Shown here one piece after another: positions 1 to 64,000 of a stretch of DNA of 64,000 nucleotides. Below the pieces are notes generated by a model, which saw nothing but the letters and a program-made list of their open reading frames with translations, did no database searches and was not told the origin of the DNA. Origin of the DNA: Isurus oxyrinchus (taxonomy: Eukaryota); assembly GCA_026770705.1 (NCBI GenBank), contig JANJGN010000018.1, positions 620,001-684,000 of the forward strand. The letters run 5' to 3'. Every line of letters starts with the position of its first letter. Positions within the stretch are counted from its first letter, which is position 1. A program made the position numbers and the translations under genes.

Positions 1-1129
1 GTTCTCTTTCAATCTCTCTGAGGCAAGGGTCAAGTTTTGTTATGCTGGTTATGTGTTAACTATTTCTGGGGATATGTCGGGGTGCATTGCCAACCCAGCT
101 TCTCCCGTCACTCCTGGCTCCACACAGGACTTCCGATTTCCCTTCCTCTCATTCCTGTGGCAGTCACATCACATTCAAGTAGAAGTGCCTAGGAGTTTGA
201 ATGAGAGATTCAGATATTTTTCGCAACAAGAATGTTAACCTGCGGACAATTGAACTCTGAAACCATGGTCACAGGGCAGGGAAATAATTTACAATCTAAA
301 CAAAAATTATGATATCTGACATTTATACTTTCTAAAGCATTCTATGAGTGAAATTGAGTGAAATTATGTTGGAATTTTCAGAAGTCAGATAATTAAAGGA
401 AAACTCAAGAAGCTGAGCCAGGAGGTTCCCGTCCATCAATAGATTCACGCTGTTTGCAATTCACTTGAGGATGTTAAAGAGGTTCATACATTTTTCCCGT
501 TATTACATTTCATCAGCAGATGCTCAGCCACAATGTGGTCTAAAAGCCAGAAATTTCCACCCTCTACAATTTTCAAAGAAACGAGGAGATAATCGTTGAA
601 GTGTGCAAAGTTTGCAATCATCATCTGAAAGGCTGTAAAGAAGTGACATGTTGTTGTTCTGTGCTTCCGATAATCTATTTAATGTCAAATTTCCAGAAGG
701 CAACTTTTCTTTCGGGTATGCCTCTTTGTTTGTGGAATAGTCTTTGTTAGGTTCTGCATATCTGGTTTTGTAATCAGTAAATTTGTATCCCTTCATTTGA
801 CATGTAGTCTGAGAATAAAATCTGCATTGTGACCGCTTTAAGCATTAGGGAACTGGAGAGGTAATTCACTCCTCCTCAGTGATGCATGTTACGGCAGTCA
901 GTATAGAACTTAGAAAATTGATAAATTAACCCACATCACACCCCCGTTCATACTAGAACTTTCAGCTCAGGTCTCTCCAAGTCACGCTCATCTGCCCATC
1001 ACATTTGTATTCTCCCATCGCCCATGTGTTCTCCAGTTATCCCTTTGCACTGTACTCACTTTTGGGAACGCACACTAAATCTGACATGACCCTCAACCAT
1101 GCCTAACCTCCCTTCTTGCCTTAAGATTT

Positions 1130-1790
1130 TCAAAATATTTTTTGCCTGTGCTTCCTTCTAATCTATCACAGGCCTGATCATATGTTCGTTTAGATTCATG
1201 TAAATCAATGCATCACTGACACAGTAAATCTTTTGAAGCTATCAAACACTAATGGATCAAACTGGTCACTTATTTCCACACTTGAACATGTAATTCCTCT
1301 GTATTCTATAAATGCTCTTCATCATTTTATAAAATTCAGTTAGTGCACCCCACAGCTCCTTAGTTCCAATGAGAATTACAGTAGCCTATCGAATCTCCTC
1401 ATAGGTGCAATCATGCAACATTGATGCAAACTCCTCTGCACTCTCTTCAGGGCAAACAAGTTATTCCACTAATATGGTGACCAGAAGAGATCACATAATT
1501 CCAACATATGCCCTAAACAAATTTGCAGAAGAGTTGCCTCATCACATTCCTGCTATTGCATTCAATAACTCATCGTAAATAGGAAAGCACAGCAAACGCT
1601 TTCCTCACTACCTAGTCCACCCTTCTGGGACATTCCCTCCAAGATCGCTGACTTCCTTGGACCATTTCAAAAGCCTCCCAGTTTATTCATTTGTCTGCTT
1701 GCTTTGTTTTCCCTCCAAAAATGCATTTTACAACAGGTTTCTTGTTACAATGTCATTTGTCGCTTTTCTGCCCGCTCAACCAAATTATTG
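1130..1790 (-). mobile_element. CR1-type LINE, decayed 3' (RT C-terminal) fragment
   Basis: + strand text such as ctcctctgcactctcttcagggcaa...atatggtgaccagaa matches the reverse complement of the CR1 ORF2 3' region seen in other copies in this window (e.g. 28.7 kb). Confidence 0.6.
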
Positions 1791-2991
1791 ATATCATTCT
1801 ACACACAGTCATTCCACGATTGTCCCTATCTCAGTCACCCTGCCCGCACAAATGCAGCCCTTCCACCCAACCCTCTCACCCGCCCTAGTAACACGCGCTG
1901 CCTTCTCAGTCCAGGATAGTCCCTATTCGATTCTCTAACCGCAACACCCATCCCGCCTCATTCCCCGTGCCTTCTAAGCCCAGGGTTGGTTTCCTTTTGA
2001 ACAATAAGAATTAACTTTCAAAGTTCCATTTCTTCATTCCCAGCAATCTCTCTCTGTCTTTCTCTCTCGCTCTCTCTCACTATTTCTCTCCCCCTCCGAA
2101 AGCCCCTCCAAAATTTCTGTACCTGCTGCACATTCCTAAAGGAATGTGGGTATGGGGCATTTCTCGTGAGCATGGAAATTATGCATGGTCCCCAGTCTCC
2201 AGAGAACACGGATCTTTGGCGTTCAGCATTTTCCCCAACGCTTTGCCACCCTCTCCCCGCCCTCTGTGTTGCTCTTTCTTCATGTTGTCCATTAATCTTT
2301 CCTTTCTATAGGGAAGGCTGAAGGCTTTTTGTACTCACAGTAAGATCGTGCAAACAGCAAGGTGTTCGTCTCCAGTGAAATATGTCCCAGTGATGTCCGT
2401 GGAAGTGGAAAATCTAGTCCAGAATGTCAGGCAGCAAATAAAGCAACGTTTTGAAACGTCCTAACTTTTTGAGCCCCAGGCACAGGTTCTGCACTAGAAC
2501 CTCAGGATCAAGAACAAGGGCCAATCCAACATAACAATCCCTTGCATCTAAGATCACCGCAAACCATCCCAGACAGATCTAAAACGGTCAATTGGCAAAC
2601 GCGAACGATTCCTGCCCAACACTCTAATATTCCTAGCTCTCCCCATCATCAGGACTCTTCTCCTGCTAAAGTGCTTTCTGTACACAGTGCGGTAGCTGAC
2701 TTGAATGAAAACGCTTCAGCTGAATTGTTAAAGTAATCTACCAACAGCAGCAGGATTTAATCATTTTGTCACATGCCTAGAGTGGCCCTATAGTGAGAGG
2801 AGGCGGAGCCATGCTGGCGGGCTTACGGTTTGAAAAATAACCTCAGCCACAGCCACGCAGAGAGGCCAGACCACAGCTGAACCGTACATACACACATCAG
2901 ATAAGTCAGTTGTTAGGACTACGTGAACATATCGTGCAGGGATGAATGAAACAATATGAATCAAATGCTGTGAGGGAAACAAAGTAGCACT

Positions 2992-4752
2992 ATGGAACTC
3001 GACTGGGGATCCACGGAATCCATTACGAGGTTTATAGTGGAACAACTTTCAAAGTACTCACTAAAATGCAGAAGAAGGAGTGCAACACAGTTGGAACCAC
3101 CCGGAGATAAAAAAAAAAGGTGGTAGGTAGAGCAAAAAAATATAGAACGAAAAGGTGGTTATTATCACACTGTACCTACCTGAGAAGAGTCCTGAAGATG
3201 GGGTGAGCTAGTAATATTAGAGTGTTGTTCAGACGGGTCAATATTTAAAATTTTCGATTAGAGAGAGAGAATTAAACTCACATCCAGGAGAGATCTGACC
3301 ACTCGCAGCAGCAGCCTGCAGTGACGCTGATCAAGAGGGGGAATTCTTCAAAGGAGAAACCTATGAAGGAGCTGAGGCAGTTCCACCCTCATATGATCCA
3401 ACCACATTATGTTGCTCATTGAATCTCATGGCCTCTATGGCAATAAACGTTTGGAAAAGAAAAGTCAGGAAAGGCGAATGAAAAAGTGAAGAGAATAAGG
3501 GGACCCCGGGCTGGTGAGCGGATGAGGTATTGAGAGGTTTATAAAGAATGATAAGCACGTACCATTCAGCCCGTGGGAGACGCATTTTTTTCAACAATTG
3601 CCAAGACCTAAAACTCGGCATGACAAGCCAGATTTTTGTACCAAACTGCGGGAAATGTTAATTATCTATGAAATGCCATCCCCCCCCCTCCCCCCCCCCC
3701 CCCTTGATACTCAAGTATACTTGAAGGCTAAGTGCCCAGGAGATATTAAGGAAGATTATCCCTTAAGTTTAAGAGTGGAGAGTGGGCGAAACCAGAAAAA
3801 CTCCCAGATCGTGATGAAGTGAAATAACTGCACAGGGAATTTGAGTGGGCAGTTCAGGAAGCATTGGGTGAGGGGAAGAAAACTGGGGGTGTATAGCATC
3901 CGTGTTGCAAAGCAAGGGTGCGTCCATAATGGACCATGAAGAGTGAAAGTGGCATACATATGTTCAATTTTGAAGACAACTGCATCCTCTGCTGGATGAC
4001 GAGTTCTTCATGAAAATTTTGAAGTAAGTGTTTGGATCGTAACACCAGAAGATTATTAGAAAGTGCCTCTCAGTAGGCGGGAATTATATGGATATTTGAC
4101 TGGGCAACGGATTTGAAGTTGCAGGGGACAAATGGGGCAGCCCCTGTGGCTGCGGTAAGTCTATGGCTAGAGTTTTATAAATGTTGAGGGGAGTGGTTTA
4201 CAGCCAGGGATTGGAGAAGTGGACAAAAGGGGCTGGTAGAAATTGGGTTGCGATATATTAATTGTGGCAAGAGATGGACACCTTCGGAATGATTGTTGGG
4301 CTCTGGGAACAGGGGTGGGAAGGCCAGAAAACAGGGGTCTCACACAGCCACAAGGAATTGCCGCCACTCCGGTTCAAATGCTGTTGATTATGGATGAGAC
4401 CCTGAGACTATTCCAGGGCCCGTCAAGACAAGCAGAGACAGTGCTTGCCCAAGGGATATCCAAAACCAGGGACCCATGGATGTTTGCTGACGCAATGTTA
4501 GGGGGCCAGCATTGCAGAATATTCATAGACACCGGGGCGTCCATTTCAATTACGGACCTGGACCTGCAAAGTACGAGCGTTACCATCACAGTGACAAAAG
4601 TAAGCTGGGTACACATGTGGGCGAGACAAAGTGAGATCACACCCTTAGAAGTAGGAGGACTGATCGTCCCTATACAGATTTGGGTAGGGCAAACTAATGA
4701 GAGGAGTATTATGGGGATGGATATTGTAACATATTTAGGGGCAGTTAATTAG
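2992..4752 (+). pseudogene. gag-pro: gag-protease remnant of the provirus
   Basis: Possible start MELDWGSTESITRF at 2992; AVPPSYDP late-domain-like motif; frameshifted CCHC knuckle (..NCG../GHLRNDCW); ORF 4243-4752 carries the aspartic protease motif FIDTGASIS and the C-terminal SIMGMDI motif. Confidence 0.8.
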
Positions 4753-4949
4753 CCTACAGGATGTTATGATTATTATGCGAGGTCCACTTAAGAAGAATCG
4801 TGCACTGATTCTCCAATGCAGTGTGCTCAAAGTGACAGAGTTAAACCAAGAAAAATGGAGGCAGTATGAGGAATGGGATGTCTGTGTCAGTAAATTGCAA
4901 GGGATCGGACGTGCCACAAACACGACGGCAAGGTTAAAATGATCCCACA

Positions 4950-5937
4950 GAGATTTCTGGTCCAGAACACCCGACAAGAAAACTAGCCCATTTATGCAGA
5001 GGCTCCAGATGCAGTGAGTAACTTAATGCAGAGCCAAGAGCAAGATGGGATTATGAGGAGGACTCAGTCCGCCAACAGTTCCCCTATGTGGCCCGTTTAG
5101 AAACCAGACGGGTGATAACGATTAACAATTGACTATACATCTTTAACCACGGTGACACCAAATAGTAGCAGGCCTTGCCACTATATTCAATTACCTAGAG
5201 CTGAGCCACACAGTCTTTTCGGTCCTAGATGTGGCTAAGTGATTTTGGGCGATGGTCTTGGATGAGTGGACCCAACATATTTTGATTTGATGATCGGATA
5301 CACAGTATACTTGGACACAATTGGCTCAGGGTTTCCACAATAGTCTAGGCATTTTTCATGGGGTAATGTGCGATACTCTGAATCACGCAGAACCTGACCA
5401 AGGCACCATAGTGATCCAATACGTGACTAATTTTTTGGTTGCGTCAGACACAGCCAGGGGCGCTGTTGCAGAGTCTAGAATTATTGGTAATGGCCGAATT
5501 TAAAGTCAGTGTAATGAATGCTCAGTTGGGAAAACGGAAGGAGCAGTACTTGGTTTATGTAATATCACAGGGGAAACGCGAAATTCCCCGTAGTCAGAAG
5601 GAAGCTACAGAAAGAATGCCAGGAGCCATAGATGTGCTAGGGGTTAGGCAATTTTGAGATTGTTTAATTTCTTTACGGCCTTTATTGATGTTTTTTTCCA
5701 AGTTAGCCACTCACATACAAGAATTGGTAAATGAGGGGAAAGCGTTGCAAGATTGGATAGAATGGGGTGAGTAACAAGCAACTGTTTATATGGCACTAAA
5801 ATGTGCACTTAGCCAAACCCCAGCTTTCCGGTTTTCCTGCATGTGCAAAGTCTTTCATGTCTATACACATAATGAGTGGTAATTCTACAGTGCGGTGCTG
5901 ACTCAAGAGCACCCGGATCGAATGAGACCCGTAGCAT
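4950..5937 (+). pseudogene. pol: Retroviral-type reverse transcriptase plus tether remnant
   Basis: NSSPMWPV*KPDG**RLTIDY (~5070-5140), FSVLDVAK*FW (~5215), QYTWTQLAQGFHNS (~5303), QYVTNFLVAS (degenerate YVDD, ~5417), and VLTQEHPDRMRPVA* ending at ~5937. Many stops and frameshifts. Confidence 0.85.
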
Positions 5938-5939
5938 AA

Positions 5940-7410
5940 ATTAAATGATAATGTACAGGATGAACTGGTACATGTAGCCTTGAATGTATCCAGTTTTGCC
6001 ATACTCCAGTGGAGTGCAATCCACACCCAAACACTTTATAAGGCTCTGAATATCTATTTGATGGCTGAAGCGGTAGATTTTAACGACGGGATGCGATCAG
6101 GCCCAGAGGGGGACCGAGTTAAAGGACGCTACCACGTTATTCAATACAGGGACATCAATAGTTAATTCGATCGACCTAGCAACTGTAGATCACAACGTGT
6201 GTACACTAAGCTTTAAGCTTAAGGATATTTTGAGGCGGTGACAGTGGAACCAGGATACTCAATTAAATATAGACCAGTATGTGACGCTATTAATTCAAAG
6301 CCTGGATTCTGTGCTCGAAGGTCATGCGACAAATATCAATAATTTAAGTGAAATAGGGAAAGATATTTCAAACGAAGTGAAAAGAAATATTGTATGCAGC
6401 AGATATGGATCTTGGGCACTGGACCAAGAACAAGACAGGTTAATGAAGGGGTAGTTCATTTATTTGTAACTAATGAGCATTTATTGATTCTCTCATGACA
6501 GTAGATTCATGACTTGACCCGTTGCCAGCTCAGAGGGTAAACACGCTAATATAGAATGAATGTTGAATGTGTAGTGAATAGTAATACGCTAATAGACATT
6601 GTATTAGTAATGCCATCATACGTATCTCAACCCCCAGCAGGACATTATATAGAGTATAAAATGTTGAGGTTATACTGGGGGATAACTGTGTTAAGAATCA
6701 AATTATTCCGCCATATGCAGTAGACAAAGAAAGAAACATAGTTAGCTCCACAATTGAAGCGTGTAGCATAGAGATGGCCACAGTAGCATGTGTACATCCG
6801 AATTATGAGATGGAGGAAGCAAAGTGTGGGTTGAAAACAGCCACAAACTTTACAAAGGAAACCATATGGGCTGCAAAAGAACTGAACGCTGATGAATCTA
6901 CAGGGAATTGGGGATATTGTACAACATTGTAGCAGGAAAGAATGCATTATGGGGGCAACCAAATATGACCCATCCACAATCATTCAGTGTGCCTACACCC
7001 ACAGGTGCCAGTAAGGTTGGGAAATGTGGAACTCGTTGAAATATACAAGAGACGAATGACTACTATTCTGATAAAGGAGTGCTTTAACGACAACCTGAAA
7101 CGGTATTTGAACCAGTTCACCTATAAAATTCCTAATTTACCAAGGCATCTGACAGCGATTCGGGAACAGTCTCAGCCGATAAACAGAACTTACTATATAC
7201 TGCAGCAACAGAGTAGATCCATCAAGATGGTTATTGAACATATAGATTTTTCCACATGGTGGCAGGATCAGTGGTAATGGTGCTTGAATGAACAGACACA
7301 CTCCTGGATTCGAATTTTCTCCCGTGCCCCAGTTACATTTCAGCTGATATTGATTATGAATCTGACATACTTGATTCATCGTACCCAGAAGTTTCAGAAA
7401 AGGTGAGATT
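5940..7410 (+). pseudogene. env: env-like glycoprotein remnant
   Basis: Lies between pol and the PPT. Contains an Arg-containing possible cleavage region followed by GTELKDATTLFNTGTSIVNSIDLATVDHNV (fusion-peptide/HR1-like), Cys-containing segments at 6.5-7.0 kb, an HR2-like helix ending IEHIDFSTWWQDQW (ORF 6987-7277) and a hydrophobic TM-like stretch at ~7330-7380. Confidence 0.6.
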
Positions 7411-7620
7411 GGGGAGTTCGAGTAAATGGAGTAGGAATCTGGTAAGCCAGAGTTTCGGATTAAAGGACCAGAAGATACGGATTGTTTGACCAGTACAAAT
7501 ATCCTTTACCTGCCAAAGCTGGATCGCTGGCCAGTGTCAGCTGGTGGCGGTGCATTAGGAGAGAGTGAGGTTTCGTAGTCGACACCACTGTACTTGGCTA
7601 CCTTGTGCTAGACCAAGGGC

Positions 7621-7631
7621 GAAAAGGGGGG
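7621..7631 (+). other. Polypurine tract (PPT)
   Basis: GAAAAGGGGGG lies 2 bp before the TG start of the LTR. Confidence 0.8.
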
Positions 7632-7633
7632 AC

Positions 7634-8231
7634 TGTTAGGGGGAAATAAAGGAATACAGTAATGGTCAATGGACTTGACTTAAAATATCCCAGCATGAAA
7701 AACAACGATTTCTAAGCAGTTAACATTTAAAATTCAGACTGCGACAGCAAGACTGCAGAACCTTCCACATTCACAGGGCTTGCAAGCATCAGCAAGTCCA
7801 TTTTGTAAGAAAAAGAACGTAAACATGAATAAATTGGGAGCTTAGGGATTTGGAATGAGTAATGCAGTCAGAGGATGGCATTAACTTAGAACTTTGATTA
7901 AGTGTGCTGTTTAAAACATAGGGGAAGTACAGATAGTCCCAACTTAGATATGCAGGCAGGTCTCTGCCAGAGGGAAGGTGGGGTCAGATGATGCATGTAC
8001 ATTTGTACCAGAGACTTGTTTGTTTAATGTAAACCTATATGGTTACGAGATCAAAATCTGGAAACTGTTCCCGTTAGTGACCAATAATGCATAAAAATGT
8101 TGAAAACATATATTTTAACAGAGTACTGCCTCAAGCTACATTGAAATGGTGTCCTCCTTCCATTTGCTCGAAAAACATTCGTAACCTGTACCTAAGTCTC
8201 CTGTGGTATGTTCATCAAAGATCCAATAACA
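7634..8231 (+). repeat. 3' LTR (~600 bp)
   Basis: Starts TGTTA directly after PPT+AC and ends TAACA (terminal inverted 5-mer, TG...CA rule); unrelated LINE sequence follows. Confidence 0.7.
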
Positions 8232-8279
8232 TGGAAGCTTCGACTTGAGAGCTTCCAATGTTGGGGATCCGCAGTAATC

Positions 8280-8730
8280 TCATACCTGAACAATTCCGGC
8301 TAAGCTCCAATAAGAATTCTAAGCAAAACACAAACAGGACAGGGACGAGAGGTCAGCATTGTCTGACGGCAGATTTACTTGGAAAACAATTTTATTCACC
8401 TTCCTGATTAAAATAGTTCTAACAATGTTTCTGTAGAGCACTTTAATCCAATTGTGGATTCCCTCACTAAACCCCATTATGTAGCTCACATACATCATGC
8501 AGGTGTTCAGCAATCTGTTAAAGAACTTGTCCTGGATGAGAATGATGCGGCACTTCTCCACACTCCCGTGTTCCACATAGGTAATTGTATCCCAGAAGAA
8601 AACGATACTATCAGCGAATTTCTTGCCAGGTACAGCACAGTCCTGGACAATGTGGGTCACCAAATCCAGAACAGATCTGACCCAATTGACAGTGACCTTT
8701 GAAATAATCTAATAGTTCACATTCAAATGC
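8280..8730 (-). mobile_element. L1/Tx1-clade LINE RT fragment
   Basis: ORF 8319-8663(-) reads VPGKKFADSIVFFWDTITY...IQDKFFNRL...MGFSEGIHNWIKVLY, resembling the Tx1/L1 RT segment VPGR.I.DN...D...LDQEKAFDRV..MGF...WI..LY. Confidence 0.65.
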
Positions 8731-8859
8731 AAAATGAGCAGCTAATATTAAATATTCTCTCCTTCCCCCTTCCGCTTATATATTAGGGTGATCACACATT
8801 TCCTCATGGATTCTGACATGCTGCAAAATCAGAACAACACTATGCTACACTTCCAGCCC

Positions 8860-9415
8860 TCTTAGGCGGTGCTCACTGCCTGCTCATTCAGTTCTCACCC
8901 ACCGTTTTAGTTCAAAACTGTGGAAGGCTCATCTTACATAGCTGAGTGGTGAGGTGAGTGCGACTACCCTTAATATCAAAGCCGCATTTGATCGAGTGTG
9001 GCATAAAGGAGCCTCATAATATGTGTAGAAATAGGGAACCAGTGCATAACTCTCCGCTCATTGGATCCATAACTGGCACAAAGGCAGTTGGTTTTGGTTG
9101 TTTGTGTTCAGTCTTCTCAGTTCCATGAGACGGCTGCATGAAAACATCAGTGCAGTGTTCTAGGCTCAAACAACTTCAGCTGCCTCAGCAATAACCTTCC
9201 ATCCATCATTATAATCAGAAGGGGGTAGGGGGGGGGGGGTCTTTGTTCAAGATTGCACAATGTTCAGAACTATTCACCACTCCTCAGATACTGAGGCAAT
9301 CCAGTTCCAAATGCAGAAAGACCTGGACAATAGCCAGGCTTGGGAGACATGTGGCAAGGAACGTTCATACTAACAAGTGCCAGGAAATGTCCACATACGA
9401 CAAGAGGTGATCTAA
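8860..9415 (+). mobile_element. CR1/L2-group LINE RT fragment (same family as 14.2-16.9 kb)
   Basis: cttaatatcaaagccgcatttgatcgagtgtggcataaagga translates to LNIKAAFDRVWHKG; downstream QCSVLG and W....WQ-like segments. Confidence 0.7.
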
Positions 9416-9509
9416 CCTACCTGTTGTCATTCCACTTACATTTAATAATTAAGCTGTAATGTGTGCCTGGACTCATGTGTAAGCCAGACCAGGCAAGAAG
9501 AACAGAAAG

Positions 9510-11305
9510 ACTCAAGCAAAAGTACAAATGCATTTTTATTGGCCTGGATCGCCTAGTGGTGTCGCGAAATTCTGCAGAACATGCCAAAAATGTCATTTGA
9601 TGGGAGAACCTCAGGCAGCGATTAAGCCAGCACTTTTAATACCAACTCAGATATTTAAATTATGTTTATCCAGTCATGATTGATTGTGTAGGGCACCTCA
9701 CGAAAATTAAAAGTGGTAACAAGTCCCCACTGTTAACAAGTTGCGTATACACCAGGTTTCCTGAAGAAATACCTATAGGAAAAAATGCTACAAATAGGAT
9801 TCTGGAAAAGTTAACTCATTATATTAAGGACATCTGGTTTACAGAAGGAACTACATCAGATTCACGGTCATTTTTCATGATACAGCTGTTTAAATTAGTA
9901 CAAAATAGTTTGCGGATGAAACTGTTACAAATCGCCTGATTATCGTCCTGAGTCACAAGGGGATTTGGAAATGTGACATTAAACTCTAAACCTATTATTA
10001 GAGCCCACTGTCTGGATTTTCCAGTGGATTTGGGCTGGAGGAATTCCAGTAATGTTATTTGTTTATAAGGAAAGTCCTGATACGCAGACTTTCTTGACAC
10101 CTTCTGAGGTAGTTAAAGGTCCTGACTAAAGGACCACGGGTTTACTTCATACGAAATTACTGTGACAAAATGCTAAATTAATCTCCTGAGTTAAGCATGG
10201 CACTTGAAAGGATGATTGGATCCAGCATAGGTGTAGGCTAGAAAATGTTTATTTATATCACAGAATGTTAGGGAAGTGTCGGCAGACAGGAAGGCTGAAG
10301 CTCGAATTTTGTTGCCGGTGAGAAAGTGCTTGTTCTGTTTCCAGCAACAGGGTGACACGTTGAAGGCAGCACTGACTGGGCCAAGGAGCTTTGAAAAGAA
10401 ACCATGTGATGTAAAGTCCGCCATAAGTATTCCTGAAAGAAAGAAGAAGCTGAGGTCATGTCATGTAAATATGCTTAAAAAGCACGCTGGCCATGAAGAG
10501 GACCACGCAATGGCTTTAGTGGCAGCAGATAATGAGAACGAGTTAACAATGCAGGACAATAAAATTGATATACCTCTTAGCACATGGCGTAATGAATTGA
10601 TAAATCAACATTTAAATGCAATATTGAGTTCCCTTGCAGGGATTTGTGAAAGTAATTTCAAAAAAACATTGCTGTTGCTCAAAGCTCTTTGTGGAAATAC
10701 TCTGGAGAGTGCTGATTGAGCTCAACTTCACCTTCCTGTCGGAGTTTGATCTTCGATAAGGCAACTGCCTTATAGCTTAAATACGGCAAAGTTATCACAC
10801 GGATAGAAATAAATTCACTTTATGATTCAAAATGATTGCATTGAGACTAGTTGCTGTAGCTGGAAATCACCTAGTTTTCTGGTAATTAAACCGAATGGAA
10901 CACAAAGCCTATGTGTGCACTTCCAAAGCTTGATGCAGCACCAAAGGCGGATGCATAGATTGACCACGTTAGGAAAATTGTATTGAGAAAGTGGGGCAAT
11001 CGAAATTCATGACGAAAATTGATTTGCTAAATAAATATTGACAAATACTGTTATTAGAATGAGCAAATCAGAAATTGGCTTTTGTGACGCCAGCTGGTCT
11101 ATATCACTTTAAAGTCATGCTCTTTGTTATGAAAAATACAATTGCAATATTTCAAAGACTGATATGAAGTAACTGCACGTCGATGCAATTGGGTTCTTTA
11201 TGTTGATGATTTGAGAGCTTTCAACCTGACATGGGAGGAGCATTTGAAGCATTTGAAAATTGTTTTTTGGTTCATGAAAAGATCCTAATTTGGTGATGAA
11301 TCCGC
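9510..11305 (+). mobile_element. Gmr1-type Gypsy pol fragment (integrase upstream of RT)
   Basis: HFYWPG..VAKFCRTCQKC (IN zinc finger, ~9530), MIDCVGHL.K.KSGN...TRFPEEIP (IN core, 9676), then RT motifs W.SP..LV.KPNG, KFMTKIDLL, AFVTPAGLYHFKVM and YVDDL (10.75-11.2 kb). Confidence 0.85.
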
Positions 11306-11609
11306 AGTTTTTTGTTTTTTGTTTTTTTGAGGGTATCTCATGATTGTGTGAACATTTACCGAGGGTGGCCTGAATGTTTGCATGTATTTAATGAGGGTTT
11401 ATAGAGTGTGCATCAGTATTTGCACTGGGTGGGCCACGAGTTTGCATTTATTTGCAGTGTATGGTCCTAAAGTGTGTTTGTATTGCAAATAGGTAGCCAA
11501 GAGGTTTTCACAATTTTCGAATGCTGACACGCGAGTTTGTTAGTTTTACAGGTAGTGTGCTCTGACTGTGACAGCCTGAGGGTTTTTCGGTGTTTTCAGA
11601 AAGTGCATA

Positions 11610-12790
11610 GCACATATAGACATCTGAGATAGGAGCAGAATAAGCTATTCAGTTCCTCCAGCACTTTCTGTCATTCAATAACATCACGGCTGTTCTGTTT
11701 ACCATTCTAAGTCCACATACCTATTTAGCCCCGATTACTTATCCCCCTAAAATTTATTCACTTCCACCCTAGAAAAAATCAATTTGCACGCCTCTACCGC
11801 CTTCGGAAGCAAAGTTTTTCAAGACTCTCCAACTCTATGAGAGAGACAATAATATCATATCATCTCTATCCTAAAGTGCAATCATTTTTTTTTCAACAAT
11901 GCCCAATATTTCCTAGCATGGCAAAAAGAGGAAACATCATATCCACGTCTGCCTTGTCAAGACTGTCCAAATTACTTCAATCACACTCACTGTCATAGTA
12001 TCCAACAGGACCAAATCCATTATGTCTAAGTTTATTCGCGTAAGTCATTCCAGGCTTCAATATAGTAACCCCCTCTAAACAGTCTTCAACGCATTTCCAT
12101 TTTTGCTTACATATGGATATCTGAATTGCACACAGTAATTGGCATGTTGTCTCACGAATAACCCGTATAACTGAAACATTACATTCTTGCTTCATTTTCA
12201 TTTATCTCGTAGCAATGGGTAGCATTCTGTTAGCCTTCTCTATTACTTGCAACATATGCATAGTGATTTTTATTTTGTGATCCACGCACTAGAACACTTA
12301 GCTGCTTCTGCAGTTCAGAATTCTGCATCCCACCTCCGTTTAATTACTGCTCAGTTATTTCGTATTCTTCCCGTCAAAGTGATCAACTTCACATCTTCGC
12401 CCCTGATTATCCATCTGTCATCATTTTATCCACTCACCCAAGCTATCAATATTCCTCTGAAAACTCCAAATATCCTCATCACAACACACTTTCCTACCTA
12501 TTGTTGCGTAATCTACAAAGTTAATTATCATCACTGCACTCCATCCTTCTAAGCCATTCATATGTATTGTAGAAATCCAAGGCTTCATTTGTCTTCGTCA
12601 AAGACACCGCCAGACTAGTCACCTCTTCCTAATCAGAAAAACAATACCCATCTTAACATACTCTCTGCTTGATGCCAGACAACCAACCTTCTCTCCATTC
12701 GAATATGACTCTCCTGAAACCATGTGAATGTATTTTCTACATTTACCTTTGGTCTTGCTGTTTATCAGATGCATTCTGGAAATTTGCATT
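11610..12790 (-). mobile_element. CR1-type LINE 3' fragment
   Basis: Begins with the reverse complement of the CR1 3' tail (acatatagacatctgagataggagcagaataagctattcag...), followed by ORF2 3' sequence. Confidence 0.7.
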
Positions 12791-13104
12791 GTCTTGACAG
12801 TGTGCCAAAATTTACAGAGAGTGTTTCAGTATTTATGAAGATGTTTTCTCTTCCGAAGGGTAGAGCATTTGTTTACAGCAGAGTTAATTTTTCAGAAAGC
12901 TTTTCAGTATTAATACAAGGTGCCCTGAGGGTGTTTCACTCCAGAATTTCGCTCGACAGTGCGCCAGTAATTTCAGAGAGTGGCCCAAAATTGGGTCATT
13001 ATTTGAAGAGATTGCCTTAAAGTGACTCCATATTTACACAGTGTAGACTGAGAGGTTGACCACATTTACATAAGGCAACCCAAAAGTGTTTCTCCATTTT
13101 TTAA

Positions 13105-13460
13105 CTTTATTCTTCCATGGGATGTCTGCATCGCTGGCAAGAACAATATTTGCTGCCCATGCCCAATTGCTCTTGAACTGAATGTGCTAATTAATTACAG
13201 AGAACAGTTAAGATTCACCATTTATTTACGGTCCTGCAGCAACATGTAAGCCAGGGAGATTTCCTAACGAAAGGATGAGTGGACCAGATGTATACTTTTT
13301 AATTACAATCGATAATTCATCAATTTCACCATTTCTGAGACTAGCTTTAAAGTACTCGTGAAGAAAATCATTCGAATTACTCTAGCTGCTGTGTTGGAAA
13401 TTCTATCCATGCCCCAAGATCCTTAGTCTGGATCTGTCGATTAGCAGCACCGTCTCCCAT
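13105..13460 (-). mobile_element. tRNA-derived shark-type SINE
   Basis: tattcttccatgggatgtctgcatcgctggcaag...tgcccatgcccaattgctcttgaa tail and degenerate tRNA-like head near 13390-13460; homologous to 24465-24850. Confidence 0.6.
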
Positions 13461-14204
13461 GACGGTAGCCAGATAGTTTGTTAATAATTACACAAAGTGG
13501 TCTAAGAGAGTTTCATTATTTATAGCACGAGGCTGAGAGCTTGTCACTTTTCACAGTAGGTGATGTGAGTGTGTGGGAATATTTACACATGGTATCCCTA
13601 CTGTGTGTGTCTATCAGGAAAGGGTTACCTAAGAGTGCATTAGTAATTAAATATCTTTGCCTGAGGATATGACAATTTTTTACAAAGGTTTGCATGTGCT
13701 TCAAACAGTCTTCATACATGGTGGCCAGCAAACCTGTCAAAATTTACTGAGCGTTGCCCGGGAGCAAGCAAGTTTTCTCCTAGCGTGACAAGATAATTTG
13801 ATTATTTACAGATCGTGTGTTGGGAGTACAGCAATTGATATAGAGAATCTCCCGACAACCTGGCAGTATTTATCGAGCGTGCCCAGAGAGTGGATCAGTA
13901 TTTTGAATAGTTGACATGAGAGCGCTTTGGTGTTTTCAGAGCGTGAATGAAAATTGTGCTAGCATCTGCATTGTTTGTATCGAGAGCATGTCAGCATTTA
14001 CGCAGACTCAGTGAACATAATCATCTGTTTATTGCTTGTGTGTAGCTGCAGACATCACTATTTTTATTCCTCCTGTGCATCGATGTGTCTACATAACCTT
14101 TTTTTTTCCTTTTTTGCATTGCGTGTATGCATTTGCGTACACAGCCACTTGTTTAGTATGTTCTATGTTAATGGAATGGACATGAGTTTCAACTGCTGTG
14201 CGAG

Positions 14205-16880
14205 AATAGATTGCCAATCCACAGTTGCCCTTGGCAGGGTAATGCTGAGCCGCATTCCTGAAATGCTGCAGCACATGTGGTGTGGGAAAACAATCAGCGT
14301 TGTTACGAAGGGAGCCTTAGGATTCTGACCCACTGACATCGAAAGAGCGCCCAAAAACTTTGAAGTCAGATTGCTGAGTGACTTGGAGAGGATCTCCAAG
14401 GAGGTATTGTTTCCATATGCCTGTTGCTCCTCAGCTGATAATTGCTGAAATCTTTGTCTTGTAACTTGCAGTCGAAGGAGGATTTTGAACAATTGCTGTG
14501 CATTTTGTAGGTGGCTAATGCTACTGCTAATGTGTGGCAGTGGGGGAGGGAGACAAAGTTTGAGAATATGTTGCATTAAATTCGGGCAATTTTACCTCGA
14601 CTCTGTGAAGTTTCTTGAACGTTGTGGATGCTGTACTCCTCTAGGTAAGTGGGGAGTATTCCATCAGACTCCGGAATTGTGCCTTATTGATTTTGCACAG
14701 ACTTTGGGGGTCAGGAGGTGAGTTACTCGTCGCACTATTCCTAGTCTCTGACACGCTCTTCTGGCTTCAGTATATTTAAGACTAGTCCAGTTGTGTTTTT
14801 GGTGAATTGAAGCCTCCAGGTTGATGTTAGAGGGGGATTCGGATATTGTAATGCCATTAAACATCAAGGCACTTTGGTTGGATACTCTCTTGGTGGAGAC
14901 TTCCACTTTTCAGCCAACGTCTGGATATTATCCAGACCTTGGCGCAATTGGACGTAGACTGCTTCAGTAGGTGAAAAGTGGGGAATGGTAGAAAGCATAT
15001 TGCAATCATCAGTGAACATCCCATTTCTAGACTTATGATTGAAGCAAGGTAATTGATAAAGCAGCCGTGGATGGCTGGGATCCAGACATTACCCTGAGGA
15101 ACTCCTACGGTGTTGCCCTGGGGCTGAGATGACTGCCTGCTACCACGATGATAGACCTTTTTGCTACATATGATTCAAAACAATGGTGAGTTGTTCCAGA
15201 TTCCCTGATCCACATTCACTCCAGGTTTTCTAGGGATCCTTGACGCCACACTCTGTGTAATCTGGCCTCCAGGTCAACGGCAGGCAATCTCCTCTCAGCT
15301 TGGGAGTTCAGCTCTTGTGCACTTTTCTTACCCAAGTCTGTAATGAGGTCAGGAGTGGAGTAACCCTGGCAGAACCCAAGCTGGGCATCACTGAAGTGGT
15401 TATTGCAACAAGTTGCAATTGTTGGACTTTTGATGACGTCTTCGATCACTTACTGATGATGAGGAGTAGGCTGATGGGGTGATAAATGACCGGCATGGAT
15501 TTGTGCTGCATTTGGTGAAAAGGACACACCTGGCCAAATGTTGCACATTGCTGGGCAGATGCCAGTATTGCAGCAGTGTTGGAAAAGCTTGGCTAATGGC
15601 GGAGGAAGTTCTGGAACACAAACTTTTTTGCAATATTCCAGGAAAATTATCAGGGCTAATAGCCATTGCACGTCACACTGCCTTTAACCATTTCTTGGTA
15701 TTACGTGGATTGAACTGACTTGGATGAAGATTGGCATTTGTGAAGCTTGGGATATCTAGACGAGCCATACATGGATTATCCACTTGGCTGTTCTGAATGA
15801 AGATTATAGCAAATGTTTCAGTCTAATGTTTTTCGCTGAAGTGCTGGGATACTCCACCTTTATGGGTGGGGTTATTGTGGTGTGGCATCGTACAATGTGT
15901 TCCTTAATATTCCACTGCCATTTATGACTGGACATGGCAGGAGCACAAAACGTTGAATCGATTATTTGGTTGTGGGATCACTAAACTCTCTGTATCACTG
16001 GCTGACATACAGCTTTGCACGGAATTAGCCCTGTTCTAAAGCTTCACATGATCGGCAAAATAATTTCCTTTAACCTGGTGCCACTCCTGGCTTGTCATCC
16101 CACACTTTTCAGTGAGTCATTGTTGGTCGCCTGGCATAATTGTTTAGGAATAGAGGGGATATTCTGGTTGATTGAATAACTGATTGTATTCAAGTACATT
16201 TCTGCCCTTGTGCATGGCCCAAGGCGCCTCATGGATACCCAGTCTTGAAATGCTACATCTGCTCGAAATCTATCCCATTTAGCATGGCGGTAAGGCCGCT
16301 CAATAACATGGAGGGTATCCTCAATATAAAGCCTAGCCTTTGTCTTCATAAAAATTTTGTGGTGTTCACTCCCACTGACTTTAAGATGGATGGACACATC
16401 TGCGTCAGTTAGGTTTGTTAGAATGAGTTCAAGATTGTTTTTTTCCCGCTTGTTTGTAATACCCCCACTGCCACCCCCACCCTCACCTGCTGTACACCCA
16501 GTCCAGCATCTATGCCGTTTAGGACTTGGACAGATTGATCAATAGTGTTGCTACTGAGACATTCTTGGCGGGATACACTGAAGTCCTAAACCCGAAGTTC
16601 ATTCAACACACTTACAAGTCTCAGTGCTTCCATCATGTGGTGATTGACTTGGAGAAGTACTTATTATTCAACTAAGGGAGGGTGGTACGCGGTAATCAGC
16701 AAGATGTTTCCTTGCCCACGTTTGTGCTGATGCCACAAGTATTCACATGTTCTGAATTCGATGTTGAGGACTCCCAGTGAACTCCCTCCCGTTTGTATAA
16801 CTCTGTACCGCACCTCTGCTGGTTCTGCCATGTCAGTGAGACAAAACCTAACCAGGGATGGTAATGGTTATGCCTAAAAC
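14205..16880 (-). mobile_element. CR1/L2-group LINE, long decayed ORF2 (endonuclease C-terminal part, RT, 3' tail)
   Basis: ORF 15216-15449(-) FSDAQLGFCQGYSTPDLI...ELNS...VDLEARLHRVWRQG; ORF 16095-16397(-) YRHAKWDRFRADVAFQDW; 3' tail shared with the SINE. Confidence 0.8.
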
Positions 16881-16904
16881 ATTATTTGCACGAAAGACAA
16901 ATGT

Positions 16905-17420
16905 ACTTGGTAAAACAGCGCTGTTCCGACAGCATCTGCGGAGAGGAAAGCAGTAACCATTTCCATTCTGTTTGACTCGTCATCTGATCTAGGAAATATA
17001 GAAATGTGGTGAAGTCTAAACAAGTTTCGAGGTGGGGGTCGGTGGGACATGCAGAGCTAGATAAGGGTGCTGTGATAAGTGGAGGCACATAAGAGATTGC
17101 CAAATATGTCATGGGCAAAACGATAATGGGCTGTTCACGGTGGTAAATTTGATAAAGAAGGTGCTGATGGAGGCAACAATGGTAGAAAGTAGGAAGGGCA
17201 AGTGACAAAAAGCTTTAATTGGTGTGTGGAGGGGGAAGTGATCGAACTATGCTAAAAAGTGGAGATAAAAACAAAATTTACCTAAATTTAAAAATAAAAG
17301 AAATAGGTGGGAAATGAAAAAAAAACAATTCTTTATTAATTTATTATTTTATAAAATTATGTATTATTTTCCCACCTATTTTCATTATTTTTAAATTTAT
17401 TTCCATCCATTATCTAAAGT
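16905..17420. mobile_element. Penelope-like terminal-repeat remnant ending in an AT-rich inverted repeat
   Basis: gacagcatctgcggagaggaaagcag resembles the 55.3-kb repeat arm; 17283-17314 and 17368-17400 are inverted copies. Confidence 0.45.
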
Positions 17421-18029
17421 TCGCTTTGGACTTTGTATTTTGTAAGCATGAGAAGTTTGGTTATGGCCTGTGCCTATCGCAGTGTGCACAATTTTACAAT
17501 CATTATGTTTAACAAAATGCAGCAAAATCTGGGACACACGGCCTAGACGCCAATAATTGCATTGCCCTGATATTCATTTACTACGCTACTAACTTGTGCC
17601 TTCTGCTGAAGTCTTTTTGGTTGGACAGCAGCATTCTATTCATGGAGTCACCTCACCTTTTGCTACTACATACTAGGAGTGTGAATCAGCTATCCGCACT
17701 TTTTGCTTAATTGTATGAGGCGCCTGTCCCTTCCAGGGTAATGTGAAATTGGCTGGGAGCTTTTCAGAGCCAAAGTTGAAGAGAAATTTCTGAATTTGCA
17801 TCATGTATAGCGTGAAAAGATCTACTCAGAATAGGCATTATGCAGCAGGAGCCCATGATGCGCCACATTTTACCATCAAACCCAGATTTTGAACAAATAT
17901 TTCATGCCCTATTTATAAGTTTGCCAACATGACAATTCTTACACCGTTTGGAACGCTAAGAGCCCCAATGCATTGATGTACCAGTAACGGTCAGCATGTG
18001 CTGGACGGTGATACAATGAGATTTTGCAC

Positions 18030-18545
18030 CTTCTCTTTAGAATTAGCTTTGCCTTACTTTGATGTTCCTTCTATTCTTTCCAATTGCCCGGCGTTGCACC
18101 AGCCTTTCCTTAATCATCCGGTTTACCTCAAAGCTTGCTAGTGGTCTTTAACTATTCTTAGTTAAACATGGCTCTTTGAATTTTCCTTACACTTTGCAAT
18201 TTATATATTCTGTTTACTTTGAAATATCAGGTCACATGTCTGCAGCTTAACGCATTTTGACCCAACACATAACTTCATTTTCCAGTTCCCTTTAGCTAGC
18301 TTTTCTTTCATGTCATCAAAATGACCCCTATTTAAGGTGAAAACAACAGTCTTGAGCGCACAATATTCTTCTTCAAAAATATTATAAAATGCAATCATAT
18401 GATCACTGATACCACAGGCTACGTTCACTCTGAGGATGTCAATTGGACATATCTCGTTTTGCCATACCTGTCTTAGCGTTACCTGCTCCCGGGTTGAATC
18501 CAAAATGTGCTGTTCTCGGAAAATATTTCGGTATCATTGTACAAA
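18030..18545 (-). mobile_element. CR1 ORF2 endonuclease/tether fragment
   Basis: ORF 18201-18503(-) TREQVTL..V..NE...GISDHMIAF...LNRGHFDDMKEKLA..NW carries the AP-endonuclease SDH motif in CR1 context. Confidence 0.7.
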
Positions 18546-18549
18546 CTCC

Positions 18550-21500
18550 TTGGGTGGAATCATCCTAGATTTGTGGCTACAAGGAAAGGTGGTTTTATAA
18601 CTTCAGGCTGCAATGGCGGTTTTTCACGCTGTTCCGAACCAATTATACCTCAACAATTATGCATTCGTGGGAAACATTTTGCTCTCATTGCTGACCAGCT
18701 CTCATTCCACCGCCGTGCTGTCACCTCAAAGCCTTCTTCACGGAACGCACCATGTTTCAAGTGTGGCCACGTGTCCACTTCTCTGTGCTTCGAGCCCAGG
18801 TCTTCCGCATGGAAGACATGGTACCTAAACTGAAGAAGACTGCAAAGCCGCGGTTTAATACCACATTCCTCAACTGTATTTTGGAGTCCTGTTTAATTGC
18901 TCTCGCAAGAGAATGAAGAGCGACATCACCAAGCCGAACTGGGAGGCGGATTCACGGGTGATTAGCGGCAAAGTCACTCAAAAGAAGAATGCCACCCATT
19001 GCTGAAAAATAATGATTGATCTCCTCCAGGGAAACTAATTCACCTCCTCACTCTCAGCTCACCAATTGCACATTCACAGGACCGTCCATAACCACCAGGT
19101 AAAGCAATAGCATCACTCACTCGCACACGCACACCTTCATTGTTCCAAACTGGCACCTGGGAGGCGCCCTGTTTGCACCCTCTCCACGCATATTCATGCA
19201 GAAAAAGATGGCACTAAAAAACAGGGAAGGGTCTCAGGCTGGTGGAGGAATGTCTGAAATCACTTTCCTCACGACATTGCAAACAGAGACATCAAGTTGG
19301 CCAGCGAGGAACTGGACCGTTCCTGTTATCACGATGATGTCGGCCCTACACTACAATGTTATGGCCCACCATTGCAAAATGTATCCAGCAACTATGCTGT
19401 GATGGATGGGAAACAGCTGAGGTTTCTGATGACCCAGAGTTTGCAATCAAGCCATGAATAATTATCTGAAGAGTTTTGTGAATTTACCTTCATTGCAGGC
19501 CTGTCACATTCCTCACCAAGATCCTTCAATTGTTCAGATCCACACAATTCTGTGGAAAGTTTTTCTAGAATAGCCTCGGAATCACAATGCAGTAAGCAGA
19601 TCGCAAATATGATTCAAAGCAGGCCGGCACAGGAGTTCCCCAGTCTCCCAAAAGATTGTGGCATGCTGGAGGGCAGTAATTTGTTTTTTTCCCAGTCAGA
19701 TGATGGGCCTCTGGACTAGTTTCTCTCAAAATTGCTGGACCCTGAAGTTCGAGATCATCAGGAAGGGATGCCTGCTGCCTGCAACGATGGATGATCCAAT
19801 CACGTTTCAGGCTGAGTAGCCATGCTCTGAGTTCTATAGTGATATATTAGAATGAAACATGGACGCGTTGGTCCAGGAAGTATGCCTTGCACTGCAGTGT
19901 GAGTTGTTATCCAACTCTGATGTGATTGTTGTCCTCCAAAAGTGTGTCCCCAGGAGAGGTGTTGGAAAGAAAGATAACTCAAACTGACCCTCCCCTTCAT
20001 GCAGTTAAGAGTGGGCGTTTGGGAGCTGGATCAGAAAGGGGCAGGTAATTCCTGGAGCTTCTGTACCATCCGAATCGCCTGTTGCAGTAACCACAGCTGC
20101 TTCAGTTCCAGAGTTTGAAGCTGGTGCCATGTCAAAAAAGCAGGAGCCGGAAAGCATGGAGTTAGCCACTAGCTCTCGGCCTTCCGGAGCAAATCCAAAA
20201 AGGTCAAGCAGAGAGGGCTATGCTGTCGGCTGATTGCCTGCACCACCGGTGTTGGTGACAGTGGAGCGCGAAGACATAGCAGCAGGCTTGGAAATATTAT
20301 GAAGATGTAATTGCACACCCTTGTTTCGAACGTTTACAACATATACATCGTGTTCACTTTTGTAAATTAACTAGCAAAATTGTTATGAGGAGTGATCGTG
20401 ACACTCAGAGATGAATACTTCTTTCCTGCAAGAACATATAACCTATTCTCTCAACCATTGCCTCTTATATGTGTTTTATGCACCCTTCAGATCAAACTGA
20501 TGGTCCGACCTCACCCTCTCTGGAGACCTTTCCGATGCCTGCAAGCTTATTATCCCTGCCAGGACGTCGTGGGCAGTCGTCACAGAGATCCTTTAATCTC
20601 TCTGGATGCCCAAAGGGCCTTTGAAGTGATGCTCGCCCCCCATATCTTCAGCACATGTGACCAGTGGTACTGTGATCCTGATGGGGTCAGGTCTTGAATG
20701 CTGGCAAACCAGCAGGTACATTTGATGTTTTACTTCTGCATTTCCATGATATGACTCGGAAAAGAGAATACAATTGAGTTGCCCATGGCCATGCGAGAGT
20801 CAGAAATTCGCAGGGAAATTCTGAAGATCTATGGAGTGTGCTCACTAGATGCAGTCATCATCCTCAAGCAGTCGAGCGACCATTAAAATATGATCTGTGC
20901 AATCATGTGGTAGCATAATCAAAGAGTTTAACTGCTCTGTCATTAGTATGACTGAATTCAAATGATCACAAATGCTATGTGTGAATCGATCTTGTCTCCT
21001 CTCTGCATGTCGTCATCACCCTCCTCAGATACAGCCACTCTGAGTGAATCCTGATTGCATTTGCCTCGCCTGAACAATGCCGGTGCCTCATAGGAATTGG
21101 AATTGCCTTTGAGGAACTGATCACCTCCATTACAGTTGAATCCTCCTGTTTGGAGGAGACGTCTGTCTCTTCATGTTTTTGTCGCTCCTCAGCCAGCTCT
21201 TCTCCCGCTGAATACACAACTTGTAAAGTGTGCAGCAGCTGTCAGTGATGAGTGACACCGTCTGCTTACTATATTGCAGGGCACAACAAGACGCTTCCAG
21301 GCACCAGATCCTCATTAACAGCACCACCATGATTTCATCCACCATGGATCGAGCCACAGCATTTGCCTCGTTATTATTTCTCTCTGCTGATGCTTCGACA
21401 AAGGTATCATGAGCAAGAACATAAGAGGTAGGCCTTGTCCCCGAGAAGCCAACACAGCAGCCTCTACGGAGTCATGAAGGAGCCAGAGTTCTGTGAGTGA

Positions 21501-23320
21501 CTGAGCTTGTAGACTTCATGGGATCTCTCGGAAACAATGTGCTGGCTTGCATGATGGGCCTCCCATGGATGCATGCCAGTTCAATCGTCAGAGAATGGGT
21601 GTTCTTGACATTGACAGAGCCGGCCGCTTTTTCTGAATGATATCTGAGCACCATGTGAGTTCACTTGATGCCACACTGCATCTGTGAGAAAGTTAGCAGC
21701 TGGAAATTTCTAATAAAACTTGCATATTGGCTCATTTGCACCACAGCAAAAATGGTATCCGTTACCCAATGGATATATTTGTCTGTGGATGCTCGTAGGA
21801 ACCCACGGATTTCAACAGTTGATCCCTGAATGGAGCCATTGGCAAAGAAATAGAGCATACCGTGACATTTATAGTGTGAGCAGTGAATACTCTCCATGTC
21901 TCAGTGGCGCCAAATCCAAGGGAACGCGGAAAGTTTGAATGGTCAAAGCCTTGTGCATGTACACTCATTGACGACACTGGTTGTCGGTCATCATCAGGAA
22001 TGAATGGGGGCGATTATGGACAGTGGTTCCATCCCGGTGCCAATTGCTGACTGTGGATCTTCAACGTCGCTTGCAGGAACTCAGGCCGCCCTTTCTTCCT
22101 TGGAGTGATGCAAGACCCTCGACATAGCAAGGCGCACAATCCCCTGTCTTCTCCAGCTTCTTCCCAGTCGTTTCCCCACTGCACATACAGCAGCTCATGA
22201 TGCCTCATGCCTCTGATTTAATCCATCTGCAAGTTAAAACAGAGAAAAGTATGTTTTGGATTGTGTGTTCTAATAACTTTTCTTGGTTAATGCTGATGAA
22301 CCCTGAATGCATCGTGGTGAATGCTGGACACTGCTTGGATGGCCTGAATTTTCTATGCTGTGTGGTTGTCCGAAATACCGCCTTTCTGCACCCCAGTTCA
22401 CCAGGCCACTTGGTGGCTGATTCACCCAGAGGACTGTATGCTGTGCTCTCAGCTCAGGCTTAAGACTTCTCTGAATCTAAGCTGCGTGACGTTAGCTTGA
22501 ACCAAGCGGGATGCATGGCAAAACCAAGATGTTAACATTGTAAAGGGCTGTGAACGCCCTAAAAGTGATTGTACCCTGTCCAAGTTTTGCATGGAGATTG
22601 TAAAATTGGCTGACCAATAAAACTGTTCTTCAGGCTAAGAAAAGGCCATTAATTGAATTTTTATACCGAGGTTTGAAAAGCCCTGGAATACCTGGAAGCA
22701 CGTTCGGTGTCTGTTAGTTGAATGGGCATATCAGCCACATGCCTGACTTGTAGCATGCCAAGTATTCGATTACACTTATTCGTTACTACTTCCCTGAACA
22801 CAAAACCCCGAAAAAAATGCTTAAGCTTGTGCACTAAGACCAAGTGCTTTGGAGGCCTTTCAACCTGAAGCCCCCCGCCACCACACTGCCAGCACACCTC
22901 AAAACAGGTTGTTGCGGCCCCCACCTCGCCTCAACAGCAGGGAAGACCTTATATCCACAAATAAAAATCTCAACTTTGACGTTCATCAGGAGAACATCAT
23001 AAGTAATCCTATTTTTACTGCGCACTCACCTCGAACTTCAGCCCACTTATGCACACCTTATATTTGCCATTGTGAAGCACAATTGAAAATATATGGCATG
23101 GCGATGATTCCAGTTGGCTGGAATAATAATGATGTGCAGGCACATTTCAATGAGCTCCCTGACGTCCTAAGAAAACGTGGCCATCTATTGACGGGCAGAG
23201 TGAGTAACTGCCAACTTGTTTCACTTTGATGTGAAAACAATTGTTGGCATTATTGTCACTTTATCTGTTCACAGCGCTGAACATGCCCGACGATATTGTG
23301 TGCAGAATCTTCCTACCCAT
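18550..23320. mobile_element. Decayed PIF/Harbinger DNA transposon 1 (Myb/SANT on +, transposase on -)
   Basis: Myb/SANT-like TKPNWEA.SRVISG...KNATHC*KIMIDLL at ~18930-19030 (+) and HARBI1-like transposase on - at 21.05-22.25 kb; termini uncertain. Confidence 0.7.
21050..22250 (-). pseudogene. Harbinger DDE transposase remnant
   Basis: LYFFANGSIQG..EIRGF; VNVKNTHSLTIELAC (NRKGFHSLNVQ-like); LLGDKAY (~21430-21450); R..VDE...LLMRIWCLEAS..ALQYS...SCCTLYKL. Confidence 0.8.
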
Positions 23321-24464
23321 CTCAACACAATTAAAATTTCTCCCTTTAATTAACATTGTCTCTTCTCTTCCTTTCCCCCTAATGTACCGCATGGACGTGA
23401 CTTGAATGAATTTTATTTGATGCGTGCCGCTCTGTTTCACCAATCCTTTTCTATCTTCCTGAAGCTAATTACTGCCCTCCTATCTGATTAGAGGATCCAG
23501 CAATCTGTAATGAGGCAGGTATAATAACTGATCTCATAGTAAATAATCTTGTTGGGAACAGCGTAGAAAATAGAAGATAAATCCACGTGCACCTATAACA
23601 TTGTAATCATACACATTCCTGTAACTTCAATCTTAGGTGATTCCTTATTATATCATTTTTCTGAAGAGGATTTCTGACAGATTTCACCACTGAAGTCTCA
23701 GCATCCATCTGTTTTGGTTAAAGCGTCGAAAGAGAAAGCTATATGATGTTTATCCGTAATTAATTTATGATTGGATTCTGATGTGTGAAGCAGTACATCT
23801 TCAAACTTAATCTAATCAGAAAACTTTGCAAACTCCCCCGGTACCCATAGACACCCAAACAAGCTACAAGCAAAGGAATCTCTATATAAGGACTTTCATG
23901 GAACCTGCCATGTGTTCAATATTAGGTTCAGGTAACCTCAGTTTCTCAGTGGGGTACCCAGACCCTGCACATCACAGGGAATCCGGTTAGATTTTAGCTT
24001 GCTGCCTGAACTTAAATATCGTGCAGTGAGAATTTTTTTTAAATGGAGCTGGAAGAGCAGGAGGATGGGAGCCTATCACTGAAAGAGGAAGAGAAGGTTG
24101 AGTAGAAGGAAAAAGTGGATAAGGTTGGGGATGAGGATAGTAAGGCCTAAAGGCCAAGGAGAGACCCTGGAGATGAGGTGCTGGATGTTCCCTGTGACAG
24201 GCAAAGGAGACCATGCCGGACGTCATCGTTGCCAGAGACCTATTCACCTGACATTCCTTGGAAAAGAGTGAGCCAATTCCTCGAACGGAGAGTAAGGATT
24301 TCAAAACACGATGGACAGGGCATTATATCCATCATGTTATACTGGAGGATGGTTTAATGTATGCGCAACACAGATTTTCAGTGACTGAATAATTACTCAT
24401 GACCACATTGTGATTTCATCATCATGTGAAAAGAGTCTTAATTTTAGGTATTAAAATTTTGGTT

Positions 24465-24850
24465 TAATTCTTCATGGGATGTGGTTGTGTCAGTTGCAAG
24501 GGCAGCAGCTATTGCCCATTTCTAACAATCGTTTTTTTTAACGGAGCCACTTGCTAGGCTACTTCAGAGGGCTGTTAGAGTCAACCACATTGCTGAGGTT
24601 CTGCAGCCACATGTCGGCCAGGCCGGGTAATGGCGGAAAATTTATTTTCCAAAAGCACTCTGGTGATGCAGATGGATTTTTCCAATGAACAATGATGTTT
24701 TCATGCTCAGCATTATTTGAACCGGTACTAAATTCCAGATGTATTAATTTAACTACAATTCCACCAGCTGCCGAGGAGTGAATGAACCCTTTGCCCAGAC
24801 CTTGACGGCTGAATTGCATTTTCAGTGACAGTTTCCCCATACCTTCAACG
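24465..24850 (-). mobile_element. tRNA-derived shark-type SINE
   Basis: ttcttcatgggatgtgg...tattgcccatttctaa...gagtcaaccacattgctg...ccaccagctgccgaggagtgaatgaaccc; collinear with 13105-13460. Confidence 0.65.
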
Positions 24851-24989
24851 GATATACGATAAATACATTTCTGGGCATTGCATAACTATTCTATACACAA
24901 CTGTGAACCAATTAGTTCTCGTACTACCGCAGTGTCCTCCACTCACAAACACTCCCATCTAACTTTCCGATTGCTCCTTTGGAGGAGTT

Positions 24990-25660
24990 GGAGGTAGCTG
25001 AAGGAAATCATTCAGATGTAGCTGGCGGCAAAGAATGCCAATTGTATATTGGCCTTCGTAGGGAGATGATTCAGGTACGGGAGTTTGGATGCCTTGCTGC
25101 AATTGCACAGGACCTAGGTGAACCCACATCAGGAATTTTGTGTGTTTTGGCCTCCTTTGCTGAGGAAGGATTGTTTTGCTACAGAGTGAGTGCACTGAGG
25201 TTCAGCAGGCTGCTTCAGGGAATGGTAGGACTTACAAATGAGGAGAGAATGAGACGGTTATGATAGTATTTGTTCATATGAGGGGGATCTCATATAAACC
25301 TGTCAAATTATAAGATGACTCGGCAGGGTAGATGCAGGAAGAATGATCCAAATCTTGCGGGAGTCACAACCTCAGGATATTGGTTAGGCCATTTGAGCTG
25401 TGGTGAGGGGAAAATTATTCTTGAAGAGAGGGGGTGAGCATTTGGAAATCGCTGCCACGAAAAATAATTGATTTCAAAACATTGTTTGTTTTGAAGAGTG
25501 AGTTAGATACAGCTTTATGGGTGAAGAGGATCAAAAGTTCAATGGAAAAGTAAGGAGCAGTCTATTGAGTTGGATGATCAGCCATAATCATGATAAATGG
25601 CAGAGTAGTCTTGAAAGGCCAAATGGTCTAATTTTGCTTTAAGTTTCGATGTATTTTATG
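24990..25660 (+). mobile_element. CR1-type LINE 3' fragment
   Basis: RFSRLLQGMVGLTNEERMRRL in ORF 24979-25263; CR1 3' UTR gagttggatgatcagccataatcatgataaatggcagag ending in a tatg-type tail. Confidence 0.75.
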
Positions 25661-25699
25661 ACAGGCTAGCCATGTCTCTGGCTATAGCGGCGTGCAGAA

Positions 25700-27900
25700 C
25701 AAAATGTTTAGCCTTGTCAGTAAGACCCTAACCGTTATGGCACTACCTGCATCACAACAGGGGAAGCTGTCCTCGCTTTGTCCCGGGCATCATATTGAGA
25801 TTCTCACTCAGAGGCAGAGAGATCAGTGGAGGATGAGGTTCCCTCATAATACATCTTTCCCTCACCCAACTGTTGAAATTGCTCGGACCATGGAATGGTT
25901 CGGGCACCCGGGGCACAATTGTGCTGCCCTATGGACACTTTTCTGCCACCCATGAGAGATTCCTGTTCAAGGTCCTGAGCATCTCTCCCACTACTGCAAT
26001 TAAGCTGGTGCCGCAGTGCAGGATATCTCACAGCTGCTTCATGCACTCAACAAATGTTTTGGCACTCTTTCATGGCTGCTCATCTTCGGTGGCCCTCGTG
26101 GAGAAATGCCCTAAATCATGATCAGCATGGTCACTTCCATGCAGATTGCATGAGTCTCAACGCATCAGGAAATGCAGCCGATTGCCAATAAAAAGCTGAT
26201 GTGGGTCGAAATACTGAATGCCAATCCGAAAATAATTGGTACATCCTGATTGTCCCGAGGAGCATCCATTTGACTGCACTATACCTTTCGGGGGTTGGGC
26301 TGGAATATGAGCAGATGCACCTTCCACTGATAACTCCTCCTGTGCATTGGTACTTTGATCATCTTACTGTGATCCCCACTCTATACCCACAATTGGACTC
26401 ATTGGAATGTGAGTCTCTGAGCTATTGCTTCTTAAGTGCGATGATGGAGATGCTGCTTCATCGGTCACCCCTACTTCCGGCTCTTTCCGAGCTCTAACTC
26501 CTATCAGTGGCTTAGGGAACAGGACCAGGATCCGAAGGAGATTCTTAAGAAAATAATGAGATGATGCCACGCAGAACATGTTCTTTCATGGTGAAATTCT
26601 TCCAAAGCTATCTTGTCTTTCCATTAGTTCAATAACTGTTCCACTGACCAAGCAATCGCATAACTTGGAGTTACTTGTTCCCGTTCAGACTTGAGCTGCC
26701 ATTCTCAAAGACAAGCCCGTCCCCTATCTCCCCGCTCACCAGAGAACACACTTCACAACCTGCATAACTGCATCAACACCTGGGGAAAGGGTGTCCCATT
26801 TTAAACCACAGCTTCCGTGAATGGCATTCTGCCAATGTACATTAACATACCCTCCATGGTTTGAATAGCACGGATAATTGTGCTCCCATTCCCGATCCTC
26901 CTTAGCTCCAGAGAGTTCGGCTCCCTCATGAAAGGACAAGGCGTTACAAGTGAGGTTGTATCCCATTGAATCAGAGTGATTGGTCATTCTACTAAGAAGT
27001 GCACAGTTCATCCCCTTCAATGACATCCTTAATAAATTACATTCTTTGCTTCTCCTTGGCCAGGGGCATATCTTTCTGTAATTCTCCTGAGCCTTAGGAA
27101 CCCTGTGGAAAACACGAAGCCAGACATGCTGCATGCAACGTTGCCTGACAGCATGCCGAGGAGGGAAATCTGCCTCAAGTTGTTGGACTGAGTAAGGTCC
27201 CCGAAAGGCTTCTGGCACTGTACCCAGGTCCTGTAATTGTTATTCGTGTAGCTGATGATTGCCACTATCAACACCAAAGCTCTTTTCCTGTTGGCCGGAG
27301 AAAACCTGAATCATTTAGGCAAGAGGACGTGCGTATCCACCTCTGTTAGTTGGTTGTTTCGTTCGGCCTCAGATCCCAGACAACTTCAAGGGTCTACAGT
27401 GACAGCTGGCATGAATCCTCAGGATTACCAGGCGAGGTCCTGGCTGATGAAAGCTCTTCTGCAGTGTCAGACTGCTGTAGATAGAAGCTATGTTGAAGCG
27501 GATGTTGGAACACGAATCGTGTTGGATCAAACTATCAAGGTGTTGGAAATGAGGGTTGGGTGGCTGAATTGGTCTTGTGTAGTTGTGTAATATTATACAA
27601 TGTGGATGGCAAACACCATTTTCGCCTGCGGCACCACGTCGTAAAGAGAGCCCTTTACATCATGGTGCTGCCACAGTCAGACGATCTGGCTGAGATGGAG
27701 ATGGAGGAGCTGTTTACCTCGACCAATGAGGCAGACATCACGAGGATAAGGCTGTGTTGGTGCCGGAATGGCGAGGATGATGACAATGAGGTCATTGCAC
27801 TGTCCAGGCGCACTCGGGAGGCGCTCATAGCTACCAGATTTCTGGAGGATGATGACAGCATGCAGTGAGGAGGCCACATATGTATCACATTGCATCTGTC
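25700..27900. mobile_element. Decayed Harbinger transposon 2 (transposase C-terminus on +; possible Myb remnant on -)
   Basis: ORF 27255-27590(+) QDYQARSWLMKAL...RSYVEADVGTRIVLDQTIKVLEMR matches the GD.GY..WLM / YN.AH..TR..IE.TIG.LK.R pattern; acidic tail to 27868; weak Myb-like RTIPWSEQFQQL on - near 25870. Confidence 0.6.
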
Positions 27901-28239
27901 AATGTTTTATTTCAGTTTGGCTGAAGGCATTGCACACATGTTGCGTGAGAATGTTGCTTTCATGGAGATGCAGTGGGGGCCCCAGTAGTCGGTTGATGCC
28001 CAGAGGATGATAGCGGCTTGCTGTCAGGCCAATTCATATATTTCCATACAGCCCCTGTAAATGTCGGAACCCTCTCTGTTTGATAGCAGCTCAGTTGTGC
28101 AATGTTATTGGGATTATTGCATGGAAATGCAACTGTGAAACTTTAAATGCAGGTGATCATTTTCCACCTTCAGAAGCTGATCCTTACAGGAGCACAGCGT
28201 CACAGGTCAGAGGTCAAAGACACACAAAATCACGGGATC

Positions 28240-29145
28240 ACAGTGTAAAAGAGTAGAAATGAGGACCTTCGGCCCATCGGGTCTGTACCGACACAATAAA
28301 AAAATGACCTCCCTACCTACTCCCATTTACGTGCACTTAGCCCATAGCATTGATTCATACGACATGCATTGTGCTTATCCAGGTGCTTTTTAAATATACT
28401 GAGGCAACCAGCATCCAAAAACCTTCCAGGCAACGCATTCTAGGATAACACGACCCTCTGGGTAAAAAAAGCCTTTCCGCACATCCACCCAAAATCTCCT
28501 GCCCCACACAGTGAATTTATGTCCCTTTCTGACTGACCCTTCGGAAAAAAGGAACTGCTGCTCCCTTGCCACCATGTATATGCTGTTCATAATCCTGTGC
28601 CCCTCATTTTCTCTTCTCCAAGGACAGCAACACAAGTCTATTCAACCTGTTTTCATAACTTCAATGTTTCATCATAGGCAACATTCTGGATAATCTCCTC
28701 TGCGCCCCCTCTAGTGCAAGCACAACATTCATTTAATATGACAATCAGAACTGCACACAGAACTCCAAGCTGTGGCCTCGCCAAGGTTTGATCCAACTAC
28801 AACATGTCATCCCTACGTTTGTAATCTATGCGTTGATTGATAATGGCAAGTGTCCCATATGGTTTTTTCACCACCTGATTAACAGTCCCCTCCACCTTCA
28901 GAAATATCTGGAAAATTACGCCAAGGTCCCTTTGTTCTTCAGAATTTCTCAGTGTCATCCGTTCTTTGAATGCTTCCTCGTCAAATTACCCCTTCTAAAG
29001 TGTATCACCTCACAATTTCCAGAGTTAAATTCCATCTGCCACTAATCTGCCCATTTGGCCATCCCGTCTATATCTTTCTGCAGTGCAAGGCTGTCAACCT
29101 CAGTGTTAAAGACCCTGCCAATCATAGTGTCATCTGCATGCTGAC
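28240..29145 (-). mobile_element. CR1-type LINE 3' fragment
   Basis: Reverse complement of CR1 RT C-terminus (aaattccatctgccac, tagtgtcatctgca = ADDT) and 3' tail cggcccatcgggtctgtaccg. Confidence 0.8.
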
Positions 29146-29799
29146 AAAATGAGAGGCCGCCTCACATTATAGGTACTGACATCACGGATAGAGATCGCTG
29201 TTACGACTGCCCACTATATTGTGGCGACAATGACAAGCAGCATAGAGGCACAGGCGTTATTCATGTCTCGAAGGACCATTATGATTGACAATCACATCCG
29301 TCTGGACGCTTAACAAAGCACTGGGAAGGGGGACTTCTCTTATTCCCCTGTCTTTAATTTGATGAGGCATCACTGTTGCACAGCTGAGCGAAAAGGACAC
29401 TGTTCATTACAACGAGGAGACACAGGCAAGTTACATTCTGGGACCTAATCTACATTAGTTTATTAAATATTAATTAACACACGTCCTAGCATCCATAAGT
29501 CTGCCATTACTTCTTGATGCACGCCAAAACCCAAAACGGATATGTATGCGGGGTGCTGATTGTGAAACCATTGACAGGCGCTCTCTGGAGACTGGAGACC
29601 TGGATGTCCCCTGCCTTTATTCAGACTCCTCTAGCATTGCAGTGTCATCGTCATCAGGATATGTAGCTGGAGCTGCTAAGGTCACACGGAACGATTGGGT
29701 TTTTTATTAGGAGAGGCCAGACACTCCCATATTCACCTGTGTGGATAGGCGTGCTGACTCATCATCCCTGTATGTGTCCAATAGCCCTTGGCTGAAACA

Positions 29800-31389
29800 T
29801 TTGACGTTTGTGTGAATTACTTCGTGTGTATGTGTCTGCGTGAGCATGTCAGCACCTGTGTTTGCATGTGAGCGTGTGGACATTTTTGTGAGTTCTTGAG
29901 CATATGAAATGTGTTTGTGCGTGTGCTGGTGCATGAGTGTCTTCATGATCGTCTCTGTGTGTGTGCGTGTGTGTGTGCAAGAAAGAGACAGAGGGAGAGA
30001 GTGTGGAGAGAGAGAGAGAGAGCTATGCTTGTGTTTCTGTGTATTTTACTGTTGTGTGTGTGTTCCTGCGTTAGTGTGTCTGAAAGTGTCTGTATGATTC
30101 TGGGAGTCTGTGTGTGATTCTATGAGCATTTGCGCGTGGGTATTCTGGGTGTTTGTGTGCGTGCTTGCATGTGTGTGTGTTTGAATGTACACCTGTGCTT
30201 ATATGTCAGTTAACGTTTACCTGACAGTGAATGGTTTTCCATGTGTACATCTTTATTTGTGAGTGTTTTCAGTTGTGTATGTTAGTCTGTGTGTGTGTGT
30301 TTGTGCGTTTGTGTGCATGCACCCCACGTGTGTTTCTGTGTATCATCTGAGTAGATGATTGTCTCTGTTCGTTCATGCGTGTGCTTTAGTGTGCAAGTGA
30401 ATGAGTACATGTATGTGCACGCTTGGAGTATGATTGCCTGTGCGTGTCTACAAGTGTTTGAATTTTTTTTTCGCAGGATTCGGGTTGCGCTGGCAGCAAA
30501 GCATTTATTTCACCTTCCGTATTACCTCTCTGAAGCGTGAGCACTTCGTTGTGTTTCTATGTGTTACTGATTGCGTGCGTGCCTGTTTATTTGCTTTTCT
30601 GTATGTGAGATTGCCCATGTGAGTGATTGTGCCTGAATGTAGCTATATTTGTCAGTTCCTGTCCCTATGTGATTGATTATGTGTGCATAACTGTCTCTGT
30701 GATTTTGTGCATTTGTCTGAAAGCTTCTGCGTGTCTGAAGATTTTGCTTGTGTTTGTGTGCGTGTTTTTAAGTGTGTTTTTTTGTGTGTGCACATGATTC
30801 TCTGGGCGTTTGTGTGTCAGAAAATGTTTGTGCATGTATGCGTACATGTGTGTCTGTGTAAGTGTGTGTGTGTGTGTGTATCTGTGTGAGAAAGTATCCC
30901 TCTGTGCATTACATATTGCGCATTCGTGTATGATTTTCTGTTTGTGTGTTTGTATTTGTGAGTGAAAGAGAGAGAGAGAGATAGAGATAGCAGGAGAGAG
31001 GGAGAGAGTTCCTGTGACCGTTTGAAACTGAGTCTCAGTACCTCTTTCGGCGTGTAACTGTTTGTGTTCATGTGAGAGTGTACAAAAGAGGAACAGAAAG
31101 TGCTTGAGTGTGTCTGCATGTGACTGTGTACTTATGCGTGCATATGGGAGTGCTCCTGCATGCATGAAAATGTGTGTGAGTGACTGTGTTTCACATTGTG
31201 CAAGTGTTCACGTGTCCGTGTGTGTGAGGGCATCTGTGTGTGTGTGTTTGTGTGTGTGCTCTAAAGAGAGCGTGTATGTGTGATTGGGTGTTTAAGCCTG
31301 TGTATGTGTTGTTAACGTATGTGTATGCGTGTAGTCCAGTAAATGTGTGTATACATTTTTGTTTGTGAACGTGCGTGTGTGTGTCTGAG

Positions 31390-31447
<58 letters not shown>

Positions 31448-32158
31448 TGCAAATGTGTGTTTTCCTCTGAATACTTGTCTGTGTATGTGTGCACATGTGG
31501 GTGTATGTGCCCGTGTGTATGTAAGTAATTTCATTTCATTTTCACAAGATGCGGTCTTCATGGATTGCGTCAGCATTGATTTCCCAAGCCTTAATGTACT
31601 AGACATTTGTGTGGACTTTGGTGTGTTTCTGTGTGTGATTTCGCATGTGCCTCCCCATGTTCTGGGTCAGAGTGTAAGTGATTATGTGAGTGAATGTGGG
31701 TTCCTTTCTGAACTTCTGAGCGTGTGTATGTCTGTGTGTCCGTTGTTCTATAATAATTATTTTGGGCCTTTTGATCTTCTGGCAAGCTCCACATTCTTTT
31801 CCCATTCGTTATTGCACCATAAACATGTGAGTGTGTATTTGTATCTGTGTCCGCACACGCATGTCTGTGGTTGTGAGTGTGTGTGGGTGTGCAAATGTTT
31901 GTTCTGTCTACGTCTGCCTGGGTGTATTTGAGTTTGTGTTTTGCATCTTTCTTTGTTTCTGTCTGCGCAGGTCTGTGTGATTCTGCAAGTAAAATGTTTG
32001 AGTTACTGTATCTCTGACAGTGATTCTGTGTGTGCATGTGTGTGTGTGTACGTTTGTGTGTGCAAATATGCATGTGTGTCTCTCATGTGATTGTATGTGT
32101 GTCTTTGTGTGTTTCTGAGAATGTCTGTGTGTGTGACTCACAGTGTGCCTGTGCCATT

Positions 32159-32217
<59 letters not shown>

Positions 32218-33911
32218 TATGCGTGTGTTTGCCTGTTGGTATGCTTATTGTGCTATGCATCTGCATTTTCATCTTCTTTCTGTTCATTAGAGTGCCAGAG
32301 AATGATTTTTCTGGAAATTGTACTTGTGTGTGTGTATGTGCGTGTGTGTGTGTTTGCGTGTGTGTTTGTGTTTGTTTGTCTGTCTGTGTTTGTGTGTGGT
32401 GTTCTGCAAATTTGTGTGTTTCTCTGAATATTTGGGCATGCGTTTGTATGCATGTGGATGTGTGAGCCTGTGTGTCTGTGAGTATTTGAAATTTATTTTT
32501 ACAGGATGTGGGATGCGTTGACTGCATCAGCATTAATTACCCAAGCCCTAATGCACTAGTGATTTTGTGGATGTTGGTGTGTTTCAGTGTCTGATCTGCT
32601 GTGTGCCTGTCCACGTTGTGTGTGAGAGTGTCTGCGAATGTTTGTTTGAATGTGGCTTCCTTTGTGAACTTCATAACCTGTGTGTGTGTTTGTGTGTGTC
32701 TGTTGTTCCAAATTAATTATTATGGGCTTTCGCTTCTTCTGGCTAGGCCCGTTTTCTTTTCCCACCCGTTATTGCCCTGGAAACGTGTGTGCGTGTATGT
32801 GTGTATCTGTGCCCGCACATGCATGTCTGCATTTGTGAGCGTATGTGCATGTGCACATGTGTGTTTTGTTTATGGATGCGTGGGTGCATTTCTGTTTGCA
32901 TGTGCATCTTTGTGTGTTTCTTCCTATGCTCGTGTGTGTGATTCCCCATGTGTCTCTGTTTCAGTGACTGTGTCTATGTCAGTGATTCTACGTGAGTGTA
33001 TGTTTCTGTGTGTGTGTATATATGAGCGTGTGCCTCTGCATGGGCCTGTGTATGTGTCTTTGTGCGTTTCTGAGACTGCACATGTGTGTGATTCAGAGTG
33101 TGATTGTACCGTTGTGGTTGTGTGAGCGTGTGTGTATGTGCACTCACGAATGTGTGTGTTTGTCTGCTTGTATTCTTATTGAACAATGCATCTGCATTTG
33201 CACATGTGTTTCTTTTCATTTGACTGCGAGACAATGATATTTCTGGATGTTACACTTGTGTGTGTGTGTTTGAGTGTGCATATAATTAAATGTGTGTGCG
33301 TTTATGTCTGTTCATCTAAGAGGGTGCATACGTACGTATGCACTTTCTGTGAGCGCTGGCACTTGTGTGCATGTAAGACAGAGTGTGCTTGATTGAGTGT
33401 CACTGTCCTTTTGTGCGTAAGTGTGCTTGTGTGCATTTGTCGAAATACATGTGTATGTGCATTATTGTGTGCGCAATTTAGTGGATTTGTATGTGCTTGT
33501 GGTTGCATCTGAGCATTTGTGTATTTGTGTCAGTGTAATAATCCTCGTGTATTTCTGCCTTTGTATATGGCATTGTTTTTGTGAATGGGTTTTAGTGCAT
33601 GTGCGCATCTGTCTCCGTTTGGTGCGTGTGTGTGAGCAAGTGTGATGTGTGTGTGTGTGTGTGTGTGTGTGTGACAATGTCTGTGTTTGTCTTTGAGTTT
33701 GCTTTGCATTTACCTGTACACATGTGCATTTGAGTGCATGTGTTTGTGTGCTTCTCCGTCTGAGCATGTACATGGGTTTGTGTAAGCATCCGTGTGTGTT
33801 TCTGCTGTTGTGCACATAATTGCATTTATGAAATAACGTGAGTGCGTGTGTGCATCTGTTTCTGTCTGTGTGAGCGTGTGAATGCGTCTGTGTGGCTGTG
33901 TGTTTGTGTGT
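29800..33911. repeat. ~4-kb GT/CA-rich low-complexity tract with (GT)n microsatellites and an internal ~960-bp tandem duplication
   Basis: Pure (GT)n at ~31395-31445 and ~32165-32213; blocks 31525-31900 and 32490-32860 are homologous. Confidence 0.9.
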
Positions 33912-34112
33912 NNNNNNNNNNNNNNNNNNNNNNNNNNNNNNNNNNNNNNNNNNNNNNNNNNNNNNNNNNNNNNNNNNNNNNNNNNNNNNNNNNNNNNNNN
34001 NNNNNNNNNNNNNNNNNNNNNNNNNNNNNNNNNNNNNNNNNNNNNNNNNNNNNNNNNNNNNNNNNNNNNNNNNNNNNNNNNNNNNNNNNNNNNNNNNNNN
34101 NNNNNNNNNNNN
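33912..34112. other. Assembly gap (N run)
   Basis: 201 consecutive N. Confidence 1.
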
Positions 34113-34949
34113 TAGGATTGGTGCTCACTTTCCTGTCTTTCCCCAGGAATGCGACTCATGTTTTTCGTAGCTGGAGGCATGTCAGTGTGAAATGAGAACC
34201 CGGCTTTTCACTGTCACTCCTGCTTCCCAACACCACTCCTGACTGCGTCTTCAGACATTCCTGCTAAATTAAAGTCAACTTCCCGTTACATTGTTGGCCG
34301 CGGTGAGGGTGGCGGGGTATTGCTGGAGGTGGTGGCGGGGTGTGGAGGAGAGACTCGGAGGCTCTTGAACAGTAATATTAATGTGTGGATAATGGAACTC
34401 GGACATCACTGTCTTAGGACAGCGAGATAGTTTAACAGAGAAAAATAGGCAATAAAATAAGACAATGCATTATTAAATTTATTTAAACATTCTGTGAAAT
34501 ACATTGTTTGTCTTCAAGCAGTGAGGAGACAATATTTCTTGCCGGCAAAGTTTTCAAACACCACTTGAAGGTCTGCATGGAAGTGACGTTTCTAGAAAAA
34601 AACAATATGATATTATATATGTGTGTTGGTGTGTCTATGAAGTGTCATTTTTGTTTTCGTCCCTGCTTTTCCTAAAATAATAATTCATTCTTTTATTTGT
34701 TTTTGCAAATTACATGAAAGTCAGTTTGGCACTGCTTTTAAAAACTACAGCACTGTCAGGCTTAAACTCTACTCCTCAGAAATACATCGTGTTGCAGTCA
34801 GTAGAGAAGGCGGAGAAATAAAAAAATATATTTCTAATCCCTCCCCCACCTGCATCACATCCTTCACCTGTAGCATTACCAAGTCACTATCAGCTCCCCA
34901 TCACTCAAAGCTTCGCTCCCATCACCCCTGCGCTCTCCATTATATCTTT

Positions 34950-37900
34950 GCTCACGAGCCACGTTTAGGTACTTGGCTTAAACTGGTTGCCTGAGTTGCT
35001 TCAGGGAATATAAAAACAGGCCATCTTACAGCGCTGTCTCTGTCTACACTGCTGTGCTCTTTTGGCATGCAGCAGAGTACGTAGGTTGTAGTTTGATGAC
35101 TGAGCGATTTTGGTGAGGAGGGAAGTAGGTAAGCCATTTAGTACGTTGAGATTGGTCAGGTACGTATTTACTACTTCTTTCACACGTGGAGTACTGGATC
35201 ATATATTATAATTCATTGTTTGTAAGCACTATATTACGTTACAAAACGGAGCAGGGAAGACGTGCCCCAGAGCAATTGTTTATAACTGATATTTTGCATA
35301 ATTTAAAAGGTTTAATTCAATTCATTTTGGGAAAGCCTTGGCAAGAGAGTTCAAAGCCGTGCTGAGTTACTCCTGCTTTACGTGGGAACAGGCATATTTA
35401 TATTGCTCGGGGCCAGCATGTCTGCGTGAAGCGCCTAAATCTGCAGTTACTTGGGTCCCAGGTTTCGGTGCTCAAGTGGCCATTTTGGGTCACGATGGAG
35501 GTGCAAGAGGAGAACGGTATTGTGGAATGCACCTATGCAGAGTTACTCACATATCAGGCTACGAGCTCACAGGCAGTAAGTGAATGCGTGAATGCCAGAC
35601 AGAGCAATGCGACTTGGCATGCAGTGAAGGAATTTTCTGTGACTCTTCCCCTAAAAAAACAGATATACCACTTTGGGTAATGGTGGGGCAAATGGCTTCT
35701 CCGGTGAGAGCAGCAATAGATACTTTCGTTGCACCATGGTTGAACCTGCTGCTCAGGGGAGGAGAACAATGTGTGTGAACGCAATAGTTATAGGGGACTC
35801 AAATGAAAGGGGGAAAGTAGGCGTTTCTTTGACTGCAATCAAGATTCCCAGATGGTACTTTGCTTCCCTCGTGCATGGGTAACGGATGTTTTAGAACGGC
35901 TACTTGACATTCAGAAGCGAGAGTTTGAACATGCTTTTGTCGTACATCACATTGGTACAAACGACACTTTTGAACAAAGGGATGATGTCCTAGAAAAAGT
36001 ACGAAGGGAGATAAGCAGTCCGATGGAATGTGGGACCTCAAAGGTAGTGACCTTAGGATTATTACCAGTGAAACGTGCTTGTCAGAATTGAAATAGGAGG
36101 ATACGTGTGATATGTTATGGATTTCGGAGACATGACTGCAGGCTGACCAGAGATGTACATTTTAAATCCAATGATATTCATTAGTAAGGACGGACATTAA
36201 AGGAAATGAAGTGGTAATGTGGCATTGCTTGTCAAAGAGGAAATTAATGCAATAGTGATGAAGTATATTTTCTGTGATGATGTGAAATCTGTTTGTTAAT
36301 AACTGAGAAAAACTAACACTAAGTGTTAGTCGGAGTTGCTTAAAAATACCCAAAATTAGTAGCGATGTTGGAAATTTCATTCAATATGAATTTATTAACG
36401 CATTAAATAATGGAACTTCTTTAATTATTGGTGACTTTGATCTGCACATAGATTGGCAAAAACAATTAGTGAGAATATCGTAGAGGAGGAATTGCTGGAG
36501 TGTATACTGGATGGATTTCTGAACCAGAACGTTGAGGAACCAAATGGAGAACAGGCCAAATTCGACTGGGAATTGTATAATAAGATAAAAATAATTGGCA
36601 ATCTAGTTGCTCCAGGCCGCTGGCATGTGGGCTAACATAACATGATACCATTCATCTCCAAAATGCAGAGTGATGTAGTTGATTCTGAGACTAGAAACGT
36701 GGACATTAATGAAAGATACAAAAATGGCATGAGGCGTGAGTTTGATCCCAATGATTTAGAATCGATACTTAAAGCGATGACGGTAGAAAGGCACTGGCAA
36801 GCATTCAAAACCGCAAAGGGGAACTGCAACAATCGGTTATTCCTGTCTGGCGCAAAGGTATAGATGGGCAAATGGCCCAAATATAGCTTTCAAGGGAAAT
36901 TAGTAATGGAACCAAAAAAGATGCATACAAATTGGCTAAGCAAACGAAATGTTTGAGGATTGGGAGCAGATTAGACTTCTGGAAAGGTAGGCTAAGTGAT
37001 TAATTAAGATGGAAAAATAGCGTACGAGGGTTAGCACGCTCGGAATATTGAAACTGACTGTTAAATTTTCTATATTTTTGTGCAGAGAAAAAGATTTAAG
37101 AAACATTTAATCCCTGTAAATCAGAAACAGGGGAAACTATAATGGGAATGAAAAATAATGGCCAGCTAAATACAAACTTTCGTTGTTTCTTCACAACGGA
37201 GGACACAAATAATGTGCCAGAAATTTTCGGGAACCCCGGGATTAGTGAGATGGAGGAACTGAAAGAAATCTCTGGTATGGAAATGGTGTTGGATAAAGTG
37301 ATGCGGTTAAAGAATGCTAAATCCCCAGGGCCTGATAACATACATCCCAGTGCACTTAGGGAAGAGGAACAAGAAACTTTGGATGTACTGGTGATCATCT
37401 TGCGATTTTTTATAGCCTCTGGAACAGTTCCTAGGATTTGCCGTGTAACCAATATCACCGCAAGATTCAAAAAGGGAGTTTGATAAAAAAAAAAACAGGG
37501 AATTATAGACCAGTCAGCCTGATGTCGGCAGTGGGGAAATTTCAAGACTCCATAATAAAAGATTTCATAGCTGAGCACCTGGATAATAGTGGCACAATCG
37601 GGCGGAGTTAGCATGCATTTACGAAAGGGAAATTGTGCTTGACAAACCTACTGGAATTTTTCGTGACTGTAGCTCGTAGAGATGATTATGGGAAGCCAGT
37701 GGATGTGGTTTGTTTGTGCTTTCAAAAGGCTGTCGATAAAACACCGGAGAAGAATTCTACGTGCAAAATTTCATCACGTGGGACTGGGGGTGATGAATTG
37801 AGATGGATATATAACTGATCGGCAGGCGGGAAGCAAACAGTAGGAACAAACTGGTAATTTTCCGAATGGCAAGCAGTGACTCGTGGGGAACTCAGGGATC

Positions 37901-38885
37901 ATATCTGGGACCCCAGCAATTCACAATATTTATTAATGCTTTAAATGAAGGAAATAAATGAAATACCTGAAAAATTTCAGTTGATTCAAGGCTGAGTGGG
38001 TGGTTGAGCCGAGATAAGGGTGCAGAGATGCTTCAGTATAATTGGAATTGTCTGTGTGGGTGGGCAAATGCAAAGTAGATGCAGTGCATTGTACATACAT
38101 GTGAGTCTATCGACTTTGGTAGCGAAAACAGTAAGGCAGATTTTTAACTGAATGGCTATAAAATGAGAAAGGGAAATGTGCAACAAGAGCTGGCTGGCTT
38201 GTGGAGCAGTTGCCAAAGGAAGGCGTGCATGTGCAGCAGGTTGTAAAGAAGGCAATTGTTATATTGGTCTTCATAGCGAGAGTATTGAAGTAGAAAGCAG
38301 GGATGTCTTGCTCCCATTATGAAAGGGCCTCGTAAAGCACGCGTGGAATATTACGTTCAGTTTTGGTCACATTACCTGAGGGAGAATATACTTCCCCTAG
38401 AGGGAATGAAGCAAAATTTTGCCATGCTGATTCTTGGGATGACGGAACTGAAATGTGAGGAGGGATTGATCCGGCTGGCATTATAGCCGCTTGAATTAAA
38501 AATAATGACGGGACCTTATAGAATCCTATTAAATTCTAACGGGAATGGACAGGAATGCTGCTCTAGAAGGTCTGTGAATCTTTAGCCAGGTGTCACATTC
38601 TGCGGATACTCGGCAGCCGTTCTGGATTGAGATGAGGAGATATTTCATCTACTAGAGGGTGGTGAGACTGTGGAATTCTGTACTACAGAAAACAGTTGAG
38701 GCAAAACATTATATGCTTTTAAGTAGGAGTCACATATAGTTACTGGGGCTAATGGCATCAAGGGACACGGGGAGAATTTGTGAGTAGGCAATTGATTTGA
38801 ATGATCAGCCATGATCAAAATGAATGGCGGAGATGCCACAGAAGGCCGAATTGCCTAGTCCAGCTCCTATTTTCTATGTTTCTAT
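34950..38885 (+). mobile_element. Near full-length decayed CR1 LINE (ORF1 zinc finger plus esterase; ORF2 EN-RT; 3' tail)
   Basis: ORF1 motifs SCFTWE, NAIVIGDS and VVHHIGTND (SGNH esterase); ORF2 motifs IIGDFDLHIDW, KSPGPDNIHP, NYRPVSL, CLTNLLEFF, VDVVCLCFQKA; ends ttctatgtttctatg at ~38885. Confidence 0.9.
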
Positions 38886-39126
38886 GGGTCTCTATATTAA
38901 GCGTGACCTCCCCTTTACTCTTCCCAACCCTCCAAACCCACAGTCACTGCTGGCGCTTAAACTCTGCTTCCTTACACTGCATAGAGAACATTCTTTTTTT
39001 TCTTTCATGCCTATGTATTTCAATGCATCACTGGATACATCTAACATTTGAACATATCAACAACTCCTCTTTCAAACTTGCTGAATGCTTTCAACCGTTT
39101 TAATTTCGTATTTCCCTCCCTTACAG

Positions 39127-40008
39127 CTAACGTAATTACAATTGTGATACTTTCGAGCGAAAACTGTGATCTCACCAAATGTATCACGTGTTACCTGGTG
39201 GCCATAGCAGTGGCGGATCTATCTCATCGTTATCCTGGACCTGATACGGAAACACATTCCAATTGTTTTTTGATGAGCAGTTTTGTTTCTATTATTCGAT
39301 CAGCGTGTATAATATCCACACCGTCCTGCTTCATGCAGCCACTGAGTATTCCGTCTGGATCACCGTCACTTTCAACTTGAATCGATTTGTGGACATTTTG
39401 TGCCCGAAACTGATACTTAAACATTGCAGCGAGGAAACAGTGGCTACGCTTGTGGGAACAGTGACTGTGCTGAGCAGCTTAAAAAAATATATTTTCTGGT
39501 ATTTTATGCACACAGGCTCGTATTGGCTGATGAATTACCCCAGATTTTGTGTTGTCACACTCAATGTTCAGATCTTTCCGATCTGGGTAATAATCGAGTG
39601 CCACAATCACATTCTGACCACGTGTGTCCCATTTGTTCTGATTCTGCTGCTGAAAGTTCTCAGTAGCAAAGCCCGCAGGAGACTTCGAGATCACAGCAGT
39701 GAGGAGAGTCCCAGAGACCGAGAGATGGAGAGTCGAATGAAAGCATAATTTTGTTGTATGTGATCTCGGCCAATTTCATCCTGTTGCGGTCAACGTTAAT
39801 GGTGTTTTCGATATGGAGCCGGATTTGTGATTTGCGCTTTGATTCTGTATAGTTAGATTGGTTTGTTGTGCAATTGGGCTTCATGCTGCTGCTCCTGAGC
39901 TGCTGCACTAACACTGTGATTTACACCGTAACACAGACTCAATTCAGACAGCACTTGAAAAACGTGCTGAAATATCCCTTTACTAAAACTCTTCATTTCA
40001 TTCAATGA
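39127..40008 (+). pseudogene. GPR139-like rhodopsin-class GPCR pseudogene, main coding exon
   Basis: Acceptor ttacag at 39121-39126, then NVITIVILSSENCDLTKCITCYLVAIAVADL, YNIHTVLLHAATEYSVWITVTFNLNRF, HILTTCVPFVLILLL, ARRRLR...DREMESR and LLSCCTNTVIYTVTQTQFRQHLKNVLKYPF..*; frameshifts near 39220-39260 and 39745, in-frame stop at ~39850. Confidence 0.88.
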
Positions 40009-40384
40009 CGGGATGAACTCAATATTTGAAATTTCACACTGGCCAGGCTGCATGTCGATCATGGATATCCCTCACTGATTTGGCAGAGAAAAAATATTCC
40101 TAACATTTCTGCCCTGCCATATGCCGGGCTGCCCAACCATCATTCATAAACCTTATTTAGGGGAACTAAAAAAGAAACTTCCTAATGGCTCTGGCCTCCC
40201 ATTAGCTGCGCTGCCTTTACTTCATGGCTATCCCTCACACTGATTGTTCATGAATCTGTCAGTCGGAAAACGAGAAGTGAATGGGAGAGGTCAGTAGAAG
40301 TGAACTCCCAATGAGGTAAGGAGGGAGTTGGACAATGTTTGAGGGATTGGGGATTAATCGCGGGTCACATTGGATGATGAATGG

Positions 40385-40740
40385 GAAATGGTGACAGAGG
40401 GAGGTAGAAAAACAGGATAGAGACAGCGAAAGAGAGGGGATGAAAGAGGCAGAGAGATGGACAGATTTAAAGAGAGACAGGGAGGTAGACAGAGAGGGAG
40501 AGAGAGAGAGACAGAAACTGAGATGGAGACAGAGATTGAGGGAATGCGTGAGGAAGAGAGAGACAGAAAGACAAAATCAGAAATAGAGGGGCAGAAAAGT
40601 ACAGAGAGAAACAGAGAGAGTACACATAGAGAGAGAGTGAGAGAGAGAGAGAGAGAGAGATAGAGACAGGTACTGAGACAGATAATGAGAGAGAGACTAA
40701 GAGAGAGAGAAAGACAAACAGGGAGAGAGTGAGTGAACGA
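40385..40740. repeat. GA-rich microsatellite/low-complexity tract
   Basis: (GA)n and GACA-type repeats. Confidence 0.9.
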
Positions 40741-40744
40741 ATGT

Positions 40745-41635
40745 GCAGACGGCACTGGGTTTGGAGGAGTTGCAGACAGTGCAGAGGAATGCCAAAGGAT
40801 ACAACAGGATATAGATCGGTTGGAGACTTAGGTGGAGAAATGGCAGATGGAGATTAATCCGGACAAATGCGAGGTAATCCATTTTGGAAGATCTAATACG
40901 GGCAGGAATTATACAGTAAATGACAGAACCCTTAAGTGCATCGAGGGGCACAGGGATCTGTGTATGCAGGTCCACAGGTCACTGAAAGTGGCAACGCAGA
41001 TTGATAAGTTAGTCAGGAAAGCATATGGCATGGTTGCCTTCATTGGCAGGGGCATTGAATGTAAAAGATGGGAACTCATGCTCCAGCTGCAGTTACGTCA
41101 CATTTGGAAAATTGCATGCAATTCTGGTCACCACATGACCAGAAGGATACAGAAGCGCTGGAGACGGTACAGAGACGGTTTACCCGGATGTTGTCTGGTC
41201 TGGAGGTTATTTGCTATGAGAAGAGTTAGGAGACACACGGATTATTCTCACTAGAGCAACGGAGATTGAGGGGCGACTTGAAAGATGTTCACAAAATTAT
41301 GAGTGGCATGGCCACAGTCGATAGTCAGAAGCTTTTTCCCAGGGTGGGAGAGTCACTTGCTGACGGAAATATAGTTAAATTGAGAGGAGAAAACTACAAA
41401 GGTGATGTGCGGGGCAAGTTTTTACGAAGAGGGTAGTGATTGTCTGGAATTCGCTGCCAGAGGAGGTGGTGCAAGCACGTGCGAAATTATTGTTTAAGAA
41501 GCAGCTTGTCAAAATACATGAAAAGGATAGGAATAGAGGATTACCGACACCGGAAGTGCAAAGTATTTTATTTGACTGGCAATATGATCGGCGCAGGCTT
41601 GGAGGGTCTAACAGCATGTTCCTGTGCTGTAGTTT
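40745..41635 (+). mobile_element. CR1-type LINE 3' fragment
   Basis: ORF 40832-41254 WQMEINPDKCEVIHFGRSN...RDL...VHRSLKVATQIDKLVRKAYG; VWNSLPEEVV near 41440. Confidence 0.9.
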
Positions 41636-41704
41636 GTCTTGTTCTTTGTTCTTTGAAAGTGAGAGAGAAACACAGAGTGGATCAGAGAGTGACAGTGATA
41701 AAAT

Positions 41705-41834
41705 NNNNNNNNNNNNNNNNNNNNNNNNNNNNNNNNNNNNNNNNNNNNNNNNNNNNNNNNNNNNNNNNNNNNNNNNNNNNNNNNNNNNNNNNNNNNNNNN
41801 NNNNNNNNNNNNNNNNNNNNNNNNNNNNNNNNNN
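41705..41834. other. Assembly gap (N run)
   Basis: 130 consecutive N. Confidence 1.
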
Positions 41835-42689
41835 GACAGACAGAGGGCAAGGGAGAGACTAACGGGGAGTGAGGGTGGCGGAGTGGGCAGCGAGATGGAG
41901 AGCAGAATAGAGAATCCGACAGAAGGCTATGGAGGGACATTTATATTATCTGTCATTGTGAGAGGTGGAGAAAGCGATATAGGAGACGGAAAGGTGAAGA
42001 GAAAGAGACAGAGTCTGTGGGAGAGGCAGTGATAGGGAGGGTGAGATAGATACGCGGGATGATGTTGTGGAGAATAAGTGGAGTGTGGATGAGAGTTCGA
42101 AAGAGTGGTGATAGAGATGTAGAGCAGGAAACACGGCGAAAGGTAATGAGAGTTGGGAGTTTAGAGAACCTCAGACTCCTACTCAGAGAGGCAAATAATC
42201 ATTATTATTAAATTCCCAATGTTGGAATGCATGTTTGATCCTGAATATTTTTGAATCCCCCTTTGTATTGGTCCCACACCTTTTTAAGATAAGGCCGTCA
42301 TTACTTGATGTTCCTCTCCTGTCCACTCCACCACAACACACCTCATTCCCATACAGTGCAGAAATGTCCCAATCCCACCCACACAGACACAACTCTGCCC
42401 ATCCACACTCACCCAGAAATAGCCCTCTCATATTAACTGCCCCGTAACCCGCCCCACACACAATCATCCCTGTACTTTCCCTTCTCCATTCAAACCTCTG
42501 TAACCGTCCCCCTGCCAGTCAGTCCAGGAGAGCCCCTGTCTCATTAACACCCTAGCAACTCATTAACACCCTAGCAACCACCCTCATACCCATTCAGTAG
42601 AGTGCTTACCCTCCCATTCACACTCTCCACATTCCACTTCAAGCACATACCCAAAGAGCCAAAGATTGCCCCTCTCCCATTCCATAGAA

Positions 42690-43010
42690 TAACATAAACT
42701 TAATAGCACAGGTAAAGGTCATTCAGACCATCGTTCCTGCGACGGCTGAAAATATGTAGTAGCTCATTCCAATCTGATGTGCAAGCACTGGGTCCGCCTT
42801 GCTGTAGTTCAAACAAGTTCACCTGCTAACTTCGTCACCTTTTCAATGAGTTGTGCATTTCTGCTCTTGCCAGCAATCTAGACAGCCAATTTTAGACATC
42901 TACAAACATCTGGGTGTGAAAAGAATCATCATGCCGCCCCAAATCCTTCTACAGATTGCCGTGATTATATGCCCCCCAGGTTATTCTGCACATCTAGATC
43001 CCACGGGCAG
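42690..43010 (-). mobile_element. CR1-type LINE 3'-end remnant
   Basis: atagcacaggtaaaggtcattcagaccatcg... resembles the reverse CR1 tail at 28240; tctgggtgtgaaaagaatc resembles the FFTQRV region. Confidence 0.5.
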
Positions 43011-43139
43011 TAAGATATGGGGCATTTTTAAATTGGAAAATGGGTTGCTTGTTTTCCCACCTCCAATTCACCAGCAGATATTGTCTGCTCATTCAGCCAT
43101 CTCTCCTTCATCCATTAGTATATATGTACTTTTTGCTCA

Positions 43140-44250
43140 CTGTTTCCATCAATCTCTCTTTCTCTCCTTTGTGTGTGCATCTCCATCTACTTCAATCTCA
43201 GTCTCTCTAGTTCTATAACTCTCATTGTATCGTCAATCTCTATCTCCCTCACTCTTTCTTTCTCCATCCATCTTCGTTAATCAATCACCTCTCTCCCTGT
43301 CTTCCTCTCACAAATTATCGTGCTCTTATTCTCTCCCTGCTTATCGCTCTCTTGCTTTATCAATTTCATAATCATTCATCAAGCTCTGCTATTTCTCTCT
43401 CTCTCTCAATATCTCTCTCTCTCTCTCTCTCAATCTCTCCCTCTATCTCTCTCTCTCTCCCTATCTCTCTTCCTCAATATTTCCATGCATTTCTCAACTC
43501 TCTGGCTTTTTGTTTATCACTGGCTTCTCTCTCTTCCTCCTCCCGCCCAAACATGTTTCTCCCTGTCCCTCCCTGACTCTGTATTGCTCTCTCTTTCCTT
43601 TTCTGCCCTGCGTTAGTTATCTCACTTTATCTAACTTGTATTCCATCCACAAACTTTGCTTCAACTCTCTCTCTCTCTCTCTCTCTCTCACTCACACCCT
43701 CTCTCTCTCTCTCTCCCTTACTCTCTCTCACTCAGTATTTCCATCAATCTCTCCACTCTGCCTCATTTTCTCTCTCCCTCTCTATCTCACTCTCTCCCTG
43801 TCTCTCTCACTGCATCTACAAACTTTCTCTACATCTCTCTTTCTCACGTTATGTTTCCTCGATCTATCCTCTCACTCTCTTTGTTCTTATCTCACACTGC
43901 CCATGTCCCTATCTTACACCGTCCCCCTGCTTCTCTCTCTTTGTATCTATCTACAATTCTTTCCTCCAAGCTCTGCATTTTCCGTCCCTATTAACCACAC
44001 TGTTACAATGAAGGCAGCCTCTCTCTGTCGTTATTTTTTTCTCTCTCTTCTCTCTCACTTCTCTTTCTCTCTCTCACTCTCGCTCCAATCCCCTGCAAAT
44101 CCACTTTATTTCCCTTTCTTCCTCTTAGATGCAAACGAATGGAGAAGCAAAGGGGGGGGGGGGGGGGGGGCAGAGAGGGAGAGAGAGAGAGAGAGAGAAA
44201 GATAGAGAGAGAGAGAGAAAGAGAGAGACAGAGAGAGAAACAGAGAGAGA
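43140..44250. repeat. CT-rich tract followed by poly-G and (GA)n
   Basis: Direct inspection of the sequence. Confidence 0.9.
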
Positions 44251-47200
44251 TGGCCAGGTCCGCAACAAAGTTAATAGAAAATCAATTAATTCCTCAATTT
44301 ATTGCAGTGTCTATGTTGTCAGCATTATTCAGCAATTATAATGACAAAGATAACCACTTTAACTTCGAGCACACCTTAATCTTTTACAGTCAATGAGTTC
44401 AGTGTTTTAAATTTTGGTCACTGATGTAATTTAGCGAACACTGTTGGCATTTGCGCACAGTGAGATCCAACTCACTGCAGCCTGAGTACTGACTGATAAA
44501 AGTGTTTTTGGTGGGAATTGATGAAAGGACACAGTGGGATATCATATTTTAGCAAAACCGCACAGCATGATCCAGCGATTCACACTCTGGAAACCGGTGT
44601 TAATTTTGTAATTGCTGCACTGTTTAGGAAGAATGTGATTGAGGGGCTGTTCACCTGAGACTTACAGATGAGCAATGGCTAGGAGGCAACCAGATCCATG
44701 TCGCTCTGCCCGAGAACCAACACCGGACCGTTGCCTGTCTTTTATAGTCTCTCTCGTCCTCTTCTCCTTCAACCTCCCCATCTACAGGGAAGGAAGCAGG
44801 CATTTCTTGCACACACAAATATCCCACAAACAGTAATGTTTTAGTACAGAGAAAAATCTGTCTCTGTAATGCCGATTGAAGGGGGAAACCTTGCCTGGAA
44901 TGACAGGCAGCGATAAAAGCAATGAATCGTTCTAATTAATTAAGTCACATTTCACGGAGCCTGCATTGTAACCTCAAGTTTAGCAATAGGGAACGTTCAA
45001 TCAGAGCAACCCGCTCCTTCCACAGCTCACCCCCAACCCATCACAGACTGGGCTCGAAGGAGAGAGTGGCAAATAGAATGCACTCATCCCACAGCTGATG
45101 CGATCCCCTGACATCCTCCCACAACCATTAAAATAAAGAAAAATCAGTTGGGTGGGTTTTCTTTACATGTTTTGGTAAGATAAAATAGGGAAGCAAATAA
45201 CTAGTCAGAGAGCGATAGGGATATATCAGGAGACAAACAAAAAAAGTGTAATCACAACAAGTTTCCAGAAATGGCAATGAGTTCCTCTTGAGGTAGGGAT
45301 CGGGAAGCTTGTTTTACACTCGGCACAAGCCTGCTGCAAACCTTTCACCGAAACAGTGGGTGTGTTCTGAGCTTAGGTTAAGCCCACATCTCTTCTGTCC
45401 TAACAAATTGTTAAACTCCAACTTCAACCTCAGATGGAAAAAAACGATACATTTGGGACAATTTTTCAACTCACTAACACGGAATTCGCATTGGAAATCA
45501 CCACGCCTGGAAGGAAGTAAAAACAGCTGGAAAGTAACTGTACACTGGAGATACCAATTGTCCTTCCTACTTTGAAACTTATCCCCCTACCCAAAACTTT
45601 ACAATTCTACCGCTTTCTCCCTCTCTCTCTATGGCCAAACTCCATCATCTTTCTCCCCTTCCCTGCTTGCCACTCATAATCTCCCCTTTCTCCTGCTATC
45701 ACTGCTTCCCTACCCAATCATGTCTCGACATTCTCTTTCAGTCTCTTTTATTCGCTCACTCTCCTTCATTTCCTTCGCTCTCTCTGTGTTTCCCTTCACA
45801 CACTCCTTTCTCTTTCTGGAACATTAAAGCGCAGAGAGCAACACACACACACAAATCCACAATCTCAACTGCAACAAATTGCAGTCAACTGGTCCTTCAG
45901 CGAACATTTACTCCGCAAAATTATAATGCTGCCTATTGAATTTCGAAAGCCATTTTAGCAAAGCAAGATCCCAACTGTGTTCACACTTGCTGCAATGATT
46001 GTAAAGCTTAGCCTCTCCCGCTGCCTCTTAATTCCCATGTCACATCATGAGGCCACTGGTCAATGAATGCTGAACACTGTCTATTGGAGAAGTGGGACTT
46101 CTAACATGTAGTCATGGTTCAGGAATGCAGTTTTTATCTAATTCTCTGTAATTAAATTTTACTACTGCCTCCCAGAAGCTAATGAATGCAAGAAGTCATT
46201 ACAATTTCTAAGATATTTTTTTCAGAGCTCCTGTTTGTGTGTTTATTTGCCCTTCTCAATTGTTCTTTCCACTCTCGTTCTACTTGTGTCTTTTTACCGT
46301 ATGTGCCTCTCTCACTCTCACTTTCTCTTTTTCCCCGTCCCTGTCTGGCTCTCTTTCTTTCCGACTTCTCTCTGTATCCAAACCTCCTTTTCTGATCAAT
46401 TTTTCTCTTTACCATTGTCCCTGTGCCTGTCTCATGCCCTTTCGCTGGCCAACAGGCTCTGTGGCTCTTTTCCATGCTTCTCTCACCCTCCCTCCCCGCT
46501 TTCCTCTGTATCTCAAACCCTTCCACTTTCATTAACGTATGGGCACATAACAAGAAACAAACAGCAAAAATAGGGCTACTGCACCTTCCTTTAGAGCTAC
46601 CCCTTGCTAAAACCGAATGAAAATGACGTCGGTCTTTTTCATTTCACCGCTGTGCCTTCCTCTCTGTTCTAAATGCTCGGATTTCATCTTTTAACACAAT
46701 TATTTGAATCCATTTGTACTAAATATGAAGCACCTTTCTTAAATCTCTGGGCAACACCACATGCCCACAATGACACACGTTGCTTAGGAATTGTGCGAGC
46801 TCGAGTCCAGTTCAGGTGTGAGGTCCTTCAACAAATCTGCCTGCACAACATCGCAATGGCTCCTCAAACCATTCTACCAACTGCAGAATCAATGTCGTTT
46901 CGGGTTGTTTCATTATTCAATCTTATCCTTCTATATAAGGAGATACCATAAATTGGGTTGCCCGAATGGAATTTTCCCCCACGCTGACCATCCGTGACCA
47001 CCTCTGGATGGTCATTCCCTGCACTCAGCATTGTGTTCGGCTGCATGCCAACAATGGGTGTGATTGCATTGTTTTGGGGCAGGCAGAATTACATTAACAC
47101 ATCCCGAGTTGTCATTGTCTCAGTCTTTTTTTCTGTCCAGGAAACTTCTATGTAAACCATACCACTGGGACATGCTCTGAAATGTTTGTATGTTTGTGTT

Positions 47201-48514
47201 TTCTGTGTGTGACTGTTCATATGAATGTATCTCTATATTAAAGGATAAATTTGAAGCTCGTGTATGTCTTTATACAAAAACACTCCCCCGTATCTCGATC
47301 TTCTTATCACCATCAGACAAAGCCTGGAAACAGCCCTCCACCACAGCCAGCTTACATTCATTAAAATGAAAGAAGTAAAAGCCCAGGCATGTCATTAATA
47401 TGAATTGATAAAATTAAGTTAAAATGATGCACTGCCCTACAAAATCTACATTTTAAGTGATTCATTTCGATTTCTGAAAATATAAATACGCATGCATCAA
47501 AGTTTTCGGCTCAGCAAACCTTTTCCATTGCTCCAGCTCCCTATGTTGCAACATGAATCATACAATAGATATTACAAAATAATCACCTGCATAACTCAAA
47601 ACACATGAGATATGATTACAACCGAAGAGTGTTATTCAATATTACCTCCCCAGTCACTTAAAATATCCAACGAGGAGATTGTTTAATGTTTCATTTAATG
47701 GTAGGATCTCAACACCTGTTTGCTGTAACTGATAATATTATCTCAAGTAATCATCTCGATCCTCTCACAGCTCGACCAGGTGTTCAATTATGGCAGGAAG
47801 CTACAGCAACTTCATTGCATATATTCACTAAGCTTCCACATGTTTCTGTCTTGCACTACATTTAGCGCTATTATGGCTATGATTCTTCATGAATCCCTGC
47901 TCCAGAAGCCCTACGGGTCTCTCAGGCCATAAACAGAATGTGGATGGTGTTAGTGAGCATTTCAAATTCAACCCATTCAGACATCATTTCCTGTTTCTCG
48001 TAACACATAGCTCGCCCTCTCATCCATATGCAACATGATTAAGCTTACACATCGTCTTCTCTCGCTCCATAGTTCAAGTTCCTTCTGTAATGTTAAACCC
48101 ACATGTCAGATCACAATGCCTTTCCATCCTATAGGGAGACAGTATTTTACCCCTTCGAGAGTTAGAGCCTACCTGACGGTTTCCTACCATATTATTCCAG
48201 AAATTCACCGCATATGGTGAAATATCATTTTAGTGAGCATGGTTATACCCCCTCCCACATCGCTATTCTTCAACCCTAAAAGCTGGAAGTTTTGTCAGCC
48301 CTCGCAGCATTACAGGAAAGCGAAGTTTCAAACTCAGGATCTTAACAATGGACCTTACCGCTTAGCTGAAATACAGTGGTGCTGCTTTCAAATTCATGAA
48401 AACCCTTCAAAATAGTCTTTAGTTACACATGAGGATATTTCCCCTTCAGATATTAGTCTCATATTTTGACAGAGCAAAAGATGGCCCGCACATCTTCCAT
48501 GGCAGTCCCCTTGA

Positions 48515-50130
48515 CCATAAGATCATAAGGTGTATGAGCCGAAGTTGGCTATTCGGATCATTGAGTCTCCTCCACTTTACAATGAAATCATGGCGGTCCT
48601 CATAATCCTCAACATCACTTTTCTGTCTTTACCAGAAAGCAAATCAATGTGGTGATGGCTGATCTAAGATTTCTCAACCCCACTTTCCCGCCTCTTCCCC
48701 ATAACCCTTGATGCTCTCGCTGGGTACAGTTCTGCCCACCTGAGCCTAAGATACAGTTAACGATCTGATTCCTCTGTGGTAAATCATTCCACAGATTTGC
48801 TGATCAATGTGGGAAGGAATTCCTTCTCATCTTTGTTATAAGTGGCGCCCCCTTACTTTGAGAACATGACATTGATTCTTACTCTCTCCCACTTGGAATC
48901 ATACAGAAGATTGCCTGTCATTCTTGCAAACTCTAATGTATAAAGGCCAAATCTACTCAACCTCTCCGCATTAGAAAATCCCTCCGTATCCGGGAACAAT
49001 CTCCTGAATCTTCTGTGGACTGTCCCAAATGCCTGTATAACTTTCCTCAGATATCTGAACCAAATTGATCACTATATGCTATTTCTGGTCTAACGTTGTG
49101 CTTTCTATAGTTTTAGCAAGACTTCCCCATTTCTACTTTGTCTTTGTTCCCAATTCCTATTCTCCTTTTCCAATGAAATAAAGGCCAACAATGCATTTGC
49201 CTTACATATTACCTGTCGAACGTTTTTGTTAGCTTTTTGGGGATCATTCGCAATGACTCACAAATCCCTGCATCCTGCAGCTTTCTGAACTTTATCTCAA
49301 TTTAAATACTATTCAGTTCCCCTATTCTGCCTGGTGAAGGTGCCTCATTACATTACAGTTGCAAAACTTTATCTTACTCAGTTAACGTGTCTAAGTCCCT
49401 CTTTATGCATTTTGTTTAATACTCATCCTTTCTCTTCCAACCTATTTTTGTGCTATCGGCAAAATTGGTGATTGTATAATCAAGTCTCGAGTCTAAATAA
49501 TTAGCAGATATTTTAAATATAGAACCCTATGACAGTCCAGTATTTACATGTTGCCAGAACGAAAATAACCCCTCAACTCAACTCTCTATATTTTAACAGT
49601 TAGGAAATCATTTATACATCCAAGTATACTTCCCCAAAATCATGGGTTCCTACCTTATTAAGAAGTATTATTTGCAGTCGCTTATCAAAAGCCTGTTGTA
49701 ACGCCAGTTATTTTCCATCTACTCTTTACGTCCTCAAAGGATTCTAACAAATTTGTTAGGCATGACCTACTCTTCATGAAGCCATGATGGCTTTGCTTAA
49801 ATAGATTATGCATTTCTAAATTCTCTGCTATTGCATCCTTTATAACATACTTCAACGTTTTCCCAATGACAGATATTAAGTTAACCTGCATATAATTAAA
49901 TGTTTTTGCTTCCCTATATTTTTCATTAAGGATATTATTTTGTCCGCTGTCTGGGACTTTTCCGAAGTAAAAGCATTGATGGAAGATTAATAACTTTGCA
50001 TCCAATAAATTTGGAACTACTTTAGTCATGTCCAAGAAAGCGACCGTTTAGGTCCAAGGGACTGAGCGGCCTTTGACTTCAATCATTTTCCTTGAAATGT
50101 TATTTGGTGTTGGTTATTGTACTTACTTCC
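48515..50130 (-). mobile_element. CR1-type LINE RT fragment with 3' tail
   Basis: ORF 49685-50035(-) NYMQVNLISVIGKTL..VIKDAIAENLE...QSHHGFMKSRSCLTNLLESFEDV; tail cataagatcataag at ~48516. Confidence 0.88.
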
Positions 50131-50249
50131 TCCCCCACCTCAAACACTCACACCCTTTGCCCTATTATTATTTACCATATTTAGAATGCACTAAACAATA
50201 AAGTTCAATGAGGCCGAGGTTCCTTACTCTATTTTTCCTCACGTGTAAA

Positions 50250-50920
50250 TGCTGAATAGATGTCAGTCCCAAGAAAATGAGCAGCAGCTTGTTGTTTTTC
50301 CTTTTTGGCCTAGGTCAAGATTCACGTCCTGCTCCGATCTAGATATAGCAAATCTCCTTTTGGATATTGAGCTGACTCTGACTTGCACGTGTTTTCTGCC
50401 AATTTATGGAGTGCACCAGCTGTAAAAGCTAATTTAAACGTCCGTTGAGGATTCGAGAGACCCGGCGAAATATCTAGCGAGTTTTGGTACACTTTGTTCT
50501 CAGAGGGTCATGGGTTGCAGCTATCCACCTACCAACCTGCGTAGAGCGGAATTATTATCGCCACTACTGGGATCCTTCAGCTCATTTGTTTCTGTAACTT
50601 TTCTCTCTCCAAAACCTATTGCACATGCCTCTCCAACTTGTACCTGAAACTGCAGTCTGAAACTCTGAATCGGGTTCAGGCATTTATATATAATAATTGT
50701 GTGCTCTTGATTTCGTTGATGCCAAACTCGGTAGACAATGTTCACACTGTCAGCCTCCCGTTCAGTTCTGTCTATCCTATCTGTCTGTTCTGCTGCTCAT
50801 ACAGCCCACTCATCTATCCTATCTGTATGTTCTGCTGCTCGTACAGCCCACTCATCAAACTGAAGCTGATTGTTGACACACTGCCGAGCCAGATGCTGGA
50901 CGCTGAAACTTACTGAAACA
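50250..50920 (-). mobile_element. Possible L1-type ORF1 remnant
   Basis: ELKDPSSGDNNSALRRLVGG resembles DLENRSRRNNLRIVG.PEG after a coiled-coil-like stretch; weak. Confidence 0.3.
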
Positions 50921-53410
50921 GCATTTCCTTCTCAGCATAATACTCTCCCTCTCATTTTGCTTCATTTCTCTCTCTTCTTCTAGCTGTTTTATTAAAACAT
51001 TCAGAACGGCATCTCGCTCACTGATGATCTTATGTCTGGCCTCCATCTGTTAAGTGGTAGTCTCACTACCACGCACTTTTTGATGAACAAATTCATAGAA
51101 TGTGTCTCCATTTCCTTATCTTCTAGACAAATGATCAGCTCATCAAATATTGTCGTATGATATAACTTCTCCAACGTTTCCTGTTTTTCCTCTGAATATC
51201 AACAGCACATAATAACTTGGATGAGATTCCAGGAAATGTGTTTCACCTTTTTTTAAAACGCTCAAAAATTATACATGTTCGCCAAAGAACCAGTTCTTCA
51301 TCTTGCATGCGGGCCTGAGTCCATCTTGGTGGTCAATCCAATGATTTTAGTGCTTGGTTCTGAGTTAACGACCAAAAATCAATCATTCACTACAGCAAAG
51401 AACATTCTGTGGAATATTTCATTATACTTTTCCCATTTTGGGCCCTGTGCTATATAAGGTAGAGTCTGATTTCAGTTCACTTAATTGTTTGTATTTTAAT
51501 TATTTCACTGCACATCTCCATGCTATCAGCCGATTTTTCCTGAGTAAGCCAGGTTGAAGGTCTAAGATTTGAAGGAAAAAGAACGTTTGAACTGCCATAA
51601 TCAGCTTAGCTCCACTAAGCTCTCAAGTGTAACATTTGTATCTTTCTTCAATGCTGGGAGAGGGCGGCACATGCTTTGACCCTGAATGATTTGCAGTCTC
51701 ATTAACGTCGCTGTTTTGAGATTTCCTATAGAGTAATTCAATTTGTAGAACTTGTTAATTCTAGCAAGCTTGACCTTGCTTAGCACTCCTGATTAGTCAT
51801 CCTGCTTTGCGTCTTCCAGCCCACAGTGCAATTCAGTACACTTCTTTACATATCTTCGGTGAGGATTCCTTTTTCACATCAATATTTCTCTTTCCCCAAT
51901 GTTACGGGCTCCACACACAGGCGTTTACCACAACTGGTCAAATTTCATTTCACTAATAGCAAAACGTTTACATGGTTTACATTTCATTATAATTTTAAAA
52001 AGGCAAACAGTTCATTGTTTTCTATAAGCTTTCATCGACTCACTCACCCAACACCATATTTAATGATCAGTATTTCTAATGATGTTATTCTCGATCAGTC
52101 ACTTTGCCACTTAGTTGGCCCGCTGTCATCACCCCGCTCCAAACTGCCAGGGTCCTGTGTTGCTGATTGTATCTCTCCTGACATTTATCCAGGCCGGTCA
52201 CATTGTCAAACAGTAGCCCACACTTCCCACTACTCTGTTATACTCAATGTGTATGTTGTCACACCAAGGTAAGGAGACACAAACTGATCGTCGTTATGCA
52301 CCCACTGTCTGTCCATTGGCAGATTTGTTTCTTGCGGATTTATAAACTAGGTTGTTGTATGTTTCCCCAATCACACAATTTGTGTGGACTATTTGTAAAT
52401 GTATGATGCTGCAAACGTTCTTCATTATTATTCTATACATTAATATTATTACAATTTATTCACGTATTCAAGCTGGGTGAGGGAAGTTTTTACGTTCCCA
52501 GACATTAAACACACATGAACACACACACACAAACACGCATACTCATACACATTCACAAAGATTCACACAAACAAACATGCACACTTATCGCATACACGCA
52601 CACACAAACACACACATTATCACAAGCAAAAATCTATACATATTACAGATGTCCGAGGGAAAAGGGCAACTTTTACAAGTCCCAATAACCATATTAAAAT
52701 GCCTAGAAATGAATATTGTTTGCCATAATGGCAGACTCCAGAAAGTTAAAATCCAATTGAAGATTCCTTCGGAGTGTAGATGCATATTCAATTGGTTCCT
52801 AGTCCAAGAGACCAGCACAAAGTTCCTCTTGAATTTTTGATGCGACTGTTGATCAAATGCTTCATTTTTTTATCAGGTGGTGACCAGTGGCTTACAGAAA
52901 GAGAAGATTTGTTTAGCAGACGGTGACCAGTGGCTAACAGAGAGGGAAAATATGAATCGACGCACTTAGAGTTGTCGCCTGCTTCCTGCTCAGCTGTGGC
53001 ATTTGTTTGTGTTATTTCCAGATTTAAAATTAATCAGCAGAATGTCTGGGTTTTCAGTTCCCAACTGTAAATGGAGATTTTGAAATGGTCTCTCGAATCA
53101 TGTGACCTCCTTCCTCCCCAAAGGGGCTTGGTGCCTAGATCTAGCTATTGTTTTGTGGGTTACACTGTCCCAGTCCTGATTCGCTGAAGCGTCTTCACCC
53201 ATGTTGCAGAGTGTGCTTTGGGAACCATTGTATGGATAGAACCAAAGGTTCCTCTGGAGAGGCAAATTAATAAAAGAGCAAAATACTTCAATTTACGTTC
53301 AATCCTTGCATTTGGAAATGGACATTGACAGTCCTTGACAATGAGATGGGGCTGTTAGCACATTTGCAGGAATAGCGATTATTGCAATTTCAGTTCACTG
53401 GCTTTATAAC
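50920..53410 (-). mobile_element. Possible Gypsy (Gmr1-like) gag remnant with adjoining LTR-like segment
   Basis: - strand LSKVKLA.. N-terminal segment, coiled-coil EEEREMKQNERE and YEFVHQK; a TGTTAC edge at ~51900 begins a non-coding LTR-like block. Heavily eroded. Confidence 0.35.
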
Positions 53411-55300
53411 CAAATTTGGTCTTTACTTCGGATTGAGCGGGTATTGAATCAGGTTAACACTCCATTCGAAATTACTTACTTCAAAATCCAGGCATTCCAA
53501 TCTCAAACAAATGCCCGAGTGAGACCCAGCGAGATACGTACAATGCAGCGGCATTCGGGGCCTAATTTCGGCTGCAGTTAGGTAGCATGTAAGAAAGCCA
53601 CGTGCAGCCTTTTGCAGCACTAACTTAGATAAATCAGATAAGCTTAAAATATTTACATGATTTAATTGGCAAGCCAGAGATATAGCGCGTGTACAATGTG
53701 TGTGCTTAGGGTTTTGGGATCGGTCTTTTATTGTCTGACCTGGAAGAGGAACAAATACGTATCGGGCCTATGGTGGAGCGTACTAGTGACGTAGTGGAAG
53801 GGTGGGTGTGACCCATAAGTTGTAGCTGAACGTCAGTCCATTGGTTACTCAAAATCTATCAGTGATTTTCATCGCTCTAAGATTTTCTGCATGGCTATTG
53901 CCCTTAAACAGTCGGAAACATACGAAATTTACTTTTTAAATTGCGTGTTCAAGTTTGTTCTCAGTACAGGGCAGCTGCCCATCAAAAGTTAGACATTCAA
54001 GGCAATTGGATTCCCTGGGAGATTCCTGGTGGACGGCTGGGTCAACCACAGAACATATTAGGCAACCTGCATCCCCCGGCCCTCCAAGATGCAATGCCCT
54101 GGGGATGGTTATCTGCAGTTCAAGTCTATATAAAATGTGTGTAAGCTTCCAATTGTCTGTCAGTGGCACACTTCTTTTTCAATGGAAACTGCTGTTGGAA
54201 ACTTCATCGTTTTTCATAAGCAAAATCTGTTTACAAAAAAGGAGAGGGATAGAATAAAGTGTAGACAGCTTTGCTTTTTCTTTCTTGTCTCATTGTCATT
54301 CTTTTGCCATCTGGGGATCAGATGACTTTCGCTCTTTTTCTTTTGTTTCCTATTGTCTTGAATAGAAGACACACATGTTGTTACAGCCAGCAGAGGGACA
54401 TATCGAAATAGAGTGCTTTCCTCACTGCCTGTACAAATAACTTTAGTTTTGAATAAGTTTTTTAAAAGTGCAATTTTTGCCAAGTCTTTCTAATCCCCTA
54501 TTTAGTAAATGCAACTTAACTAATGCTCCACAGAAAACTCGAGATAGGATTAATTTAGATGGTTAATTAATTTTACACGTTGAAAACCAGGGGTAACGAA
54601 CGAACGACGCATCTCATAAAGAGATAATCACGATAATGGTGGTTGTAAGAGTGGTGCTGGTGACACCAGGAGGCGGGGGTGTGTGACAGGGGTTGGCGGT
54701 GTTAAGTAGCTGTAGGGAGGAAAGGGGTTTACAAAATGAGAGCCAGAAAATTATTATTTCACATGAGTTCCAGAATATAATGTCAGATTCCAGAGAGCAT
54801 TTTTTAATCCTAGTGTTCAGGTCGAAAGAGCTCCTTGTCGGATAAATGGAATGAAAACCCTTGAAAGGAATCATTCTGCTGTACGATGTATTTTCTACAT
54901 TTCAGCCCTTTAGGAGGTGATGATCAGAGAGATATAATAATAAACAGGCTTACTGAAATTGAGCGCCGTTAGCCAACTTACTTTGCCGCAGTTCCATTCA
55001 GTCGATGTTAAGAAAGCAAACTGGCTGTGAGACTCAAAGATGAAATGTTAAAACTTCCTAAAGGCCATTAGATTGGGTCATGTAGCCTGGCCGGTCAGTG
55101 GTTAGTTGTAGTTTATTAATTAGTTTATGTGTTCCTGGCCTGAATTCCATTGTGCCTCCTTTGGAGAGTAGCGAGTTCTTTATTGACAACTCTCCAGTGT
55201 AATGAGTTTCACTTTCCCGGTTTTTCTGCTTTTCAAGATTGTGCAACTAGTTTGTCTGCACCACCTCTGCTTCTGCAGATCACAAGGGGTTTGTGCAACT

Positions 55301-55530
55301 CAAACAAAAATAGAATTAATTGGAAAAACTCAGCAGGTCTGGCAGCATCGGTGGAGAAGAAAAGAGTTGACGTTTCAAGTCCTCAGTCCTCAGAATTGTT
55401 GAAGGGTCATAAGGAGTTGAAACGTCAACTCTTTTCTTCTCCACCGATGCTGCCAGACCTGCTGAGTTTTCCAGGTAATTCTGTTTTTGTTTTGGATTTC
55501 CAGCATCCGCAGTTTTTTTTTTGTTTTTAT
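55301..55530. repeat. Inverted pair of Penelope-like terminal repeats forming a long hairpin
   Basis: 55325-55378 is the exact reverse complement of 55417-55470 (54 bp); imperfect extension to ~55302 and ~55492. Confidence 0.85.
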
Positions 55531-56010
55531 CTCTGGGTTTTGTGCGGTTGGCCTTGAAATTCCAGAAGCTGAAGAAATATTTATCTTGTCCTTGAAATGG
55601 ATGGGGTTAGCTGCCAAAAATGACCGGGAACAGACAGCAAGTGACTTTTAGCAAACGAATTAATTTGTATTTTATGGAGTAATTCTAGTGTGCTATAGTT
55701 GTACTTGTGGTTTTATGAATCAATGTTAGCTTTAAAGTTTAAACTTGATTTTTTTTCTGTATTTATGTGTTAATAAAATGTCAAGCAGATATTTGTCTCC
55801 ATGTTAAAATGTGACGGCATTTCTAATGTTTTTTAACGGCTCAGACAACACGCTAAGCGCACACAGAAGCAAAGGAACTGGTCTGTTGTCTAGCGATGAG
55901 GCTCAGGGTTCCAGGCCTCTCCCACAGATAAAAAGGGAACAAATTAGAAACAACAGTTATTGTTCAATTTGTTATGAAGGATGCTGCCATAGAGGGACTT
56001 TTGTAAAAGG

Positions 56011-56582
56011 TCAGACAGCCAGTCTGAAGCTCACTAATATGTGTCTGATGGTGAGAACGTTGAGAAGCAAAATCAGGACAAATGGGATGCACGGTGTTAG
56101 AACGTGATGGAGGAACTCAAGTTTTATATAGAACAGAGAGATCTGAACACCGAATATGGCATAACGAAACGAAAGGAAATTCCTCAGCAAATAACGACCA
56201 TTGAACAAAAAATAGAAGAAAATGATTTTTTTAAACAGATCAGCACAGTCACTATTCCCAGAACCACAGCCGCTATTTTGTTGCTACGATACTGAATTTT
56301 CAGCTTTGGGCAATAATTGACCACAATCCATCAAAGGTGAATGTGACGGTGAACCAGACAGAACAGTGGGTGACTGCATTAAGCAGGACCGTGTGGATAT
56401 TACAGACGGGGATGGACTTCAGGAAACTAAATTATTCATTTAAAACAATGGGAATGTGTCTTAATATCAGATCGAGGATAACAATCAGCAAATTAGCTAT
56501 TGCCATGGCCATGAGGTAGCAGGAGAGGCATTTGGTCAGCCACAGTTTTTGAACTTTAATATCACTATTGTGATCACGTTTT
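56011..56582 (-). pseudogene. Second GPR139-like GPCR pseudogene (TM1-TM5, 3' part lost)
   Basis: - strand acceptor ttctgtacag, then NVITIVILKFKNCG/KCLSCYLMAMAIANLLIVILDLILRHIP...PVCNIHTVLLNAVTHCSVWFTVTFTFD and HHVLTPCIPFVLILLLNVLTIRHILVS; stops and frameshifts; collinear with 39127-39670. Confidence 0.85.
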
Positions 56583-57714
56583 CTGTACAGAACAACATAA
56601 TGAAACTTAAAAGCATGTTGATGAAGATGGTGAAGATTGAGGAGTTGTGTGTATTGTCAAACGTGTGATTGCTCCCAATGATTTATCAAAATAAATGGCC
56701 AAAAATAACACATACAAAGTTTTTTGATACTTTGGAAGGAGGTCGACATCAAATAACATGCACTGTAACAGGGGAGGAGGAGAGGGAGAGGCAATTGTGG
56801 TTCTAGACGTAATAGGACTTCACTTAGATGATAAGAGCGAATTGATAACTGGAGTACTCAGGTTTAATTGGAGACGTCATGAGTGACGTAGTGTCATGGG
56901 CGATAGGAAGAACCTGAGGTGTTGAGTGTGTTCCGGAAACGAGAATGTAGTAGGCTAAATTTTCCTTTTCCTCTCTTCTCTAATGAATGAACGCAGATAT
57001 GTTTCTTAGTAGATGTTTTAATCTCCGCCAGTGCTGTAGTTTTCAGAACAATCGCATATAAGACTTTCTGGTAATTTTATGAAAACATATGAAAAGATTA
57101 TCATTTAGTATTACAAAACCAGAAAAGCAAAACTTAAGCAACCACTCCTTAAATATAGAGGCAGACAAGTAAGAACATTTTTTTCATAAAAATGTGATAT
57201 GCACGTTGATTTCTAAAAAAAAATAATCGGACATAAACAGGTCACATTTCAGCATTCGGTCAGGTTGCGCTTGAAAACTTTGCAGGGCTGAAGGGTTAAT
57301 TGTTCCTTTCCTACTGAAAAATAATCTCTGTTGCGGAATGCTTAAACAAAAATCCGATTCAGCATGTCCGTTAACAAATGCTTTATACTGTTATCCTAAA
57401 ATGTCTCCCTGTACTGTGACAATGGTGTCAGGTTTCCATTGTGTTCACAAAAGAACATTCACGTCATGAAAACCTCCCAGTCTGTCCTCAATTCTCCCAA
57501 CAATTCCTCGGGAACGTGAGGTGACAGTAACAGACGTATTGGGAGAAGAAGACGGGGGGACAGGGGTGTTGTGGGTGGTAGTGAAGGGAGCCAGAAGTGA
57601 CAGAGGAGGCCGAGGTCACACGTCCAGCTGAAATATCCTCAGCTACAGAAAACTTGGCCCTCATTCAATTGGGGAGAATTGAAAGGGAGCTCCTCCCCTA
57701 ATGTGGGAATTACA

Positions 57715-58985
57715 AAGACACAGCCCAATCACACACAAAAGAGCATCTGCGCCTATGAACTCACATAAACACAAACATGCTGACACACAAATATGCGGAC
57801 TTAAATAATCACACAAAAGCACCCACAAACATACACTAGAACAAATGGAAACACAAGTCAGAAAAACATGCATGAACGCACATAATCGAACAATCACACA
57901 GACACACACACACAATCACACACACACACAAACACACGCACAAATAAAGGCACGGACAGAAATACACAGAAATTCATACACACACAGTCGTGCACGCGCA
58001 GACGCAAACACACACAGACACACACACAAACACAAAGACAAACAACCTGAAACAATTTCATGGGGAAATATGGATTTAAACACACACACAGACATAAAAT
58101 TGAATATTTATGAACAAGAGCAAAAAATGCAAACTGAAACAGGTGCACATACCGATAAACATACAAACATAGTCGCACACAGGCAGAATCACACACACAC
58201 ACACACACTCACACAGAAAATCAGACGCTCTCTCACACACGCATGCGGTGAATCAAACAAAATAAATCATTGCACAAATGCTTTCAGACAAAGATGTTCG
58301 CCTTAAAACATGCTTCTATCAACACACAAGCAGACATACACACAACAAGGCACACATAGGCATACATGCAGGCACACATGTAGCCTTACACTGGCATGCA
58401 CACATACATAACAAAACAAACAAGATCAACATACTTACAGACGCAAACAGATACACACAGCCACACAGACACACACAGACACAAATACACAAACACACAA
58501 ACGCACCTGCACACACAATCATATGCATAAGTAATGGTGCACATGCATACGCACAATCAGCAGCACCCATGGAATAACGCATGCACATACAGAGTCACTC
58601 ACATGTACATTCAGTAACACCAGCATGCATAGAACAGCACCATTGCTATGCACGCATGCAAAAAGATTTACATATTCAAATGAACCCACACTCAGTCACT
58701 GACAAAAACATAAAAGCATACACTGATATGCACAGGCACGAAGGCACAAAAAGGAATAACATGCACAATCTCACAGATATTCATGCGAACAAACACTCAG
58801 AAAGTCACACACACACACGAAATTGTGGACATATTCACATGTACGCACGCTCTCACCAACGCACATATGCATGCACAGTCCCTCACAGGTACAGACACTA
58901 ACACTGAAACACATAATTCACACAGATATACACAAAAAAAATCACATTCAAACACACACACACACAAACACAGAAACACACAATT
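57715..58985. repeat. CA-rich low-complexity tract
   Basis: Degenerate (CA)n throughout; GT-rich on the sense strand of the adjacent GPCR pseudogene. Confidence 0.9.
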
Positions 58986-58999
58986 TTTATATATTTCCC

Positions 59000-61900
59000 A
59001 AGGCATGCTCCTGAAAGTTTTAGCGCCAAAAAGGGTCATCATGTTCCCTAATGGGTCCAGATATCCTCCGAGGTCGCGCGAGACAGCAGAACCCCACTTC
59101 AGGAAGCACGTCCTAGACACCCTCCTGACAGTTTGGGGCCACACCCTGGAACATCCTGTTCACGGAATGATCCAGGTTACCTGCGTCACCACAAACATAA
59201 TTGGGGGAGTATAGAGGGGTTGATGAGCCCCAGAGCTGACCATCAGAAGACATGGATTTCGTGTCAGAAACGCTTCAATGCCCTTCTTCCCTCCACCGAG
59301 ATGACTGAAAAGCCTCGAATCTGCTGACAGCCTGGCATTGCTGCCTAAAGCCTCTTGTGCCTCTATAAGGGCAAATGGATCATGATGTTTAGCGAGCTAC
59401 AGAAGCCTTTGCCCAAAGCCATGGTGAAACAAGCTATGTCAATGCTAAAGAATGGCAATGCGTAAAATTGACTATAGATCTTGAGGAGTAATCTCCAATC
59501 ACCGTGACTCGAAAAGGTATCACTTCACCCATCGCCGGTGTCCGTACAGGAGCAGAGGGCATGTGACAGCGGGTAGGTATAGTGGATTGGGGTTGGCGTC
59601 CCAAATCCCTGATATATTGGACCCGAGGAGGAGGGAACAATGCATTTTGCCAGAATGCCAACCACATAACCTATGGGTGACAATGATTCCCCTATTCCAT
59701 GTTTTAAGAACCCGAGCTTTGATGCAGTAGTTCAGGTGTTGACGTTGGAAGCTAATGGAACTGATGTTGCTGTGGATGTTGCTGGGATTTGTGGTTGGCT
59801 TCATGGGTCAGAATGGAAATGTGCAAATCCACCACAGCCCTGTCCCAGAAAAGAGTCTACACTCAGGCATGAAGAGCATTTGGATATAACCGAGGAAGCA
59901 CCATCTCCTTCATCACGCTCTGCCCGCATCAGCCCAGAAACATACCTCAGTATGCACAAATTTAGAAATCAAATGAGGAGAACCAGGTGATGAGCACAGC
60001 AGCAATGTACAATATGAGGTATCAGAGGCAGAATTTTCTGTGCTAACCTTCGGTCCTCTACAGTCACATCCTCCCCCAGGGAAGGAATTGCCATTCTTAC
60101 CAAACTGACCGACATTTGACTGTGTCGCTACCGTGTTACGCCACCACCCTGAGGACAACATTCAGATGGACTTGGTAGGTTGTGAAATGCCAATGGAAAA
60201 ATGATGGATAAATGCCACGACCTTTGTCCTTTGAACTCCCACCCCTATATTGCAGCCTTTGCTTCATTCGCTTCCAATACAGTCTTTGTATGAAGCGATG
60301 CTGGATGAAAAGTTCTCTGCCCAAAAGGATATCCTGGATGCACTGCTGCATTCAGCTGCGCCCACAAGCCCTGAAGTCAATTTATTTTTTCATGGCCCGC
60401 CCTGTTCTTCCCATCCCCAGTTTGTGAAGAATGTGTGTGGCCACGCTGCTGCTCTACTGAGTTCGAGCCTGCCAGCCCGCCTATGAAAGGTTTTGCAGGG
60501 AAACTAACCAGATGCTTGGTCCAATTGGAAGTGGCATACCCGTAACAACCACGAGGCCCGGAGTTGAAATGAGATGTTGGATCTTGTCGGATGCTGCCCT
60601 GAACAGATGGACACTTCCGTTTGATAGAATGACTGACCCCTGAACGTTCAATAAAGCACCAAGGCATCGTGTGGATGGTGGTTTCAATGGCCCTAGATTT
60701 CAATCATTTGCTGTGTGTACAGACATCACACGATCTTAGTGCTGTTCTCGACAAGGTTCTGGGGTGTAGGAAGAGAGTGTTATTCACCACCTCCTGTAAT
60801 GACCACTAACAAAGTCTGCGAGCTGTTCATAAGTGCACAAGCCAATACAAACAGCAACCGCTGCGAAAGGAACATCAGCTCGATGAAAGACTCTCTGTGT
60901 TCAGTTGAAAACTGTTGCTTCTGCAGTGCAGAGCGCTTTCAGTGACTGAATGTTGCAGATTGGCACATTCCCATATCCATGACTACGCACCACATAGGGT
61001 GGACAGCTGAAAATTATAACTTTGCCAGCTCTGTGATTCAGGTTAACTCTTGGGCTGGCAATTAAGGAGAACATGTTGTACCTTGGTAAGCTGCCTGCTG
61101 CCTTTACAAATTCATTGCAAAATAATTCTGGTCCTGCATTTAAAATAAGATGACAGCTATTATCCCACTTCGGCATTTTGTTGATTTAAAATATATGGCT
61201 AAATAAATAACTGACTGGCGAGGGCCTCCATGAACCCTCTTCATCTCCGTGCACCCATCCGTGCAAATTTGGGGTTTGGTGTGAACATCCGAGGAATTCC
61301 CGAATGATGAGGACAAAACGAGTTTTGAAAGCTGACAGGGATACAGTCGCAGTTCTGAAGCTGTCTCTAGTGATGTTCAGAGCGTAGCTGCATAGTCAAA
61401 GTGTGGCGTATTTTCTGTTTATGTGTAGAAAACTTAAAAACGCAATCGACCACTTCCTATACCTGTGGAAATCAAGCTAGGGAGTCTTGCTCTGTCACAC
61501 AAAGCGGCTGAGATGCTGTGTCACTGTCCTGAGAAAAGAACTAGGCCACACTAGTGATGAGGGCAAATGTCAGAGCGTGGGTTCCAGTGTCTACAACTGA
61601 CTACGAGATGCCACATGAATCTTTGGAGTTGGACAGTTACAAAAATATTAAGTGCCACAATGAGCACAAATGTTAACAACAATTCGTATCCCCGGAGTTA
61701 TCTTTCCTGTAGGTGTTTGTGGAGAAGGAGATTTTCTGCCTCCAATACCAGTAAATTTCTGCCTCCAATAATGCAGCCAATACCAGTTCACCTGTTGCAG
61801 TGGTTTCTGCTTGAATCTAAAAACTTCATTCTTACCCGACTCAACGTTGAACTTCATCTCACCTATTGTCACTTTGAACTTGTACACGATGGCTTGCATG

Positions 61901-63800
61901 TTGTTACTGCTGCTCCTGAGCCTCTACGACTGAGAGGGAACCGGATGCAACACCGATGACCCAATGTGCCATTATATAAGATTAGTTGAGTGTTGCAGGA
62001 TTTAAGGGAGTTTTGCAACCCTGTTGCTGGCAAATATGTGGCTGGGTGTGGGCTTAACTGATACCTCGGTCACCACAGCCCCTCTCCCAGCAGAGATTTA
62101 GTGCCCAAAAGCAAGCGATGAATTTTGTGTGGACTCAATTATCTATTTGATAAAAAAATTCAGCATAATATAAAGCCACATTGTGATGATTCCCAGCACC
62201 ATTCCCATTTCCAAGAAGACCTGAAACTCCGGTCTTGGGTGTACAAACAAAACCTTTGAATGTGACTAGAAACTGCAGGCCAGTCCCCTCCAGTGAAATT
62301 CAGCAGTCTTCCAGAAGCCATGCTGCAGGCACTGAGGAAGGTCTATGTTGAAGAACTATACAAGTCAACCGAACACACAGGACATGGGCTAAATTATGAC
62401 ACAAATGTAGATATGTTGCTGGCCGTTCATCTTAATGAAAACGGTTTCAATTCATGATTTTTTTTACAGTGTGTTGGATTAGGGGAAGCTGTGATGGGAC
62501 GTCTCGGATGGATGTAACAGTGGAGAGTAGGGGATCCATGCTGGGAAAGTGAAGTGATGTACGGGAGACGGAAACTAAGCAGGCACTCTTCTACACACCA
62601 TCCATGTCTAAGGTATCCTGAAATGTCTCCCCTGCCTCCTCAGATTCTTCTTGACTGTGTCATTCTCATCCATGGTGACAATCCCTTTGTCCTCATGAAG
62701 ATCATGATATTAAGGATAAAGTGGAAGACCATGAACTTGAACACGTGCTCCAGCATGCAAAGGAGGGTTCACTCTGAGGGGTTTGAATCAACATTTATTC
62801 TCCATTGCACATATGGTCTCCTCCACGATGCTCCTCGGGATTTCATTGCTCTCGTTATCAATGTGACAGTTTCACATGTTTTTATTGGATGCGGGAAGTG
62901 TGATGGGGTGTTTTGAGTGGGGCCATGTAGCGAGAAAACAGGCATTAGCCCCAGGAGGCCACCCTCTACTTCTCCGTGGAGGTCTGAATACGGTTGCTTG
63001 GATGATTGCTGAGGAACCAATGTAACTTGGCTGCTGCCAGGATAGTGGGCATTCAGTATGATGAAATGTACATGGCGACACATCAGCTGTACGTTATGCC
63101 TCCTCATCGCCACCTTCTCAAAGGCACCAAACCAGGCATTCCAATATCCATGAAAAAATATAACAGGTAACATTTTCGGAGTGAGAATTATTTCAGTACT
63201 TGTACCTTTCCCAATTTACATGGGTGCCCAGAAACACCACGTACACCATCGGGAACCCTGCTACTCTGGGAGGACCATGGGACCGCTTAACCTGCTTCTC
63301 CCCACTGAGGGAAAAATTATGTGTTTACCAAACCCGGCATAGATGGTCTCCGTCACCTCGTGGATACATCAATGAGCAGCATATTGAGAGATGATAGATA
63401 TGTCACACTTCTAGTTTGGAAAGTTTCCCGATCCAGAGAAGTTCATGAAATTTTGAACTGAATGCTTACTGACATCCTGGCCCTCGCCCTGGTGTGACGC
63501 TCTAGGGTGTCTTGAATCAGGTCGCCTCTTGGGTTTGGTATAGCTTTCGAGTTTGATGCAGAAGAGCCCAACTACTCGTCATTTTTTTAATGAGCTTCCC
63601 TCTCTGCTGCATCTGCTGCAGCATTTCAAAAATCTGAATGCACTGTTAACACAGTCCCCTCTTACCGATTCCAGAACTTGGTCAACAAACACTCTGTCCT
63701 TCCTGAATTAATGCAGAAGCTCACAGCCGATCCTTCAGCGAACCATTCACAGCCCCTAGACTTTACTTTTTCCAATAAATAATTTATTTAAGAAGGAAAG
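59000..63800. mobile_element. Decayed Harbinger transposon 3 (Myb/SANT on + at ~59060-59330; transposase on - at ~62550-63400)
   Basis: AEPHFRKHVLDTLL...WGSIEGLMS...KTWISCQKRFNALL (Myb/SANT); ORF 62769-63173(-) HNVQLMC...AHYPGSS...SS...GGLLG (HARBI1-like). Termini not resolved. Confidence 0.75.
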
Positions 63801-64000
63801 GCATGCAGAATTATTGGAATCAATAGTTAGACGTGATTGCATGGAGTGGCGAGGCAATGGAGCAAACGAATCGTAAGAATGATGACATTAAAATTGAGGA
63901 GCTGTCTAATCGTTATTAGTGTCGGTCTGTAAGCAGAGGGATGGTGGGTGAACGGGATTTGTTCTGATTTAAGATAAGGACAGCACAGCTTTGGATGAAC

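Follow-up and report, generated by a model that had tools for sequence, protein, structure and literature searches.

In the window (the whole 64,000-nucleotide stretch of DNA that was analysed), positions 2792–8231 of the forward strand hold a dead provirus with gag, protease, RT, env, a polypurine tract (PPT) and a 3′ LTR. Every feature that an earlier note on this DNA had listed was recovered in its place. The alignment to L021, a full copy of the same family, begins at window position 2792, which equals position 2599 of L021 and lies about 330 nucleotides beyond the L021 primer-binding site (PBS). A leader remnant extends from 2792 to 2990, and the 5′ LTR and PBS are absent from the window copy. 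Immediately 5′ of the truncated end there is an inverted copy of 51 bp of gag (3182–3232), at 2612–2662 on the reverse strand, with arms that are 90% complementary. This piece is a rearrangement scar, and it is the only proviral match in 1901–2800.

The gag pseudogene, located by tblastn with the Heterodontus protein P0002, runs from approximately 2950 to 4480, with PPSY at 3383 and two CCHC knuckles, both decayed, at about 4180–4300. It is followed by an aspartyl protease remnant at 4480–4750 (DTG at 4528), whose gag-asp_proteas match (E 0.007) is below the cut-off. The RT and the first half of the tether, or connection domain, occupy 4940–5938. Despite many stops and frameshifts and a decayed YxDD, the motifs SP.WPV, KPDG and LTIDY can be read at about 5079–5135 and YTWTQLAQGFHNS at about 5306–5344.

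At 5938–5941 there is a deletion junction where about 2.6 kb are gone. Window 5934 equals L021 5674 and window 5941 equals L021 8284; positions 5934–5938 align to the RT tether and 5941 to Env residue 226. The deletion removes the rest of the tether, RNase H, integrase, the Env signal peptide and an N-terminal Env region of about 190 amino acids. What remains of env, a pseudogene of F type at 5941–7412, corresponds to residues 226–724 of a paralogous open frame (58–62% identity, in four pieces). Over 476 aligned codons the frame is broken by 9 stops and 9 frameshifting indels. This remnant carries TTLFNTGTSIVNSIDL, WW and a TM-like end. It is followed by the PPT at 7621–7633, a purine run that also precedes the 3′ LTR in 10 two-LTR copies, and by a 3′ LTR of 598 bp (TG...CA, 7634–8231) that is 70–84% identical to the LTRs of other copies. 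Apart from the inverted gag piece, these parts lie on the forward strand.

The gag, CCHC, RT motifs and Arg-containing junction described in the earlier note are present, but the knuckles, YxDD and the cleavage site are decayed here and intact in paralogues. The short N-terminal segment of Env, which had been read as part of an F-type layout, is a product of the 2.6-kb deletion, by which the first 225 or so Env residues were lost. Duplicates of the window copy (89–91% identical) cover P0001 as follows: RT 0.98–1.0, tether 0.45, RNase H 0 and integrase 0. The window copy lost its 5′ end and the RNase H–integrase part first and was duplicated together with host DNA later. On its own, the window provirus is an ordinary fossil.

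The family and its fuller copies

The genome gave 152 env matches among the 150 scored of 2,846 candidates, so the window env is not a chance resemblance. The family is a large endogenous retrovirus family with thousands of candidate copies. Its layout, as read from paralogues, is LTR, PBS, gag, protease, RT, tether, RNase H, integrase, env, PPT and LTR. The PBS matches tRNA-Ser, zf-CCHC is found in two stretches in L022 (E 2.9e-9), and the RT of L021 has YVDD (RVT_1 E 1e-27). Both of these paralogues have a tether and a second RNase H, and the integrase of paralogues is followed by a W.GPY (GPY-like) motif. Of 10 copies read for a target-site duplication (TSD), four show one of 5 bp; it has one mismatch in one further copy, reads as 4 bp in another and is unclear in the rest. 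Copies mostly lack pol, and by inference this majority would have been spread by a helper. The best named homologues come from Heterodontus, Mustelus, Chiloscyllium and Rhinoraja, which makes the chondrichthyan host proposed earlier likely.

Placement among the retroviruses

RT trees were built from 68 rows (a quick tree only) and from the 36 rows left after 32 redundant ones were picked out by hand and dropped. We take the viral contig L107, by its length, to be the snakehead retrovirus, and L076 and L108, by their length and layout, to be viruses of the WDSV type. The family falls inside Retroviridae at 97/95, and its eight rows form a clade at 99/97, on a weak backbone. A clade of gamma- and epsilonretroviruses (98/95) excludes the family. 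In the PDB the best RT match is foamy virus (E 7.5e-39), then MLV, then Ty3. Both results agree with the earlier reading of a retrovirus-type RT. As in Retroviridae generally, the RT is monophyletic with known retroviruses, the RNase H is dual and env follows integrase.

The RNase H of the family scores 41–71 bits against gammaretroviruses, at most 34 against foamy viruses and at most 26 against the loki-type P0014, and the RNase H tree separates the family from foamy viruses. This domain is of the gamma/epsilon type and not of the foamy/loki type. Loki integrase is described as close to CGIN1; among the named classes that were compared, loki and CGIN1 not being among them, the family integrase scores highest with fish and epsilon rows.

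An env-bearing Ty3/Gypsy element of the errantivirus kind can be discounted for practical purposes. Although Gypsy env and Baculo_F clusters are among the ESM Atlas neighbours of Env, the RT scores rank Ty3 behind foamy virus and MLV, the family has a tether and second RNase H, unlike the single-RNase H Ty3/Gypsy elements, and the Gypsy RTs of the same genome (best match Ty3, E 5e-41) are a distant outgroup in the RT tree. The tree and the dual RNase H refute it. Class I ERVs (gamma/epsilon) are likewise rejected, with the RT outside the 98/95 clade and a TSD of 5 bp in the 4 of 10 copies, class I having 4 bp. ERV3 and ERV4 are defined (PMC4299795) by no zinc knuckle, no GPY/F motif and a 5-bp TSD; two zf-CCHC stretches and W.GPY after integrase contradict this definition, and the TSD alone fits. 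For Spumaretrovirinae and FLERV, the RT lies outside the foamy clade (in trees without the fish FLERV and CFEFV rows), gag has CCHC, and the RNase H is not of foamy type.

The earlier note had suggested a chondrichthyan lokiretrovirus. Lokiretroviruses share with the family the LTR-gag-pol-env layout, a tether and second RNase H, an aquatic vertebrate host and an F-like Env that carries a signal peptide, an RxKR site, a fusion peptide, a coiled coil and a TM (PMC7947760). The tether and second RNase H are common to all retroviruses and are therefore not diagnostic. The AU test does not reject a grouping of the family with loki (p=0.08), and so RT placement alone is not decisive. However, P0014, the one loki-type RT in the comparison (assigned by eye from motifs, with no loki integrase or Env beside it), is excluded at 97/95 from the Retroviridae grouping that holds the family. 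The family RT also lacks SRWP and CPFGY.NSP, the loki motifs found in 8 of 9 supplement passages of PMC7947760, the ninth having a decayed form of both. That paper groups loki RNase H with foamy, unlike the gamma/epsilon-type domain seen here, and the two loki Envs compared have F2 straight after the signal peptide, in contrast to the N-terminal extension of about 190 amino acids in the Env of about 720 amino acids in this family. The six chondrichthyan genomes located in the table of the same paper are unmarked for loki, including Chiloscyllium punctatum, which owns an Env homologue. Finally, none of the 150 scored of 19,215 candidates in the genome has an RT more than 43% identical to P0014. 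We consider a chondrichthyan lokiretrovirus, or a sister group of the lokiretroviruses, quite improbable.

A stronger contender is that the family belongs to a shark or fish lineage that has already been described (the SnRV-like clade Huo/CmiERV lineage I, the basal clade Mu or the foamy-like FLERV), with its F-type Env merely unnoticed. To this we give somewhat less than even odds. L107 is the sole viral contig confirmed with the RT patterns of the family, and its Env is homologous; foamy virus is the best PDB match of the RT; and a 5-bp TSD is compatible with ERVs outside class I. Clades Huo and Mu, both broadly drawn, include ERVs of cartilaginous fish. The snakehead retrovirus, Huo and CmiERV-I resemble the family in their position outside classes I and II, in the zinc knuckle, in an integrase with a GPY-like end and in an Env that is homologous (hhalign 92%) (PMC4422223; PMC6001957). 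However, both RT trees, which were built without CmiERV, FLERV or CFEFV sequences, set the family apart from L107, from ERV-L-like rows, from crown foamy viruses and from the epsilon/gamma clade. RT identity to L107 is 39%, and the two are not sisters on the weak backbone of these trees. The two zinc knuckles and the GPY-like motif exclude ERV3/ERV4 as defined. Foamy viruses share the F core of Env, but the family differs from them in its gag with zinc knuckles, in its RNase H and in having no receptor domain between the F subunits (PMC11468914).

We prefer the reading in which this locus is a dead provirus with an internal deletion, one of a large ERV family that is likely of a shark and likely an unnamed lineage of Retroviridae rather than loki, with an Env predicted to have the paramyxovirus-F fold. 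We put this at roughly four chances in five. Of the two proposals in the earlier note, the better fit is the second, an env-bearing lineage, here one that stands outside the named genera.

The envelope protein

The Env of the family, as read from the open frame of paralogue L047, is a type I membrane protein of about 720 amino acids. A signal peptide is followed by a Cys-rich region of about 190 amino acids with a Pro/Thr linker, an F2-like part and an RxKR site. After this come a fusion-peptide-like segment, a long heptad helix, beta-rich DI/DII-like domains, a second heptad, WW, TM and a short tail. The fold model was built on this natural open frame and not on the broken window copy (pLDDT 71.7, pTM 0.49). 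Among the 233 PDB matches that Foldseek gave at E<=0.001, RSV F (E 1.8e-10) and the F proteins of hPIV3 and Nipah rank at the top; TM-scores do not exceed 0.45. VIA gave Z 11.8 over 317–348 residues, in a range (Z below about 13) that long helices can also yield. ESM Atlas placed Env with Fusion_gly, Baculo_F and Gypsy env clusters at 0.93–0.94. The F-type Env of the earlier note is borne out by the RSV and hPIV3 matches, and we regard Env as predicted to have the paramyxovirus-F fold. The predicted fold and the order of elements are like those of paramyxovirus and pneumovirus F (RSV, hPIV3, Nipah, NDV), but identity is 8–13% and the Env of the family has the extra N-terminal region.

BFVD matches of Env were WEHV-1 Env (2e-8), WDSV Env (4.7e-7) and feline foamy Env (4.4e-5). 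With hhalign, the Env profile matched the WDSV-type Env at 96.3% (E 1.6e-9, 445 columns) and the Env of L107 at 92.5%, against 0.5% for a gamma-type control; in a reversed-sequence control of 173 ORFs the best E was 0.35. Pfam searches with Env and 41 homologues found no PF00523 and no family beyond coiled-coil or chance-level matches, and PDB sequence and profile searches found nothing significant. A search of proteins clustered at 90% with Env returned solely two fbxo15 gene models of Heterodontus, into which env sequence is incorporated. The Env alignment contains no stretch conserved enough to scan viral contigs. A gamma-type Env is ruled out by the lack of ISD, CX6CC and TLV_coat; as the earlier note had seen, none of the three frames of 5936–7410 has CX6CC or an ISD-like motif.

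By analogy with class I F proteins, furin cleavage would free the fusion peptide, and the trimer would refold to a six-helix bundle, fusing membranes. The N-terminal region would, on the same analogy, likely bind a receptor. Its single-sequence model is unusable (pLDDT 33.7), its Atlas score is 0.76 and Pfam gave no match. One homologue, P0045, has a weak V-set match (E 0.045).

The Env of walleye epsilonretroviruses is described in a review as distinct and not of gamma type (PMC9967133). The Envs of walleye WDSV and WEHV are homologous to that of the family across the whole ectodomain up to TM (hhalign 96%), and the RNase H is of the same type. In contrast, the family RT lies outside the epsilon/gamma clade, the PBS matches tRNA-Ser, Env has 727 codons against 1,229, and no accessory frames were noted.

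Since this family combines an F-type Env with a non-loki RT, and since that Env is homologous to those of epsilon, snakehead and foamy type, the F fold must be widely distributed at the base of Retroviridae. It follows also that an F-like Env is no diagnostic for lokiretroviruses. In the loki paper (PMC7947760), four ways in which retroviral env may have arisen were left open. The present data favour an ancestral F-type Env, with gamma- and beta-type Env replacing it later. If this is true, the F fold would be the ancestral retroviral fusogen.

An open env in a decayed provirus

One paralogue, G000:C40, has an env that is open over 727 codons. The insertion lies at about 8,927,600–8,935,330 of C40, next to genes for histones H1 and H3. 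Across the four pieces of its pol there are 25 stops, and its LTRs share 81% identity. The dN/dS of the C40 env branch is 0.14, the lowest of 34 copies, and ranges over 0.11–0.18 against 0.51–1.53 for the two nearest sister copies, whose dN is about twice as high. The provirus around C40 env is old and dead, whereas the env frame has stayed open, under apparent purifying selection. A 283-nucleotide contig of a second organism (B) has two differences and no gap relative to C40 env, the nearest paralogue being at 89%; the putative orthologue in B is represented by a few short contigs without flanks, none of them full-length. Two presumed-RNA runs hold only short env pieces, mostly paralogue-like, that bear on C40 expression neither way. 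Low dN/dS is also seen on branches with pre-insertion viral divergence, at 0.17 for L024 and 0.22–0.23 for C6.

C40 env might be open by chance, or a younger functional copy might have restored it through recombination or gene conversion. With 2,846 candidates the family is large, the stop rate of other copies (154 in 19,264 codons) predicts only about 6 stops in C40 env, so that some copy could escape, and purifying selection on the virus before insertion depresses dN/dS on long branches. However, stops and frameshifts together predict about 15 breaks (a calculated P of about 3e-7 per copy), and the rate from C40's own pol predicts about 20 from stops alone. All 36 other env copies counted (33 + 3) are broken, the nearest two sisters carry the doubled dN given above, and no env donor closer than 89% to C40 is among the 40 scored of 274 candidates. 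We find an open frame without host selection unlikely.

We consider C40 env a candidate for host capture, and probably a genuine one. What is new here is this unbroken env in a ruined provirus, which was likely retained for host use. Since it retains the furin site, the fusion peptide and the TM, we lean towards a fusion-competent protein rather than a receptor-blocking restriction factor. The full proposal, tentative at just short of an even bet, is that a shark domesticated an F-type env whose protein would act as a syncytin-like fusogen or as a restriction factor and would belong to another fusogen class than the gamma-type syncytins. Its source would be an unnamed retrovirus lineage with an Env homologous to those of walleye, snakehead, foamy and loki viruses. 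A literature search of papers open without subscription found no host-kept F-type env in cartilaginous fish. If true, C40 env would offer a concrete case, open to testing, of possible env capture beyond the bony vertebrates. The co-opted foamy env of geckos (PMC6669660) is a precedent, a host-kept env with the F core under purifying selection, env-only and more than 96 My old; unlike these env-only genes, C40 env still sits inside its decayed provirus.

The window provirus and its family

Three-frame translation and comparison with fuller copies place a plus-strand provirus at ~2792-8231 of the window. A leader remnant (from ~2792, recognised by comparison with L021 and other fuller copies of the same genome) is followed by gag (PPSY at 3383) and protease (DTG at 4528), both read by three-frame translation. 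Translation and alignment to fuller copies delimit the RT with half of the tether, ending at 5938, and env directly after it (5941-7412). A PPT (7621-7633) lies 3′ of env, and then a 598-bp LTR (TG...CA, by comparison with fuller copies) runs to 8231. The gag, protease, RT, env remnant, PPT and LTR described in an earlier note are thereby confirmed. The 5′ LTR and PBS are absent from this copy, an inverted gag piece of 51 bp lies upstream, and all genes are broken, env by 9 stops and 9 frameshift indels per 476 aligned codons. Relative to L021, ~2.6 kb is deleted at 5938/5941, with the loss of RNase H, integrase and Env residues 1-225. The short N-terminal Env segment of the earlier note does exist, but it is an artefact of this deletion and not the native layout. 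As a provirus the window copy is unremarkable, a fossil of a probably unnamed F-env retrovirus lineage.

The flanks and the deletion are common to three other loci at 89-91% identity, which suggests that host segmental duplication multiplied this copy. The duplicated unit is window 1-8720, with partners L029, L030 and L031 on contigs C402, C392 and C18 (at 1.61 Mb). L030 carries an inverted-repeat insertion of ~2.9 kb at its 5′ junction, whose frames look GIY-YIG/Penelope-like by their motifs.

The env piece of the window gave 152 matches among the 150 scored of 2,846 genomic candidates. Two fuller copies, L021 and L022, have the complete layout: two zf-CCHC, RVT_1 with YVDD, tether, RNase H, zinc-binding and core integrase, and env. 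Among 27 loci picked by env (L021-L040, L058-L064), 2 are complete, 3 are of the window type and 22 have no RT in the 10 kb taken per locus, which points to a large gag-env subfamily that is non-autonomous. The copies with two LTRs that were measured extend over ~7 kb. LTR pairs are 84-98.5% identical; of 10 copies, 4 show target-site duplications that read as 5 bp. Three of 11 copies carry the PBS TGGCGTAGTCGGCAGGAT unchanged, and the others have altered forms of it. The complement of this PBS occurs at 68 genomic sites (0 for the control); four of these were scanned, and three were called tRNA-Ser.

RT sequences show at least four further retrovirus lineages in the genome (L110-L123, L160-L161, L164, L168); the L160 RT lies in a frame that stays open for 1,165 codons. 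A second F-type env fragment in the window, at 47551-48355 (-), has 25-28% identity to Env homologues (E to 1e-15). No gag or pol was found near it, and by its sequence it appears to represent another, distant env-bearing family. Two GPCR-like pseudogene fragments, 73% alike, were seen by eye at 39245-39748 (+) and 56052-56587 (-); Pfam gave no significant match for either.

An F-type Env

Env was analysed via paralogue L047, whose natural open frame of 727 codons shares 58-62% identity with the window remnant. The L047 Env has a hydrophobic N-terminus, a single RDKR site at 284, a TM near 696, 18 Cys, 10 N-glycosylation sequons and no CX6CC. Sequence searches of Pfam and PDB found no match. 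A model of residues 205-648, aligned with 29 of 42 homologues (pLDDT 71.7, pTM 0.49), matches RSV F (E 1.8e-10), hPIV3 F and henipavirus F in a Foldseek search of PDB structures, and reaches Z up to 11.8 across 317-348 residues by VIA; the ESM Atlas is in agreement (0.94). No TM-score exceeds 0.45, since the comparison is of a monomer with long helices, and the N-terminal region of ~190 aa gave no usable fold prediction. The modelled fold indicates that the Env of this family is F-type, and the earlier note was right in this. By analogy with established class I F proteins, Env would be cleaved by furin, insert its fusion peptide and refold to a six-helix bundle.

F-like matches of the model in BFVD include WEHV-1, WDSV and feline foamy Env. 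Over 173 retroviral ORFs, the Env profile found WDSV-type and foamy Envs and did not find gamma- or delta-type Envs (best E 0.42; reversed-sequence control, E at least 0.35). With hhalign it gave 96.3% for the WDSV-type Env, 92.5% for that of a SnRV-length virus and 0.5% for gamma Env. The aligned exogenous fish retrovirus Envs are L108:5962-9648 (WDSV-type) and L107:6131-9532 (SnRV-length); from genome length and layout we take L076 and L108 to be WDSV and L107 to be SnRV. An F-type Env does not imply a lokiretrovirus. The relevant part of one review terms epsilon Env only 'distinct' (PMC9967133).

Placement of the lineage

The earlier note had suggested a lokiretrovirus-like lineage. RT scores in PDB run foamy > MLV > HIV-2/Ty3. 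An RT tree of 36 rows (LG+C20+F+G4), with Gypsy RTs from this genome as the root, places the window RT and L021 in a 99/97 clade with P0002 of Heterodontus and three further proteins. This clade falls outside gamma+epsilon+delta (98/95), crown foamy, ERV-L-like rows and L107. P0014, termed loki-type because its motifs match by eye those of loki RTs in the supplement of Wang & Han 2020 (PMC7947760), comes out as the sister of every other row (97/95). In this tree the family lies within retroviral rows, not with Gypsy and apart from the loki-type RT, although grouping it with P0014 is not rejected in an AU test (p=0.08) and the tree backbone is weak. Independent markers likewise lead away from loki. 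The family's RNase H is gamma/epsilon-like, whereas, in the relevant sections of PMC7947760, that of lokiretroviruses groups with foamy; the N-terminal Env extension of the family is missing from two loki Envs compared from that paper; and six chondrichthyan genomes in its table are unmarked for loki. The loki reading is probably wrong. ERV3 and ERV4, as defined in the pertinent part of PMC4299795, are excluded, since the family has zinc knuckles and a GPY-like motif. The lineage is probably an unnamed one, and it may overlap with the CmiERV, FLERV or CFEFV lineages. A search of the open literature showed neither an F-type Env described from a non-loki shark ERV nor a shark env described as captured; Calcraft et al. 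2024 or CFEFV work may cover part of this.

A candidate captured env

The part of the family most worth pursuing is the L047 env on contig C40, at L047:760-2943 (-; ~8,928,250-8,930,430), an unbroken frame of 727 codons in a dead provirus. The LTRs of this provirus are 81% identical across 447 bp, most of gag is deleted, and the four pieces of pol that align to P0001 contain 25 stops. At the rate of 33 other env copies (154 stops and 247 frameshift indels per 19,264 codons, where blastn may inflate indels) ~15 breaks would be expected, and ~20 at the rate of its own pol, counting stops alone. Its nearest relatives, on C17 and C1, have 9 and 13. By distance-only three-point estimates its branch has the lowest dN/dS of 34 copies (0.14, next 0.25), and among nearest relatives it stands at 0.11-0.18 (bootstrap 0.08-0.28) vs 0.51-1.53 for C17 and C1. 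More distant copies also reach 0.17-0.23, so viral selection before insertion could contribute to the low value. A 283-nt contig from a DNA sequencing run on another organism, B, has 2 differences and no gap against this env, the nearest paralogue in the window genome being 89% identical over that match. The match may reflect an insertion shared with organism B. We put the chance that the C40 env is a host-captured gene at roughly two in three. It adjoins histone H3 and H1 genes.

The best named homologues point to a probable shark host. For RT the source is Heterodontus, at 60%; for Env, among the 10 of 42 matches for which names were looked up, the sources are Heterodontus, Mustelus, Chiloscyllium, Rhinoraja, Pristiophorus and frogs. 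Full-length Env homologues, from a further shark and from frogs, are P0023 (Chiloscyllium, 739 aa), P0026 (Pelodytes, 723 aa) and P0055 (Mantella, 677 aa, in a cluster of 16 members); those that are sole members of their cluster may be young envs or additional captured ones. Two Heterodontus fbxo15 gene models (P0016, P0017) contain ~145 residues of this Env, through either mis-annotation or exonization.
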